DNA from: Cetorhinus maximus
Lineage: Eukaryota
Reading direction: 5' to 3'
NCBI RefSeq assembly: GCF_964194155.1
Contig: NC_135892.1
Coordinates: forward strand, 66,588,001-66,652,000
Length of the DNA: 64,000 nucleotides
Part shown: piece by piece, positions 1-64,000 of the stretch
How positions within the stretch are numbered: position 1 is the stretch's first letter
Layout: every line of letters begins with the position of its first letter
The notes under the pieces: model-generated
Database searches by the model: none
What the model saw: only the letters and a program-made list of their open reading frames with translations
What the model was told of the DNA's origin: nothing
Position numbers and translations under genes: made by a program

Positions 1-2955
1 TTTAAACTAGCTTGGCAGGGGGTGGAAACCTGAGAGGGAATTCAGATAGGAAACAAACAAAGGTGGTAATGGTAGGAAGAAACGTAGTAAGAAAATTTGA
101 AAGGCAGTGGAAATAAAGATCAGCATCAAATAGTGTCAAAATACAGAAAACTGTTAAAAAGGCAAAATTAAAAGCACCCTACCTGAATGCACACAGCATT
201 CACAATGAGGTAAATGGATTGACGAAACAAATAGAAGTAAATGGATATGATCTAACTGCCATTACGGAGACGTGGCTGCAAAGTGACCAAGGCTGGGAGC
301 TGAATATTCAAGGGTATTTGACATTTAGGAAGGATAGGCAGAAAGGAAAAGGAGATGGGGTAGTGTTGTTAATAAAGGATAAGTTCAGTACATTAGTGAG
401 ACAGGATCTTAGATTGGATGGTCAAGATATAGAATCAGTTTGGGTGGAGCTGAGAAACAGCAAGGGGCAGCAAACATTGGTGGGAGCTGTTTATGGGCCA
501 CCAAACACTAGTGGTAATGTAGGGCCCAGTATAAATCAGGAAATTAGAGGTGCATGTATCAAGGATAATACAGTAATCATGGGAGGCCTCAATCTACATA
601 TAGACTGCTAATGTTGTGGAAGATGAATTCCTGGAAAGTATATGCGATGGTTTTCTGGAGCAGTATGTTGAGGAATCAATAGAGAGCAGGCTATTTTAGA
701 TCTAGTATTGTACAATGAGAAAGGACTAATTAATAATCTTGTTGTAAAGGAGTCTCTAGGAAAGAGTGGCCATAATATGATGGAATTTTACATTAAGTTT
801 GAAAGTGATGTAGTTCAATCTGAAACTAGGCTCTAATCAAAGGAAACTACAAAGGTATGAGGGGTAAGTTGTCTGCGGTTGATTTGGAAACAATATCAAA
901 AGGCATGATGGTAGGCAGGGAATAGCTAACATGCAAAGAACTACAAATTTACATTCCTTTGAGGCACAAAAACCTAACAGAATAAGTGATCCAACCGTGG
1001 TTAACAAGAGAAGTTAAAGATTGTATTAGATCAGAGGAAGAGGCTTATAAAGTTGCCAAAAGAAGTAGTAAGCCGGAGGATTGGGAGCATTTTAGAATTC
1101 AGCAAAGGAGGGTAAAGACATTGATAAAAGAAGGGAAAGCAGAATATGAAAGTAAACTAGTGAGAAACATAAAATTGAACTGTAAAAGCTTCTACAGGTA
1201 TGTAAAAAAGAAAGGATTAGCAAAGACAAATATGGGCCAGTTACAGGCAGCAACAGGAGAATTTATATCTGGGAATAAGGAAATAGCAGAGAAACTAAAC
1301 AAACGTGTCCGTTTTTCATGGAGGAAGGTGCAAAAAACCTCCCAGAAGGGAGAACCAAGGGACTAGCGAGAATGAGGAACTGAAATAAATCAGTATTAAT
1401 AAAAAAAGAAATTAATGGAAAAATTAATGGGACTGAAAGTTGGTAAATCCCCTGGACCTGATGATCTAGATCCCAGAGTGTTGAAAGAGGATGCATTGGT
1501 GGACATCTTCCAAAATTCTATAGATTCTGGAACGGTTCCTGCAGATTGGAAGGTAGTAAATATAACCACATTATTTAAGAAAGGAGGGAGAGAGAAAACA
1601 GGAATCTACAGACCTGTTAGCCTGACATCAATAGTAGGAAAAAAGCTACTGATAACTGAAAACTTATAAAATAATGGTAGGATTGGGCAAAGTCAACATG
1701 GATTTATGAAAGGGAAATCGTGTTTGACAAACCTGTTGGAAGTCTCCGAGGATGTAACTAGCAAAATAAATAAGGGGGAACCAGTGGACGTGGTGTATTT
1801 GGATTTTCAGAGGGCTTTCGATAAGGTCCCACACAAGAGGTTAGTAAACAAAATTAGAGCACTTGGGATTGGGGGTAATGTATATTGGCATGGATTAAGA
1901 ATTGGTTAATGGACAGAAAACAGAGAATAAGAATAAATGGGTCATCCTCATGTTGGCAGGCTGTGACTAGTGTGGTACTGCAAGGATCAGTACTTGAGTC
2001 CCAGCTATTTACAACCTATATCAATGATTTGGATCTGGGGACCAAATGTAATATTTCTAAGTTTGCTGATGTTACAAAACTAAATAGGAATGTGAGTTGT
2101 GAGGAGGATGCAAGGAGGCTTCAAGGGGATTTAAACAGGCCAAGTGAGTGGGCAAGAACATGGCAGATGGAATATACTGTGGAAACATATGAAGTTATCC
2201 ACTTTGGTAGGAAAAACAGAAGTGCAGAGTATTTCTTAAATAGTGAGAGATTGGTAAATGTTGACGTTAAAAGGGACCTGGGTGTCCTTGTTCATGAAAT
2301 GCAGGTGCAGCAAGCAATTAGGAAGGCAAATAGTATGTTGGCCTTTACTGCAAGAGGATTTGAGTATGGGTGTAAAGATGTCTTGCTGCAATTGTGTAGA
2401 GCCTTGGTGAGACTGCAGCTGGAGTATTGTGTATAGTTTTGATCTCCTTACCTAAGGAACAATATATTTACTCTAGAGGGGGTGCAACGAAGGATCATCA
2501 GATTGATTCCTGGGGTGGCGGGATTGTTCTTTGAGGGGAATGATGCATCTCTAAAGTTTAGAAGAATGAGAGGTGATCCCATTGAAACAGACAAAATTCT
2601 TAGGTGGCTCAACCGGGTAGATGCAGGAAGGATGTTTCCCCTGGCTGGAGGGTCTAGAACCAGGGGATACAATCTCAGAATAAGGGGTAGGTCATTTAGG
2701 ACTGAGATGAGGAGGAATTTCTTCACTCAGAGGTTGGTGAATCTTTGGAATTCTCAGAGGGCTGTGGAGGCTCAGTCATCGAGTATATTCAAGACAGAGG
2801 CCGATAGATTTCTAGATATTAATGATATCAACAGAAATGGGGAAAGTGCAGGTAAATGACATTGAAGTAGAAAATCAGCTATGATCTAGTTGAATGGCAG
2901 AGCAGGCTTGAGAGGCCGAAGGGCCTAATCCTACTCCTATTTCCTATGTTCCTAT
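1..2955 (+). mobile_element. CR1 LINE (family A), near-complete decayed ORF2 (AP endonuclease + reverse transcriptase) and 3' tail
   Basis: ORF fragments read ITETWL, GAVYGPP, KSPGPDDLDPRVLKE, YRPVSLTS, YLDFQRAFDKVPH, SKFADVTKL, RDLGVLV and RRNFFTQR, with frameshifts and stops between them. A CR1-type tail (ctactcctatttcctatgttcctat) ends near 2955. Confidence 0.95.
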
Positions 2956-5900
2956 AAGGAAGAATTTTCTGGATTGCAGTCTACCAAAGAGTGTGTGGCA
3001 ATTCCATTGTATGTGCAGTGGAGTCATATGGCCTGGCCATAAGTTCAATACAATAATCACTTATGAATGCATAAATTATTGCTATGGAGGCCTTGCGCTC
3101 CAATTTACAAAAGGCTGTCTTGTCCAGTTTGAATTTGGAAGGGCAGTGATTCTCAAACCCTTTCATCTGCAAACTACTTAGGCAGGGCAAAAAACCCCAT
3201 GGATTACCAACCAGTCCTACCCCACCTGGTTTGCATGCCATCACTAATAAAAACTTATCAGAATTAATGGGAACTTATGGAAACTATTAATATTTTGCTG
3301 ATTTTTTGCTATGTACAAGATATATTAAATTGATATTCATTAATTTCTTTTATTAAATATCAGGTCTGGGAACAGGGAGCTGTCGGCAGAGATGGTTGGT
3401 GCACAACAACCAGGAAAGCAACCTACAAGTGTGAAACAAACAGATGGATGGCTTCTGAAGAAAGGCGCAGGACTCTGCTTATACCAGAACCCTTCCAAAC
3501 CAGGAGCTTCTGTGCCTCAACTGCTCAAGAGTCTGCAAATTGAGAATGAACATCCATTGTCACCAATGATCATGCCAACTACCAAAGGGACAAATTTTCC
3601 CATGATCTTCACCCGTGAAGAACCTGCCACCGTCATCATTAAATATCATAAATAAATTAGTAATTCATTGCCAGAAACCAAAGCATACGCATTTTGATAT
3701 TATAAATATTAATACTAAAAGAGAGCATGTTTATCTGAAACATTCTAAGTTGCATTATAAATCATTAAACAAGCTTCTTCTGAGAAACTAACACATATCC
3801 ATATTACTCAAATAAAATCAACAATAACATAAACCTTACTTATAAAGCATGGCTGTGGCCGCCTGGATGTAACTGAACATCATGTGTGAAGGAATTGCAG
3901 TCTCATTATTTCTTGATACCTAGAAGGAATCTGAAGCATAGAAATGTGTGTTACCCTCCCAGCTGCAACTGATGCAGTCACTATCAAAAGATGGAGATAT
4001 AGGGATACTTGAATTCCAAGTGGCTTTCAGCAGACCAGCAGTTAGCCACTTACTCCTTCCACTGAGAGGTTACCTAGAAAAAGTCACAGGTCTGAAAAAT
4101 ACACACAATATGTTAGTACTAAGGTTAAAAACAAGGGAAGAAACAGTGAACTTGCAGCTACACACTACAAATTAGGGTAATAAATTGATCACAATAATTT
4201 GGAACTACATCCAGAGATTTTATTTTCAATTATGCAGAAGGGAGCAGAAGACCAAAGGATAGACATTGAGGGATGCGTTGGTGATTGTGTTTTGGACTAC
4301 TTAATTGTGCACTTGTGGTTCAAAAGGTTCCTTAAAGGGGAAAGTCAGAGACACTTATCTGAAGATGCCTTGTATGAATGCCTGGTACAACCACCCTAAA
4401 TGTGCTAGGTTGATGCTGGTTCAGAATAAGGTGGGAAAGGAGAAACTCATGGACAGCCTTGTTATACTTTATTTCAATGCTAATGTAATGAAGCTCTCTT
4501 ACATCCCACCTGACAGTGAAGGATGGTGGTGGACAACCAAGTCAGAAAGTATATGCATCTCACTCTATATGAATCGCCTACACATATTCACACCCCTTGA
4601 CCTTGCCATGGCCTATTCACTCCCATTGAGGGAATGCTAAACCAAAAATCGGGCAGGTTTGGGTCAGATTAAAGTTAAAGTCTTCAAAACTGGCATTTTG
4701 ACTGAATCCCAATGCCAGCCACACATGTCTGGATTTAACAGAAATGTGGCGGGAGGAGGGTGTTTGGTGAGGGTGTAATTGACCAACCCACTCACAGAAG
4801 TTGTGTTAACAATTTATATATTATAATGAGGCTGAGTGCCTCAAATTTATCCACCATTTCAAATTTAACTCTGTCAGGCTTCCAGAAACATGTCTGTTAA
4901 AGCTGAGCATGCATGTCCCAAGTTCTGTCCTTGTCTCCTTTAAGATTGCATCTGCCTATGTCACTAACTACCAGTTTGTACCAGAAAGGAGCTTGCTACT
5001 TTTCTGTCGAAGAAGTGTTCCAAGGAAACCCTTTTATGATCTTTTGGCTCATTTGCCTTGATAATATTAGACTGAAGAGCTCACTTATGAGCTCTTAAGA
5101 TGAGTTTTGCTCTCCTCCAGTAAACTCTTAAAGACAGGAACTCACTAGGCTTGGGTGTAGCACCACTATTTTTTCTCCTAATCCAATTCTTCAGTTTCTT
5201 TCTCACCTTCTTGATGTATCTGTCCATGATAGGGCTGTAACTGTTCCTACATTCACTGATCCATACTAAGTTTGTATTTCTACTTTTCTTGTCAATTCAT
5301 ATCCTCCAGTTACAGTGCAGCAACCACTCTTAGTGATGAAGAGCTGTTTTACAAAATTCAAAGAGAAGGTTCTATTTGCCAATGATGAGTAATCACAACA
5401 AATTGTTTTTACAATGTAACTTTTTGCCCATTGTTCAGACTTCAGATTATGTATTGGAATAGTGAATGGAGAATTTATTAAAGATGAGGCAATCGTTAGG
5501 TGTTTTAGCCAGTGCACAATCCCCTATAGAAACAGCTGGAGATTGACTTAGATTCAACGGTAGACAGCTTAAAAAACTATTGATTTTGTTTTTACAGGTA
5601 AACTCATTAGGAAGACAAACTTCATTCAGTGATGTGTCATTAAACTGTCCTAGCTTGTAACCTAATTAATGGTGAATAAAACAGATTGTACTGAGATGTG
5701 CTATTTTCCTGTCTTGCAGCAGGAGATCTATTATTGAATTCTAACCAGCATTATGATTTGGCTTCAAGGATTTATGACTAAAGATTATATTTGCACAGCA
5801 GATTGTCAAGCTGAATTATAATTGTAGAAGTATCTCATGTTACAAGTTTCACATTAGAGCAATATTCTTCAATGTCAGAATTGCATGTTGCCTGATCAAC

Positions 5901-7402
5901 TAAACAGAACAGGCCAAGTGCACTATCTGTCTACTATTCAGTGCTGTATTAACCCAGCACCAGCACTCCCATCCCAACCAACAATGGGCAGGATAGGGTC
6001 GGAGAGGTTAGGGCTGGTGGGCAGTAGCTAAAGAATTAAACACAGGGAATACATCCCCAACCCACCGTGTGTATGCCAAATGCCTTTTAAACAACAGCAA
6101 TTATCGAAGCGAAAATGCATCACACCGTAAAAGGTGAGATACTTAATTAGCATATTTAAATTGGTTCCTCACAGTGTAATTGAGAGTCCAATTAAAAATG
6201 GATTGTTTCCCAAGGCTCAGGATACCCAGCAGCCAAAGGGAAGAAGGCGGTGCCTGTTTCAGAAGGTGTTTTTTCCAGCACTCCTTGTGAACCACAAGAA
6301 GCATGAGTGATTCCCCTCAGCCCCTCAAGAAAGCCTTTGGCCTCTCCAGCCCTAATCACTATCCACTTCCCCTGACAATACCTCCCGCTGGCTAGTCTAT
6401 CTCCCAATTGTTGGGGACCATCCCCAAGGGTCTCTGGCTGTCCCTCCTGTTGCTGGTTTTCCCTTCCACCGACCAGGTGGTCCATTTGGCCGGCTGTTGC
6501 GCAGAAACAGAACCAAAACATTCACCAAAAACACAAAAAAACTAGGCCAAAGAGGTAGGTTTTAAGTAGCATCTTAAAGTAGGACAGAGAGGCAGTGAGA
6601 TATAGGGTGGAATGATCCCAGATTTCTTGCCATTAACTTTGCCGTAGCTTTGCCAGATTGTTTAACCTCCCTCCCACCCTTGCCACCTTCCCATAAATAT
6701 CAGGGCCTTCTTTGCTCTTTGTTACAATCTTGTTGGTCCTTTGAATTCTTAAAATATGGAATGGCAGCACAATAAATTGCCATATTATTTTGTGTTATTT
6801 ACTAGCTTTTGGTTCTGGTATAATATATAGTTACAGCATTTCAATGGATATTCCTTCATTACTTTTTTTTCCCCAATAATGTTTTTATATGACTCCCAAA
6901 TACTCCAGTGTTCAGAAATCAGTTTAGTGCAGCTTCACCTTGTCCCTGCAATCAAGCCAGTAAAGATTGCTCCAGTTCCTCATGTCTCATTTCTGGAGGG
7001 TGGCAAAGAGATAGTAAGAAGAATCATTTCAACCTAACCTGCCCTGGAGGAAACCAATAAAATCAAATTGACCTCCCAGTGATTCGTATATCGAGCTATG
7101 GTCATTATGCGGTAAATTTTCATCCTTAGTGCTCCCAGACGGAGCTATGTATGTGGAATCCCAGCACATACCCTTCCTTATTTTAATTCTAATTTACTCC
7201 AATAACAACAACAACAGCAACTTGCATTTATGGAGCATCTTTAAAGTAATAAAGCATTCCAATGCACATTAGAGGAGGGTCACGTAACAAGAATTGACAC
7301 CAAACCACATAAGGAAATATTAGGTCAGATGACCAAAAATTAGGCCAAAGAGGTAGGCTTTAGGTAGCATTTTAAAGCAGGGCAGAGAGGCAAAGAGTTA
7401 TA

Positions 7403-9343
7403 GGATGGAATCATCCCAGATTTCCACTAGGTGTGGTAGCAGGTATGAAAAATGACATTTTACCCGCTGGCTCAATGGCGTATTTTCGCACTGTATCGCC
7501 CGCTTCCTGCCTCATTAATTATGCAGCCACAGTAAACATGCCACCTTGCTGGCGGGCGGCCTCCAAATCACCTGCCACACCGTTATCTCACTGTTTCCTC
7601 ACCCTGGGTGTCATATCTAAACTGCAGCCGCGCACACAGTTCTCAATACTTGCAGCCCAGGACTGATCCAGTGAAGACATGGCCCTGAAATCCAAGAAGG
7701 GTTCAGTGACATGTTACTAGAATGCCTTTCGGAGACCCGCCATGATCTCCTCCACTCCTGCAGGAGGTCCAACAATCTCACCACTCAGGCTCGGGAGGCA
7801 GTGGCAGTGGTTGCCAGTGCTGAAGCTGCACACAAGAGGTTGGCAATCCAGTGCAGAAAGAGGATGAATGATCTCATCCGTGCCGCCAGGGTAAGGCTAC
7901 CAGCTCATCACTCCAAACCCACACACTAACAAGGTCATCACACATTCACTGGCATCTCACTCATTGCCAGCTCAAGGCACATCACCATTCCACTCCAGTG
8001 GGGCTACCATTGACCAGAAACTGAACTGGACTGACCATATAAATACTGTGGCTACAAGAGCAGGTCAGCAGCTGGGAATCCTGTGGCGAGTAACTCATCA
8101 CCTGACTCCCAAAAGCCTATCCACCATCTACAAGGCACAAGTCAGGAGTGTGATGGAATGCTCCCTATTTGCCCAGATAAGTGCAGTTCCAACAACATAC
8201 AAGAAGCTTAACACCATCCAGGACAAAGCAGTCCACTTGATTGACACCCCATCAACAAACATTCACTCCCTCCACCACTGACTCACAGTAGCAGCAGTGT
8301 GTACCATCTACAAGATGCACTGCAGGAACTGACAAAACCTCCTTAGGCAGCACCTTCCAAACCCACGACCACTACCAGCTAGAAGGACATGGGCTGCAGA
8401 CACATGGAAATATCACCACCTGCAAGTTCCCCTCCAAGTCACTCACCATCCTGACTTGGAAATATATCGCCGTTCCTTCACTATCACTGGCTCAAAATCC
8501 TGGGACTCCCTCCATAACAACACTGTGGGTGTACCTACACCACATGAACTGCAGCAGTTCAAGAAGGCAGCTTACCACCACCTTCTCAAGGGCAATTGGC
8601 GATGGGCAATAAATGCTGGCCTAGCTAGCGACGCCCACATCCATGAATGAATTAAAAAAAAGAAAAAATCTCTCACACACATACCCTCATGTCTCCATCT
8701 GGCTCCCTCTCCTCTGGAGACTGCCTCCTCAGCCCTCACCATCTTGAGGCCACTTGCACAGATCAACACGCGCCCCAACACACACCTTGGGATACCTCCC
8801 TTCCCCAGTACAGCCCTCACCCTGCAGCCTCTTTCCTTGCTTGAGGCTCCTTCTCCCCCTTCCCCAAGCAAGACCTTGCCCTGCAGCCATTGAAAAGCCA
8901 CCCACCTATTGCTGATCTGGTAGGTAGAGACCTGCCCGTGAGCCCCCCTAAAAGTGGTGTGGCGCTGCCTGTGAAGCCTGGCTCTGATGACTGCGAGTGC
9001 TGACTGAAGCAAGGTAGGCAAACAAACCTCGAAGTCCTGAGCGAAGTGCAGCTCACCAGGTCATGTTGCTTATGTACACTTGTGAAACACGTAGGCATGC
9101 AATCACGCCGATGTGGCGGACGACCTAGTGTTGGGGGATGATTCTGGCGAGCAGGGCTTATAATGAGATGCTAAAATATCCTGACATGTGGTGGTGGGAA
9201 ACGCAGCCCACCATTGACAGGTGGAGTGGACGAACGCAAACTGGTTTCATGGCAGCGTAACACCGATTTTTGGCCTTCCCGCCATTTTGTCCATTCACAC
9301 CCACCTTGATGCCTGCCGCCAACAGGACTGGACGATTCCACCC
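7403..9343 (+). mobile_element. Non-autonomous Harbinger element with Myb/SANT exon 1
   Basis: TIRs ggatggaatcatcc and ggacgattccaccc, flanked by ATA/ACA. 7679-7890 encodes MALKSKK..FSDMLLECL..QCRKRMNDLIRAAR, followed by a GTAAGG donor at 7891. Confidence 0.8.
7998..8660 (+). mobile_element. CR1 LINE (family B) 3' fragment, nested in the Harbinger element
   Basis: IDQKLNWTDHINTVATRAGQQLGIL..STIYKAQVRSVME, followed by the tail gggcaataaatgctggcctagc..cccacatccatgaatgaa and an A-run. Confidence 0.9.
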
Positions 9344-9478
9344 ACAGGGAGGGAATTCCAGGACTTAGAGCCTAGGCAACTGAACTACCAATGGTGGCCT
9401 GATTAAAAATGAGAATGCTCAAGAGGCCAGAATTGGCAGAGCGCATAAAGTAGGCCTGAAGAAGATTACAGAAATGCA

Positions 9479-11059
9479 GAATGGAATTTTTCCAGGTAAG
9501 GATGTGCTGGGTTGGCAGCCTGACATCATCGTGTCTTCCTTTGGCTTTTGCCTGGAGCGGGGCAGGTTTGAAAGCAAGTGGGGAAACCTCCATGCCGCTA
9601 TCAGGTGAGGCATTTGGATATTACAATAAACAATTAACTATTGTTTTAAACAAGGATTCTGCAGTGAGCAGGTTGTGGACCTGTTTCTTGAGCTGTGTGA
9701 GATTTGCCAGGATCACTGAGATGAGTGCACAGCGGGGGTGCTTCTTCAGTGAAACTGACAGGCTGGGAAGCCTTTCATCAATAAACTGAAGAGCTCCAGC
9801 CATGGCCAGGTGAGAGGCTACTATTCACAGCACTCATTCTCAGAGTGGCTTCAGTGCTTGGCAGGTAAACTTCTTGGAAATCAAATCACCTGCCTTGCAT
9901 TTCACTCACCTTCAGCTGGACTTCCCTGCTGCCAGCCTTCACCATGGCATGTGAACAGCTTCTGCAACTCTACATTGGACCTCTGATGAGGAACAAGAGG
10001 CATAACAACAGCATTATCAGCAGCAACCACTGTCTTCTCCTCATCTGCATGCCGCTCCACTGTGCAGAGGGGATGGACACAGAGATCCAGCTCCAAGGAA
10101 TCAAGACCCCCAACAGAGGGTCTACAGGCAGAGGATAAGCTCTCTCGGCATGTCTGAACACCAGTGCCTCAGGAGGCTCAGGCTTTCATGCAGATTGTTG
10201 CTGATATCTACAGCCTCATAGAATAAGACCTCCTTTCTAGTGGGCCAGATGGGCAAGTGCTGCCAGTGACTGACAAAGTGCCTGTAACCAGAGAAACAGC
10301 CTCCAGCCTGGGTCTCTGCCTCGCACCAAGTTGTGTGTTGTCTTTTCTTTCAAGGAGAGAAAGCAGAGCCAAAATGTGTTAAAAGTTGCTTGTGTGGATA
10401 GCAGGGAAGGACAGCATTTGTGGAGGTTTGGGTGAGAGAAGGCGACAGGATAAAGGTGAATGTGAATGTTGTTGTTCAGATAGGGATGTGAGGTACCTGC
10501 AGAGAGAGGAATGAATGGATCTGCAAAGTATGTCGTTCTGAGGAGTGCAATGCAGGCAAATGCTGGGAAAGTCAGAGTGTGGGGCTTGACACTTGGAAAT
10601 CTTATATCACTCATCCTTCCTGCTCTCCTGAGGTCCTGGGTCCTCTGGGTACACTGTCTTCATGATGAATGGATCATACTTCTGCTGCTGACTTCATTCC
10701 ACGCCTGCTTGGTAGGAGACATTGCCCTCATCCTCCCACCCTTGGGGAAAAAATCACCTCACTGCAGGCCCTCAGATTCTGCAGCAGAACCTCCAGGTAA
10801 AAGAGAGGCCTAGGGTCCCACGTCTCCTTTCCATTCATGTGGCTGCTACAGCCTCAAAAGTTCATTTGTAGGTGAGTCATTCTAAACCATGCTGGTGTCC
10901 CTTTTGATCGGTCCAGTGTCTTATATCACCCACGAGATTGTCAGGGAACCTGGAGATGGGAAGCTAATGCTGTAGCTCAGTTGAAGAGCCTCATGAAAGA
11001 TGATTGCATAATCCAACGGGTTCCCGTTTCAGCAAAGACTAATGTAGAAAATTCCACCC
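9479..11059 (+). mobile_element. Internally deleted Harbinger: transposase 5' remnant (+) and Myb 5' remnant (-)
   Basis: Ends gaatggaattttt and gaaaattccaccc. About 10108-10190 reads PQQRVYRQRISSLGMSEHQCLRRLRLS. About 10610-10800 (-) contains LEVLLQ and TKQAWNEVSSRS. Confidence 0.75.
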
Positions 11060-11937
11060 AAGGAGAGGCAAGGCCAAGAAGCAATTTGAAAACAAGGATG
11101 AGGATTTTAGAATTGAGGTATTGCTTGTTCAAGAGCCAATGCAGGTCAATGACCACAGGGGCGAGTGGCATTTGATGCTAGCTAGAGTTTTGAATGACCA
11201 AATTTGTGAAAGGTAGAACATCGCAGGCCAGCCAGGTGTGCATTGGAATCATGTCTAGAGGGAACAAAGGCACAGGTGAGGGTTTTAGCAGCGGATAAGC
11301 TGAGGTTAGACAGTGTCAGAAAATGTTAAGGAGATGGAAATAGACAACTTTAGTAATGTTTGGTAGGAGGCTCATTTCAGAGTCAAATATAATACCAATG
11401 TTGCAAACAACCTGGTTCAAGCTGAGACAGTTGCCAGGGAGAAGCAGAGGTTTGGAATTGGTGTCAAGGAAACAGTTTGTGACAGAAATCAAAGACAATG
11501 GGCTTTTGTCTTCCCAATATATAACTGGATTAAATTTCTGCTCATCCAATGCTGGATGTCAGACAAGCAATCAGACAGTTTAGAGACAGTGGAGGGGTTA
11601 AGAGAGGTGGAGGAGATGAAGGGTTGTGTTAATCATATTTTTACATTTAAAATGTATTCATGAATTCTATTTTAAGACAGTAAGAAAGATATTTTCACAA
11701 TTTAAATTCAGAGAACAAAAAAGCTTCAATTACCTGTTCATTGAAATATTTTTTAAAATAGTCATTCTGTTCTCATTGTGAAAGACTTGTGGAAACATAA
11801 TCCCAATCCTTTCACTAGTGAAGGGAGTCAGTAGGGTAATTGTGGAGAGGTCCTTTGTCTGAAATCAGTACATGCAAAGTAAGGACATTGTTATAAAACA
11901 AAGAAAAATACAAGTTAAATCTAACCCATGGAGCAAC

Positions 11938-13879
11938 TGTTACCACGGTTCCCTGGGCCAATTTGTTCACTTCCCCAGTGGGGCCCCAATTTTGTTATGC
12001 ACCCAGTTGAGGAGAATAGGTGAGGTTCCCTGCTTTATCCAATCACCTCGGTTGTTCGCAACAAGGTTAATTTAAAAGGGATCCCTTCCCCCCATGGATA
12101 CTGTCACGACTCACTGGGGATAGTGCGCTGTAATATCAAGCCCCACTCTTCCCTGAGCCGCAACAAATGTGAAAAGTTTGACCAAACCACCGGATTGCCC
12201 CAATTCTACCTAACTGTTTAATTTAGGTTAACAGAATAACGAGCACCAAGTTTGTAAAACTTAATGAGTAAATAACTGTTTATTGAACAAATTGCCTTTA
12301 ATTAATGGCAAAAGAAAGAAATATGAACGGCTAACTTATAACTCAATATCTTAAACTCTGCCCCTTCTTAAACCCCTGTACACAAACACACACACACATA
12401 AAACATACAAACCATGGATTTTAAGGGTGAGATAAAACAGTTCAATAACACCAATCCGAAGTACAGGATTAGATGGGTTGATTTTGATTGATGTTTTCCC
12501 AAATTCCTTGCAGTTTGTTGTTAATGACACGAGATGGTCTTCCAGCACTTTCAGTCTGTAGTTCACTGGTTGAAAACTTGCTTTTCAATGTCTCTACTGG
12601 TGATTTTCCCCTTTTCCTCTGACAGGGGGTTTTCAGTCAAAGCAGGTTACAGAGATATGAAGAAAAAGCAACTAGCTAGCCTTGTAGATTTACTGGAATC
12701 TTACACACACAGGATTGAGAGGTTTTAGGTGTGTTCTCTTTGCAGGCTAGGACCTCGCTGCAAAACCTTAGTCACCTGATCAGGAGCCAATTAAAATGTT
12801 GTTGCTAGGCAGTTCCCCCTATTTCAGGACCCCTTTCCAGCACCATAGGAGATAGCAACATTTCACATTCCTCATTCTGTCCCAGTGAACATGTCTTTCA
12901 ACTGCAGTCGTGGTAGTTTTTAAAGCCACAGTCCAATTTTAAAGCCACAGTCCAAGAAAAATTTAAATAAAGGTTCTTTTCAATACCTTTGCTCAGTCGA
13001 AATGTATTTATTTTTTAGAAGGAGCCAATTTAACTAAGCTTTCTTGAGTCAAAGAAAGAATAAGTTTATTAGCTATTAAAATCTAAGAAAAATAATTTTT
13101 AAAAACACACACACGCATAGATCAGAAATGAGAAGTTATGAGTTCAAATAAAGGTTTTTAAAAATATATGAATCGGTTCCTTGGCTTGTCCGTGAGGCAT
13201 AGATGGTGGTACATTGCGGCTCTTAAATTGGGTGATTCCGTTAGAGCCAACTTTGGCAGTTTCACAGTTAGTTTGGAGACACTTGGTTCTGCAGGGTTGC
13301 TGAAGAGGCTGTACTGTTTCCCTTTTGATTGTGGCTTCTGCTGAACCTTGCCTCCAGCAACAAAGAGGAAAAGACTTCACCTGCAACTGCAGGGGTGACT
13401 AGTTGGTCTTCTTGTGCTGTCAGTCTTGCAGCATGCCAGTGTGCACTGCAGCTAGATTTTTAATCCATTTTCCTGCCAGTATATTCCAAGAGAGGAAATA
13501 GTCATCTTGCATTCATATCAGAACAATTTACACATTCTGAGATATAAAACAAAAGGTGATGGATTTTTGGGTAACTGCTGAGATGTGTAAATCAGTCTTT
13601 TGTCTCCGCAAGCACAGGAGATTAAAGTTCAGTCTTTTGCAGCTTTCCTACCTCCCTTGAAGAAGGCCAAAACACCTTTTCAGGTCCGACATTCCATGTT
13701 CTCTCAGGACAGGTCTGTCAGTATGACCCACGTAGGAATTTTCCAAAAAGTGGTCACTTTACATCATCAGCCATCTTTTGCTCAGTGTCCTTGCTTGTAA
13801 TACTTTAAAAACACAGAAGTCTTCCTTAAAAAGTTCAACATGCCCATAAGTAATTCATGGTAATCAGCTTTTCATGACA
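11938..13879 (-). mobile_element. Probable solo LTR (outer), interrupted by a second solo LTR
   Basis: TGT...ACA termini; the left boundary is either 11938 or 11993. Flanks are gcaac/gtaac. A minus-strand AATAAA lies near 13066 and there is no coding content. Confidence 0.4.
12102..12982 (-). mobile_element. Probable solo LTR (inner), TG...CA with 4-bp TSD
   Basis: Begins tgtcacgac and ends ttttca. ATAC is present on both sides (12098-12101 and 12983-12986). A minus-strand AATAAA lies near 12279. Confidence 0.6.
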
Positions 13880-14176
13880 GTAACTGTTTAATATTTTCAG
13901 TTGTTAATTTATGGGATTGCCACATGGCACAGAAAATTATTTGGTTGAAGCAATCAGAAAACAAATGGATAGCTGTCTGATTCCTCAGCTACCAATTATT
14001 GTCCCCGACCCTGCCCCTTGTTACAGATGCCATCTCCATAGCTCCACTGCAACTACCTCATTGCTCCCCATGCCCCCTCGCCTACATGAGGCCCACTGCT
14101 CAGATCTCTTACTCTCCGCAGCACACCTCCTTCTGAAAAACAAGGTACTAGGCCTAATAGTGGACATGCCTCAGGC

Positions 14177-14757
14177 TCACCGCTCATGTCCAAGTATCGT
14201 GTCCTGTACCCCTTGCGTGCCCCAAAATAGCTGTGCCTGGATTTCTAAGCCATGCTGTTTAGTCAGGTTGTTGTTTAATTCTGTTAAACCAGAGTTAAGT
14301 GAATGAGAATGATAACAAAAGTCAAGTGTACAAGACAAGATAAAGAGTAGATTAGGGCTGATTTGCTCCATATTTCTCAAGAGAGGAAGGAGAATTTGTT
14401 AATCGGTGGGTTCATTAAATTTGAAGTAGGCTGCAGTCTGATAGCTAGCCTCCAACTTGAGTTTCTGCCTAAACTGTCACCGCTCATGTGCAAGTATCAT
14501 ATCCTGTACCCCTTGTGTGCCCCAAAATGGCTGTGCCTGGATTTCTAAGCCATGCAGTTTTGCCAAGTTGCTGTTTAATTCTATTAAACCAGAGTTAAGT
14601 GAATGAGAATGATAAGAAAAGTTGCGAGTACAAGAAATGATAAAGAGCAGATTAGGGCTGATTTGCTCCTTGTTTCTCAAGAGAGGAAGGAGAATTTGTT
14701 AATTAGTGGGTTCATTAAATTTGAAGTAGGCTGTAGTCTGATAGCTAGCCTACAATT
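14177..14757. repeat. Tandem duplication, 300-bp period, two copies
   Basis: tcaccgctcatgt...gatagctagcct recurs at 14177 and 14477. The ORF track shows two near-identical peptides (MRNxEQISPNLLFI...GHER/AHER). Confidence 0.95.
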
Positions 14758-15034
14758 AAAGAGTTAAGTTACTTTATTGCAGGAGGACAGATGTAACAAT
14801 AAGCAGTCTGGGAAATGGTTAAGGCACATTGCCACAGCATGGGGTGCTCTTCTAAGACTGAAATCTAGAAGGGAGCCTATGTCCAAAGAATGTTTCAAAG
14901 CTCTTTCTCAAGAAAACCTTTTGATCTTTGGCCCCAGGTTGATGCTGCTCTTTACATTATGGCAAACTATGTCACAGGATTTATTTTAAATGTGGATACT
15001 GGATAATCCAGGAATGGTGTAGGAAAGAGAGAAT

Positions 15035-16745
15035 TTTTTTTAAATTCATTCACGGGATCACGGGATCACGGGATCATGGGATGTGGACTTCGCTGACTAG
15101 GCCAGCATTTATTGCCCATCCCGAGTTGCCCTTGAGAAGGTGCTGGTAAGCTGTCTTCTTGAATCGCTGCAGTCCATGTGGCGTTGGTACATCCACAGTG
15201 CTGTTAGAGATGGAGTTCCAGGATTTTGACCCAACGACAATGAGGAATAGCAAAATATTTCCAAGTCAGGGTGGTGTGTGACTTGGAGGGGAACTTGTCG
15301 GTGGTGGTGTACCCATGTGTCTGCTGCCCTTGTCCTTCTAGGTGGTAGAAGTTGCAGGTTTGGAAGGTGCTGCTTGGTGAGTTGCTGCAGTGTATCTTGT
15401 AGATGGTACACACTGCTGCCACCATGCAGTGGTGGTGGTTGGAGTGAACGTTTAAGATGGTGAATGGAGTGCCGATCAAGTGGGCTGCTTTGTCCTGGAT
15501 GGTGTCAAGCTTCTTGAGTGCTGTTGGAGCTGCATTCATCTAGGCAAGTGGAAGTATTCCATCACTTGTGCCTGGTTTTGGGGAGTCAGGGGCTGAGTTA
15601 CTTACCGCAGGATTCCCAGCTTCGGACCTGTGCATGTAGCCACAGTACTTATATGGCTAGTCCAGTTCAGTTTCTGGTTAATAGAAACCCCCAGAAACTT
15701 GATAGTGGGGGATTCAGCGAAGATAATGCCATTGAATATCAAGAGGCGATGGTTAGATTCTCTTTTGTTGTAGATGGTCATTGTCTGGCACTTGTGTGGC
15801 ACAAATGTTACTTGCCACTTATCAGCCCAAGCCTGAATGTTGTCCATGGGCAGAATTTTCGGGGGCAGATGCGGTGGGCGGGCCCAGGAGCAGTGGGGAA
15901 ACGGGCCACCACCCGCGATCAGCCCCTGACCGCTATTTCATGCTGGCTGGCCAATTAACAGCCAGCGTGAAACGCGCGTGAGAAGCTCAGCGGTGCCGGG
16001 GTGGGGGCGGGAAGAGGGCGAGCGCTGACATCAGCACGGGCACGGGTTGCGTGCAATGAAAGCTTCCTAAAGGCAGAGAGCTGCCTCAGGGAGCTGAAGA
16101 ATTTTAAAATCAAAAATAAAGATTTGGAAATTCTGAAAAACCATGTCCCCACATAGGAGTCACTCACATGAACACACCAATAATAAAAATTACGCCAAAA
16201 CATTTTTTTAGAATTAATGTCATAAACCTCATCCCGCCCGTGGATGAGATTTCCTCAAAAATCCAAAGGCCGCCTGGCCGATTTGCCCGCCCGCTAACCG
16301 TAAGGTTGGCTGGGCAGCGAAAAATCTCTTTTAATTAATGAATTAATGGCTTTAATAGGCCTCTTAATTATCGGTGGGCCCGCTGCTGACTCACATGTGC
16401 GCCCACCGACTGAAATATCACGCTCGCCCGACATCATCGTGAACTATTTTATGATTGATCTGGTAAAAATCTGCCCCAGGTCTTGCTGCATTTGTACATG
16501 GACTGCTTCAGTGTCTGAGGAGTCGCGAATGGTGCTGAACATTGTGCAATCATCAGTGAACATCCCCACTTCTGACCTTATGATGGAGGGAAGGTCACTG
16601 ATGAAACAGTTGAAGATGGTTGGGCCTAGGACACAACCCTGAGGAACTCCTGTAATGATGTCCTGGAACTGAGGTGATTGAACTCCAACAACCACAATGA
16701 TCTTCCTTTGTGCTTGGCTTGACTCCAACCAGTGGAGAGTTTTCT
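15035..16745 (-). mobile_element. CR1 LINE (family B) 3' part, interrupted by a MITE
   Basis: GVPQGCVLGPTIFNCFISDL..MFTDD, WADKWQVTF and LDTIQDKAAHLI, with the family B tail at about 15035-15125. Confidence 0.92.
15848..16476. mobile_element. Harbinger MITE (GGGCAGAATTTT family)
   Basis: gggcagaatttt ... aaaaatctgccc, with flanks CAT/CAG. The host CR1 sequence is continuous across the insertion. Confidence 0.9.
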
Positions 16746-16749
16746 CTCA

Positions 16750-18899
16750 CATGAGAGCTAGTTGGAGGTGGATGATGGAATTTTAAAGGCACTTCAGAAG
16801 GTGTCTGCTACAGATCTGCTGAATGGAGGTGAGTACAAAGTGGGGAGCCAGTCATGACTGCCCCAGCATCACCCAAGTCCCATAAGGGGGTTTCCATGGC
16901 AAAGGCAAATGCAGCATTTGATAAGGAAGTGCCCTTTGCATTGTACAGGTGGCAGGAAGAGTGGTAACAACAGTGCTCAGGCATTGATTGGGGTTGTCAG
17001 CTCTCAGGCTTTGCAGGGAAAGGAGAACAGGGGTCAAGGCTTCCAAAGACACTTAGACAGCTACCTGCCCAGAAAGAAGGTGGCAGGTGGCAATGGGGGC
17101 ATGAATGTCAGATCCTGGACCTAATGGTGATGCAGGGTAACACCCTCTGCAGGAAAAGCAGAACCCTGAGCATCAAGAGGGTATAGGAGAGGCAGGGAGG
17201 CAACAGGAGCCAAACCATCGACACAGGATTGACTGACAAAAGCGGAGCTACCTGGAGATGACTGAAACTCACAACTCTCTAGGCAGATCGTTACAGACAT
17301 CAGTAACCTCGTCGCCGAAGATCTTTCATCTTGCAGCACTGGTCGCCCTGCCCTGCCAGTAGCCATCAAAGTCACTGAGGCCTTCAATTTATTTGCCTCT
17401 GGCTCCTTCCAAGGACCTTAGTGGCATCTAACAAGGGGCTGGACACTGCTGCATTTCACAGGTCATTGGTGCCTTCTTTGCCAGAACTGTTAAAGTACTT
17501 TCATTTAATGACAGAGGAGGCCTCAAGGGGACAGAGGGCATTGATTTTTGTCACCACCGCCGGACTTCCCCATTGCAGCGCTTCATCGATTGCACCCATG
17601 TGGCCATCAAGGCACCTAGTGACTGCCCATTCTGATTCAACAAAAGAAAACAGCTTCCAGACCCTTGATGTTTAACTGGCCTGCTGTGGAATTTTAAAGG
17701 GGGAACATCAGTTTCAGGAGGCGTTTGCTGTGGATCTGCTAAAGGGAGGTGGGTGCCTAGTGAGAATTCAATCACCGCTGCCCCAGGACATCAACCCTGT
17801 CCCATAAAAGGGTCAGTGGTACAAAGGGGGATTCAGCATTTGATAAGGAGATGCTCTTGGCACTGCATAAGTGGTGCGAAGAGCAGGAACAGCACTTGGG
17901 CATTGAATGGGGTCGTCACCTCCCAGGCTTCATGGGGGCAGAAAAGCAAGGGGGCAAGGCTGGCATGCTGAGCTTCTTCCATGTGTGCATTCAGTTTCAT
18001 GGTGGCTGCCATCGCTCCTCCATCATCCAGCAGTCCTCAAATCTCCGTGTCAATCCCCAAAGTGTTTTGGTGTATTCTAGGGAACAAGAAATATCCTTTG
18101 AAGACTGCTTACACCTTTACCAGATCCCCAGACAGAAGGATAGAAGCAATACAACCAATGCCAACTGCTCAATAGGACAACTATTGAACAAGCCATTAGG
18201 CTTCTGAAAATGCGGTCCTAGTGCCTGGGCCAGACAGGTGGCCCCCCACGTATACCTTCCTGCAAGATGTCTCGCTCATTGTGATGGTCTGCTACACTCT
18301 TCATAGCATGGCCCTCCAGAGGGTGTGGGCCTTGAGGCCAGTGAGGCTCTGGAAGGAGACAGCTCATCGGGAAAAGAGCAGGAGCAGGAGGTGAGAGAGG
18401 AGGAGAGATTGGAGGCAGTGAGAGAGGTCGCTGGACAGAGAGGTGCCCCTGCTGCAAGACAAGGTAGCCTCCTCCTGCCATCCTCCAGGTAGGGGACCTC
18501 CATCTTCTCCTTCCAGGCCTCCAGCATTAGTTCCAGGTTGGCATTGATGAAGTGAGGGACAGTTTTGCCCGGGGTGCCAGGCATCCAACTGTCACGTGGG
18601 ATTTCGCTTCCCTCCTGTGCTGTGGAAGGCTTTGGTGCAATCAACAGATTTCCCCCTGAAGACAACCAGCAGCCTCAGTTTTGGCTGCTGTGGGGAGTCT
18701 AAATCAGGCTCACACTGCACCTTTTCCAGCCCCCACTGGCTCTCATTGGATGGGAAACCCATACTCTTATCAATTAAGGGCTCACCCCTATGAAAATCTT
18801 AACTTGAATCACTTTCTCACAGGAGGGGGTTTTCTTGACCCAGAAACAAACCCAATTCTGGTTTCCCAGCAGGAAAAATTCATGGGAAAAATTCAGCTC
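16750..18899 (+). mobile_element. Decayed Harbinger: transposase remnant (+) and Myb 5' remnant (-)
   Basis: LPVAIKVTEAFNLFASGSFQG, IDCTHVAIKAP and ILGNKKYPLKT on the plus strand. Minus ORF 18276-18665 reads PHFINANLELMLEAWKEKMEVPYLEDGRRR. Confidence 0.8.
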
Positions 18900-20699
18900 T
18901 TAATCTTTCTTACAAGTCCATACAATTCTGTCACTGGTTGAATATAATGTGCTTTCTTTATGTGTAAACTATATTAAAATAGAACTTAACCAAGATAATT
19001 CCAAGACATAGTTCCAGGAGATGAATTACTGCCTAAATACCAAGAAATTGACAAGAATGATAGAATCATAAATATGTTTATACCCTGATTTATGTTACTT
19101 GTAGAACACGCAGGAAAGAAGCAGCGGCTGCAACTGTTGGTGATACATGGGTTATTCATCATACTCAGAGATGGAGGCAGGACATAAATGGTACTTCATT
19201 ATTGATATTTATACAATCTCATTCTAATTTATTAGAAAGATCAATATTATGGCTGCAATTATCAGTGCCATCTCCCCATGAGGCAATAGAACCTTCTCCT
19301 TCATCAGGGAGAAAGGCTAGGACTCTTTTCTTCAGGATAGTGTTCTGGCCATGGACAGGCTTCTGCCTGCTGGAATTCCAATCCATTTTCTTGGCCAAGA
19401 GTCTCTTCTAGTATGCAGTGGGATGCAGTGTGACTGCTGCCCACCAATACAAGGAAGAGGATCCTGATGATGTTGCAGCTTTGACATGACTGCAACACCA
19501 GTAAAGACGTTAAAGGATCTTAATGTGTCAGAAGAGCTTTGAAGTTCGGAAGAAAGGGCCTTGATACTTATAGCAGGTAGCTGGGTTAGTCCTAAATTGG
19601 AGCGGGAGAGACATCTTCAAGACCTTCTGACTTTGTTGGGAACCTTGTGGCCTTTGCCACTGTTTCCTGAGGCCTACTACTGCTTTTCACAACAAAGCCC
19701 TAGGAAGCAATGATAAACAAGATGAATTGCAGGGAAATTTTGTGGAGACCAAGCTGCACTCCCCAGTGAGGTGGCTGGGAAAAGTGTAATCCAGCAGGAG
19801 TCCCAGCAGGATAAGAGGAAGGAAAGCCAGTGCAGGCAATAAGACAACAGTGGATCTCATTGCCCCAATTTCCCCTCACTTCCTCATGTGCCATGAGTCC
19901 ACACAGGAGAGACCAGACCGTAATTTCATATTCAGAGTCAAGCTTACCGATCAACATCAAGAAATATTCCAGTCAACAAGATTCAAAATGAGGGATTCAA
20001 TCGCCTAAAAGAAACCTGAAAGTCAGGTATCGTTTCTAACTAGACTCTACCAGGCAACAGGCATCTGATTTGCACACCCAGAGGTTCAGGGAAAATGCCA
20101 TTAACTGATGTCAGGGACCTGTCAAGAGCTATCACTTTTATGCACAAAGCCCAAGATCATAAGAACATTTCATTCTGTTTTCCGATATCTGATGACCTAC
20201 TATATTTGGGCCCTAATTAAAAATCACAAGGCTAACATGTTGTTGGAAACAGATAAAGAATTTATTTGCTGAGAGAAGGCCTTTGTATGAATACACCTCA
20301 GGTATTCAATGATTTTTAGTAGGCCTTGACAAAGCTTCACATTATGTCCTATCCAAAATTGACTAGTTTCTTTTATTCTGTACATATTAATAGACCTCAC
20401 AGAGAGTCAATGTTAGGTCATGAATTGTAAAGACAGACACAATTTGTTATTAATGTTGAATATAAATAGTTCAAAATATGATTCAAAATTAGGGATAATT
20501 GTCTGGTTCATGTAATAGCCTTTCAATTTCTCCAATCCATAAATATTAGATTAATTATTTAGTTTGATTTAATTTATGATTAAACTAACCAAAAGAGAGG
20601 TCATCAAAAGAGCTAGGTACATATGATAGCATCAATCAACATCTTGAGAGTTCACCAAATGAGAATCCTGATGTCTCCTCAAGTAGCACCTGATACAGC

Positions 20700-21087
20700 C
20701 AATTGGGCCCCACAATCTGGCATTCCCTCCCTCAACCCTTCTGTCTATCTACCTTCCACTGCCCCTTTCAATGTAGTGAATTGAAAATTACATTGTGTGT
20801 TTTATCACTTAAGGCTACCATACACATGTACCAGCAGAGGGAGAATAAAGGAATCCATGTTTTAACAGCACATGAAGTTATGATTCTGAATGCTTCATAC
20901 TGAAGCTTACTGTTTCTTCCCAAGAATTTCACTTTCAGGACTTCTTTAAAATCTACTTCTTCAACCAGAAGGGATATTTGGCCACCCCTCCTCATATCTC
21001 CCATAGTTTGGGTGTCCATTTTTGTCTAATTTAACTTTTGGATATTTTCCTGTGTCAGAGGTATATAAATGCATGTTGTTATTGTTG
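20700..21087 (+). mobile_element. Old L2-type 3' end fragment
   Basis: Contains ctggcattccctccct..., cttcaaccaga... and a tatataaatgcatgttgttattg tail that resembles the reverse complement of the tail at 7203. Confidence 0.5.
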
Positions 21088-22259
21088 CATAGAATTATTA
21101 TAGTGAAGAAATAAAAAGAGTAATGTAAGCTTGATTTTCTGTATATACTTATTATTGCACATTTGATTTATGTTCCCGAATGAGGAATTGAGTCTATATT
21201 AAACTGGAGTACTGGGGACATTGTTTAACAAGAAACCCATTTTTATCCCTTTTCATCCAATATAGTTCCACACGTTTTTTCTAATTCTTTTCAACAAAAA
21301 ATGTCATATTCTTAAGCTTAGAAATAATGTAATGAAGAGAGATGATTAGCTGTAATAAATGAATTACACTTACAATAGAATGATATGACCTACAATTGGG
21401 CAGAAACACTCGGCAACTTGACAACTAATAATATGGTTGCAAATCTTTCCACCAATTGTGTTACTGCATATTTGCTATTTGAAATGATTTTGCCCTCAGG
21501 CTGTATGCCTAACATGGAATGTATATTGTAAATATCGAGAGTATTAAATCGTACAGAGGCATCTAAGAGTGGAACATACTGTATGGAGACGTGTTGAATT
21601 TTATTGCACTTTCTGTAATTTTCATGTCAGAATGTTTTGTAATGTACTTTTACAAATTCTATGGATAAAGTATATTTTTGGAGAAAAAAGTGCTGCATAT
21701 TTACTGTACCCTGGGGGCACTTTAAAAGATGAATCGGTGTTCTTAAAAACAGATGTATTGGGGTGGATTTTGGCTTTGTGTGGTGGTGTAAAATAAGTGA
21801 TAACGAATTGACAGCCTTTGTTATTAATATCAGTGAAAATAAAAATTGGGAAAGATGTAAAACAGGCTTCCAATTCACTTAACAACCATTTACACTATCC
21901 TACAAAGTCAAAACCTACCCCACTAAGTCAGAAGGTTTCGTTCTATATTTTTGTAAGAACTATTCTAAGTTACTTGGGTCAATAACAATAGTCTCTGTAT
22001 ACTTCCCCTTGAGAGGCAGTCTAGTGTTGATTGTCCATTGAAATAAATTGAGATAATAAAACACAAACACAAAGACAGCAGTTAAGAAAACAGTGATACG
22101 AAGATTACCTCTTAAAATTAATGACATCCACGCTGTATCTCTCAAGAGTCTACATTCAACCCACAGATCCATCGATATTTTCTTTTTAAAGTGACATTTA
22201 TTAAATAGAAAAAACCCCAACAATTTTTAAGCTAGGATCCTGATTACAATAGCAGGATT

Positions 22260-22989
22260 TTTATTTATTTATTTGTTCATGGAATGTGGGTGTCACTGGC
22301 TAGGCCAGCAAATAAATGCTAGCCAACCCCTAATTGCCCTTGAGAAGGTGACAGTGACCAGCCTTCTTGAACCACTGCAGCCCTTGTAGTGTTAGGAAGG
22401 GAGTTCCAGGATTTTGACCCAGAAACAGTGAAGAAACGGAGGCATAGTTCCAAGTCAGGATGATGTGTGACTTGGAGGGGAACTTGCAGGTGGTGGTGGT
22501 GTTCCCATGTCTCTGCTGCCCTTGTCGTTTCAGGTGATAGAGGTTACAGGTTTGGAAGTTGCTGTTGAAGAAGCCTTGGTAAGTTGCTATAGTGATCTTG
22601 TCGATGGTACACAATGCTGCCACTGCGCATTGGCAGTGGAGGGAGTAAATGTTTAAAGTAGTGGATGGGGTGCTAATCTTGGATGGTGTCAAACTTATTA
22701 AAACCTGTTGCTGGATCTGCACTCATCCAAGCAAGTGAAGAGTATTCCATCACATTTCTGACCTGTGCCTTGTAGATGGTGGAGAGGCTATGGGGGATCA
22801 GGAGGTGAGTTATTTGCCGCAGGATTCCTACCCTCTGACCTGCTCTTGTAGCCACAGTAATTGCATGGCTGGTCCAGTTCAGTTTCTGGTCAATGGTAAC
22901 TCCCAGGATTTTGATATTGGGGGATTCAGCAATGGTAATGTCATTGAATATCAAGGGACGATGGTTAGATTCTCTCTTGTTGGAAATGG
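22260..22989 (-). mobile_element. CR1 LINE (family B) 3' fragment
   Basis: KILGVTIDQKLNWTSH..YKAQVRNVMEYS, plus the family B tail. Confidence 0.92.
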
Positions 22990-23320
22990 AATTCTTATTG
23001 AATTATGGAATAGACCCAAGGGGCTGAATGGCCTGCTCCTGTTCCTATGTTCCCAAAGAGAGAACTCAAATTTTGGGATTCCCCTAACTGATCCTCTCTG
23101 TGACCACCATTTTCTAGATTGTAATGTGCAAGCACTGGGATGTTAATCTGTGGAGTGTTAGGCAATTTCTATATTTAAAAAATGTATAAAATGTTGAAAT
23201 CTAACTGCTGTATTTCCCCATTTTTACTTATTAAAGTGTTTATTTTTATTCCAAGGCCATACTGCAATAAATGTGGTGGGGATTTCCAATTATTTTCAGA
23301 GATGGTCAATTCCTTCTCCT

Positions 23321-23924
23321 GGGTTGAGTTTGGAGGTTGGGGTGGGGTGGTATTTAACCGGGCAGGAGGGTGCCAGGTGGGAACCCAGCCAGCTTCTCAC
23401 CTCAGCCCTTAGAAAGTCCGGGATGGAAATGCTCATGTCCAGTCTTCCTGCTCCACTGTCAACTGATGCCCCTTAAGTGGGAGACTCGCCATGCAGGGAG
23501 CCTGAAAAACAACACCCTGTTTCTAAAAGCTTGATCGAGGGGCCCAACATCAGGAAGGGGGGAGGGCGCTGAAAGCCAGCCCCCACCCCTGATGTTGACC
23601 ACCCCCTCTGCCCCCCTCCCTCATGACCACACCCCACAACCCGCATTCGGCCCTCATTCAACTGTTGCCTGGGCCACTTGCTGATCTTGGGCCTCTGGTG
23701 GGTGCATTGCCGGCAGCTGCCTCTGGTCCCGCTGGCACTGCCTGCAATGGACAACTGCCAGCCTTTCGTTGCCCGGCAGCTCTCGGGGGGCAGAATTTCC
23801 ATTCCTGGGGAAGACTTGCTGCTGACCACTTAAATGCCTGATAAGGCAGGCCTCCCCCAAAGGAAGCGACTTGGGGCTCTCGCCAGTGAGACACCCGTCA
23901 CACTGGGCGGGTTAAATTCCACCC
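23321..23924. mobile_element. Probable old Harbinger-type MITE
   Basis: GC-rich island bounded by gggttgagttt and aaattccaccc, the same terminal type as at 11059. Confidence 0.5.
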
Positions 23925-23944
23925 ACAGTGTGAAGGCAATGGGA

Positions 23945-24712
23945 GTAGAGACAATAGAAACAATACAAAATGAAAGGTAGAATTCTAAAAGGGGTGAAGG
24001 AGCAGAGGGACTTGGGTGTATATGTGCATAAGTTATTGAAGGTGGTAGAGCAGGTGGAGAGAGCAGTTAATAAAACATACAGTATCCTAGGCTTTATTAA
24101 TAGTGGCATTGAGTACAGCAATAAGGAGGTTATGTTGAACTTGTATAAGTCACAACTTCGGCTTCAGCTAGAGTATTGCGTCCAGTTTTGGGTGCTGCGC
24201 TTCAGGAAGGATGTGAAGGCATTAGAGAGGGTGCAGAAAAGATTCACGAGAATGGTTTCAGGGATGAGGAACTTCAGTTATAAAATCAGATTGGAGAAGT
24301 TAGGGCTGTTTTCTTTGGAGGAAAGGTGGCTGCAAGGAGATTTGGTAGAGGTATTCAAAATTATGAGGGGTCTGGACAGATAGGGAGAAACTGTTCCCAC
24401 TCACGAAAGGATTGAGAAAGGGAGGGCACAGATTTAAAGTAATTGGCAAAAGTGACATGAGAAAAATCTTTTTCACGCAGCGAGTGGTTAAGGTCTGGAA
24501 TACATTGCCTGAGAAAGTGGTGGAGGCAAGTTCAATTGAAACATTCAAAAGGGAATTATACTTATACCTGAAAAGGAAGAATGTGCAGGGTGATGGGGAG
24601 AAGGCAGGAGAATGGCACTAACAGAATTGCTCATTTGGAGAGCCAGTGCAGACATGATGGGCCAAAAGGCCTCCCCCTGCACTGTAAAAATTCTATGATT
24701 CTGCGATTTTGT
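23945..24712 (+). mobile_element. CR1 LINE (family A-like) 3' fragment
   Basis: EQRDLGVYVHK..LEYCVQFW..LERVQKRFTRM..FFTQRVVKVWNTLP, with the tail ttctatgattctgcgatttt. Confidence 0.95.
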
Positions 24713-24719
24713 GATAGAG

Positions 24720-25990
24720 AGCCATGGAGGATAATACCAGGAATCTGGCCCTGAAAATCTGGGTACACTGCTGGAAAATGTTTAATGACCTCACACAAGT
24801 TATCAAGGTGAATTTTTAAATGTCATCTCCTCCCAACTGCACTACCATCCTCAAACACCACCACACGCCCTTCACTCAGTCATCAGCAATCTCTAGTAAT
24901 CAGGGATTATGCCTAAAATTCATATGCCCACTTCAGCCTCAGACATTTACCACTGGTGCAAGCCTTACACCCACATCTTGCAGCATCCAAATACTTTCAG
25001 CTAGACAGGCACACCAACATATTGCAATGCACTGACTGACACTCCTCCCTCTCTATTACAGGATGAGGTGGCACATAACAGAAGACAACAACAAAGAACT
25101 GGCAGGGGACAGGCACGGCTGCATGTCCTCACCACCAGGCACGTCTTGCTTTGCACCTACAGCCTCCTTCCCTCAACCCGACCCTTCCCTTGTGCATTTA
25201 TGTTTTCCAGATGAGGACTTAGATGGATAGCATACAGGAAAAAGCTGTGGTGAGTGTGTACAGAAATGATTGATGTATTGTAAGTTCTGCTAGGGTAGCT
25301 GCTTGTCACTATCAAAGACCATGGAGCAGTTAGAATCCAAATTGGTACAGGGTTTCACCCAGAGTTTGGAGCCCATCCTTTCCAGTGTGGAAGTGGTGGT
25401 CAACTCCATGAGAGCACATGCAGACCCATCTATGATGCAGCGTGTGATGTTCGATGTCTTAGCTTACATTGTAGCACAGGCAGAAGCCACCCAACATCAG
25501 AATGCTAAAGTGGAAGCTCAGACTGATGACATGAGATCCCTGCCTGTTTTCATGCAAGCCCAGTTTAGCGCCATGCAGGCTCGGACTACTGGCATCATGG
25601 TTTCAGATGCCAGTGCTCAAACAGGCTTGTAGAGTGTCACAACAGTCCAGCAGATTGATGGGTTGCTGACGCAGTGCGCAGGGGGAGTGGCAGTATCTCT
25701 GTGGTGCATGAACCTGCTGTCCTTTCTCAGAATGACAGTTTTTGTACTCCCACCACTGACATTCCACCAGTGCCACTGTTGTTGTTTGTCAGCCAGCCAT
25801 CCCAGGCAGATGCCAGCCATGCCAAGGTAGTATAGTTCAAAGTCACTCAAGGGCATCCAGCAAGGTTATCTACAGTTTCCTCTATTGACAGTCAGCAGCC
25901 TTCCATCAGCCATGATGTAGGGGCTAGGATAGTACTGCGTAGGAGCACTGGGCCATCAAAAGAACCCTCATAACAGGCACCAATGAGATG
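24720..25990 (+). pseudogene. Harbinger Myb/SANT-like gene remnant (3 exons)
   Basis: WVHCWKMFNDLTQVIK precedes a GT donor at 24808. cag|DEVAHNRRQQQRTGRG starts near 25062. ORF 25303-25632 is coiled-coil-like and a terminal LRRST motif follows. Confidence 0.75.
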
Positions 25991-26004
25991 TACAAAGAGT
26001 AGTC

Positions 26005-26150
26005 CATCCAGCCCATTCTAACCTGCTCCAGCATTCAACAAGATCATGGTTGATCTGATTGTGGCCTTAACTCCACTTTCTTGCCTGCCCTCATAACCCT
26101 TGACTCCCTTGTAGATCAAAAATCTATCTAGTTCAGTCTTGAATATATCC
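26005..26150 (-). mobile_element. CR1 (family A) 3' tail fragment
   Basis: cctgctccagcattcaacaagatcatggttgatct is the reverse complement of a sequence like the CR1 3' UTR at 2870-2915. Confidence 0.7.
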
Positions 26151-27089
26151 AAGATATTCCATTATCCCAACCCAACTAATTCCAGAGTTCAGGAACTACT
26201 TGGAGGCGGCCTCCCAGCAGCAGGTTGGAGGGCCATCAGAGCTTCCTCTCAAACACCCAATGATGGAGCCACAAGGCTGAAATGGCTGCAGCCACTGCCA
26301 CAATCACTCCTGTGGAGGAGATGCCCCTCCACATGGAGGGCCCTAACACCTTTGGGCCTTCTTGTTTTCAAAATTTTCTGCAGCCATCAGAGAACACCTC
26401 CATCTTGAGGCGCTCTCGTGCTCTCCTACCTGCCTCAGCAGCGCCCACCTCTCCCGGTGGGACTGCCGGCCATCCAGCACTGTGGGCCCTTTTAATAGGC
26501 TTCCCGTGTTGCAGTTCCCCCCACTAGCCTTAATTGGACAGTGAGCACAAAGGTGGTCTGTTAACTGGCTGCCTTCCCTAAGATCGCAACACCATGCAGA
26601 TGGCAGACACCAGCGGGGTTGGGATCTGGAAATGGCCCCAACCCTTGATTATTTTCTATGTCAAGAAGATTCTGCCAGTGTGTAGGAATCTAAATTGGCC
26701 TGATTGAGCGCTATACACATTTTATTTTTCTCAACAGTTATGAATTGTAGCAATTTACCAAGTTACAATTCCTTCTTTAGATTTGGCTTGTATTTTACTT
26801 TTATTCTCACTTTACCAAATAGACAAAAACCTTGGGTTCAAATTGTGACAAAGAAATTTTTAAGTACAAACAATTTTTTTAATCTAAAGATTGCTGAGTC
26901 TGGAGTTGTTGTATTGGTTAGACTATGGTTTTATTTAACTTGTTATCTCATTGTGAAACTAGCAGCCTTTGTTCATCCAAGTTCTCAATTGCTGACATAA
27001 GCCACATTGGAGTCTTTATTTAACAGCTGTGGAAGTTTGGAGATTTTTGGATAGAAATTGGTCATTATTACACCTGTTTTCCAGTTTTG

Positions 27090-30000
27090 CAAAGCCATGC
27101 CCTGTGCCCCAAGGCCACTGGAAAGATATCTGACGCCATATTGGCTGCAGCGGCCCTCTGAAAACAGGCAATAGGCCCTTTGCCTATGCTAATGAAGGAC
27201 AACCCCTCAAGGAAAATGGCTGCCTAAATGCAGCTGAGCCTGGTTTGCCGCCGTAAATGCAGCTGCTACCAAAAAGCTAAGCAAAAAGCATTTCTTTCTA
27301 ATTTTAATGTGAAGCCAGGAGGAGCAAGGCAGCCAAGGAAGCAGCCCAAAATCCAATCGTGAAAGCTGAGTTGCCTCATACTTTGAAAGGATCTGAGGCT
27401 CAATCTCAGTTCAGGTGCACGCTGACAGTCCAGAACCAATTCCAGGGCCAAAAAAAGAAGCCAGAAAGATTTCTACCCCTTTAATTTAGGGAAGAGGAAA
27501 GAAGTTCATATTTTGGCATGCACCTTGCTCATTGGGAGAATTTGAACTGACAGGGTGAGCGGCTTTCAGAGCAGGTGGCATGTGAAACCATCAGCATGTT
27601 GGGAAGCCTCCAGAAACCAGCCATTTCCACGTTTAACCTGAGCATGACTTGGAACAACTTGGATCTCAGGTGAGGAACAAGAGGGACAGCAGTAATACCA
27701 AGAGCAGCAGGAGCAGCACCAGCAGGACCAGCACCTGTCTTCTCCTTAACCACCAGCCACTCCATAGGACAGAGGGGACAGGCTCAGAGCTCCAGCTCAC
27801 AGGAGACAGTGTCCCCAACACGTTTTATACAGGCAGAGGATAAATGCCCTGGACAGGACTGAGCACCTGTCCCTCAGGAGGCTCAGACTTTCCTGTCAAG
27901 TAGTCGCATTTTTTCAACCTCCTGGAAAAAGACCTCATGCCAACTGGGCCAAGTGGGACTACCAGAGTCCTGTCAAAGTCACTATATCCCTAAGTTTCTT
28001 TGCCTTGTGCTCCTTTCAGGGATCTTCTGCTGAAATTTGTAGAATTTTGCAATCTGATGCCCAGAAGTGCATCTCACAGGTGATGAATGCCATGCTTAAC
28101 AGGATCAACTGTGTGCTTGACAACTGATGATGCTAGTCAGAAAGAGTGGGCACTCGGATTTGCTACTCTGGCTGGATGCCCACAGCTCCTGGGAGTCATT
28201 GATTAAATGCATGTGGCAATCAAGGTGGTACCAGATTACCCAGAAACAGAAAGGGATTCCACCCTATCAATCCTTAGTTAGTCTGCAACCAAAAAAAGAT
28301 GCATCATGCATGTCTGTGCAACAGGTCCAGGGAGCCGCCATGATGGCTGGAGACAGCAACACGGAAAACCTTGAAACAAACGACACTGCATCACGATAGA
28401 GTTTCTGTGCTTAGGCCGCTTGGTGATAATCAGAGATTTTGAAAATCAAACAGGCCTCGAGGAATTGAGAGATGGTTGCTGGCTGTTTGGTCAGCTGGGA
28501 GCTGCTGGAATTCTTTCCAGTTGGTGTTCAAGCAACAGATTGAGCTGTGAGGCTAGGTATGTAAATTAAAATGATCCAAAAGGCTAGAAGTATGAGGCCA
28601 TCTGACATTAATGAGTTAATTGCAGCCTCACAAGCAGTGGAACCAAGATCTGAAAGCTGCTCAACTAAAAGTACATCAACAGGAAAGATATCATTCTCTA
28701 GGACCTCAATCTCCAAGAGGTCACTCAGTACTCCAAGGTGTTCTTCCTCATCACTCTCTAGGAAGAGTCAATTCAGGTCCAGCAGGTCTTCATGGGGATG
28801 GTCACTATCTGCTGCAGTATCCGCCACCCCTGGCCTTACTTTGTGAAGGACTAAGAGATTCATAACCTCAATCTCCACCCAGGGTCTACTGGGTGGTGTC
28901 TCTGTGAAAGAAAGGAACTTACAGCTGAGTGTATAAACTTCCTCAGCTTCTGAAAGCTGAATTTCCACATGAAAGATAGTGAGTCATTTAAATGATGCGC
29001 AACATGTGATTTTTCCAGGATTCCTAGAAGTATGGCAACATCGCCACTCAATAAGGATGTACGTTGAGTGTGGAGAACATAGAGAGGATCAACAATCTGT
29101 TGCCACTTTGTAGCAAAGAGGAGCAATAATCCTACCTTTATTGGAAGGCCTATGCTGCCTGGACCTTGTAACTTGAAGTCTGACAGATGAAGTGTCATTG
29201 ACTGAAGCCAGTCAAAGTCATCCACTAATATGTTAACGGCCGCTCCAGCATCAATTTTAAAAGTAGTATCAAAGCCTTGAACATGGACTGTACCAGTAGT
29301 CTGGCTTAAGACTATCTATTTTCCCTAGGAACTCTGTAATTTTGTCTTTTTTTGGCTTTACATTTCTTTGGAAGGAATGTTTTTCATAAATACTTTCTGA
29401 TCTTCAATTAAAATTGCTGGATTTGCAGAAATGCTTCAAATGCCCAGTTTTGCTACATTGGAAGCATCCCACACCTCCTGCAGGGCAGTCTAGGCATCTA
29501 TGCTGAGGTTTCGCACCACAAACATCTCAAAATGGCTGGCAGCATGGAGTTTACCGCACCTTTGCTTGATTTGGTGGACTTTCTTATGGGTAGGGCTGTT
29601 GCTTTCAAAGGTTTCTTCACTCTGTGATTCCTTCGATAACACTGATGTGTTTTTTATATTAATGCTCCCACAGCTGCCACCATGTCCTGAGATGGGTCCT
29701 TTGGTCTTGGACGCTAGGCATGAGATTTGGTTCTTAGACATACTCTGGTAACTAATTAACATTTGTTTACTAGTACTACATCTATATAAGTTACAGAGTA
29801 GGCACATTGCTCCTAGGCATGAGTTCAACCTCTCTCTCAACAGTGTCTAACACATGACTGACTGAAGTCAGTAGTACATCATCATATATGTCATACATTA
29901 GTCTTTCCTATCTTTTAACCCTTTATACTACACAAGCAATCAAGTAAGCAATAAGGGTTGTGTTGCAAAGATGCACGGGAGTTTAAGATGTGCCTATACA

Positions 30001-31900
30001 AAGCAGACCCTGTGTGATGAATGACACACATGGTGACCACACATACCCATGCCACCAGTTCACTTTTATACTCGGTGTTTAAGTCAACTCCATTTTTGGA
30101 GGGATTTTTCGAGGCTTCAAAGGTTGACTTATATGCTGACATCTACAGTATTCACACTCCAAAGCAGAGTTAGCAAATGGGTCCTTGGAGATAAGGGCTA
30201 CCCTTTGAAGATGTGGCTGATGACATCTCTGAGAAGAGGCACCCAGGAAAGAACAGAAGCTTCATGAGTATCAGAGTTGTAGTTGCACAAGCCATTAGGA
30301 CACTGAAGATGCGATACAGGTGCCTGAACAAGATCTGGGCACCCTTCAGTATAAATCAGCCAGTGTTTCCTGTATGGTAATGGTCTGCAGTGCCTTGCAC
30401 ACATTGAACAGCAGAGAGGACTGGAGCTCCAGAAGGAGGACGGTGGTGAACGTGCTGTATCATTAGAAGAGGAGGAGGACCAGAGTGTGTTGACAGCACC
30501 AATAGCTGCATACCTAGCTGGCAGAGGTGCCATGGACAGCCTGAATCAGTCATGCTTCAGTTAACCTGAGGCATGTAGCCACCTGGCACACCAATGCTGA
30601 ACCCACTGTGCCTCCCAGCTCCCAGTACAAAACTTCCACAATCAACAATTTATATCTCTCACAGACACCCATTGCTTGTTTTTAACTTTTGTCCTACCAT
30701 TCTTCACTAGACAGAAGGCCACTTGGCAGGCAGCAGGCAAAGTGGGCAAGTCAGAATAATAGAGTAGTGAAATAAATTTTATGCCACATAAACATGAAAC
30801 AGAAATGTTATACTGTAACACTGTATTAAATACCCAAGTGAATACCCTTGTGCAACTACAAACCCTTTCTCTTGTTTTTTCACTGCTCCTACATGGTACA
30901 ACAGAGCTAGAAGCAGACTGCTCAAATCCCTGCTCTGACTGTTCAGATGCTCTTGGCTGTTGTCCTCTGGATTTGAGAGGCAAGCAACACCCCACCAAAG
31001 ACTTTCCATCTATACTTATTCAGGGGCATACTCATCCATCGGGACAGCATGTGGTGCTCTGGCTGGGTGGAGGGGGGGAGGGGGGGGAGGGTCAGAATGG
31101 AAGCATTTTGAGCAGAGTCTCCACTTCCATATGCCATCTCTGTATCATCCCTCTCATGGTCTGCTTGCAATTCTCTCCTTGCCTAGAGCATGAGAGTACT
31201 TTGCTGCACTTCAGGGGTGATTGCGAGGTAACAGTCTGAGTATGCAGGCCATGGCCAGCATACACTCAATGCAAATGCCCTCTTTCTCCCTGGACATAAA
31301 TATCAGTGCAAAGGCCTGAGATACCATGGCATTCATGCTGGACTAGATTGCAGCTGGAAATGCCAGCAGAACCTCACACATTTTCTGCTGTGGCTCCAAA
31401 ATCACCATCTTCAGGCTCAGCATCTGCATCCAATTAAACAGAGCTTAGAGGATCTTAAATCTTCCAACTGAGATTCTCCACTCCTGTATCTACCTCCACC
31501 TTCTGCTTCTGCTCATTTCTGGTGTGTGATTCACCACGGGACACCGCAATCACATGTCTTGGTAACCCCACCGACATATGCGAATCTGTGCTGGTGGAGG
31601 GTGTACACATCAGTCATGTCATAGTCCATTCCAGAGTGAGTGACCTCCTCTGTAGTGTCTTCCAGAGAAGCATCACTGAAGTGCGGTGCTGCCTTGGCAC
31701 GTTGCGACTCCATTTCTGCAGGGTTTGACTCTCTCTGGCAACCTTCAAGTCTGGTTTTCATACAGTCCCTTGAAATAATGGAGCAGAGAGAGACTGATGT
31801 GGGTCATCATCATGCTTGCTCACTAGTGAGAAACCTGGAAGTCAGGTGCAAATATAGTGGCTGGATTAAAAAGTTGACAAGTGCACTCCTGAACCATCAG
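27090..31900 (+). mobile_element. Decayed Harbinger (transposase +, Myb -), interrupted by an LTR retroelement remnant
   Basis: CLRRLRLS near 27870, PGSRHD near 28330, and WVLGDKGYPLKMWLMTSLR near 30180. The minus strand reads MESQRAKAAPHFSDASLE near 31715. Termini were not resolved. Confidence 0.75.
28345..30150 (-). mobile_element. Gypsy/Ty3-like LTR retrotransposon remnant (gag zinc knuckle + aspartic protease)
   Basis: 29466-29425 (-) reads CFQCSKTGHLKHFC (CX2CX4HX4C). About 29290-29225 reads VHVQGFDTTFKIDAGAAVNIL, a retropepsin D-T/S-G-like motif. Confidence 0.8.
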
Positions 31901-32117
31901 GGCTCTTGAAGCTTTGCCAGATTCCTCCAGGTCAGAAAATTAAAATAGAATCCATTATCTCCAAACATCCTTCAGATATTTTTAAAATTCTAGATGATCT
32001 AATTTCAGTGAATATGCCATTGGTTACACATGTCTTTTACATCAAATGTGCACATCACCTTTTATCTAATTACTATTTTATATCTGCACATTCCAAACAT
32101 GAAGAAAATTGAGATCA

Positions 32118-32780
32118 TTTTTTATCATTCATTTCCAGGATGTGGGCATCACTGGCTAGACCAACATTTATTGCCCATCCCTAGTTGACCTTGATAAGGT
32201 GGTGGTGAGCTGCCTTCTTGAACCGTTGCAGTCCATGTGGTGTAGGTACACCCACGGTGCTGTTAGGAAGGGAGTTCCAGGATTTTGACCCAGCCACAGT
32301 GAAGGATCAGTGATGTAGTTCCAAGTCAGGCTGACAAGTGACTTGGAAGGGAACTTCCAGGTGGTGGTGTTCCCATTTATCTACTGCCCTTTCCCTTCTA
32401 AATGGTAGTGGTCGTGGGTTTGGAAGGTGCTGTCGAAGGAGCCTTGGTGAATTCCTGTAGTGCATCTTGAAGATGGTGCACACTGCTGCTACTATGCATC
32501 AGTGATGGAAGGAGTGAATGTCTGTGGATGTGGTGTCAATCAAGCAGGCTGCTTTGTCCTGGATGGTGTCAAGATTCTTGAGTGTTGTGGGAGTTGCACT
32601 CATCCGGGCAAGTGGGGAGTTTTCCATCACACTCCTGACTTGTGCATTGTAGATGGTGGACAGGCTTTGGGGAGTCAGGAGGTGAGTTACTCATCGCACG
32701 ATTCCTAGTCTCTGACCTGCTCTTGTAGCCACAGTATTTACATGACGAGTCCAGTTCAGTTTCTGGTCAATGGTAACCCA
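32118..32780 (-). mobile_element. CR1 LINE (family B) 3' fragment
   Basis: Colinear with the copies at 15035 and 22260, and carries the same tail. Confidence 0.92.
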
Positions 32781-32788
32781 TGGTAATA

Positions 32789-34226
32789 TGTTGGCTTATG
32801 GTATCATATTACCAAAGCATGTATATATTTTTCAAAGACACAAGTTTGTTGTCAGTACGTTGTTATACTTACCTTGCTGAGTTTGGAGGCTGGGACTGTC
32901 TTCGGACTTGCCGCGCATGAGCACTCTGGGAGCAGGCTGCACATACACATTTCTCCATCTTTACGTTCTATGGGCCCAGGACAGGCCCAGTGCACCTGTG
33001 CATTAGGAAAAGAAGAGAAGGGTGCAAAAACCTGGGTCAGATGACCTGGTGCAGGGTGCCATGGCAAGCAAGTGTCCCAGGTAGGGGGCAAAGGAGAGGA
33101 GACAGGGAGAGTTTCCAAGAAGTGTCCCAGGTAGGGGATAAGGCAGGGGGGCAGAGAGAGGTCCCAAGAGGAAGGCCCAGGTAAGGGATAATGACCAGGG
33201 CCAGAAACAGGCCCCAGTTAAGTTCAGTTAAAAGAGAGAAGCAGAGAAACAGGCTCCAAGTTAGAGAAAGGGTTGCAGGGAGGACACTCTAAAGAGGGTC
33301 ATTGGGGAAAAGTTACCCCTCTGGAGCAGTAGTGTTCTGCTTGGCACAGCAAAGATCTGATATTGTGCCTGTAATTTGGCGCTTGGGTGCATAGTCGGGA
33401 ATCTAGGGGAATGCGATCTCAGAAGGTGAGATTGAAACCCTGCAAGGTGGGCCATGGTTTATGTCATCTGAGTTTGGTAATTGAAGAGGGCTCAAGAGAA
33501 GCCTGAAGATCCAAGAAGACAGCCGAATGTTGGCAGCTCCATGCTGTGGGCCATTGAGGCAAAGGTATCCCTTTGGAGCAGAGGTGTTCTGTTTGGCACA
33601 GCCGCGGAGCTGAAATTGTGCTTGTAAATTGATGCTTGAGTGTGCTCAGGAATCCAGGGGAACGTAATCTCAGAAGGTGGGATTGAAACGCTGTGAGATG
33701 GGTTGTCGTTGAAGCCCTCCAAGTTGGAGCGACTTTTATAGAGAATTCCGAGGCGAGATCTTCGAAGGTGATGATTAGAAATCCTCATGACAGACAGAGT
33801 ATTAGTGAGATTAGTTGACTCATAGTGTGCCTAACGTCTGGATAGGTTGTTGAGAAATCCATGGAATCCATTTTGATGGCATCTGCCATTTATTGTGTAG
33901 TGTGGTGTGTCCGACCACAGTTTGCCTGTTAATTTACATGTACTTCACACTTACCCTGAATGTTAGAGTGTAAGATAGATATTGTAAATTGCTTTACCTT
34001 TCTGGCCTTGCTTAGCAAAGTTTAGATTTTGTTTGTACAAAACCCATGGAACCCTTTGGCTTTATTATATTAGCAAGTGTTTTGAATCTCAAACTTTGTC
34101 AACATTAAACAAAACATTATTTGCTCCTAACCAGATCTCACCAACAATTTGGGTGCCTGGCCAAGAATCATATCAACGTATCGCATCTTTGGTCTTGAGA
34201 ATTCCTTCAACAACTATGTAGTAACA
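32789..34226 (+). mobile_element. LTR-like non-coding element with internal direct repeats
   Basis: tgtt...aaca termini. A roughly 130-bp diverged repeat occurs at 33310-33442 and 33561-33693, and short gtcccaggtagggg repeats at 33070-33260. No clear TSD. Confidence 0.4.
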
Positions 34227-34324
34227 AAATAAAATGTGTTGATTAATAATGGTGTTTGTGTTTGTTTTGAGTTCCATTTTATCATTTTCCTGTCTTTCAG
34301 CAAAAAATACCAGACTGAAATGTA

Positions 34325-35110
34325 AGAATATAAGAACATAAGAAATAAGAATTAGAGTAGGCCATTTGGCCCTTCAAGCCTGCTGTGCCATTCAGTAAGA
34401 TCATGGCTGATCTCCTATCCCAACTGCACAGCTTGTGCACTATCCCCATATGCCTTAATTCCGTACCTTAGTACCCAAAAATCTATCAATCTTTGTCTTA
34501 ATTATATTTAATGACTTGGCATCCACAGATCTCTGGTGCAAAGAATTCCAAAGATCCACATCCTTTGAGTATAGAATTTTCCCCTCATCTCAGTCCTAAA
34601 TGTACAACCCCTTGCTCTGAGACTGTGAATCTCTAGGTCTGGACTCTCCAGCCACTGGAAATATTCTCCAAGCGCCTTAAGATTTTTGTAAATTACAGTG
34701 ATATCACTCCTTATTCTTCTAAATTCTAGAGATTATAGGCCAAGTCAACTCAATCTCTTGTCAAAAGACAATCTCCTGAATCCCAAGAACCCATCTAGTG
34801 AACCTTCATTGTGCTCGCTCCGAAGCTAGTATATACTTCCGTAGGTAAGGAAAAAAAAATTGTACAAAGTACTCCAGCTGTGGTCTTACTATACAAGTGC
34901 AGTAAGACTTCTTACATTCCAATCCCATTTTAATAAAGGCTAACATACCATTTGCTTTCCTAATTGCTTGCTGTAACTGCATGGTAACTTTCTGTGATTC
35001 ATGTACAACAATATCCAATTTCCTCTGAATATCAACAATTTTCCACCCTCTCACCATTTCAAAATATTCTGCTTTTCTAAAATGGTTAACTTCACACTTT
35101 TTCACATTAT
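34325..35110 (-). mobile_element. CR1 LINE (family A) 3' fragment with deletions
   Basis: NVKKCEVNHF..QQAIRKANGMLAFI..RPQLEYFVQF, with the tail aagaacataagaaataaga. Confidence 0.9.
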
Positions 35111-35907
35111 CTATTTTTTTTAATTCATTCATTGGGTGTGGGTGTCACTGGCTAGGGCAGAATGTATTGCCCATCCCTAATTGCCCTTGAGAAGGTGGTG
35201 GTGAGCTGCCTTCTTGAACTGCTGCACGTGGTGTAGGCAACACCCACAGTGCTGTTTGGGAAAAAGTTCCAGATTTTGACCCAAGGAGCAGCATTATGTT
35301 TCCAAGTCAGGACAGTATGTGGCTTAGGGGGGAACTTCCAGGTGATAGTGTTCCCATGGGCGGAATCATCTGGTGATGTATGCAGCAGGCGTGGCGAGGG
35401 GGGCGCAATTCGGTGGGAGGGACAGAAATCGGTTTCACATAGGCATGAAATCACAGTGGAATCATCTGGTGGTGTCTTCCATGGTAGAGCATGAATCCCA
35501 CTGGAGGCAGGCATGAACCCAATTTGCATCCCGGTAATGAATGCAAAGGAAGGCCCGTCCTGAATCATCCATCCACACCCAATTTACCATTACACCGGTG
35601 GGAAAACACTTTAGCCCAGAACATGTCTGGTCAAGTGTGACATGCAGAAGTTGGGACTCACCTTTAGGGCCTTGCTCAGACCGCGGACATCCATGGAGAG
35701 GAAGCTGCTGGAGGCCTACGGCTACTGGACTCTGGAGGAACACATGCATCACAGGCTGGGTGGATTCTCATGGACTTGGCTCCGCCATGAAGCAGCTCCT
35801 GGAAGGTGGGAGGTCTCCACTGATGTCTCGGGTCTGCTTCAGAACACCACAGTCTTGGCCATCGGCAGCTATGGATGATCAGTGAGGTGGGGGAGAGGAA
35901 AGATCCA

Positions 35908-36256
35908 GCTGTGAGTGGCAGAGGAAGGTGTACTGGGGCTGTGTGAGTGGCAGAGGAAAGTGTACTGGGGCTGTGTGAGTGGGAGAGGAAGGTGTACTGG
36001 GGCTGTGTGAGTGGGAAAGGAAAGTGTACTGGGGCTGTGTGAGTGGGAGAGGAAAGTGTACTGGGGCTGTGTGAGTGGGAGAGGAAGGTGTACTGGGGCT
36101 GTGTGAGTGGCAGAGGAAGGTGTACTGGGGCTGTGTGAGTGGGAGAGGAAGGTTTACTGGGGCTGTGTGAGTGGGAGAGGAAAGTGTACTGGGGCTGTGT
36201 GAGTGGGAGAGGAAGGTTTACTGGGGCTCTGTGAGTGGCAGAGGAAGGTGTACTGG
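35908..36256. repeat. Minisatellite, about 11 x 32 bp (gagtgggagaggaaggtgtactggggctgtgt)
   Basis: The unit recurs every 32 nt from 35913 to 36233. G-rich low-complexity sequence follows to about 37060. Confidence 0.97.
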
Positions 36257-37516
36257 AGGGTGATCTTGGGAGGAGAGGCTGAAAGTGTCGGGGTGGGTAA
36301 GGTTTGGAGGGAGAGACGAAGGTGTTGGGGGGTTCGGGTTGGGAGGGAGAGACGAAGTTGTTGGGGGGGTGAGGTTGGGGAGAGGCGACGGTTCCGAGGG
36401 GGTGAGATTGGGAGAGGGAGGAGAGGAAACAGGGGGAATAGGGTGTAATGAGGGAGAATGCTGCAGCTGGGGAGGTAGGTGTAAGGGGAAGGTGGAAGGG
36501 AGGGATTGCGGAGTGGGGAGGTGTTCATTGGAGGAGGGAATGTAGAGAGGGGAAAGTTCGGGGGAGGAGGGAGCAAGGGTGGCGGAGGGAATAAAGGGAG
36601 GAGAGTGTAAGGGTGGAGGAGGGAGTAGGGCAGAGGAGAGAGTAAGGAGATGGGGGAATGTCCAGGTGAACGTGCAAGGAGGGGTCTATAGAGTTAATGA
36701 CTGCCTCCTGGGGAGCAAATTGAAGGTGGGCATGGTAGGAGGGAATGGTGAGTGCGAGAGGAGGCAGAGGGAGCCGGTGTGGTGGGAGGGTGAGAGTACG
36801 CTGGTAACGGTAAAAGGGATGGCGATGGTGGTTGGTGGGGACTCGGAGGCAGACACGGACCCTGGGGGTGGGAAGGAAGAAGTTGGGGAGGTCAATGTGG
36901 ATGGGGGTGGGGTTCTTAGGAAGTTAGGGAGCGTGCACATTCACCGGGACATCCTGGAATGACAAGGGTTCAGGTTGGTAGGTGATTGTGGGAAAGTGGA
37001 AGGTGATGCCAGGGAGTCAACAGTGTTGGGTTAAAGGACATGGGTGGCTGGGGGAGGGGAAAGGACAGATGCTAATATACTTGACCATGACCATCGCTGT
37101 TGAAACCAAAAGTGAGCGGAGCCTCGTGTTGGACAGGCACAGGTGCTGCATGGGAGTGTGATCAGTGGGTGGGTGGAGATGCAGGTCAGCTCAGATGGAC
37201 AACTGAAAGAGACCCCCAGCTGAGAGCATTGAAAATGCTCAGCACAGTGAGATGAGTGTGATGGATGAAGGCTCCGCAGGCATGGGAGAGTGCTTGCACG
37301 AGGCTCCGGATGACCCTGCCACAGACACTTCCCCCTCCAGAATCACTCGTGGTCCGGCTGCGTGCAGCTGAACTGCTAGTGGGGGGGGATGGATGGGAGG
37401 ACTCGCGAAGCCTAACAATGAAACTGAAAGACAACATTACACATTATTCAGCAAAGGTGAATGTATTTTCAGATTATAAAGTGACAAAATGTGTCCACCC
37501 ATGCAACCACTTGTGA

Positions 37517-39240
37517 TCAGAATTTCTTAACTTTTCTAGGCCTACCACTTCTTCTAGGTGCTGCCCTGACATTCGCAGCAGGGGTGGAGACAGCCTGTGC
37601 AATGGTTGGCCCTGTTGCATCTGATGACTTCGGCATGGTTCCTCTGGAGAGCCAAGGCCTTGAGGGCCCCCGTTTACTTTGGTTTCCCTCCTGTGGGCCA
37701 GCTGTTCCCTCTGCAGTGACAGAGGGCAAGGTTGAGGGGGTCACAGGCAATGGCAAGTCAGAGGAAGCAGACAGCCTCGGAGCAGATGACCCAGGTGTAT
37801 CCAGCTGCTGCTCCTCCTCCCTTCGGGTGTCTGAGGGCCCCGTTTTGACTCTTTAAGGGGAAGGAGTGCCTGGAGGGGTGTTCAGGTGCCCCGTTTCCCT
37901 TTCACGTTGCCATTGCAGGAACTCACCCATGGCTCCCGCGATGGAGTGCAGATCTGCACACATCTCCACATTCTGCTGGGCCAGGGTCTCCATGGCATCT
38001 GCCATCCTTCCCATGGAGGCTTCCATACACCCACATGTGGGCACCACTTCATCAGAAAGCAGGTGGACACAATCCTCCAACTCATTTGCCACTCTGTTGA
38101 GGGCTTCCAACAGGTCTCTGTGATGTTCCCTCGCCTTCTGCTGACTCTCCACAATGAGTTAAAAGGCCAAATCCAGAGTCTCAGCATCTGACTCGGGCCT
38201 CACAGGTGCCTCTTACTCAGCAGCCCCCTGAGTGCCAGGGAGCTCGGCTGAACCTGCCTCCTCCTGCTGCGGACACGTGTCCATGCATTGACCACCAGAT
38301 TGTGAACTCAAGCCTGTTCTAGATCTAGACCCCAGCAAGGTGTGTGTCTCTGCTCTGGTGGAGGGTGTGGGTAAGCGCTGTGACAGGCCTTCCAGGCTGC
38401 TTATTTCCAGCTCTTCAATGGAGGAGGTGTCCTTTTGGCTGGAGGTGAGGATATGGATGGAGCTGAGGGACTGTCTGGCTGAGGGTATCGGTTGTTTGTG
38501 AACCAAAGTAGAGATAATTAGTGCATGGCAACAGAGTCAAAAGCAGGAGAGAGAGCACTCACAGCTGCATTCAGAGAGGGATGATGTGGTGCAGGATCCT
38601 CACATGGGTGTTTGCTGCCGACCTCACCATTGCCGCAGGCACGGTCCACATCCTCACCAGTCAACGCGATGGCACGCTCCTCAAAGTGAGTGAGGGGCCT
38701 AATGTGGGCCACTCCACCCCCGGTGCGGGACCTCTCCCTGCTGATGTGAGCAGGCTTCTCCTGCATGAAAACAGGTGGAGAGAGTGTGAGCAGGACACAT
38801 GGCACTGCATGGAATGTTTGTGTGGTGAGCGGAGCCATGGATGGGATGAGGACGCAAGCTCCAGAGGATATGAGCCTTATGGAGATGTGAGGGTGTGTGT
38901 GAGAGTTAGTGGTGTTGTCCCTTGAGGTGTGAGGTCCCTGTGGATGTGTGATGGTTTTGTGAGTATGCGAGTTAAGAATGATGAGGTGGTTGACTGAACC
39001 TGGCAGAACGGATGAGAGCATTCATCCTCTTCCTCCACTGGATAGCTGACTCCTCTTTTCTCCAGTGGTGTTAACTGACACTGCCACTGCCTCCCAGGCC
39101 GGATTAGTGACTCTGGTGGACCTCCTGCGGCCAGAGCGAGGATAGAGGACATCGCAGCAGCTTTCCACTGTGTCTATCAGGTGCCCCAGAGAGGCATCAC
39201 TAAATTTGGGCCCTGCCATCTTCTTTGCTTTCGGGGCCAC
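37517..39240 (-). pseudogene. Harbinger Myb/SANT-like gene, exons about 39240-38999, 38760-38604 and 38497-37517
   Basis: PKFSDASLGHLIDTVE..VLYPRSGRRR..PAWEAVA; EKPAHISRERSRTGGG..LTHFEERAI; a helical middle region; C-terminus RRSGRPRKVKKF*. Several stops and damaged splice sites are present. Confidence 0.85.
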
Positions 39241-42095
39241 CTGTCACCTGGAGCAGTCCTGTAGACATCAAGTAGATTACTGTCTGGTGTGCTTTAAATA
39301 TGTGCCCAGAGCGAGGAAGCGTTGAGTTCATGGCGTGGTAGGCAGATCCAAGTCTGTCCACCAGTGATCCGGCATGTTTCCTATGAATGTATTATTAATG
39401 AGCTAGTTCACACTGGGAAGGGGAAAGATACAGGGCGAAAACCCATCATTGTGGCCGGCGGGTAAAACATAATTCTTCACACCCACTACCGCACTTAGTG
39501 CAAATCTGTGATGATTCCGCCCCATGTGTCTGCTACCCTTGTCCTTCTAGATGGTAGCAGCTGTGGGTTTGGAAGATGCTGTCTAAGGAGTCTTGGTGAG
39601 TTGCTGCAGTCCACCTTGTAGATGGTACACACTGCTGCCACTGTTCGTCGATGGTGGAGGGAGTGAGTGTTTCTGGAGGGGGTGCCAATCAATCGGACTG
39701 CTTTCTCCTGGATAGTGTCAAGCTCCTTGAGCGTTGTTGAAGGTGCATTTATCCAAGTAAGTGGAGAGCATTCCAGCACACTCCTGACCTGTTCTTGTAG
39801 ATGGTGAAAAGGTTTTGTGGAGTCAGGAAGTGAGTTACTTGCCACTGGATTCCTAGCCTCTGACCTGTTCTTGTAACAACATTAGTTATGTTGCTAGCCC
39901 AGTACAGTTTCTTGTCAATGGTAACCTCCAGAATGTTGATAGTGGGGGATTCAGCGAAGGTAATGCCATTGAATGTCGAGGCGATGGTTAGATTATCTCT
40001 TGTTGGAGATGGTCATTGCCTGGCACTTGTGTGATGCGAATCTTACTTCCCACTTGTCAGCCCAAGCCTGGATATTGTTCAAGTCTTGATGCATTCGGAC
40101 ATGGACTGCTTCAATATCAGACGAGTCATGAATGGTGCTGAACATTATGCAATCATCAGTGAACAGGCCCACTTCTGACCTTATGATGGAAGGAAGGTCA
40201 TTGATGAAGCAGCTGAAGATGGTTGGGCCTAGGACACTACCCTGTGGAACTCCTGCAGTGATGTCCTGGAACTGAGATGATTGACCTCCAACAACCACAA
40301 CCATCTTCCTTTGTACAAGGTATGACTCCAACCAGCGGAGAGTTTTCCCCCTGATTCCCATTGACTGCAGTTTTGCTAGGACTCCTTGATGCCATACTTG
40401 TTCAAATGCTGCCTTGATATCAAGGGCAGTCATGCTCACCTCACCTCTGGAGTTCAGCTCTTTTGTCCTTGTTTGAACCAAGGCTGTAATGATGTCAGGA
40501 GCTGAGTGACCTTGGCGGAACCTAAACTGAGCGTCAGTGAGCAGGTTATTGCTAAGCAAGTGCCACTTGACAGCAGTTCCATCACTTTACTGATGATCAA
40601 GAGTAGACTGATGGGATGGTAATTGGCCGGGTTGGATTTGTTCTGCTTTTTGTATGGAGGATATGCCTGGGCAATTTTCCACATTGCCGGGTAGATGCCA
40701 GTGTTGTAGCTGTATTGGAACAGCTTGGCTAGGGGCGTGGCAAGTTCTGGAGCACGAGTCTTCAGTGCAATTGCTGGAATGCTGTCAGGGCCCATAGACT
40801 TTGCAGTATCCAGTGCCTTCAGCCATTTCTTGAAATCACATGGATTTAATTGGCTGAAGACTGGCATTTGCGATGCTGGGGACCTCTAGAGGAGACCAAG
40901 ATCAATCATCGATTTGACACTTCTGGCTGAAGATTGTTGCATATGCTTCAGCCTTATCTTTTGCATTGATGTGCTGGGCTCCTCCATCATTGACGCTGAG
41001 GATATTTGTGGAGCCTCCTCCTCCAGTGGATTGTTTAATTGTCTCCCGCCATTCACGACTTGATGTGGTAGGACTGCAGAACATTAGATCTGATTCATTG
41101 GTTGTGGGATCGCTTAACTCTGTCTATTTCATGCTGGTTACACTGTTTGGCACACAAGTAGTCTTGAGTTGTAGCTTCATCAGGTTGACGCCTTATTTCT
41201 TGGTATGCCTGGTGCTGCTCCTGGCATGCCCTCTTGCACTCTTCATTGAACCAGGGTTGATCCCCTGGCTTGATGGTAATGGTAGAGTGAGGGATATGCC
41301 AGACCATGAGGTTATAGGTTGTGTTCAAGTACAATTCTGCTGCTGCTGATGGCCCACAGCGCCTCATGGTTGCCCAGTCTTGAGTTGCTAGATCTGTTTG
41401 AAATCTATTCCATTTAGCATAGTGGTAGTGCCACAGAACATGATGGAGGGTATCCTCAGTGTATAGATGGGATTTTGTCCTCACAAGGACTGTGCGATGG
41501 TCATTCCTACCGATACTGTCATGGACACATTCTACAGCAGGCAGTTTGGTGTGGATGAGATCATATACGTTTTTCCTTCTTGTTGGTTCCCTCACCACTT
41601 GCTGCAGATCTAGTCTAGCAGCAATGTTCTTCATGACTTGGCCAGCTCGGTCAGTAATGGTGCTACCAAGCCACTTTTGGTGATGGACATTGAAATCCCC
41701 CACTCAGAGTACATTCTGCACCCTTGCCACCCTCCGTGCTTCCTTCAGTTGGTGTTCAACATGGAGGAGCACTGATTCATCAGCTGAGGGGAGGGTTGGG
41801 GGATGGCGGCATGTTGCAATCAGCAGGAAGATCCCTTGCCAATGTTTGATCTGATGCTATGAGACTTCATGGGGTTTGGAGTCGATGTTGTGGACTCCCA
41901 GGGAAACTCCATCCCGAATGTATATCACGGCACCGCCACCTGTGCTGGCTCTATCCTGCCTGACATATATCCTGCTGCAGGTCTGAATTACAGAACAAAC
42001 AGCATCCTGGCACCATGCAACTCTGACAGGGGACAGTGGACGCAGATACAGGACGATCCTGGATAAGGGACGGTTGGTCACCCGGCCCTCAGTAA

Positions 42096-45000
42096 GGGCT
42101 ATATTTTCATCCATGCGTCAGGTGTGCAGAGTCAGGAGAATTCCCGGCCCTGGGAACCCAACTTCTAAAAATGTCTGACTGAACTTCCGATTTCCAGTCC
42201 GGGACGCGGGGGCCGCAGGCTATGTTAAGAGTCAGGCTGGGCAACCCCAGAATTAGCGAGGGATTGCAGGCAAGCCCGGCACAGGCTGGGCAACTTGAGT
42301 GCAAAAAAAAAAGCGGGCCCTCAGAAAGGCCCATTTGAGAGGTTGGTCATCCATGATGCAGTGCCTGTTTCTCAGAGGAGACACCATTAACTTGCCAGTT
42401 GAGTGGGAACTCTGTAAATATTGTACAGCTCTTAGCTGACCTTGGAGCAGATCATCATGGGGAAAAATGTCATGGTTGCCACCTATTCACAGTGTACCTC
42501 AGAGGGAAGTGGTGGTCTTGCAGCATTGTTGCTGGACTAGCGATCCAGACACTCAGGGTAATGCTCTGGGGAGCCGAAGTGAATAAGTTGAATTCAATAA
42601 AAATCTGGAATCTGGAATTGAAAGTCTAATGATGACTGGTTCAGTAATGTCCATTAGGAAAGGAAATCTTCTGTCCTTACCTGGTCTGGCTTACATGTGA
42701 CTGTGGACCCACAAAGTGGTTGACTCTTCAATGCCCTCTGAATGAGCTCTTGGATTCAGTGCCGGAAAAGGTTCAATGACCTGCTGCATTCCAGCAAGGT
42801 GAGTAGTTTGGCTCATCCACACAGAGTTCCAAGGGAAGGGTCATATCTGCATGCTGCAGCTAAGGTGTAAGGCCTGGCTCATACTTCTGCTTCAGCATTG
42901 AGGCTTGAATGTGTAAGCTGCTCATGTAGGTTACATACAGAACACATGTGAATGAGCACTGTGATGCACAGAGTGAAGAGAAATATCCCTGCATGCACCA
43001 TATATCAGGCTAACGTGAAATCATGTTGTCGTTGCAGACCAAAAGGGAGAAAAACACCATGGTGATGACCCGGACAGGGTGGGTCAGCCTGGCTGAGAAC
43101 AATTTGTTCAGTTAAGCAGATGGCCATGGAGATTTCTAGGGTCCCTGAGCAGTTGTCTGTTTGTGATGGTGAATCACTGGAAGCGGGTGATAAAGGCAGT
43201 GTTAAAACCATGTTGGAACATACTGGTAATGTTGGAGGTCATGATGTCAGTTCACTGAGTACAAGGCGATGTTGGCGTGAGTGGGAATACAAGGATGGGG
43301 TTGCATCATAAGGGCAGCACGATTAAGGCAATGGCATGCGTCAGCGAGTGCTTTCTCAATGAGGGAAGGTTATACCTAAATAACTCCTTTGTGTCTCACA
43401 CAGGCCCCATCTCTGCTTGCTCGCCACAGCCCCCTTCCCCATGCCCCATCCCACCACCCCCCCACCCCCCCCACCCCCCTAGGTCAGACCATCCCCTGGA
43501 CATCAAGACAGGAAAAGATGTCCAAGGAGGCAGTGTCGCATCAGACTAACCCGCACTCCGCCAACTCAGATACAGCACTTCAGAGGAATGTAGCGCGCAT
43601 GTAAAGTTGGTGGCACAGGGTGAGGGGCACCGCTCGAGTGCAGGAGGAGGTGTCGGAGTCACAGACATCTTTGTACTGTCCTCAGAGGAAAGTCACGATG
43701 GTGCTCCAGTAGGCAGGAATGTGGAGCCTCTGGAGTCATCTTTTGGGGCACAGTATTTGGACATCAACAGCAGGTGTGTGGACATTGGGCAGAGTTCCCT
43801 GAGGCAATGGGAGCTCCTGGACTGTGAATGGAGAAGTCCATCGCTGTCATGAGTTCCACATTGTCCCGGGGGCTCAGCCACATGAGCTCCGACAAAGAGA
43901 GATTGGCCGCTGTCATGGAGAAATAGAAGCAACAGCACTTGGAGTAGATGCGAGATCAGTGTCTCGGCCAGGAAAGGGTGCAAGCCTCCCTCAGTAGTTT
44001 GGATCAGTCTGCTCAGAATATGAACACTAACATCTATGGAATACATAAGGAGTGTGCACCCTTAACAGGATGGTCGCACTGTCCACACAGTGGTTGCTGG
44101 AATGGATGACTGCTGCACAGCAGCAGCAGCCAGCCCCATTAACCCATCTGAAGGCCTACCCAGGGCTGTGGAAGTCGCTGAGGAAAGTGAAGGTACTGGA
44201 AGATTCTCAGCACCCTCTTTTTCCTCCACCTCCAAGCTCCTCTGCCAGACACCACGTCTGCTACACATGTGCTAGAGACCACGGCTGCCCATGCAGAAAT
44301 GCAGAGGCTGCAGTCTGAAGGAGGTCTCCAACGATTTCCTGCATGACAAGGTCTTCCAAAACACTCCTCATTTCCATATAGACAGAGGAGTGAGCAGCCT
44401 GCCTCCACCTCCTCCAATGCAACACCTAGAGCACTAATGGGCCCACCATGGTTACACTTTTCACGTTGCAGGTATCACATTTGAGCACTTTTTGAATACA
44501 TTTACATATACTTGTATATGACTTAAAATGTGTTTGTACATTTTAGAACTCCCAAAGAATGGTACCATGATGAAGGACATTCTTACCTGTGATAATGAAG
44601 GTGGCATGCTGAGGTCCATCTCGAGGTGGAGGCATCAGGTGCAAAGGTGTGGCCATATGTGTGAGGCATTGGAGGGCTTCTTCCTTTCCTGGTCTAATAC
44701 ATAAGAATCCAGGGTTCAAAGGCTCAAGCACTGAAATGTTCCTTGCATCTTTCATTGTCCATCCAAATTTTACTTTAATGGAGGCTCAGTGACCAGGCTC
44801 CATGAGGAGATGCTGTGCAGCAAGCACATCTCAAGCATGTGTGCTGGGTGCAAAGCACTCATCTGCACAGCACCGTCATGCACTGGTCTAGGTGCAAGCA
44901 TCGCAGCACAACATGCCATTTATGCTTCAGAGAATATTGCTCATCTGCTGTCCCCACTACTTTGACAGCATTGGCATTCTAGGTGGCAGAGGATGTGCTT

Positions 45001-47025
45001 TGTAAGGGAACCCAAGGTTTATGATGTCACTCTCAGCATTGGGCATGGTTTGGTGCCTCATTTACAGGCACAGCTATTTATGTGAGGGGGCCAGGTTATG
45101 AAGGGCTTCTTACCATGTGTGTTTGTAATATGTTGAGGGCAATGGTTATGATGTTGAGGGTTGCAGCCACTTTAATGTAACTGAATCAAACGCATTGATG
45201 TTGATTCTCTCTCCTGTGGGGGACGGGCATTCCCCCGAGTAATTGTGGCGTCAATGTAAAAGGTTCTTTACTCAGAAGTTGCTCAGCAGGGACTGGCTGA
45301 TAGTAATTTTAAGGCAGGAGAACATTTTGAGAATCAATTTTGCACACGGACAAGTCTGGCAATGATCCCCTTCTGCACAGCTGGGCACATGGGCATACAC
45401 CTAGCTGTCCTGCCATTAGCCTCCTCAGCCTGCTCTGTTTGGGAAGAATGGGCAGGGGCTTCTTCTCCCTCCTCATCTTCCTCATCCTCCTCCAAGGTTG
45501 GAGGTCTGCCCATGGCATTGTTGTCATCGATTTCTAGGCCCCTTCACTCTGCAATGTTGTGCAGCATGCATTCTGGATACCCTTGCTGGGGCATACTGCA
45601 GGTCTCCAGCTGAGGAACCGAGGCACCTGAAAGCATATTTTTAAAATGCCAATGGCCTGGCTGGATTTTACCCCTTGTGACGACATGGCTGCTGTTGTAG
45701 TTGCACTCTGCCTCAGTTTGAGGGGTCCTGAAGGGGGTCATTAGCCAGGTTCTTAAGGGGTAGCCCTTGTCCCCCTAGGAGCCAACCACGGACCTATGAG
45801 GGTGGCTGAAATAGCCGAGGGTGTTGCGAACTGCTCAGTATGAAGGAGCCGTGGGAGCGCAGGGAAGCTTGCACACAGCTAAAGGAAGTTTTTGTTATGG
45901 TCACAAACCACCTGTATATTGAATGAGTGAAAGAACATTCGGTTGATGAAGGTGTCCAATTTATAAGTTGGAGCCTTTATGGCAACATGGGCGCAATTAA
46001 TAACACCCTGCACCTGAGGGCAGCCTGCTGACTGGCCAAAGGCTGTGGCTCTTTGCGTCTGAGATGCTAAATCTACAGGAAAATTAATGTGATTCTCCCA
46101 CGCAAGCAAACAAGGCACTAGTTACAGCCTTGATGTAGCTGTGTGCTGCTGACTGGGATATAGCAGACTGGTCTTCAGTTGATCCCTGGAAAGAGCCTCA
46201 GGCATAAAAATTGGTAGTGATGATTACCTTTACAGCCACTGGCAGGGCATGAGGGTCAATAGACTGTGCCTCAAGTTGTTGATGGACATGTGATATTTGT
46301 CCATCACAGTCTAGCCTCAGTCATCTTCGGCACTGGCTCTTCGTCATATTGAGGTATGATGTCCTGGGTCTGTACACCCTTCCCACAGGGTATCACCTGG
46401 TTGTTCTGCCTCTCCTCCTCCTCCTTCCTGGTGCGCGTGGTGCTGCCTCTTCCTCCTGACCTTCAGCCACCTCTCTGGCCTCTGACTGCTAATGTTGATT
46501 GGTTTCTATGTCGTCTATGTACGAGGATGCCATGTCCATCTTGTATCTTCCTTCGCATGAGGCACAATGCACCCTTCTCAAACACAACATCCTTCCTGGC
46601 ACCTGGGTGTATGAGTTAGTAGAGGCAAAAAAAACTGCCTGTGAGTCCAGCAGACCCACCCTCCTACACTTTGGATTGAGTTTTTGCCAATTCTGAGCCA
46701 GTTAAGACAAGCTTAAAGCAAGTTCTACAAGAGTACCTGCACCTCTCCAAAAGGGTACCCTGGATATGCAAAGAAATGAACAAAGTTCAGACCTGTTCCT
46801 ACCAGGTCTACCCTGCACCTGTGTGACCAAATTCCAGTGGAGGTAGCTGCTGATTAATATGAGCAGCTGCCTCCATGAAATGCGCAAACACAAACCCTGA
46901 CTCAGGTCTATTCCCACCCCCTGTAAAAATGGTAGATGCCATGTTCGGGGGGTAGGGGGAGGCGGACTTGCGATTTCCCAGCATGTCTGCCATTTTCACT
47001 AAGATGGGGAGGCCAAATTCATGCC
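42096..47025 (-). mobile_element. Decayed two-gene Harbinger (Myb + at about 42750-44430; transposase - at about 45240-46560)
   Basis: WIQCRKRFNDLLHSSK precedes GTGAGT at 42799. The minus strand gives PQVQGVINCAHVAIKAP..FHSFNIQVVCD and [17 protein letters not shown] flanks both putative ends, but the TIRs are degenerate. Confidence 0.8.
42500..42745 (+). mobile_element. SINE fragment inserted in the Harbinger element
   Basis: Contains aggaaatct..ccttacctggtctggcttacatgtgact..ggttgactctt..gccctctgaa, recalled as a common fish/shark SINE body. The family name is not certain. Confidence 0.5.
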
Positions 47026-47329
47026 TAACTTTTCAATATCTGCCTTTAATCGCACATCTGCACATGCCTGAAGTTACTATGGTATTTGCGCATAAATACC
47101 AACAAATGCTCTCAGCCTTGCTGTTATCTTGACAAAAATGTTGCGCAAAGGTCGCTAAATGCGCTCATTGGCAATTAGCAGCAGTGTCTTAATGCTTAAC
47201 TGACTTCAGGAAAAGTCCAGTTGCAATCAATTCCAATTCAAAAATGACTGATGTTAACCCTGAGCAAGTGTATGTTTATCACTGCAACTAGAGCTCAGAA
47301 TTTATTCATTTTATTTATAGAAAGATAAT

Positions 47330-48010
47330 AGGCAGGATTTTCGGGTTGTCGGACTGGCATGGTGGGCGGGGCCCGGGAGCCGCCTGGAAATGGTCCACCG
47401 CCCACGGTCAGCCCCCAACCATGATTTCACACTGGCTGGACAAGTAACAGCCAGCCAGTATGAAAGGCGTGCTGAAATGCTCAGTGCTGCTGGGGTGGGG
47501 GCGGCGGGGGGGGGGGCGAGTGCTAACGTCTGCACAGGCACGGGGGGTGCGCAATGAAAGCTCCCTGAAGGCAGGGAGCTGAAAAATTTAAAAATCAGAA
47601 ATAAAGATTATAAAAGTCTGAAAAAAAATGTCCCCGCATAGGATTCATTCGCATTATGTAGATAATAAAAATTATGTCAAAACATTTTTTTTTAAAATTA
47701 ATGTCGGAAACCTCATCCCGCCCGTGGATGAGGCTTCCTCAAAAACGCAAAGGCCGCCTGACCAATTCTCCCACCAACCAACCGTAACATTGGACAGGCA
47801 GAGAAAAATCTCCGTTAATTAATGAACTAATGGCCATAAAAGGCCTCTTAACTGCTGGCCGGCACACTGCCAACTCTCGTGCCCACCCGCCGACCGAAAT
47901 ATCGCAAAGCGCATGATGATGTCAGGACGCTCACCCAACATCACCGCACGCTATTTCACGCTCGAGCATGTCGGGCGCACGTGCTCGCGCGCCGAGTGGA
48001 AAATTCTGCC
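47330..48010. mobile_element. Harbinger MITE (GGGCAGAATTTT family)
   Basis: aggcaggatttt ... aaaattctgcc with AAT flanks. The body is colinear with 15848-16476. Confidence 0.9.
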
Positions 48011-49154
48011 AATGTTCTCAACAAATAGTCAACTATGAATAAAAAATATATGGAATTCATTTATAACTACTGAGGGTTTTACTTCTGTACTCATTCATCT
48101 TTATTACTTTTTAAATTTTTATTATTTAAGCACTCATAATAAAGTTGTAACAAAGCTTTAAATCAATCAGACAGAAGTTTATGCTATTCAATGATTCTGG
48201 GCTAATATGTATAACCCATTAATTCGTCAACATAGATCTTCAAAAAAGCAAGACCATGTTTTCCCAAAGGCTCTATAAAATTGAAAAATGAACATTATGT
48301 CATCATGCATCACGACTGTCTTCTCTTTTGCAAATGCTAATAGCAGAAGCAGGAACACATCATCATATTCCTTGATGATGCTCCAATAGTTCATACCAGC
48401 CACATGGATCTTGCTGATCCACTAAACCTCTTCTATTTACTGCATCTGCCCATACAGATCTCACTCATCCATATTTCATGCTGACTATTTTTCAAGTTTC
48501 CCATTTTCATCTTTCCCCACTGCTTTGGACATCCATTTTTGCACTTCGTCTTATCTCGCAGCAAGGTTCTCCCAAGGCTTTGCAGCGCAAACATTTATTT
48601 TCATTTCAAAATGTAAGATATTCCCAGGCCCAAAACCAATTATAACAAAATAGCTATGTATTTTTTGTAGTTTTGCATCAAAAAAGCCTAATGTTGGATA
48701 TTTTTTCCTACAAAAAAATAAGTGTACTATTATTTCACTTAACTTGAAAGAAGTTTTAAAGATTCCCAGCGTTCACAGTCTCTGTCAATTTAAAGATGGC
48801 CTTCAGTTTATCAGAAGGGAGATACTGCCCTCAAGGCTAAAAATGGCACATTTATTCATTTTCAAGTTCGCTGTTTATCTGCTGGGAGTCATTAGTCTTG
48901 ATGTGATTTATCGCTAACATTGTGTAATCCTATTAATTCCCTGATATAGATTGCTAAACAACCCATATCTCAAACTTATTTAGTTGGTTTTTGAACTTGC
49001 CCATGGCCATGGGAGGATCATAGGCAGGAATTTTAATATGAGCCAACACATGGAGTTGGGTGAAGTTACGAGTTAAATCGTTCAAATTTCCAACTGTGTT
49101 GGGAACACTTCAACTTGTCCAGTTCTGAGTTTAACAGAGGTGGAACAAAGTGAT

Positions 49155-49210
49155 GGTGGGGGTGTTGGGGGGTGGCAGGTGGGGGGGGGGGGGTGGGGGG
49201 GGGGGGTGGA
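49155..49210 (+). repeat. Poly-G tract (G-quadruplex potential)
   Basis: Multiple long G runs, within a probable old MITE starting near 49022. Confidence 0.7.
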
Positions 49211-50309
49211 TGGCGAGGATGGGGCAAGCAAACAGGTCTCAGGAGGCTCCCAAACTTAAATATTTTAATGAGGCTGACAATTCACAGCCTCTGATTTAAT
49301 CTGCTTGGAAGGTTTTATAGTGGGTTTCCCAAACTCAGAAAATCTAGAAGCTGGTGTGAGGCAAGGAAAGCTTTGGGGAGAAGGTAAGTGCCTCACAGCA
49401 CTACTTGTGGGTCTGGAGGAACCACGACCTCAAACACCACACCCGCATAAGAAACCATCATACAAAGGACCTCAGGATTCCAGCCCCCAGGGTGGAGGGT
49501 GGGGCAGGAATGGATATCCACCACTGCCCCAGGAATTGACTCCTGCCCTGGGCCGTGGATCGTACCTACCTGGTCCTGCACCCTGCTCTGACGGACTCCC
49601 AATCTGAATGGAAGCCAAGCCTTTCCATCAGGAGGGAACCAGTCAAGTACAAAAGATGCATGCTCCATATCATGCAGGGAAATTTCTGGATTTCCTGCCC
49701 AGAACACCTCCCCACAACCTACATAACCCTGTTAATATGCTGGCCATCCCCTAGCTCTCATTCTGCTTTGCTGATTAACAGGGACTTCAAATGGAAGTAA
49801 AATGTTTCTGTCTGGGTGTTTAGTTCAGGCAAAGGGCTATGAAATTACATAATTCATGTAAAAATGTAAAATAGATATCCAACATTTTCCTTAATCGCTG
49901 ACATTAATAATCAAACGTTACCTGCAGAGTTGGAGGACTATCTTATCTGGTGTCACAAATAAAGTGCCTGTCCCAAGATACAAAACCTTCACGGCAGTGG
50001 AATTTAAATTTACAAATCTTATTATTTACTTCAGGTGGGAGATAATGCTAAGGAGATTGTAAAGCTTTGAGGTGTGTTTCCGTGAACCTGATGTCAGACA
50101 ATGCAGGGTGTATATACAGTACATCCAAAGGAGTTGATATCCCCTATTGTGCCTGCCATAAGCTCCTGTTTATATGTCCCATCTTTCAATGCATATTAGT
50201 GGTACACTTATATGATCTCAAAATTGTACCTGTCTAGAGGTTACAGATGCAATTTTTTAAGTGTCTAATATCATTTATTTCTGAATTAGAAGGTAATTAA
50301 TTCACCCCT

Positions 50310-50790
50310 GTGTGTATAACTTGAGCACATTATCTAGACTGACAAGTTAGTGGAGTGGTGTACTTTTAAAAATGTCATCTTTCATGTGAGATACTAAATG
50401 AACACCTTATTCCTCAAATCTGTTCCTGTTCCACATGCTGTAACTTTGCCAGAGGAATGGTAGAACATTCATATGTGTAACTTTTGGTGGAGTAATGGCA
50501 GTGGAGTGGAAACAGCTCTGAGGAAATTTCTAGTCTTTGATTATCCATTCAAGTGCACTAATTAAAGAAGAACAGGGAGGTATCTTGCTCAACATTCCTG
50601 CATCAATCAATGCTGCCAAAAAGAACAGGTTAACTAGTCATTTATCTGCATGCTCGATGTAGTTTTGTCTGCAAATTGGCTGTTTTCTCCCACAAAACTG
50701 CAGTGGCACCATTCCAAAAGTATATAATTTTATTTCAGTGTTTTGAAGCATCTGGAGACATGTTAAGGCTCTATATAATTTCAATTTCTG
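50310..50790 (+). mobile_element. Highly decayed DeuSINE-like (SacSINE1-type) element
   Basis: Recalled Deu-domain motifs gtcatctttc..gagatactaaa, aagaagaacagggag and gcaaattggctg, ending in an L2-like tail (aaggctctatataa). Confidence 0.55.
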
Positions 50791-50836
50791 TTGTTTCTAT
50801 CAATAATATGAATGGCCCCAATTTTAACTTCGCCCT

Positions 50837-52125
50837 AGAATAAGAACAAAAATACCTGGAAAAACTCAGCAGGTCTGACAGCATCTGCGGAGAGGAATCC
50901 AGTTAACGTTTCGAGTCCAAATGACTTCACCAGAACTAACGAAAAATAGAAATGAGGTGAAATATAAACTGCTTTAAGCGGGGGTTGGGACAGGTAGAGC
51001 TGGATAGAGGGCCAGTGATAGGTGGAGATTGTCAAAAGATGTCATAGACAAAAGGACAAAGAGGTGTTGACGGTGGTGATATTAGCTAAGAAATGTGCTA
51101 ATGGTGACATTAAGGGTAGAAAGCAGGACGAGCAACAGACAGATAGCCCTAGTGGGGGTGGGGTGGGGGGGAATCAAAATAGGCTAAAAGGTAGAGATAA
51201 AACAATGGATGGAAATACATTTAAAAATAATGGAAATAGATGGGAAAAGAAAAATATATGTAAATTATTGGAAAAAGGGGGATCGGATAGTGGGTTGAGA
51301 TGGAGGAGAGAGTTCTTGATCTAAAGTTGTTAAACTCAATGTTAAGTCCAGAAGGTTGTAAAGTACTTAGTTGGAAGATGAGGTGCTGTTCCTCCAGTTT
51401 GCGTTGAGCTTCATTGGAACATTGCAGCAGGCCAAGGACGGACATGTGGGCATGAGAGCAGGGTGGTGTGTTGAAATGGCAAGTGACAGGGAGGTCTGCG
51501 TCATGCTTGCAGACAGACCGAAGGTGTTCCACAAAGCGGTCACCCAGTCTGCGTTTGGTCTCTCCAAAGTAGAGGAAACCGCAATGGGAGCAGCGAATGC
51601 ATTAAACTAAATTGAGGGAAGTGCAAGTGAAATGCTGCTTCACTTGAAAGGAGTGTTTGGGCCCTTGGACGGTGAGGATGGGGGAAGTAAAGGGACAGGT
51701 GTTGCAATTGCATGGGAAGGTGCCGTGGGAGGGGGTTGAGGTGTAGGGGGTGACGGAGGAGTGGACCAGGGTGTCCCGGGGGGAACAATCCCTATGAAAT
51801 GCCGCCAAGGGTGGTGAAGGGAAGTTGTGTTTGGTGGTGGCATCATGCTGGAGTTGGCGGAAATGGCGGAGGATGATCCTTTGAATGCCGGGGGCGGGTG
51901 GGGTGATAAGTGAGGACAAGGGGGACCCTATCACGGTTCTGGGAGGGAGAGGAAGGTGTGAGGGTGGATGCGCGGGAGATTGGCCAGGCATGGTTGAGGG
52001 CCCTGTCAACAACTGTGGGTGGAAAACCTCGGTTAAGGAAAAAGGAAGAGATATCAGAGGAACTGTTTTTGAAAGTGGCATCATCAGAACAGATGCAACG
52101 GAGGCAAAGGAACTGAGAGAATGGG
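50837..52125 (-). mobile_element. Penelope-like element, left arm (GIY-YIG region + 3' pLTR)
   Basis: Reverse complement of 52126-53417. Encodes EHLRSVCKHDADLPVTCHFN..EEQHLIFQLSTLQPSGLNIEF. Confidence 0.93.
50901..50937 (-). ncRNA. Minimal type I hammerhead ribozyme motif (mutated copy)
   Basis: The minus strand reads agtt-CTGGTGA-agtcatttggactc-GAAACGTT-aact. It has a core A>G change and a 2-nt deletion relative to the other arm. Confidence 0.7.
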
Positions 52126-53444
52126 CCTTTGCCTCCGTCGCATCTGTTCTGATGATGCCACTTTCAAAAACAGTTCCTCTGACATGTCTTCCTTCTTCCT
52201 TAACCAAGGTTTTCCACCCACGGTGGTTGACAGGGCCCTCAACCGTGTCCAGCCCATCTCGCGCGCATCCACCCTCACACCTTCCTCTCCTCCCCAGAAC
52301 CATGATAGGGTCCCCCTTGTCCTCACTTATCACCCCACCAGCCTCCGTATTCAAAGGATCATCCTCCGCCATTTCCGCCAACTCCAGCATGATGCCACCA
52401 CCAAACACATCTTCCGTTCACCACCCCTGGTGACGTTTCACAGGGATCGTTCCCTCCGGGACACCCTGGTCCACTCCTCCGTCACCCCCTACACCTCAAC
52501 ACCCTCCCACGGCACCTTCCCATGCAACCGCAGAATGTGCAACACCTGCCCCTTTACTTCCCCCCTCCTCACCGTCCAAGGACCCAAACACTCCTTTCAA
52601 GTGAAGCAGCATTTCACTTGCACTTCCCTCAATTTAGCCTACTGCATTCGCTGCTCCCAATGCAGTTTCCTCTACATTGGAGAGACCAAACGCAGACTGG
52701 GTGACCGCTTTGCGGAACACCTTCGGTCTGTCCGCAAGCATGATCCAGACCTCCTTGTCGCTTGCCATTTCAACACACCACCCTGCTCTCATGCCCACAT
52801 GCCCGTCCTTGGCCTGCTGCAATGTTCCAGTGAAGCTCAATGCAAACTGGAGGAACAGCACCTCATCTTCTGACTAGGCACTTTACAGCCTTCTGGACTG
52901 AATATTGAGTTCAACAACTTTAGATCATGAACTCTCTCCTCCATCCCCACCCACTTTCCAATCCCCCTTTTTACAATAATTGATATAGATTTTTCTTTTC
53001 CCATCTATTTCCATTATTTTTAAATGTATTTCCATCCATTGTTTTATCTCTACCTTTTAGCCTATTTTGATTCCCCCACCCCCCACCCCCACTAGGGCTA
53101 TCTGCACCTTGCTTGTCCTGTTTTCTACCCTTAATGTCCCCATTAGCATATTTCTTAGCTAATATCACCACTGTCAACACCTCTTTGTCCTTTTGTCTAT
53201 GACATCTTTTGGCTATCTCCGCCTATCACTGGCCCTCTATCCAGCTCTACCTGTCCCACCCCCCACCCCCCCTTAAACCAGCTTATATTTCACCTCTTTT
53301 CTATTTTTCCTTAGTTATGATGAAGAGTCATTTGGACTCGAAACGTTAACTGGATTCCTCTCCACAGTTGCTGTCAGACCTGCTGAGTTTTTCCAGGTAT
53401 TTTTGTTTTTGTTCTAGATTTCCAGCATCCGCAGTATTTTGCTG
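52126..53444 (+). mobile_element. Penelope-like element, right arm (RT thumb/linker, GIY-YIG endonuclease, 3' pLTR)
   Basis: ORF 52121-52873 reads LRRICSDD..RVPLVLTYHP..GTFPCNRRMCNTC..NLAYCIRCSQCSFLYIGETKRRLGDRFAEH. It is 5'-truncated and lacks the RT core. Confidence 0.95.
53313..53351 (+). ncRNA. Minimal type I hammerhead ribozyme motif (mutated copy)
   Basis: agtt-ATGATGA-a-gagtc-atttg-gactc-GAAACGTT-aact. Stem I is agtt/aact, stem II is gagtc/gactc, and the palindromic AACGTT forms stem III. The first core C is changed to A. Confidence 0.75.
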
Positions 53445-55026
53445 TTAACTTCCCCCTGCCTGGGTGGAGGCCGGGCTGGGTGTGGGGGGAGGTGGGGTAA
53501 TTAAAATGAGTGGGGGTCTAACTCACTACTTTCCATCTGACCAACCGATATTAAAATAGCAAGGGGCAAAGATGCCTTTCCCAAACCTGCCGCATTCCTC
53601 GTTATGCAGATTACTTTAAATGACATCATAATGACCTGTCCCACCATTTTATCTGGTGTGGGAAGCTGTAGTGGCTCCCCGGTCTTGTCAAATCTGCCAG
53701 AAGCTGGATCAAGGGCCTGAAGAGGCCCGGCAAAGAAAGTTTTGTAACTTCCTTTTCATTTCCTTGTGGGCAGGGGAGCAGGCATACTTCGCCCAACACC
53801 CTCTGTTCATTTTTGGAACTCCCTCTTCATCCACTTACCTGACTGTCGATGACCGGGTCTCCATGGAGCTGGACTCTTGCCACCCGAAGTCCCACTTGCA
53901 ACCACTAGCCAGGCAATTAAATCAGCTGGGCGTGGACAGGAGTCAGGGCCTGAACATGAAAATGATGCCCAGGAGGCCACCCCTTACGAGTTTGTTATTT
54001 GTGTAAGACCCTCGCATGGACGGAACTTGCCAGCCCCCTAGTAAAATCAGGGCATGCCTGTTAGGCCTTATGGTCAATTTAATCAGTCTATATTGGGGCC
54101 AATATTCTGTACATGTGTCCATCTGGTATATCACTTGTGTTAACAAAAAATTAACCACTCTAATATATGTAAGCATTTCAACCTTTACCAAAGTTTAATA
54201 TGACAGTCCCTTCAATAAAGTTCAAATTAAGCATAAAATTGCTAACTACAAAACCACTCCCAAATTACTGCTATTATATAGAATCCTGATCCAAGCAAAA
54301 CATTTACACAAAAATCCCATTCCAAGCTTAAAGTGTTTCCCTATTTAATGTACAGCAGCACACTTGTCTTTTACTGTCAAAAAGCCCTATACAGATGACA
54401 GCATGTTTAAGGAATCTAATCATGTTTGGATACAATAAAGTTAATTTGGCTTGAAGTAAATGAATGAATAGATGTCACACTGATAATGGTTTACAGACTG
54501 ACTATTTTCATCAAGAATTCATAGAAGCCCAGCAGTACATTTCTTGGCAAATCGGCTTTTGCTTATCAGAACCTAACTGTAATGAGTATTGGATAAAAGA
54601 GACTATGAGGCATTATGAAATCATCCAGCATAACTATAAAATATAACTTTTATTCTTATATGGGCAAGGTGATGACACATGAATGGCAAGTGCCAGGAAG
54701 TTCCTAGGAGCTGCTCTTATTCCGCTGCTGTAACCTCTAACAAAATTCCAAGGAAATTTCGAGCCAAAGCATTGAGTTAATTATGAAATAAAGCAGGGGC
54801 TGGCACTGAGCTGACTAGGAACAAGTTTACACAAGACAAGGGGTGTCTCATTCCCCTGACCTTTCTGCACAACATGAGGGCCATCATTACCTCTGAACAC
54901 AATGCTAAATGGAATGAAGGATCCACTCGGCCCTATTTAAAGAGGTCATTAGCTATTTAGAGATTAATTGCTGGATAATATCTCCTGACTGCAGATGAAA
55001 TTCTATGTGTTTTTGGAGTTCTCCTA

Positions 55027-56399
55027 GGGCAGGATTTTCAGCTTGGCATGCAGGCACATGCCCAACACGCACGAGTGTGGAATTGCACGCGATGACATCA
55101 GGTGATCATTCCAAAGTCATAGCGCAATTGCGCAATATTTCGGTTGCCTGGTGCGCGGCAGTGCGCCCGCCGACAATTAAGAGAGGCTGTTAAGCCCATT
55201 GAACAATTAATTAAAGTGAATTATTCCCTGCCTGTCCAACCTTACAGTTGGCGGGTGGGCGAACAGGCCAAGCGGCCTTTGCATTTTTTTGAAACCTCAT
55301 CCATGGGCGGTATAAGGTTTTGAACATTGATTAAAAAAAAATAAAAATTTTTGAACCTCATTTTTAACATGTCTCTGCTCATGTGACAGAGGGACATGTT
55401 TTCCTTGGGCAGAATTTTACCCTCAGCGGGGGTGGGCGGGGGCGGTCGGGAAGCCGACCGCTGCCCGCGATCAGCACCGCACCGCGATGTCACACTGGTG
55501 GGCCAATTAAGGCCAGCCCAGTGTGGAACGCTAGCAGCTGCGTTCAGCGCTGTCTGTGCGGGCGGGGGGAGGGGAGGGTGAGTGGGCCTAGGCCGAACTT
55601 CGCGGATGCGTGTGAGTGAGCGCTTCACTCTCCCTGAGGCACAGAGCTACCTCCGGGAGGTGAAGCGCTGTTTAAAAAAACTAATGAAGAAAATAAAAAT
55701 GTCATAAAACATGTCCCCTCATGTGACTCGGTCACATGAGCAGGGACATGTTTTTAATTGAAGTGTAAAATTTTTATTTGATTTTTATTTGCTTTAGGAA
55801 CCCTCACCCCACCCGTGGATGAGGTTTCCTAAAAAGTGCAAAGACTGCTCGACATTTTCGCCTGCCCGCCAACCGTAAGGTTGGACGGACAGTGTAAATT
55901 TGAATTTAATGACATTTTAATGGCTTTAATAGGCATTTTAACTGTCGGCGGGCGTGCTGCCAGCTTTGGTGCGCGCCCGCTGAACAAAATATCGCGAAAT
56001 TACACGATGACATCGGGATGCTCGCCTGACATCATCGCACGTCATTTTACATTCAGCCAGGTCGGGCGCGCGCCCATCTGCCGGGCTCAATATTCTGCCC
56101 CGTATTTTTGAAATCTTTATTTTTAATGTTAAAAATCTTCAGCTCCCTGAGGCAGCTCTGTGCCTTCAGGGAGCTTTCACTGAGCACACCTGCCGCACGT
56201 GCACATTTCAGCACTCGCGCTCCTCCCACCCCCACCCAGGCAGCGCTGAGGTTATCAGCGCACGTTTCACGCTGGCTGGCTGTTAATTGGCCAGCCAATG
56301 TGAAATCGCAGTCGGGACCCGACTGCAAGCGGCAGACCATTGTGCGGCCGCCTCAGGACCCACCCGCCGTGCCTTCCCAATGAGGAAACAATCCTCCCC
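55027..56399. mobile_element. Harbinger MITE (outer), TSD CTA
   Basis: gggcaggatttt ... aatcctcccc, with CTA at 55024-55026 and 56400-56402. It is in opposite orientation to 15848-16476. Confidence 0.85.
55407..56100. mobile_element. Harbinger MITE (inner), nested in a MITE of the same family
   Basis: gggcagaatttt ... aatattctgccc, with flanks CTT/CGT. Confidence 0.9.
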
Positions 56400-56539
56400 C
56401 TATACTTTGATACTCTACAGGGAAAGGTCTGGCTGGTATTGAAGTACCTTAATTGCAAATTTAAAATCTTGTGCTGAAAGAAGTTGCTTCCAGACCTGAG
56501 TGGCCTGATAAGGCTTCTTCCAGAAATTGCATGACTGAG

Positions 56540-56810
56540 AGAATGAGAGGCCACACAAAGTGGAACAAACTCCTAGAAGAGGGAGGAGGAGTATAAGGAG
56601 AAGAGCTCTCAGTAAGAGGTCATATCCACTGATGATCTTCAGAGAAGAATTATCTGACCTCAATTTCAGTGAGGAGCAATGCATAAGGTATCTTCAGTTC
56701 ACGAATGAGGCTGTGAGTGAAATTGGCCAACTGCTGCAGTGATAACATCAAAGTAGACCAAATACAACATTGCCTGAGCTTTCAAGGTGACTGTAGCTCT
56801 TAAGTTTCAT
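56540..56810 (+). pseudogene. Harbinger transposase N-terminal remnant
   Basis: RRRALSKRSYPLMIFREELSDLNFSEEQCIRYLQF aligns with RRRHYPAPRVYRR*SSYLNMTEVQCRRRLRL near 59370. Confidence 0.7.
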
Positions 56811-57049
56811 GTGTTTGACAGAACACACAGGAAGCATAGAACCCACAACAGAAATGATGGCAACTGACAGCAGAGTAAGCTGCCTGGGCTACGTACAGGA
56901 GCTGTTTTATGTCTGATAGTTCACCACCTGTTAGACACTATCCTTTTCTTTTATGTATGAGTTTTGTTTTTAAATATGACAATGGTGGGGACGTAAACAC
57001 AGGGACCAAAGTTCTGCAGGATTTTGCCAGTATTCCACTGCAACTCTGG

Positions 57050-57880
57050 CAGAAGACTGATGAAAACTTCAAGAAACCAATGGATATCTGTTTTGTACTT
57101 GGATTCCACATGTCCGAGTATTTCCCCTTTGCCTTTGTCTATCCCATATAAATGGCTCAATCAATACCACCGAATTCCCTTTATCTGTATGTTAGTTCAA
57201 TTGTTCAAAGTACAGCATGATATCACATTTGTGAGTTGTTTTAAAGAAGTCCATGCCATTTATCTTTCATTATTCCATGAATCTCTAAATGTTCATGAAC
57301 ATAGTTGCCTTGTTTGGCCTTCTCTACCTTTTTGCACAAATATACACCACTCAGTTCTTATCTCCTATAAAAATGCATTTAATGAAGTCAGCATTAATAA
57401 CTTTCAGATCAGTCATAACATGGGTCAAATGAAGTTCACAGACTGCCTTCACAGTATTCTATAACCAAATTCCCAGAAGAGTGACCTTTGCTATACCAGT
57501 GTGCATATTTCACATCCCAGCAATCAGCAATAATTGTGACATCTCTAAGTAATAATTTGCACTGGCCTAGAAACAGTTTTGTACATTTAACTTGTGATCA
57601 GGGTGTGCGCCAGTGCCAGCCTAATGGCTCCTTTGAGTGGTTGAACTGGAGGGTGAACTTGTCCAGTTTTTTTGAGTGCGTGTTGCTTCATGAGGCCCTT
57701 TGCCCGTCCTGCCCTTGGGACTGATCCTTTAGTTATAGCTCTATTTCTATGAGACCAGTCCATTTGGTACTCTGAGCAGGGTGAAGCCCACTGGCACTGC
57801 TTCTCTAAAGAGTTACTGCCTGTCATATTCAACTGTGATAGGCTCCTGTAACTGGGTGTTCAATGGTTCAGTCATGGTAA
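57050..57880 (-). mobile_element. Very old CR1-like RT remnant
   Basis: The minus strand reads YVHEHLEIHGIMKDKWHG, similar to the CR1 segment ending in SQHGF. The rest is heavily decayed. Confidence 0.45.
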
Positions 57881-59194
57881 TAAGGGGAAAACCTTGTGTT
57901 AAGCTTAAGTTTATACTGTTTTTGCATTTGCCTGCAGAGTGACATAAAGATGTCATTTGGTTCCCTGCCATTGAGTAAAGTTTCAGTGGACTACAGTGAC
58001 GTCAAAGATGCATGCTGCTCAATCTCTGAAAGCTACTGTTGATGGAATCAATTAATGCTGTGAAAACCTTCAGCTCCTCTATTCTGCAGACTGGTCCAGT
58101 GGGGTATCAACCCTTTGCCATGCTGCTGGCAAATATCAAGAAAGAACGAGAGAAAAAAGGACTGAAGAAGAAGGCAGGTTGCTGAAAGCAAAACATAGGC
58201 GATGCTATTCCTATAATTTACCAAAGTATATCTTGACTCAAATAATGAGTTTCAGCAGTGTACAAGTTTCAATACACACAGATAGTCGAAAGTGGAGCAG
58301 CAGAAAGAAATGTGGAATGTTACTTATAGAACATTGAAATCCTGAAGCTTGGGTCCTGTTTAAAATATGTAGAGTTGAATAAATGCTTCTTACATCTATT
58401 AGATCCCATCTAAATTAAAATAATTACTATTCTATTATGACAATGTGTTTGATGTGGAAAGTACAAAATCCAGAATCAGTTTTAAGTAATACTTTAGCCT
58501 CTATCCATTCTTTGCCATGGTACGTTATTGCGTGTGATTTTGTGATTACACTGGGGCTGGTTTTGACTTGATCCAATAGTGTAAGACAAGTGATAGTTAA
58601 TCAACAACTCAATTTACATCTCTCCACAGTGGAGTAGCTTTTGACTTCACTAGAAATAAAAAAATGGGGGAAATGTAACATGGGCTGCTGACTGACTATC
58701 GCATGGTTTATACGATCACATAGGGCAGAATTTTCTGGCTGACGTGCGGGTGGGGGAGCCCACACGTCAGCACTTAAAATGTCACGCAATAATCCCGACG
58801 TCAGCGCGCGGCATCGCGATATTTCGGTCAGCAAACGCACAGCAGTGGGACGCGCACCCGCCATTAATTAAAGGCCTCTTTAAGGCCCTTAGCTTGCCAA
58901 TTGTCGACGATTTTGAGGGGCCCATGCAAACTTCGGCTCGGCGAACGGGCCCAACGGGCAGGTGGATAGGAGATTTTTTATTAAAACTCATGCACTGGCG
59001 GGGTATTTGGTCTCGGAGGGGTTGCTCATGTTTTTCATGAAGTCTTTAATGCAGAAAGTGCTTTAAACTTGTCTGTGTGATGGTTAGCAGTTCACATCAA
59101 TTTCCAAGAGCTTTCTATGTACTTTGAAACCAACTTGCAGACAGTAATCTTTATCGGGCCTGCAGCTTTCCGGAGGCCTCCATTTAGCCTGGAT

Positions 59195-60419
59195 ATGGGT
59201 TCTGACATCTCCACTGGAGGCAGCTCCACTGAGGAGGAAGGGAGGGATAGAATAAGGAGGAGGCCAGGAGTGGACAATCAGCCTCCAGGGGAGCCATCTT
59301 TCGGAGGCCAGGCGCAGGCACAAGGGGCGCAGGGCCAAGAGGTTGTCCAAGGTGGAAGGGGCTGCAGAAGACGCCACTATCCTGCTCCCAGGGTATACAG
59401 GCGGTGAAGCAGCTACCTCAATATGACTGAGGTGCAGTGCCGAAGGAGGCTCCGACTGTCAAGGGGGGCAGTGAACTATGTCTGTCCGATGATTGGCCCT
59501 GAGATCTCCCCTAACTGTGTGGGCAGACACCCCACGCCAGCGGCTCTGAAGTTCACAGTTGCCCTCAACTTCTATTCCTCTGGCTCCTTCCAGGGCTCAG
59601 TGGGTGATCTTTGCGGTGTCTCCCAATCAGCTGTACACACTTGAGTCAAGCAGGTCACAGACGCTCTGTTCAGACGGACATTGACCTTCATCCACTTCCG
59701 CTGTGACCAGGCAAGCCAGACACAGCGAGCCAGAGGCTTCGCAGCCATTGCTGGCTTCCCCCGTGTCCAGGGTGCAATAGACTGTACACATGTGGCCATC
59801 AAGGCGCCAGCAGGTGAGCCCAGTGCCCTCGTCAACAGGAAGGGCTTCCACTCCATGAACGTGCAGATAGTGTGTGATCACGGGATGCAGATTCTGCAAG
59901 TTTGTGCAAGGTACCCAGGCAGCTCCCACGACGCCTACATCCTCAGACACTCCCAGGTGCCGGGGCTCTTCAGTGCTCCAGCTCGGCTGGATGGATGGCT
60001 GCTGGGTGACAAGAGCTAACCCCTCAGAAGGTGGCTCATGACGCCTCTCCGCCATCCAAGAACAGAAGCTGAGCAGCGCTACAATAGGAGCCACGCCTCC
60101 ACAAGGGCTGTAGTGGGGAGAGCCATCAGTCTTCTCAAGATGCGGTTCCGTTGCCTGGACCGCTCAGGGGGCGCACTCCAGTACCCCCCAGATCGCGTTT
60201 CTCTGATAGTGGTAGCATGCTGCATCCTGCACAATCTTGCACTGGAAAGGGGGGATGCAGTTGACGATGAAGACCTTGACGCAGTGGATGAGGCTGATGA
60301 TGAATCCAGCAGAGGATGAGGAAGCACAGGGCAACGATGAGGGGCAGCACGCCGACCCACTACTACACCAAGGAGGCAGGGACACCTGGGACAATTTAAT
60401 CCAACAAACCTTCAGCTCG
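59195..60419 (+). pseudogene. Harbinger DDE transposase (HARBI1-like family), inactivated
   Basis: One frame reads VALNFYSSGSFQ, FPRVQGAIDCTHVAI, NRKGFHSMNVQIVCD, YPGSSHD, WLLGDKS*PL, LLKMRFRCL and ACCILHN. Stops occur at 59405, 59642 and 60017, with a frameshift near 60310. Confidence 0.95.
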
Positions 60420-60746
60420 CTCCACACACATCGATCAGCAGGACCAGCATTGCCTGGCGCTTCCACATGTGGCACTTAGGTGCTACATCTTCCACCTCAA
60501 CAGCTGCAACTAAGGGCTTAGTACAGAAACATCAATGTCCACTCAAACACTCATGAGATGTCTGTGAAAAATACAAATGCAGCACAAAGGAAACACCCTC
60601 AGCCATGGTCAGAAAAGTGGACTTTATTCGGTCCAACATAAAACAGAAACGTCTCTATGGTAAACATAAGTATTTGTTCCCTAATCTAAGGCCAACACAA
60701 ACTCACCAGTGACATACCTGTGGAGTGCCTAACGTGCATTATGCTT

Positions 60747-63577
60747 TCATTTACGGGTGCTACATCTAGGTGCCTCTCCATCGCTCGGAGTAGCTTGTGA
60801 GACTGCCTGCTGACTCTGCTGTCCTGCTGGCCTCGAAGACCTTGATGGGCGTCCTCTGGTCCATGGAGCCTGTGATGGCCCCGCCTGGGAGGGAGTGGCC
60901 AGTTCCAGAACTGGCACCTCCCCAGTTGTCACAACCTCAACAGAAGAAACGTTGACTGGCAGAGAGGCGGAGGAGCTGCTGCCCTCATCCGGAGCGCCCT
61001 GAGAGGAGCTCGCAGCGACGACAGGCAGCTGCTGCGCCGATGTGAGGTCACACTGGACCTCCCTGCTCACCGCAGATGGATGTGCACCGAGCGCCGACAC
61101 TTGGTGCCCACTACATCTCCCACATTGGGAATGACCACCTGTGGCCATTACCGCTGTGAGAGCTTGCAGGTCAGAGCATAACCCAATCAGAAGATTCTCC
61201 ATCTGATCAAACCCCCTCTCCATGAGAGTCGCCAGTCTCTCAGTGGAGGAAGCGTGAAGCTCTGCCCTGAGGTTCATGCCTTCACTTGCACTCTGGCTGG
61301 ACTCCTCCATCGCAGAGACCAACTGAAGCATACCCTCATGCAACCCTGCCAGATGCAAACGCGATTCCTGCCGCTTGTCCTGCAGCTGCTGCATTGGGGA
61401 CAACTCCAGAGGCACGTCATCAGTACCGGACTCAGCATGTGCCTGGTCCCCTGCAGCCCTCCGGCTGCTGGCGCCATTGGCACTCTCTGTCCGTGCCATC
61501 TCCTCCAGCGATTGTGAAGTGCCCTCTCCACTGTGACCCGGGACACTAGCCGACATTAAATTCCCCACCGAGGTGTGTGTGTCTGCGCTGGTGCCTGGCT
61601 GGCTGAAATGATGTGCCGCAAGTTGCACGTCTTGGGCCTCAGGTGTGGAGGGGGGGCTCCGGTGTCGTTGGGGGCGGCCATGCGGTGGTGATGCTGAAAT
61701 TAACAACAAAGACAGTGGATCAGTTAGCGTTCAGTCAGTAACACGTTTCATCCCTTTGCCCCCCCCAGCCTCATAAGTCGCTCACCCTTCAAGACCCTAA
61801 GGAGACGAACATTGGTGAGGTGGAAAAGAGTCAAGAGGAGGTCCAAACATTAGACATGCATACAGACAGGCTGGTCAGATGGCTTCAGGAATGCCACATG
61901 GCATGTTATGTGCCATTGGAGTGGGGAGAGTGCAGAGGTACCTGACCTGGATGCATTGTGGCCTGGATAGTTGCGGGGCTGAGCAAACATCGCAAACAGT
62001 AGCGACATTTGCCGTGGATCACAGGAGATTGACAGGTCACATTATTGACCTTCATTCAGTAAGGAGGGGCATAGAACGGGTGGACAGAAGGCAACATTTC
62101 CCCTTGGCGCAAGGATGAGTAACGTGGTGGCATTTATTTAAGTTGAGTGCCATGAGGCTGACAGGTGAGGTGCTGAGGACCTTTTGGGCAGAGTAATGTG
62201 GGACGTACTGGCTGAAAGGGAGGTGGAGGTACAAACCCTCCTAAGATGCAAAACATCTTTGGCTGTGCAGCAGCGATGCCATGGCATGTTAGGCCATGGG
62301 GATAGTGGTCACAAATAGGATAAGGCAGCTTTGGAAGGTGCTGGAGACGCGCATCCTCAAGGGGACGAGGGACCTTTGTGTATGACACACACGTCAGAGT
62401 GTCTCAGTCTGTGAATGAGCAGTGTTGTTGCATTAATAATTGCAGCAACCATCAGTGGTTTGGATGGTGGGCAAACAGAGTGGATGGGACTGTGGACCTC
62501 AAATACCTGGCCGCTGGCCCCAGCCTCACCGCCACCTGCCGCCCTGGCCGCCTGCCTCCTCCCCAGCTCCATGGCCCGCTCCTCGAAGGTGGGTGAGGCG
62601 CTGGAGCAAGGCATGCCCACCACCAGTCCTCTGGCGCTCCCTGAGATTGTGCTCAGTTTTTGCCTGCAGAACAGAGAAGAGCATTTATTGGGGCTGATCG
62701 CTCATGTAGTCTGCACACACACGCCGCACCCCAACCACTGTGGCCCATCTGAGGCCTCCAGCGGCTCCTGTCCACACTACTGGTGATCAGTCCCCAGAAG
62801 ATAGTACGGCTGGTCCCAACCCCTTCCCCCAATGGACACCTTGGACACATTCAGCGTCCATCACTTGGAATAACAAACGGGTCTTAGCACCCATGGCAAG
62901 GAGAAGCAACTAGGTGCGATGCCGAGGCCAACAGATGGCTCTTGGCCACGACACCTTGAGGCTCCCCTTCCACCATCTCATCACCATCAATAAGACATGT
63001 GTTGGAGTTGTGAATATGTGTCTAGCTGCCTTCCCTGCAGGTTGCCCCCAGACTTCTCAAATGCGACAAACGCCAACATATGCTGCGGGGAGAACCCGTC
63101 TTCTCCTCAACCACTAAGGCTGATGTAAACATGGTCACTACCTGTTTGCCCACCCAGCATGCGCCAAATGCCCAATGCAGTAACGACACTAAGACGTGGG
63201 GAGGGGGAGGGGCTCAAAGGCTAAGGCTACCTGCTGGGTTAAATGGCCAAGGCTAACATGGTACTCACCCTTCCAGAGCGCAGCAAATCATTGAATCATT
63301 TGCGGCACTGGGTGCCTGTGCGCCGCACATCATCATGGGCGTTTACTGCGTCACCCACCTCCTCCCACGCCTGCCTGGTGACATGGGAAGCCCTCCTCCT
63401 CCCATCCTCCGGATACAAAACATCCTGACGGCTGGACACCTCTTGGAGGAGGACAGCAAGGCAGGCATCAGAGAAGCGAGGGGCACACTGGACCCCTGCT
63501 GGCCTCTCCTGCAGCCTGCCCCCCTCCTCCTGCTCCTGTCCTCTGAGAGCAGCCCCTCTCTCTCCCCGAGTGGCCAT
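60747..63577 (-). pseudogene. Harbinger Myb/SANT-like DNA-binding protein, exons 63577-63269, 62663-about 62507 and about 61693-60747
   Basis: APRFSDACLAVLLQEV..RQAWEEVGDAVNA..QCRK*FNDLLRSGR|GTGAGT; cag|AKTEHNLRERQRTGGG; the last exon is open for more than 300 codons. There is one stop and at least one frameshift, and the exon 2/3 phase is not fully reconciled. Confidence 0.9.
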
Positions 63578-64000
63578 GGTGCACTGCCTCAAGCAGGCTG
63601 CCTGGCCACTCGTTATACAGACTGCCGGCTCCCCATTGGAACTGGCGGTCTGAGCACGCCCGCCTCCGCGACTATTTTCCTGTTCTGCACGGGAGTCGCT
63701 AACCCGCTGGGCGGGCCTTAATTGGCCCACCCGTGGAAAATAGCGGCGCGGCCCGTTTCGGCGGTGGCAATCGGCTGCCCGCCCGCCACCGAGTCGGTCG
63801 GGCCCGCCCGCCCATCAAGGGCAAAATTCTGCCCATAATGCCGAAATCTAACCCAATAGCTTCTTTCAAATCATTACAAAATAATATGGTTATGGATTCT
63901 TCTCTGGTAAAGCAGGAGTTAAAAGCTTCAGAGTTCCACTTGGGGCGGGATGGGGGAGCGGCTGTTGTGAGGCTAAGAGACCCAGAAGAATGGGTTTCCT

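What the first reader, a model, noticed from the sequence alone, without database searches (positions are those of the whole stretch)
50837..53444. 2.6-kb head-to-head Penelope palindrome inserted as a single event
Seen: two arms of about 1.28 kb are inverted around a 15-nt spacer (52111-52125). They differ at 13 of the innermost 150 bp. The unit is bracketed by a 13-bp direct repeat TTAACTTC(G/C)CCCT (50824-50836 and 53445-53457). Established: Penelope-like elements often form inverted structures. Inference: fold-back or template-switch synthesis in one insertion, so arm divergence dates it. Read-through transcription would give a long dsRNA hairpin, a potential siRNA or ADAR substrate.
Basis: partly seen in the sequence, partly recalled or inferred. 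Interest (0 to 1): 0.7.

Follow-up and report, generated by a model that had tools for sequence, protein, structure and literature searches.

The report
Ordinary head-to-head Penelope insertion
The 2.6-kb mirror repeat is real and is two broken stumps of a very common jumping gene, likely laid down together in one old insertion; this layout is already described for such elements, about a quarter of sampled copies in this genome share it, and no effect on the host is shown.

Summary
In detail: arms 50835-52110 and 52126-53417 differ at 90 of 1275 sites, inside a 12/13 direct repeat. Both arms are 5'-truncated, dead Neptune-type Penelope-like copies. The 15-nt 'spacer' is left-arm element sequence, and only the right arm carries the 27-nt tail.

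One insertion is well supported: a target duplication of typical size, a gap-free junction, and sister arms in a 64-copy tree (97/85). Flank-element junctions also occur in other organisms (left in two, right in one), so it is old. No empty site was found.

The layout is published (PMC8557442, PMC3846280), and this scan has noted it before elsewhere in this genome. In 60 fresh loci, 16 are head-to-head, and 14 of 15 complete units pair one tailed with one tail-less arm.

Unequal arm lengths across the family favour priming from both target strands over simple fold-back. Fold-back is still possible for this near-symmetric copy. Arm divergence only places it in the family's main burst. The dsRNA, siRNA and ADAR idea is untested and not specific to this locus. 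Low interest.

The parts
50824..50836 (+). Left copy of the 13-bp target-site duplication; its last 2 nt also fit the left arm's end
   Evidence: junction present in organisms B and C
50835..52125 (-). Left arm: 5'-truncated, tail-less Penelope-like copy (RT thumb end, linker, GIY-YIG endonuclease, 3' region); frameshift, stop, and a 9-nt deletion in the Cys linker
50900..50938 (-). Minimal hammerhead-like motif of the left arm; core changed at position 6 plus a 2-nt loss, likely inactive
   Evidence: read by eye (core numbering recalled); not detected by Rfam
52111..52125 (-). The 15-nt 'spacer': element sequence belonging to the left arm; blunt head-to-head junction at 52125/52126
   Evidence: compared with family copies
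52126..53417 (+). Right arm: 5'-truncated Penelope-like copy
52127..52930 (+). ORF remnant: RT thumb end, CX4CX2C linker, GIY-YIG-type endonuclease with CCHH residues; premature stop at 52871-52873
   Evidence: Pfam GIY-YIG E 0.0031, below the curated cut-off
53312..53352 (+). Minimal hammerhead-like motif of the right arm; core position 3 changed, likely inactive
   Evidence: read by eye and folded; not detected by Rfam
53418..53444 (+). One-sided PLE tail (27 nt up to the TSD), equal to sequence at the element's own 5' end just before and into the ORF
   Evidence: present with the right flank in organism C
53445..53457 (+). Right copy of the target-site duplication

Best explanation
This is a pair of dead, 5'-truncated Neptune-type Penelope-like copies joined head to head inside one target-site duplication, likely made in a single old insertion in which both cut target strands likely primed reverse transcription of the same element RNA. 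Shown: anatomy, TSD, one-sided tail, blunt junction, sister arms, junctions shared with other organisms, and the family-wide one-tailed/one-tail-less rule. Inferred steps: (1) the GIY-YIG endonuclease nicks both strands about 11-13 bp apart; (2) one 3' end primes at the outer RT start site (giving the tail) and the other at the inner site about 30-35 nt upstream (no tail); (3) the two cDNAs stop 15 nt apart, perhaps at a broken RNA 5' end; (4) repair joins them head to head. Since then it has most likely decayed neutrally. My odds: one insertion about 0.9; double priming rather than fold-back about 0.6.
For: TSD: score 11 against a maximum of 9 in 44 control pairings; 14 of 15 fresh units have 13-19-bp TSDs, null 5 of 210. 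Same template: sisters at 97/85 in a 64-row tree, as are two other long units; 14 shared non-majority alleles, one absent from 62 other copies; partner ranks 1st-2nd of 80; other units differ at only 28 of 145 and 49 of 262 family-polymorphic cells, against 72.8 and 119 expected for random copies. Two start sites: solo copies end tailed (21) or tail-less (23), yet 14 of 15 complete units pair one of each (binomial p 0.0005); loose ends pile up at 53413 and at 53443-53451 in 4 of 4 public runs from three organisms. Against simple fold-back: the tail-less arm is over 50 nt longer in 14 of 34 units. PMC11167929 (abstract, results, part of methods read): a purified PLE protein cuts and extends both strands and starts at two sites that bracket the tail.
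Against: By raw identity the arms are not closest relatives (29th of 41; 35th of 63). This unit's arms differ at 5 of 17 family-polymorphic columns (7.8 expected at random), at 6 of 16 in an earlier set, five of them within 52879-53214 where other units rarely differ. The tree bootstrap had not settled. Arm-to-arm gene conversion could also make sisters. Near-symmetric units are in excess (10 of 34 within 50 nt, 2.1 expected), which fold-back predicts, and this unit is one of them. In vitro, the two strands did not differ in start site (PMC11167929). No empty site was found.
Confidence: 0.6

Rival explanations
1. One insertion by fold-back: the tail-primed cDNA snapped back, copied itself and jumped to the other target strand before the tail; 15 nt were later lost from the palindrome's tip. 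This is the first reader's mechanism and is close to the self-priming idea in PMC3846280.
For: The arm 5' ends lie 15 nt apart; near-symmetric units are 10 of 34 against 2.1 expected; the arms are sisters. Loss of bases at palindrome centres is recalled from general knowledge.
Against: The loop reads as left-arm sequence, so without a later deletion the tail-less arm would be the first cDNA and could not supply the tail. Offsets in near-symmetric units fall 5 each way. The tail-less end is also used by 23 of 44 solo copies, so it looks like a real start site. Fold-back fails for the 14 of 34 units whose tail-less arm is much longer.
Confidence: 0.28
2. One event, but with two different element RNAs (for example held by a protein dimer), or one arm later partly converted by another family copy.
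For: The arms carry alternative common alleles at 52879, 52988, 53106, 53139 and 53214, where other units differ in 13 of 107 cells over the same 8 columns (counted; window chosen after the fact). A few units (L121, L147) are as discordant as random pairs. A dimer was predicted in PMC11167929.
Against: Shared rare alleles (52481, 52953, 53004, 53353) interleave with the discordant sites, so there is no clean tract. The partner is still the top or second match of 80.
Confidence: 0.08
3. Two independent insertions, the second landing at the 5' end of the first.
For: The family is very abundant (13,056 first-look candidates, not a copy number), and raw arm identity is no higher than between dispersed copies.
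Against: One TSD brackets both arms, with no duplication at the centre; the junction has no gap; the arms are sisters; and 16 of 60 fresh loci are head-to-head with a strict tail rule.
Confidence: 0.03
4. Assembly artefact (fold-back chimera).
For: The central junction was not checked in reads.
Against: The arms are 7% apart with indels. Outer junctions occur in independent public contigs: right in organisms A and C, left in B and C.
Confidence: 0.01

Closest known systems
EN+ Penelope-like insertion unit with an inverted 5'-truncated copy and one-sided 30-40-bp tail (Craig et al. 2021, PMC8557442; passages read)
   Same: Inverted 5'-truncated copy directly at the 5' end, tail at one end only, C-terminal GIY-YIG, CX2-5CxxC linker of Neptune/Nematis, hammerhead-like motif in the terminal repeat.
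   Different: The arms here are long (1.3 kb) and nearly equal; that paper ascribes the tail to endonuclease resolution of an intermediate.
Adineta vaga Penelope units such as Pen2a_Av (Arkhipova et al. 2013, PMC3846280; passages and Discussion read)
   Same: Head-to-head inverted repeats inside an 8-10-bp TSD, optional 31-bp tail, short offset at the inverted junction.
   Different: Low-copy rotifer elements with about 200-bp inverted pLTRs; the authors propose self-priming. Here the family is high-copy, TSDs are mostly 12-19 bp, and arms are often very unequal.
PAc, Poseidon element of Anolis, in vitro (Frangieh et al. 2024, PMC11167929; parts 1-2 of 4 read)
   Same: Two RT start sites bracketing the tail; both target strands cut and extended.
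   Different: Poseidon clade, not Neptune; in the parts read the start sites are not tied to inverted units, and no strand difference in start site was seen.
LINE-1 twin priming (recalled, not from a call)
   Same: Both target strands prime on one RNA, giving an inverted, 5'-truncated insert within one TSD.
   Different: In L1 the second primer lands far upstream, so the two pieces do not overlap. Here both start within about 35 nt of each other, so the 3' end is copied twice and a palindrome results.

Membership tests
EN+ Penelope-like elements | Single ORF with RT followed by a C-terminal GIY-YIG endonuclease | tested here: met
   The window arm holds the thumb end and endonuclease (Pfam E 0.003, below cut-off). 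A full-length family copy, L036, has a 713-aa frame with the DKG and RT motifs (RVT_1 E 0.0005, below cut-off) upstream of the same endonuclease.
EN+ Penelope-like elements | CCHH motif in and after the GIY-YIG core | tested here: met
   Two Cys between the GIY- and YIG-like halves and two downstream His, read by eye.
EN+ Penelope-like elements | pLTR organisation: element 5' end repeats its 3' end; tail equals 5' sequence | tested here: met
   L036, L049 and L161 start with a copy of the 3' end; the tail maps just behind it.
EN+ Penelope-like elements | Hammerhead ribozyme motif in the pLTR | tested here: inconclusive
   A minimal core, stem II and GAAAC are seen by eye in family copies and, mutated, in both arms. 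Rfam gave no hammerhead hit. Activity is not testable here.
EN+ Penelope-like elements | RT groups with PLE/telomerase RTs in a phylogeny | not tested
   No reference RT set was fetched.
Neptune clade | CX2-5CxxC linker between RT and EN (shared with Nematis) | tested here: met
   CX4CX2C in the right arm; definition from PMC8557442.
Neptune clade | Placement with Neptune rather than Nematis by RT tree | not tested
   No tree against references. A passage of 10.64898/2026.07.22.740005 lists Neptune and Poseidon in vertebrates, which favours Neptune.
PLE inverted insertion unit | Inverted 5'-truncated copy abutting the 5' end, tail on one end, TSD around the whole | tested here: met
Foldback/MITE DNA transposon | Symmetric terminal inverted repeats copied as a unit, with the same centre in many copies | tested here: not met
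   Ends are asymmetric; no other unit among 140 extended loci shares this junction position.

The most novel reading that the evidence does not exclude
Head-to-head Penelope units record a double reverse transcription of one RNA, in which the two cut target strands each take a different one of the two RT start sites. That would explain the one-sided tail, the inverted arm and the unequal arm lengths together, and would link the 2024 in vitro start sites to genomic structure. I did not find this stated in searches, though most subscription papers are outside that library.
Probability: 0.45. Interest if true: 0.45.

Novelty: already known. Interest (0 to 1): 0.22.

Why it matters
This locus matters little: it is one of likely thousands of such dead units. 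The useful part is family-wide. How Penelope-like elements finish integrating is still open, and this high-copy family gives testable rules: one tailed plus one tail-less arm, a TSD around the pair, mostly one template, unequal lengths. Any model must meet them. Such units are also shared-insertion markers between species and give rough internal clocks.

Tried and rejected
Empty site: no paralogous target in the genome (searches found only the locus itself; one search found no hit among fetched loci). Organisms B and C hold filled junctions, so no empty orthologue was seen. Organism B's right flank was not covered in the one run laid (about half of it read), and organism A's left flank was not covered in run X4; neither is evidence.

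Rfam gave 7 sub-threshold hairpin matches at the centre, all artefacts of the palindrome, and no hammerhead. PDB sequence search: 0 hits.

A directional allele difference between tailed and tail-less arms at one column (7 of 7) did not replicate in fresh units (2 vs 2) and was dropped. Target-element microhomology at the ends: the script stopped part-way, overlaps were small and noisy, and there was no null, so nothing is claimed. No A-to-G excess in the arms' DNA changes (3 of 49 and 3 of 67); this does not test RNA editing.

No host gene was recognised in the window (19 ORFs of 150 aa or more; 8 scanned gave only repeat-type domains); short exons are not excluded.

Rows dropped: L146 (duplicate of L138); L158 and L171 (arms not adjacent) from the unit counts; 30 solo-arm loci with complex or cut structure from the solo TSD tally (20 of 41 scored 9 or more). 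The 20 older units were curated by hand from loci chosen partly with tail-bearing queries, so the unbiased tail test is only. Loci are top hits of searches, not a random sample. Supplements were not read; those of PMC11167929 (Fig. S2) may bear on whether the start sites were already tied to inverted units.

Full report
Observation. A self-alignment of the window gives one long inverted repeat, 50835-53417. The arms differ at 90 of 1275 aligned sites with four indels, evenly spread, 13 of them in the innermost 150 bp. The direct repeat at 50824-50836 and 53445-53457 matches at 12 of 13. Two things were missed. The 15-nt spacer is element sequence on the minus strand, so the left arm simply reaches 15 nt further 5' and the junction is blunt. 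And the right arm carries 27 nt beyond the left arm's end.

Identity. The right arm translates to an RT thumb end, a CX4CX2C linker and a GIY-YIG-type endonuclease with CCHH residues and one premature stop (Pfam E 0.003, below cut-off). The left arm has a frameshift, a stop and a 9-nt deletion in the linker. A full-length family copy (L036) has a 713-aa frame with DKG and RT motifs and starts with a repeat of its own 3' end. By the definitions in PMC8557442 (passages) this is an EN+ Penelope-like element of Neptune/Nematis type; no tree against reference RTs was made. Both arms hold a minimal hammerhead-like motif (the kind described in PMC4209133, passages) with a changed core base, so both are likely dead (core numbering recalled). 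The genome is 4.0 Gb, and the search's first look gave 13,056 candidates. An earlier scan note calls the host a shark; I did not check this.

One event? The TSD scores 11, against at most 9 in 44 control pairings. By raw identity the arms are not each other's best match: 29th of 41 non-self hits one way, 2nd of 42 the other. This is expected if all copies date from one burst and the left arm aged faster. By shared changes they do belong together: 14 shared non-majority alleles, one absent from 62 other copies; sisters at 97/85 in a 64-row tree whose bootstrap had not settled, as are the arms of two other long units; partner ranked 1st-2nd of 80. Against this, they carry alternative common alleles at 5 of 17 polymorphic columns (7.8 expected at random), clustered in 52879-53214 but interleaved with shared rare alleles. 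Recurrent mutation, patchy gene conversion or a second template could each explain that. Arm-to-arm conversion could also inflate sisterhood. Overall a single insertion is about 0.9 likely.

How common. Among 80 extended loci, an automated pass found 15 adjacent head-to-head pairs besides this one, and hand curation gave 20. As a fresh test I took 60 loci found with tail-free queries. Sixteen are head-to-head. Of 15 with both ends, 14 pair one tailed with one tail-less arm and all 14 have a 13-19-bp TSD (null 5 of 210). Solo copies are 21 tailed and 23 tail-less (p 0.0005). Arms within units agree at family-polymorphic columns far more than random copies do (28 of 145 and 49 of 262 discordant, against 72.8 and 119 expected). 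Loose ends in four public runs from three organisms pile up at the same two end points. This unit is therefore typical. The layout is published: an inverted 5'-truncated copy, a one-sided 30-40-bp tail and a TSD (PMC8557442, PMC3846280). This scan has reported it several times elsewhere in this genome.

Mechanism. In 34 other units the tail-less arm is over 50 nt longer in 14, the tailed arm longer in 10, and 10 are near-symmetric (2.1 expected; offsets 5 each way). Fold-back of a tail-primed cDNA cannot make sequence beyond its own end, and fold-back of a tail-less cDNA cannot make the tail. The simplest common model is that both nicked target strands prime on the RNA, one at each of two start sites, and the cDNAs are joined head to head. 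PMC11167929 (parts 1-2 read) shows that a PLE protein cuts and extends both strands and starts at two sites bracketing the tail, though with no strand difference in vitro. The excess of near-symmetric units could mean both cDNAs ran off the same broken RNA end, or true fold-back followed by loss of a few bases at the tip. This unit is in that class, so fold-back stays a live rival (about 0.3). All mechanistic steps are inferred.

Age. Arm distance is K2P 0.074 (0.062 without CpG), about the same as between dispersed copies (end branches median 0.041), so the insertion falls in the family's main burst. The left junction is present in organisms B and C, whose contigs run 32-33 nt into the arm with 31 of 952 and 34 of 970 flank differences. 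The tail plus right flank is present in organism C, with 35 differences in 511. The insertion thus predates those splits. Weighting arm divergence (A/T sites 4.3%, G/C sites 7.6%) by flank composition, I estimate by hand that it is about 0.9-1.6 times as old as the split. The arms aged unequally (53 vs 35 derived changes), so the clock is rough. No empty site was found.

dsRNA. A read-through transcript would pair well: 18 perfect runs of 21 bp or more, the longest 89. But no transcription was tested, no host gene was recognised in the window, and about a quarter of sampled copies offer the same. It is a generic possibility, not a finding.

Verdict. Real, correctly described, a single old insertion of a known layout. 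Interest 0.22. The only step beyond the literature I could search is the family-wide one-tailed/one-tail-less rule and the double-priming reading it suggests.

Noticed in passing
window 50816-50829 and 54042-54055: The target may lie in the 5' end of a decayed element of about 620 bp with short terminal inverted repeats (10 of 13 match by eye); no paralogue was found.
   Followed up: partly
window 53909-54291: Only 4 differences in a 379-nt piece against organism C, lower than the 3.5-6.8% of neighbouring flanks; possibly a conserved non-coding stretch.
   Followed up: no
window 53410/53452 (run X8): One contig joins these places on opposite strands; probably another locus with a tail-to-tail arrangement; unexplained.
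   Followed up: no
window 55089-56038; related pieces at 15837-16422 and 47328-48010: A family of 600-900-bp fold-back, MITE-like repeats, 67-76% alike.
   Followed up: no
window 8001-8661, 15074-15777, 22277-22989, 32118-32779, 39521-40586: Five copies of another repeat; the last adjoins an RT frame (Pfam RVT_1 E 5e-29), likely a CR1-type LINE (type recalled).
   Followed up: partly
window 63296-63814 (-): Myb/SANT-like frame (Pfam E 1e-5), as in Harbinger-type transposons (recalled).
   Followed up: partly
window 14177-14755: Tandem duplication of about 300 bp, 91% identical.
   Followed up: no
L036:3009-6502: Full-length copy whose short inverted arm begins at the 5' edge of the hammerhead-like motif, as an earlier scan note reported for other copies.
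   Followed up: partly
L040, L119, L156, L163, L165, L252: Copies with an internal inverted piece that does not reach the 3' end, some resembling LINE-1 5' inversions.
   Followed up: no
L279:849-5234: Two matching head-to-head units in tandem, likely a local duplication.
   Followed up: no
L037:6662-7324 and 8339-9001: A 100% identical direct repeat of at least 663 bp: recent duplication or assembly repeat.
   Followed up: no
32 units: Tail-less arms carry slightly more derived changes than tailed arms (614 vs 535); likely due to how focal arms were picked.
   Followed up: partly

Follow-up and report, generated by a model that had tools for sequence, protein, structure and literature searches.

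The window, a 64,000-nt stretch of the Cetorhinus maximus genome (3.99 Gb), contains an inverted pair of Penelope-like copies, with a degenerate hammerhead motif near the outer end of each arm (Table 1). The locus itself is ordinary, and inverted, one-tailed units were common among the fetched loci of the family. The two arms met head to head with zero filler and were 91.7% identical (52126-53417 versus 52110-50835). A premature stop (52871-52873) closed the frame of the ORF remnant roughly 19 codons ahead of the point where it terminates in the long copies. The flanking sequences looked like a target-site duplication, and 2 of 3000 random window pairs matched each other equally well. Thirteen derived sites in 1292 were common to both arms, and 7 of these occurred at ≤5% in the subfamily. 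The sharing of rare variants and the likely target-site duplication pointed to a single insertion event. A further 33 derived sites were private to the right arm and 72 to the left, and both hammerhead lesions were private. The ordinary non-CpG decay of the two arms amounted to 2.4% and 4.2%. The pair is thus likely to be one inverted, 5'-truncated insertion that decayed independently in each arm, and gene conversion between the arms may be an alternative source of the shared sites. ADAR editing of the left arm was rejected, with A>G and T>C accounting for 3 and 6 of its 69 substitutions. A transcript across the locus would fold the arms into a hairpin of about 1.3 kb, burying both motifs.

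Two further features were noted elsewhere in the window. Repeats of another dispersed family, with GGCAGAATTTT-like ends and unrelated to the Penelope arms, occurred in direct and inverted orientation at 47331-48010, 55028-56361 and 58724-58844. An open frame on the minus strand (41095-41703) gave a weak endonuclease match below the cut-off (PF14529, E=5e-5) and is probably a LINE remnant.

Table 1. Coordinates of the inverted Penelope-like insertion and its hammerhead motifs in the window
Feature	Positions	Strand	Remark
Likely target-site duplication, left copy	50824..50836	+	12/13 identical
Left arm: inverted 5'-truncated copy	50835..52125	-	5' end 15 nt longer; no tail
Left minimal type I hammerhead	50901..50937	-	A6>G at 50930; 2 nt deleted
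Right arm: 5'-truncated Penelope-like copy	52126..53417	+	ORF C-terminus, 3' UTR, pLTR with ribozyme
ORF remnant: CX4CX2C linker and GIY-YIG endonuclease	52126..52873	+	PF01541 E=0.0036, below cut-off
Initiator-like site overlapping stem I, putative transcription start	53311..53317	+	family 5' ends pile up there
Right minimal type I hammerhead	53313..53351	+	C3>A at 53317; predicted scissile bond 53347/53348 (GUU)
One-sided 'tail' extension, right arm only	53418..53443	+	end approximate
Likely target-site duplication, right copy	53445..53457	+

Full units of the family ran pLTR-ORF-pLTR over about 3.3 kb, and the ribozyme lay a short distance 5' of the frame for reverse transcriptase (RT) and GIY-YIG. 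The longest open frame (926 aa, L081) had no Pfam match at E≤0.01. RVT_1 and GIY-YIG matches were obtained in L233 and L245. RVT_1 exceeded its cut-off in one of four proteins (L233, 30.1 bits against 29.6), and the GIY-YIG match of L233 had E=3e-4. The CX4CX2C linker was present in the window ORF and in L081-L083. In the long copies, the putative start codon was an in-frame ATG about 140 nt 3' of the cut site, and the 3' ends of the family were bimodal, near +95 and +130 from C3. With a single ORF of RT and C-terminal GIY-YIG, inverted and tandem pLTRs and a one-sided tail, the family is by its features an EN+ Penelope-like element (PLE). The linker motif CX2-5CxxC alone, the criterion given in PMC8557442, would make it Neptune-type; Nematis elements share a linker motif. 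A non-LTR retrozyme, defined as non-coding tandem repeats with one hammerhead per unit (bioRxiv 10.64898/2026.07.22.740005), was rejected because the window's pair is inverted and retains ORF remnants.

Two decayed hammerhead motifs

In the right copy, stem I (53313-53316) was followed by the core (53317-53323), an inserted A and stem II (53325-53329/53335-53339), and then by GAAA (53340-53343) and the ACGU palindrome (53343-53346), with the predicted cut after U17 (53347). Helix I pairs AGUU with AACU, and stem III is formed by the palindromic ACGU without a loop 3. The canonical core CUGANGA...GAAA..UH is complete in the subfamily, and each window copy had one lesion-bearing core and an intact GUU/AACU substrate strand. 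The two nucleotides lost from the left copy lay at the base of stem II, uncoupling stem II from G12. One inserted base after A9 and the G10.1-C11.1 pair were found in the right copy and in all nine subfamily groups, and were missing from the left copy. A minimal-hammerhead descriptor gave 0 perfect matches over the window and exactly these two once one core mismatch was permitted, with 0 matches in 40 of 40 dinucleotide shuffles of the window. An Rfam scan of 44000-60000 returned no hammerhead family at E≤10; the Rfam matches in this interval were hairpin look-alikes at the arm junction.

An earlier note on this DNA had proposed a pair of minimal hammerheads, one in each arm, and both motifs were found with the lesions it described. 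The palindromic stem III was also confirmed, as ACGU with zero loop in the window copies. The note had placed the minimal type I hammerhead in the Penelope pLTR, and the ribozyme was indeed present in both pLTRs of the long units L081, L083, L084 and L085. The window motifs are decayed members of the PLE minimal type I hammerheads, a kind described in PMC4209133. Given the lesions, both present copies are probably inactive, as the note had supposed. The Anolis element reportedly no longer cuts once C3 is changed (PMC11167929), which makes it likely that the right copy is dead. Of the two lesions in the left copy, the deletion weighs more, because position 6 varies across the lineage.

The two copies had previously been merged into an ancestral ribozyme said to be reconstructible from this locus alone. 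The merged core proved to be the subfamily form, and the lesions do help in guessing it, but the guess is unneeded with 610 exact intact copies elsewhere. The loop ATTTG and the G at 53353 of the merged sequence came from this insertion and do not represent the subfamily. Counted by eye among the first 100 listed intact copies, the loop was ATTTG in 17 and ATTCG in 83, and none of 81 subfamily copies carried G at that position. The loop ATTCA also occurs; variants such as ATTTG and ATTCA beside the majority ATTCG are what CpG decay predicts.

The damage had also been called complementary. If the two copies complemented each other or formed a working pair at the locus, one would expect lesions at different positions and an intact substrate strand in each, and both are present. 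However, both lesions fall in the CUGANGA/stem II half, the enzyme half, so that each core of a mixed dimer would still be defective. Moreover, the copies face opposite ways, and one transcript would contain one sense and one antisense copy within a 92% complementary hairpin. Functional complementation was ruled out by this geometry, and the arms show only the ordinary decay given above. We give a working pair practically no credence, and the 'complementary' damage is independent decay.

Core position 6 and conservation of the fold

Exact 34-mer matches, which favour young copies and are not total copy numbers, amounted to 5,038 for A6 (2839 with the GAGTC stem and 2199 with GGGYC), 14,521 for U6 (5593 with GAGTC and 8928 with GGGTC/ATGAG) and 6,883 for C6. 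Reversed-pattern controls gave 0 matches. U6 with GGGTC/ATTYG was also present, outside these exact counts. Post-insertion decay was rejected as the origin of U6, since the decay control (C6 or G6) on the same GAGTC background gave 404 exact matches against 5593. A core-independent sample was obtained with a 33-mer anchor downstream of the cut site (54,251 matches, again favouring young copies), using 99 of the first 100 listed matches, which cover the first 4.4 Mb of one contig; one of the 100 was unrecovered. Of these copies, 83 cover C3, and 82 of the 83 are ungapped. Position 6 in the 82 copies was U in 39, C in 32, A in 9 and G in 2, while at the eight other non-CpG core positions 7 of 656 cells were changed. 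The canonical CUGAUGA is absent from most copies of the lineage, and A6 is not invariant in the U6 and C6 subfamilies. The younger branches altered a normally fixed core base twice, yet more than 20,000 copies were made. The earlier note had held that a family consensus lacking CUGAUGA would speak against its reading; such a consensus is true of the lineage (A6 in 9 of 82) and false of the window's subfamily.

The order of the subfamilies was examined with 665 non-CpG ORF columns, which lie outside the ribozyme, in 73 of 288 anchored copies and 2 outgroups. Copies with too little ORF overlap were left out, as were three or four loci repeating a place. The root was set by two distant Penelope pieces, only 64-66% identical. 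A tree on the ORF end and UTR had placed the root inside the family, and outgroup-rooted trees were used instead. The tree was a ladder running from the A6 groups through the window's A6/ATTCG group, U6 and U6/ATGAG to C6, the youngest. UFBoot support was 99 for the clade of U6/ATGAG and C6 and 99 for the C6 clade, and weak (53) at the A6/U6 boundary; the A6 copy L100 fell among U6 copies. The identical order was obtained from a shorter alignment. Median terminal branches were 0.024 in the window's subfamily (n=22), 0.017 in U6 (n=10) and 0.003 in C6 GGGCC (n=15). Pooled pairwise divergence (0.118 in the oldest A6, 0.061 in the window's subfamily, 0.074 in U6/ATGAG and 0.030 in C6) agreed with the ladder at its extremes, with the heterogeneous U6/ATGAG group out of order. 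Position 6 is therefore likely to have passed from A6 to U6 to C6 in successive subfamilies. Frames of 645 and 636 aa occurred among the C6 copies, in keeping with recent activity. At four loci (L019, L007, L100 and L032) inverted or adjacent arms differed in loop or position-6 letters, which suggests that copies inserted next to older ones or that the template was switched from one subfamily to another.

In spite of the changes at position 6, C3, U4, G5, G8, A9, G10.1-C11.1, G12-A15.1 and ACGU were unchanged across the nine groups, and position 17 was U or C, so that H was kept. Stem II was 100% paired in 22 rows. It shifted from A-U to G-U, and from U-A to C-G within C6, where the pair read U-A in 17, C-G in 83 and mixed in 0 of the first 100 listed copies (counted by eye). 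One C6 copy (L061 1419-1453) had U-G at this pair and is a possible intermediate. Between U6 and C6, none of the 14 positions constrained by the hammerhead changed, compared with 8 of the 16 free positions (Fisher p=0.003, or p=0.015 counting A6), the split having been defined post hoc with the data already seen. Four-fold-site divergence between these groups was only 10.6%, a level at which chance alone could leave 14 positions unchanged about once in five. Covariation comprised one two-sided and one one-sided helix II change, with a weak whole-structure score that was equalled by 19 of 500 shuffles. In nearest-neighbour folding of 12 natural copies, intact ones among them, the active dimer was always less stable than the dimer minimum, by 7.7-13.5 kcal/mol. 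Neither in monomer nor in homodimer folding of these copies was the active double hammerhead the minimum, and intact and damaged copies were indistinguishable.

The stretch downstream of the ribozyme changed at 8 of 63 positions. The corresponding window segment 53352-53400, with its exact 33-mer matches, was conserved across subfamilies at least as strongly as the ribozyme, and is a candidate protein-binding or reverse-transcription start signal. Since this stretch is conserved too, a promoter or protein-binding constraint could account for the conservation. Overall, the evidence favours continued selection on the fold, short of proving catalysis.

Copy 5' ends and the role of the ribozyme

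The 5' ends were taken from the core-independent sample, replacing a count on loci chosen for an intact core. Among the 99 anchored copies, 49 extended upstream, 19 started within -7..+1 of C3 and 1 started at the cut site. The pile-up at stem I among the 50 copies that truncate nearby was far above expectation (binomial p=2e-10), whereas starts at the cut site were not enriched (1 versus 2.6 expected). In copy L332 (G000:C1:4143292-4143674), which is connected to an inverted copy, the 5' end coincides exactly with the predicted cut site; this copy could derive from a cleaved template. The pile-up coincided with an initiator-like sequence over stem I. The subfamily form fits the initiator consensus, YYANWYY, from which the window copy departs at the last base. 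The D. virilis Penelope is reported to have an internal promoter that includes an initiator (PMC2377424). A stall of reverse transcription would be expected on entering the hairpin, not past it; the pile-up is more readily explained by an RNA 5' end, and we infer that the element RNA starts at stem I. Because copy 5' ends lie at stem I and not at the cut site, the templates seem to be uncut. This agrees with the Anolis element, in which ribozyme mutants had no effect on insertion in vitro (PMC11167929). With 5' ends at the ribozyme start and 1 of 99 at the cut site, the earlier statement that this family processed its RNA by self-cleavage is doubtful.

Spliceosomal introns occur close to the 5' end in some EN+ PLEs, and an intron beside the ribozyme, as in D. 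virilis, was also considered. A polypyrimidine tract with AG (53298-53314) lies immediately 5' of the ribozyme, and a donor-like CAG/GT (53396-53402) lies about 50 nt past the cut site. Full units have a second acceptor-like site about 57 nt beyond the donor-like site (L083 3640-3810). Contigs from runs presumed to be RNA, which carry no end or strand information, cover the family and were compared with a full unit and the young 5' junction. No GT-AG joint was found among the joints listed, 535 further joints being unlisted. None of the joints listed supported the intron, and the AG doubles as the initiator-like site.

We think it probable that the window holds a decayed pair from one inverted PLE insertion, whose family ribozyme is a slow, selected switch while uncut RNA serves as template. 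The RNA would begin at stem I, making the ribozyme the first 39 nt or so of the element RNA. Cleavage would be slow, after GUU or GUC, only in a double hammerhead joined through ACGU, and probably assisted by the element's own protein. Reverse transcription would proceed mainly from uncut RNA. A cut in the 5' pLTR would strip the capped leader, so that weaker cores would be cheap or even favoured. Selection would thus have preserved the fold and the catalytic guanosines, with a weakened position 6 tolerated or favoured, and the ribozyme would act as a slow switch rather than as a step that RNA processing requires. The element can probably spread without fast self-cutting. More tentatively, and at less than an even chance, a single master lineage may have moved from A6 to U to C while keeping the other catalytic bases, repairing stem II and starting its RNA at the ribozyme's first base. 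The ribozyme would then be a selection-tuned switch, slow and gated by protein or metal, that removes the capped first 35 nt or so, and A6U would be a natural working variant with more than 14,000 copies. In published measurements, low Mg2+ supports little cleavage by A6C and Mn2+ supports more (PMC7151607, PMC3088659), and a full scan found single CUGA mutants low in activity (PMC9901934).

The same measurements could be taken to mean that the ribozyme has been catalytically dead since A6>U, its hairpin persisting only as a promoter, protein-binding or reverse-transcription signal. A6C lowers kobs more than 10,000-fold at 0.3 mM Mg2+ in a robust hammerhead (table in PMC7151607), and minimal hammerheads are described as slow already (PMC4209133). 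In predicted folds U6 can pair with the cleavage strand, Naiads are reported to spread without canonical hammerheads (PMC8557442), and the 10.6% divergence since U6 represents little neutral drift. However, G8, G12, the C3-G8 pair, G10.1-C11.1 and ACGU remained fixed, no base other than U or C appeared at position 17, and a compensatory stem II change occurred inside the youngest C6 group. We regard complete loss of catalysis as unlikely. Efficient dimer self-cleavage as normal RNA processing, with U6 and C6 fully working when bound by protein, would explain why the other core bases and both stems were kept in nine subfamily groups, and L332 does begin at the cut site. The Anolis ribozyme requires protein, and protein-assisted cutting has been demonstrated for that element (PMC11167929); the natural A6C still cuts with Mn2+ (PMC7151607). 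Against efficient processing stand the enrichment of 5' ends at stem I rather than at the cut site and, for the Anolis element, the ineffectiveness of ribozyme mutations on insertion, together with the lack of RNA ends at the cut site in the work reported there (PMC11167929). Efficient processing seems to us quite improbable.

Relation to known systems

The minimal hammerheads of metazoan PLEs reported by Cervera and De la Pena in 2014 (PMC4209133), which include those of fish Neptune, Poseidon and Xena elements, share with the present family the type I layout, a 4-bp helix I, the inserted base between 9 and 10.1, G10.1-C11.1, a palindromic 15.2-16.2 without loop 3, and thousands of solo and opposite-strand copies. 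The present family differs in its 5-bp helix II, and the core variant described there is U3-A8, whereas here position 6 changed from A to U to C. The insertions match those of EN+ PLEs (Craig et al. 2021, PMC8557442) in their head-to-head truncated copies, C-terminal GIY-YIG, CX2-5CxxC linker and tail on one end only, which is 30-40 bp in that report; nothing essential differs. The tail is described in both PMC8557442 and PMC11167929. Poseidon PAc of Anolis carolinensis (Frangieh et al. 2024, PMC11167929) has its ribozyme at the pLTR-ORF junction and uncut RNA as the apparent template, as we propose here, and two internal 3' ends define its tail, resembling the bimodal 3' ends of the window's family. 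However, the PAc ORF starts inside stem II, whereas here the ATG lies well past the cut site, and the evidence for PAc is biochemical while ours is genomic.

The role of the hammerhead in Penelope elements is stated to be unclear in PMC8557442, and the only direct test of it is the in vitro work of PMC11167929. In the A6, U6 and C6 series each stage is represented by insertions in the thousands, and this is in vivo evidence that the canonical core is dispensable for retrotransposition. The three natural RNAs also form a ready series for testing what Penelope hammerheads do. Descriptor searches that fix CUGANGA would miss most copies of this lineage.

The closest known counterpart of the C6 form is the natural A6C hammerhead of phage Bcep176 (PMC3088659, PMC7151607), which has the same C at core position 6. 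That ribozyme is a single one from a phage, and its cleavage has been measured as slow and favoured by Mn2+, whereas C6 here was reached via U6, occurs in thousands of retroelement copies, and is known from sequence alone. In the literature searched we found neither the A6-U6-C6 series nor a measured natural A6U; figures, supplement file 1 of PMC4209133, the supplements of the bioRxiv paper and Lunse et al. 2017 could contain such variants. Minimal PLE hammerheads and their opposite-strand pairs are thus known, and what appears to be new is the amplified series of A6, U6 and C6 forms.
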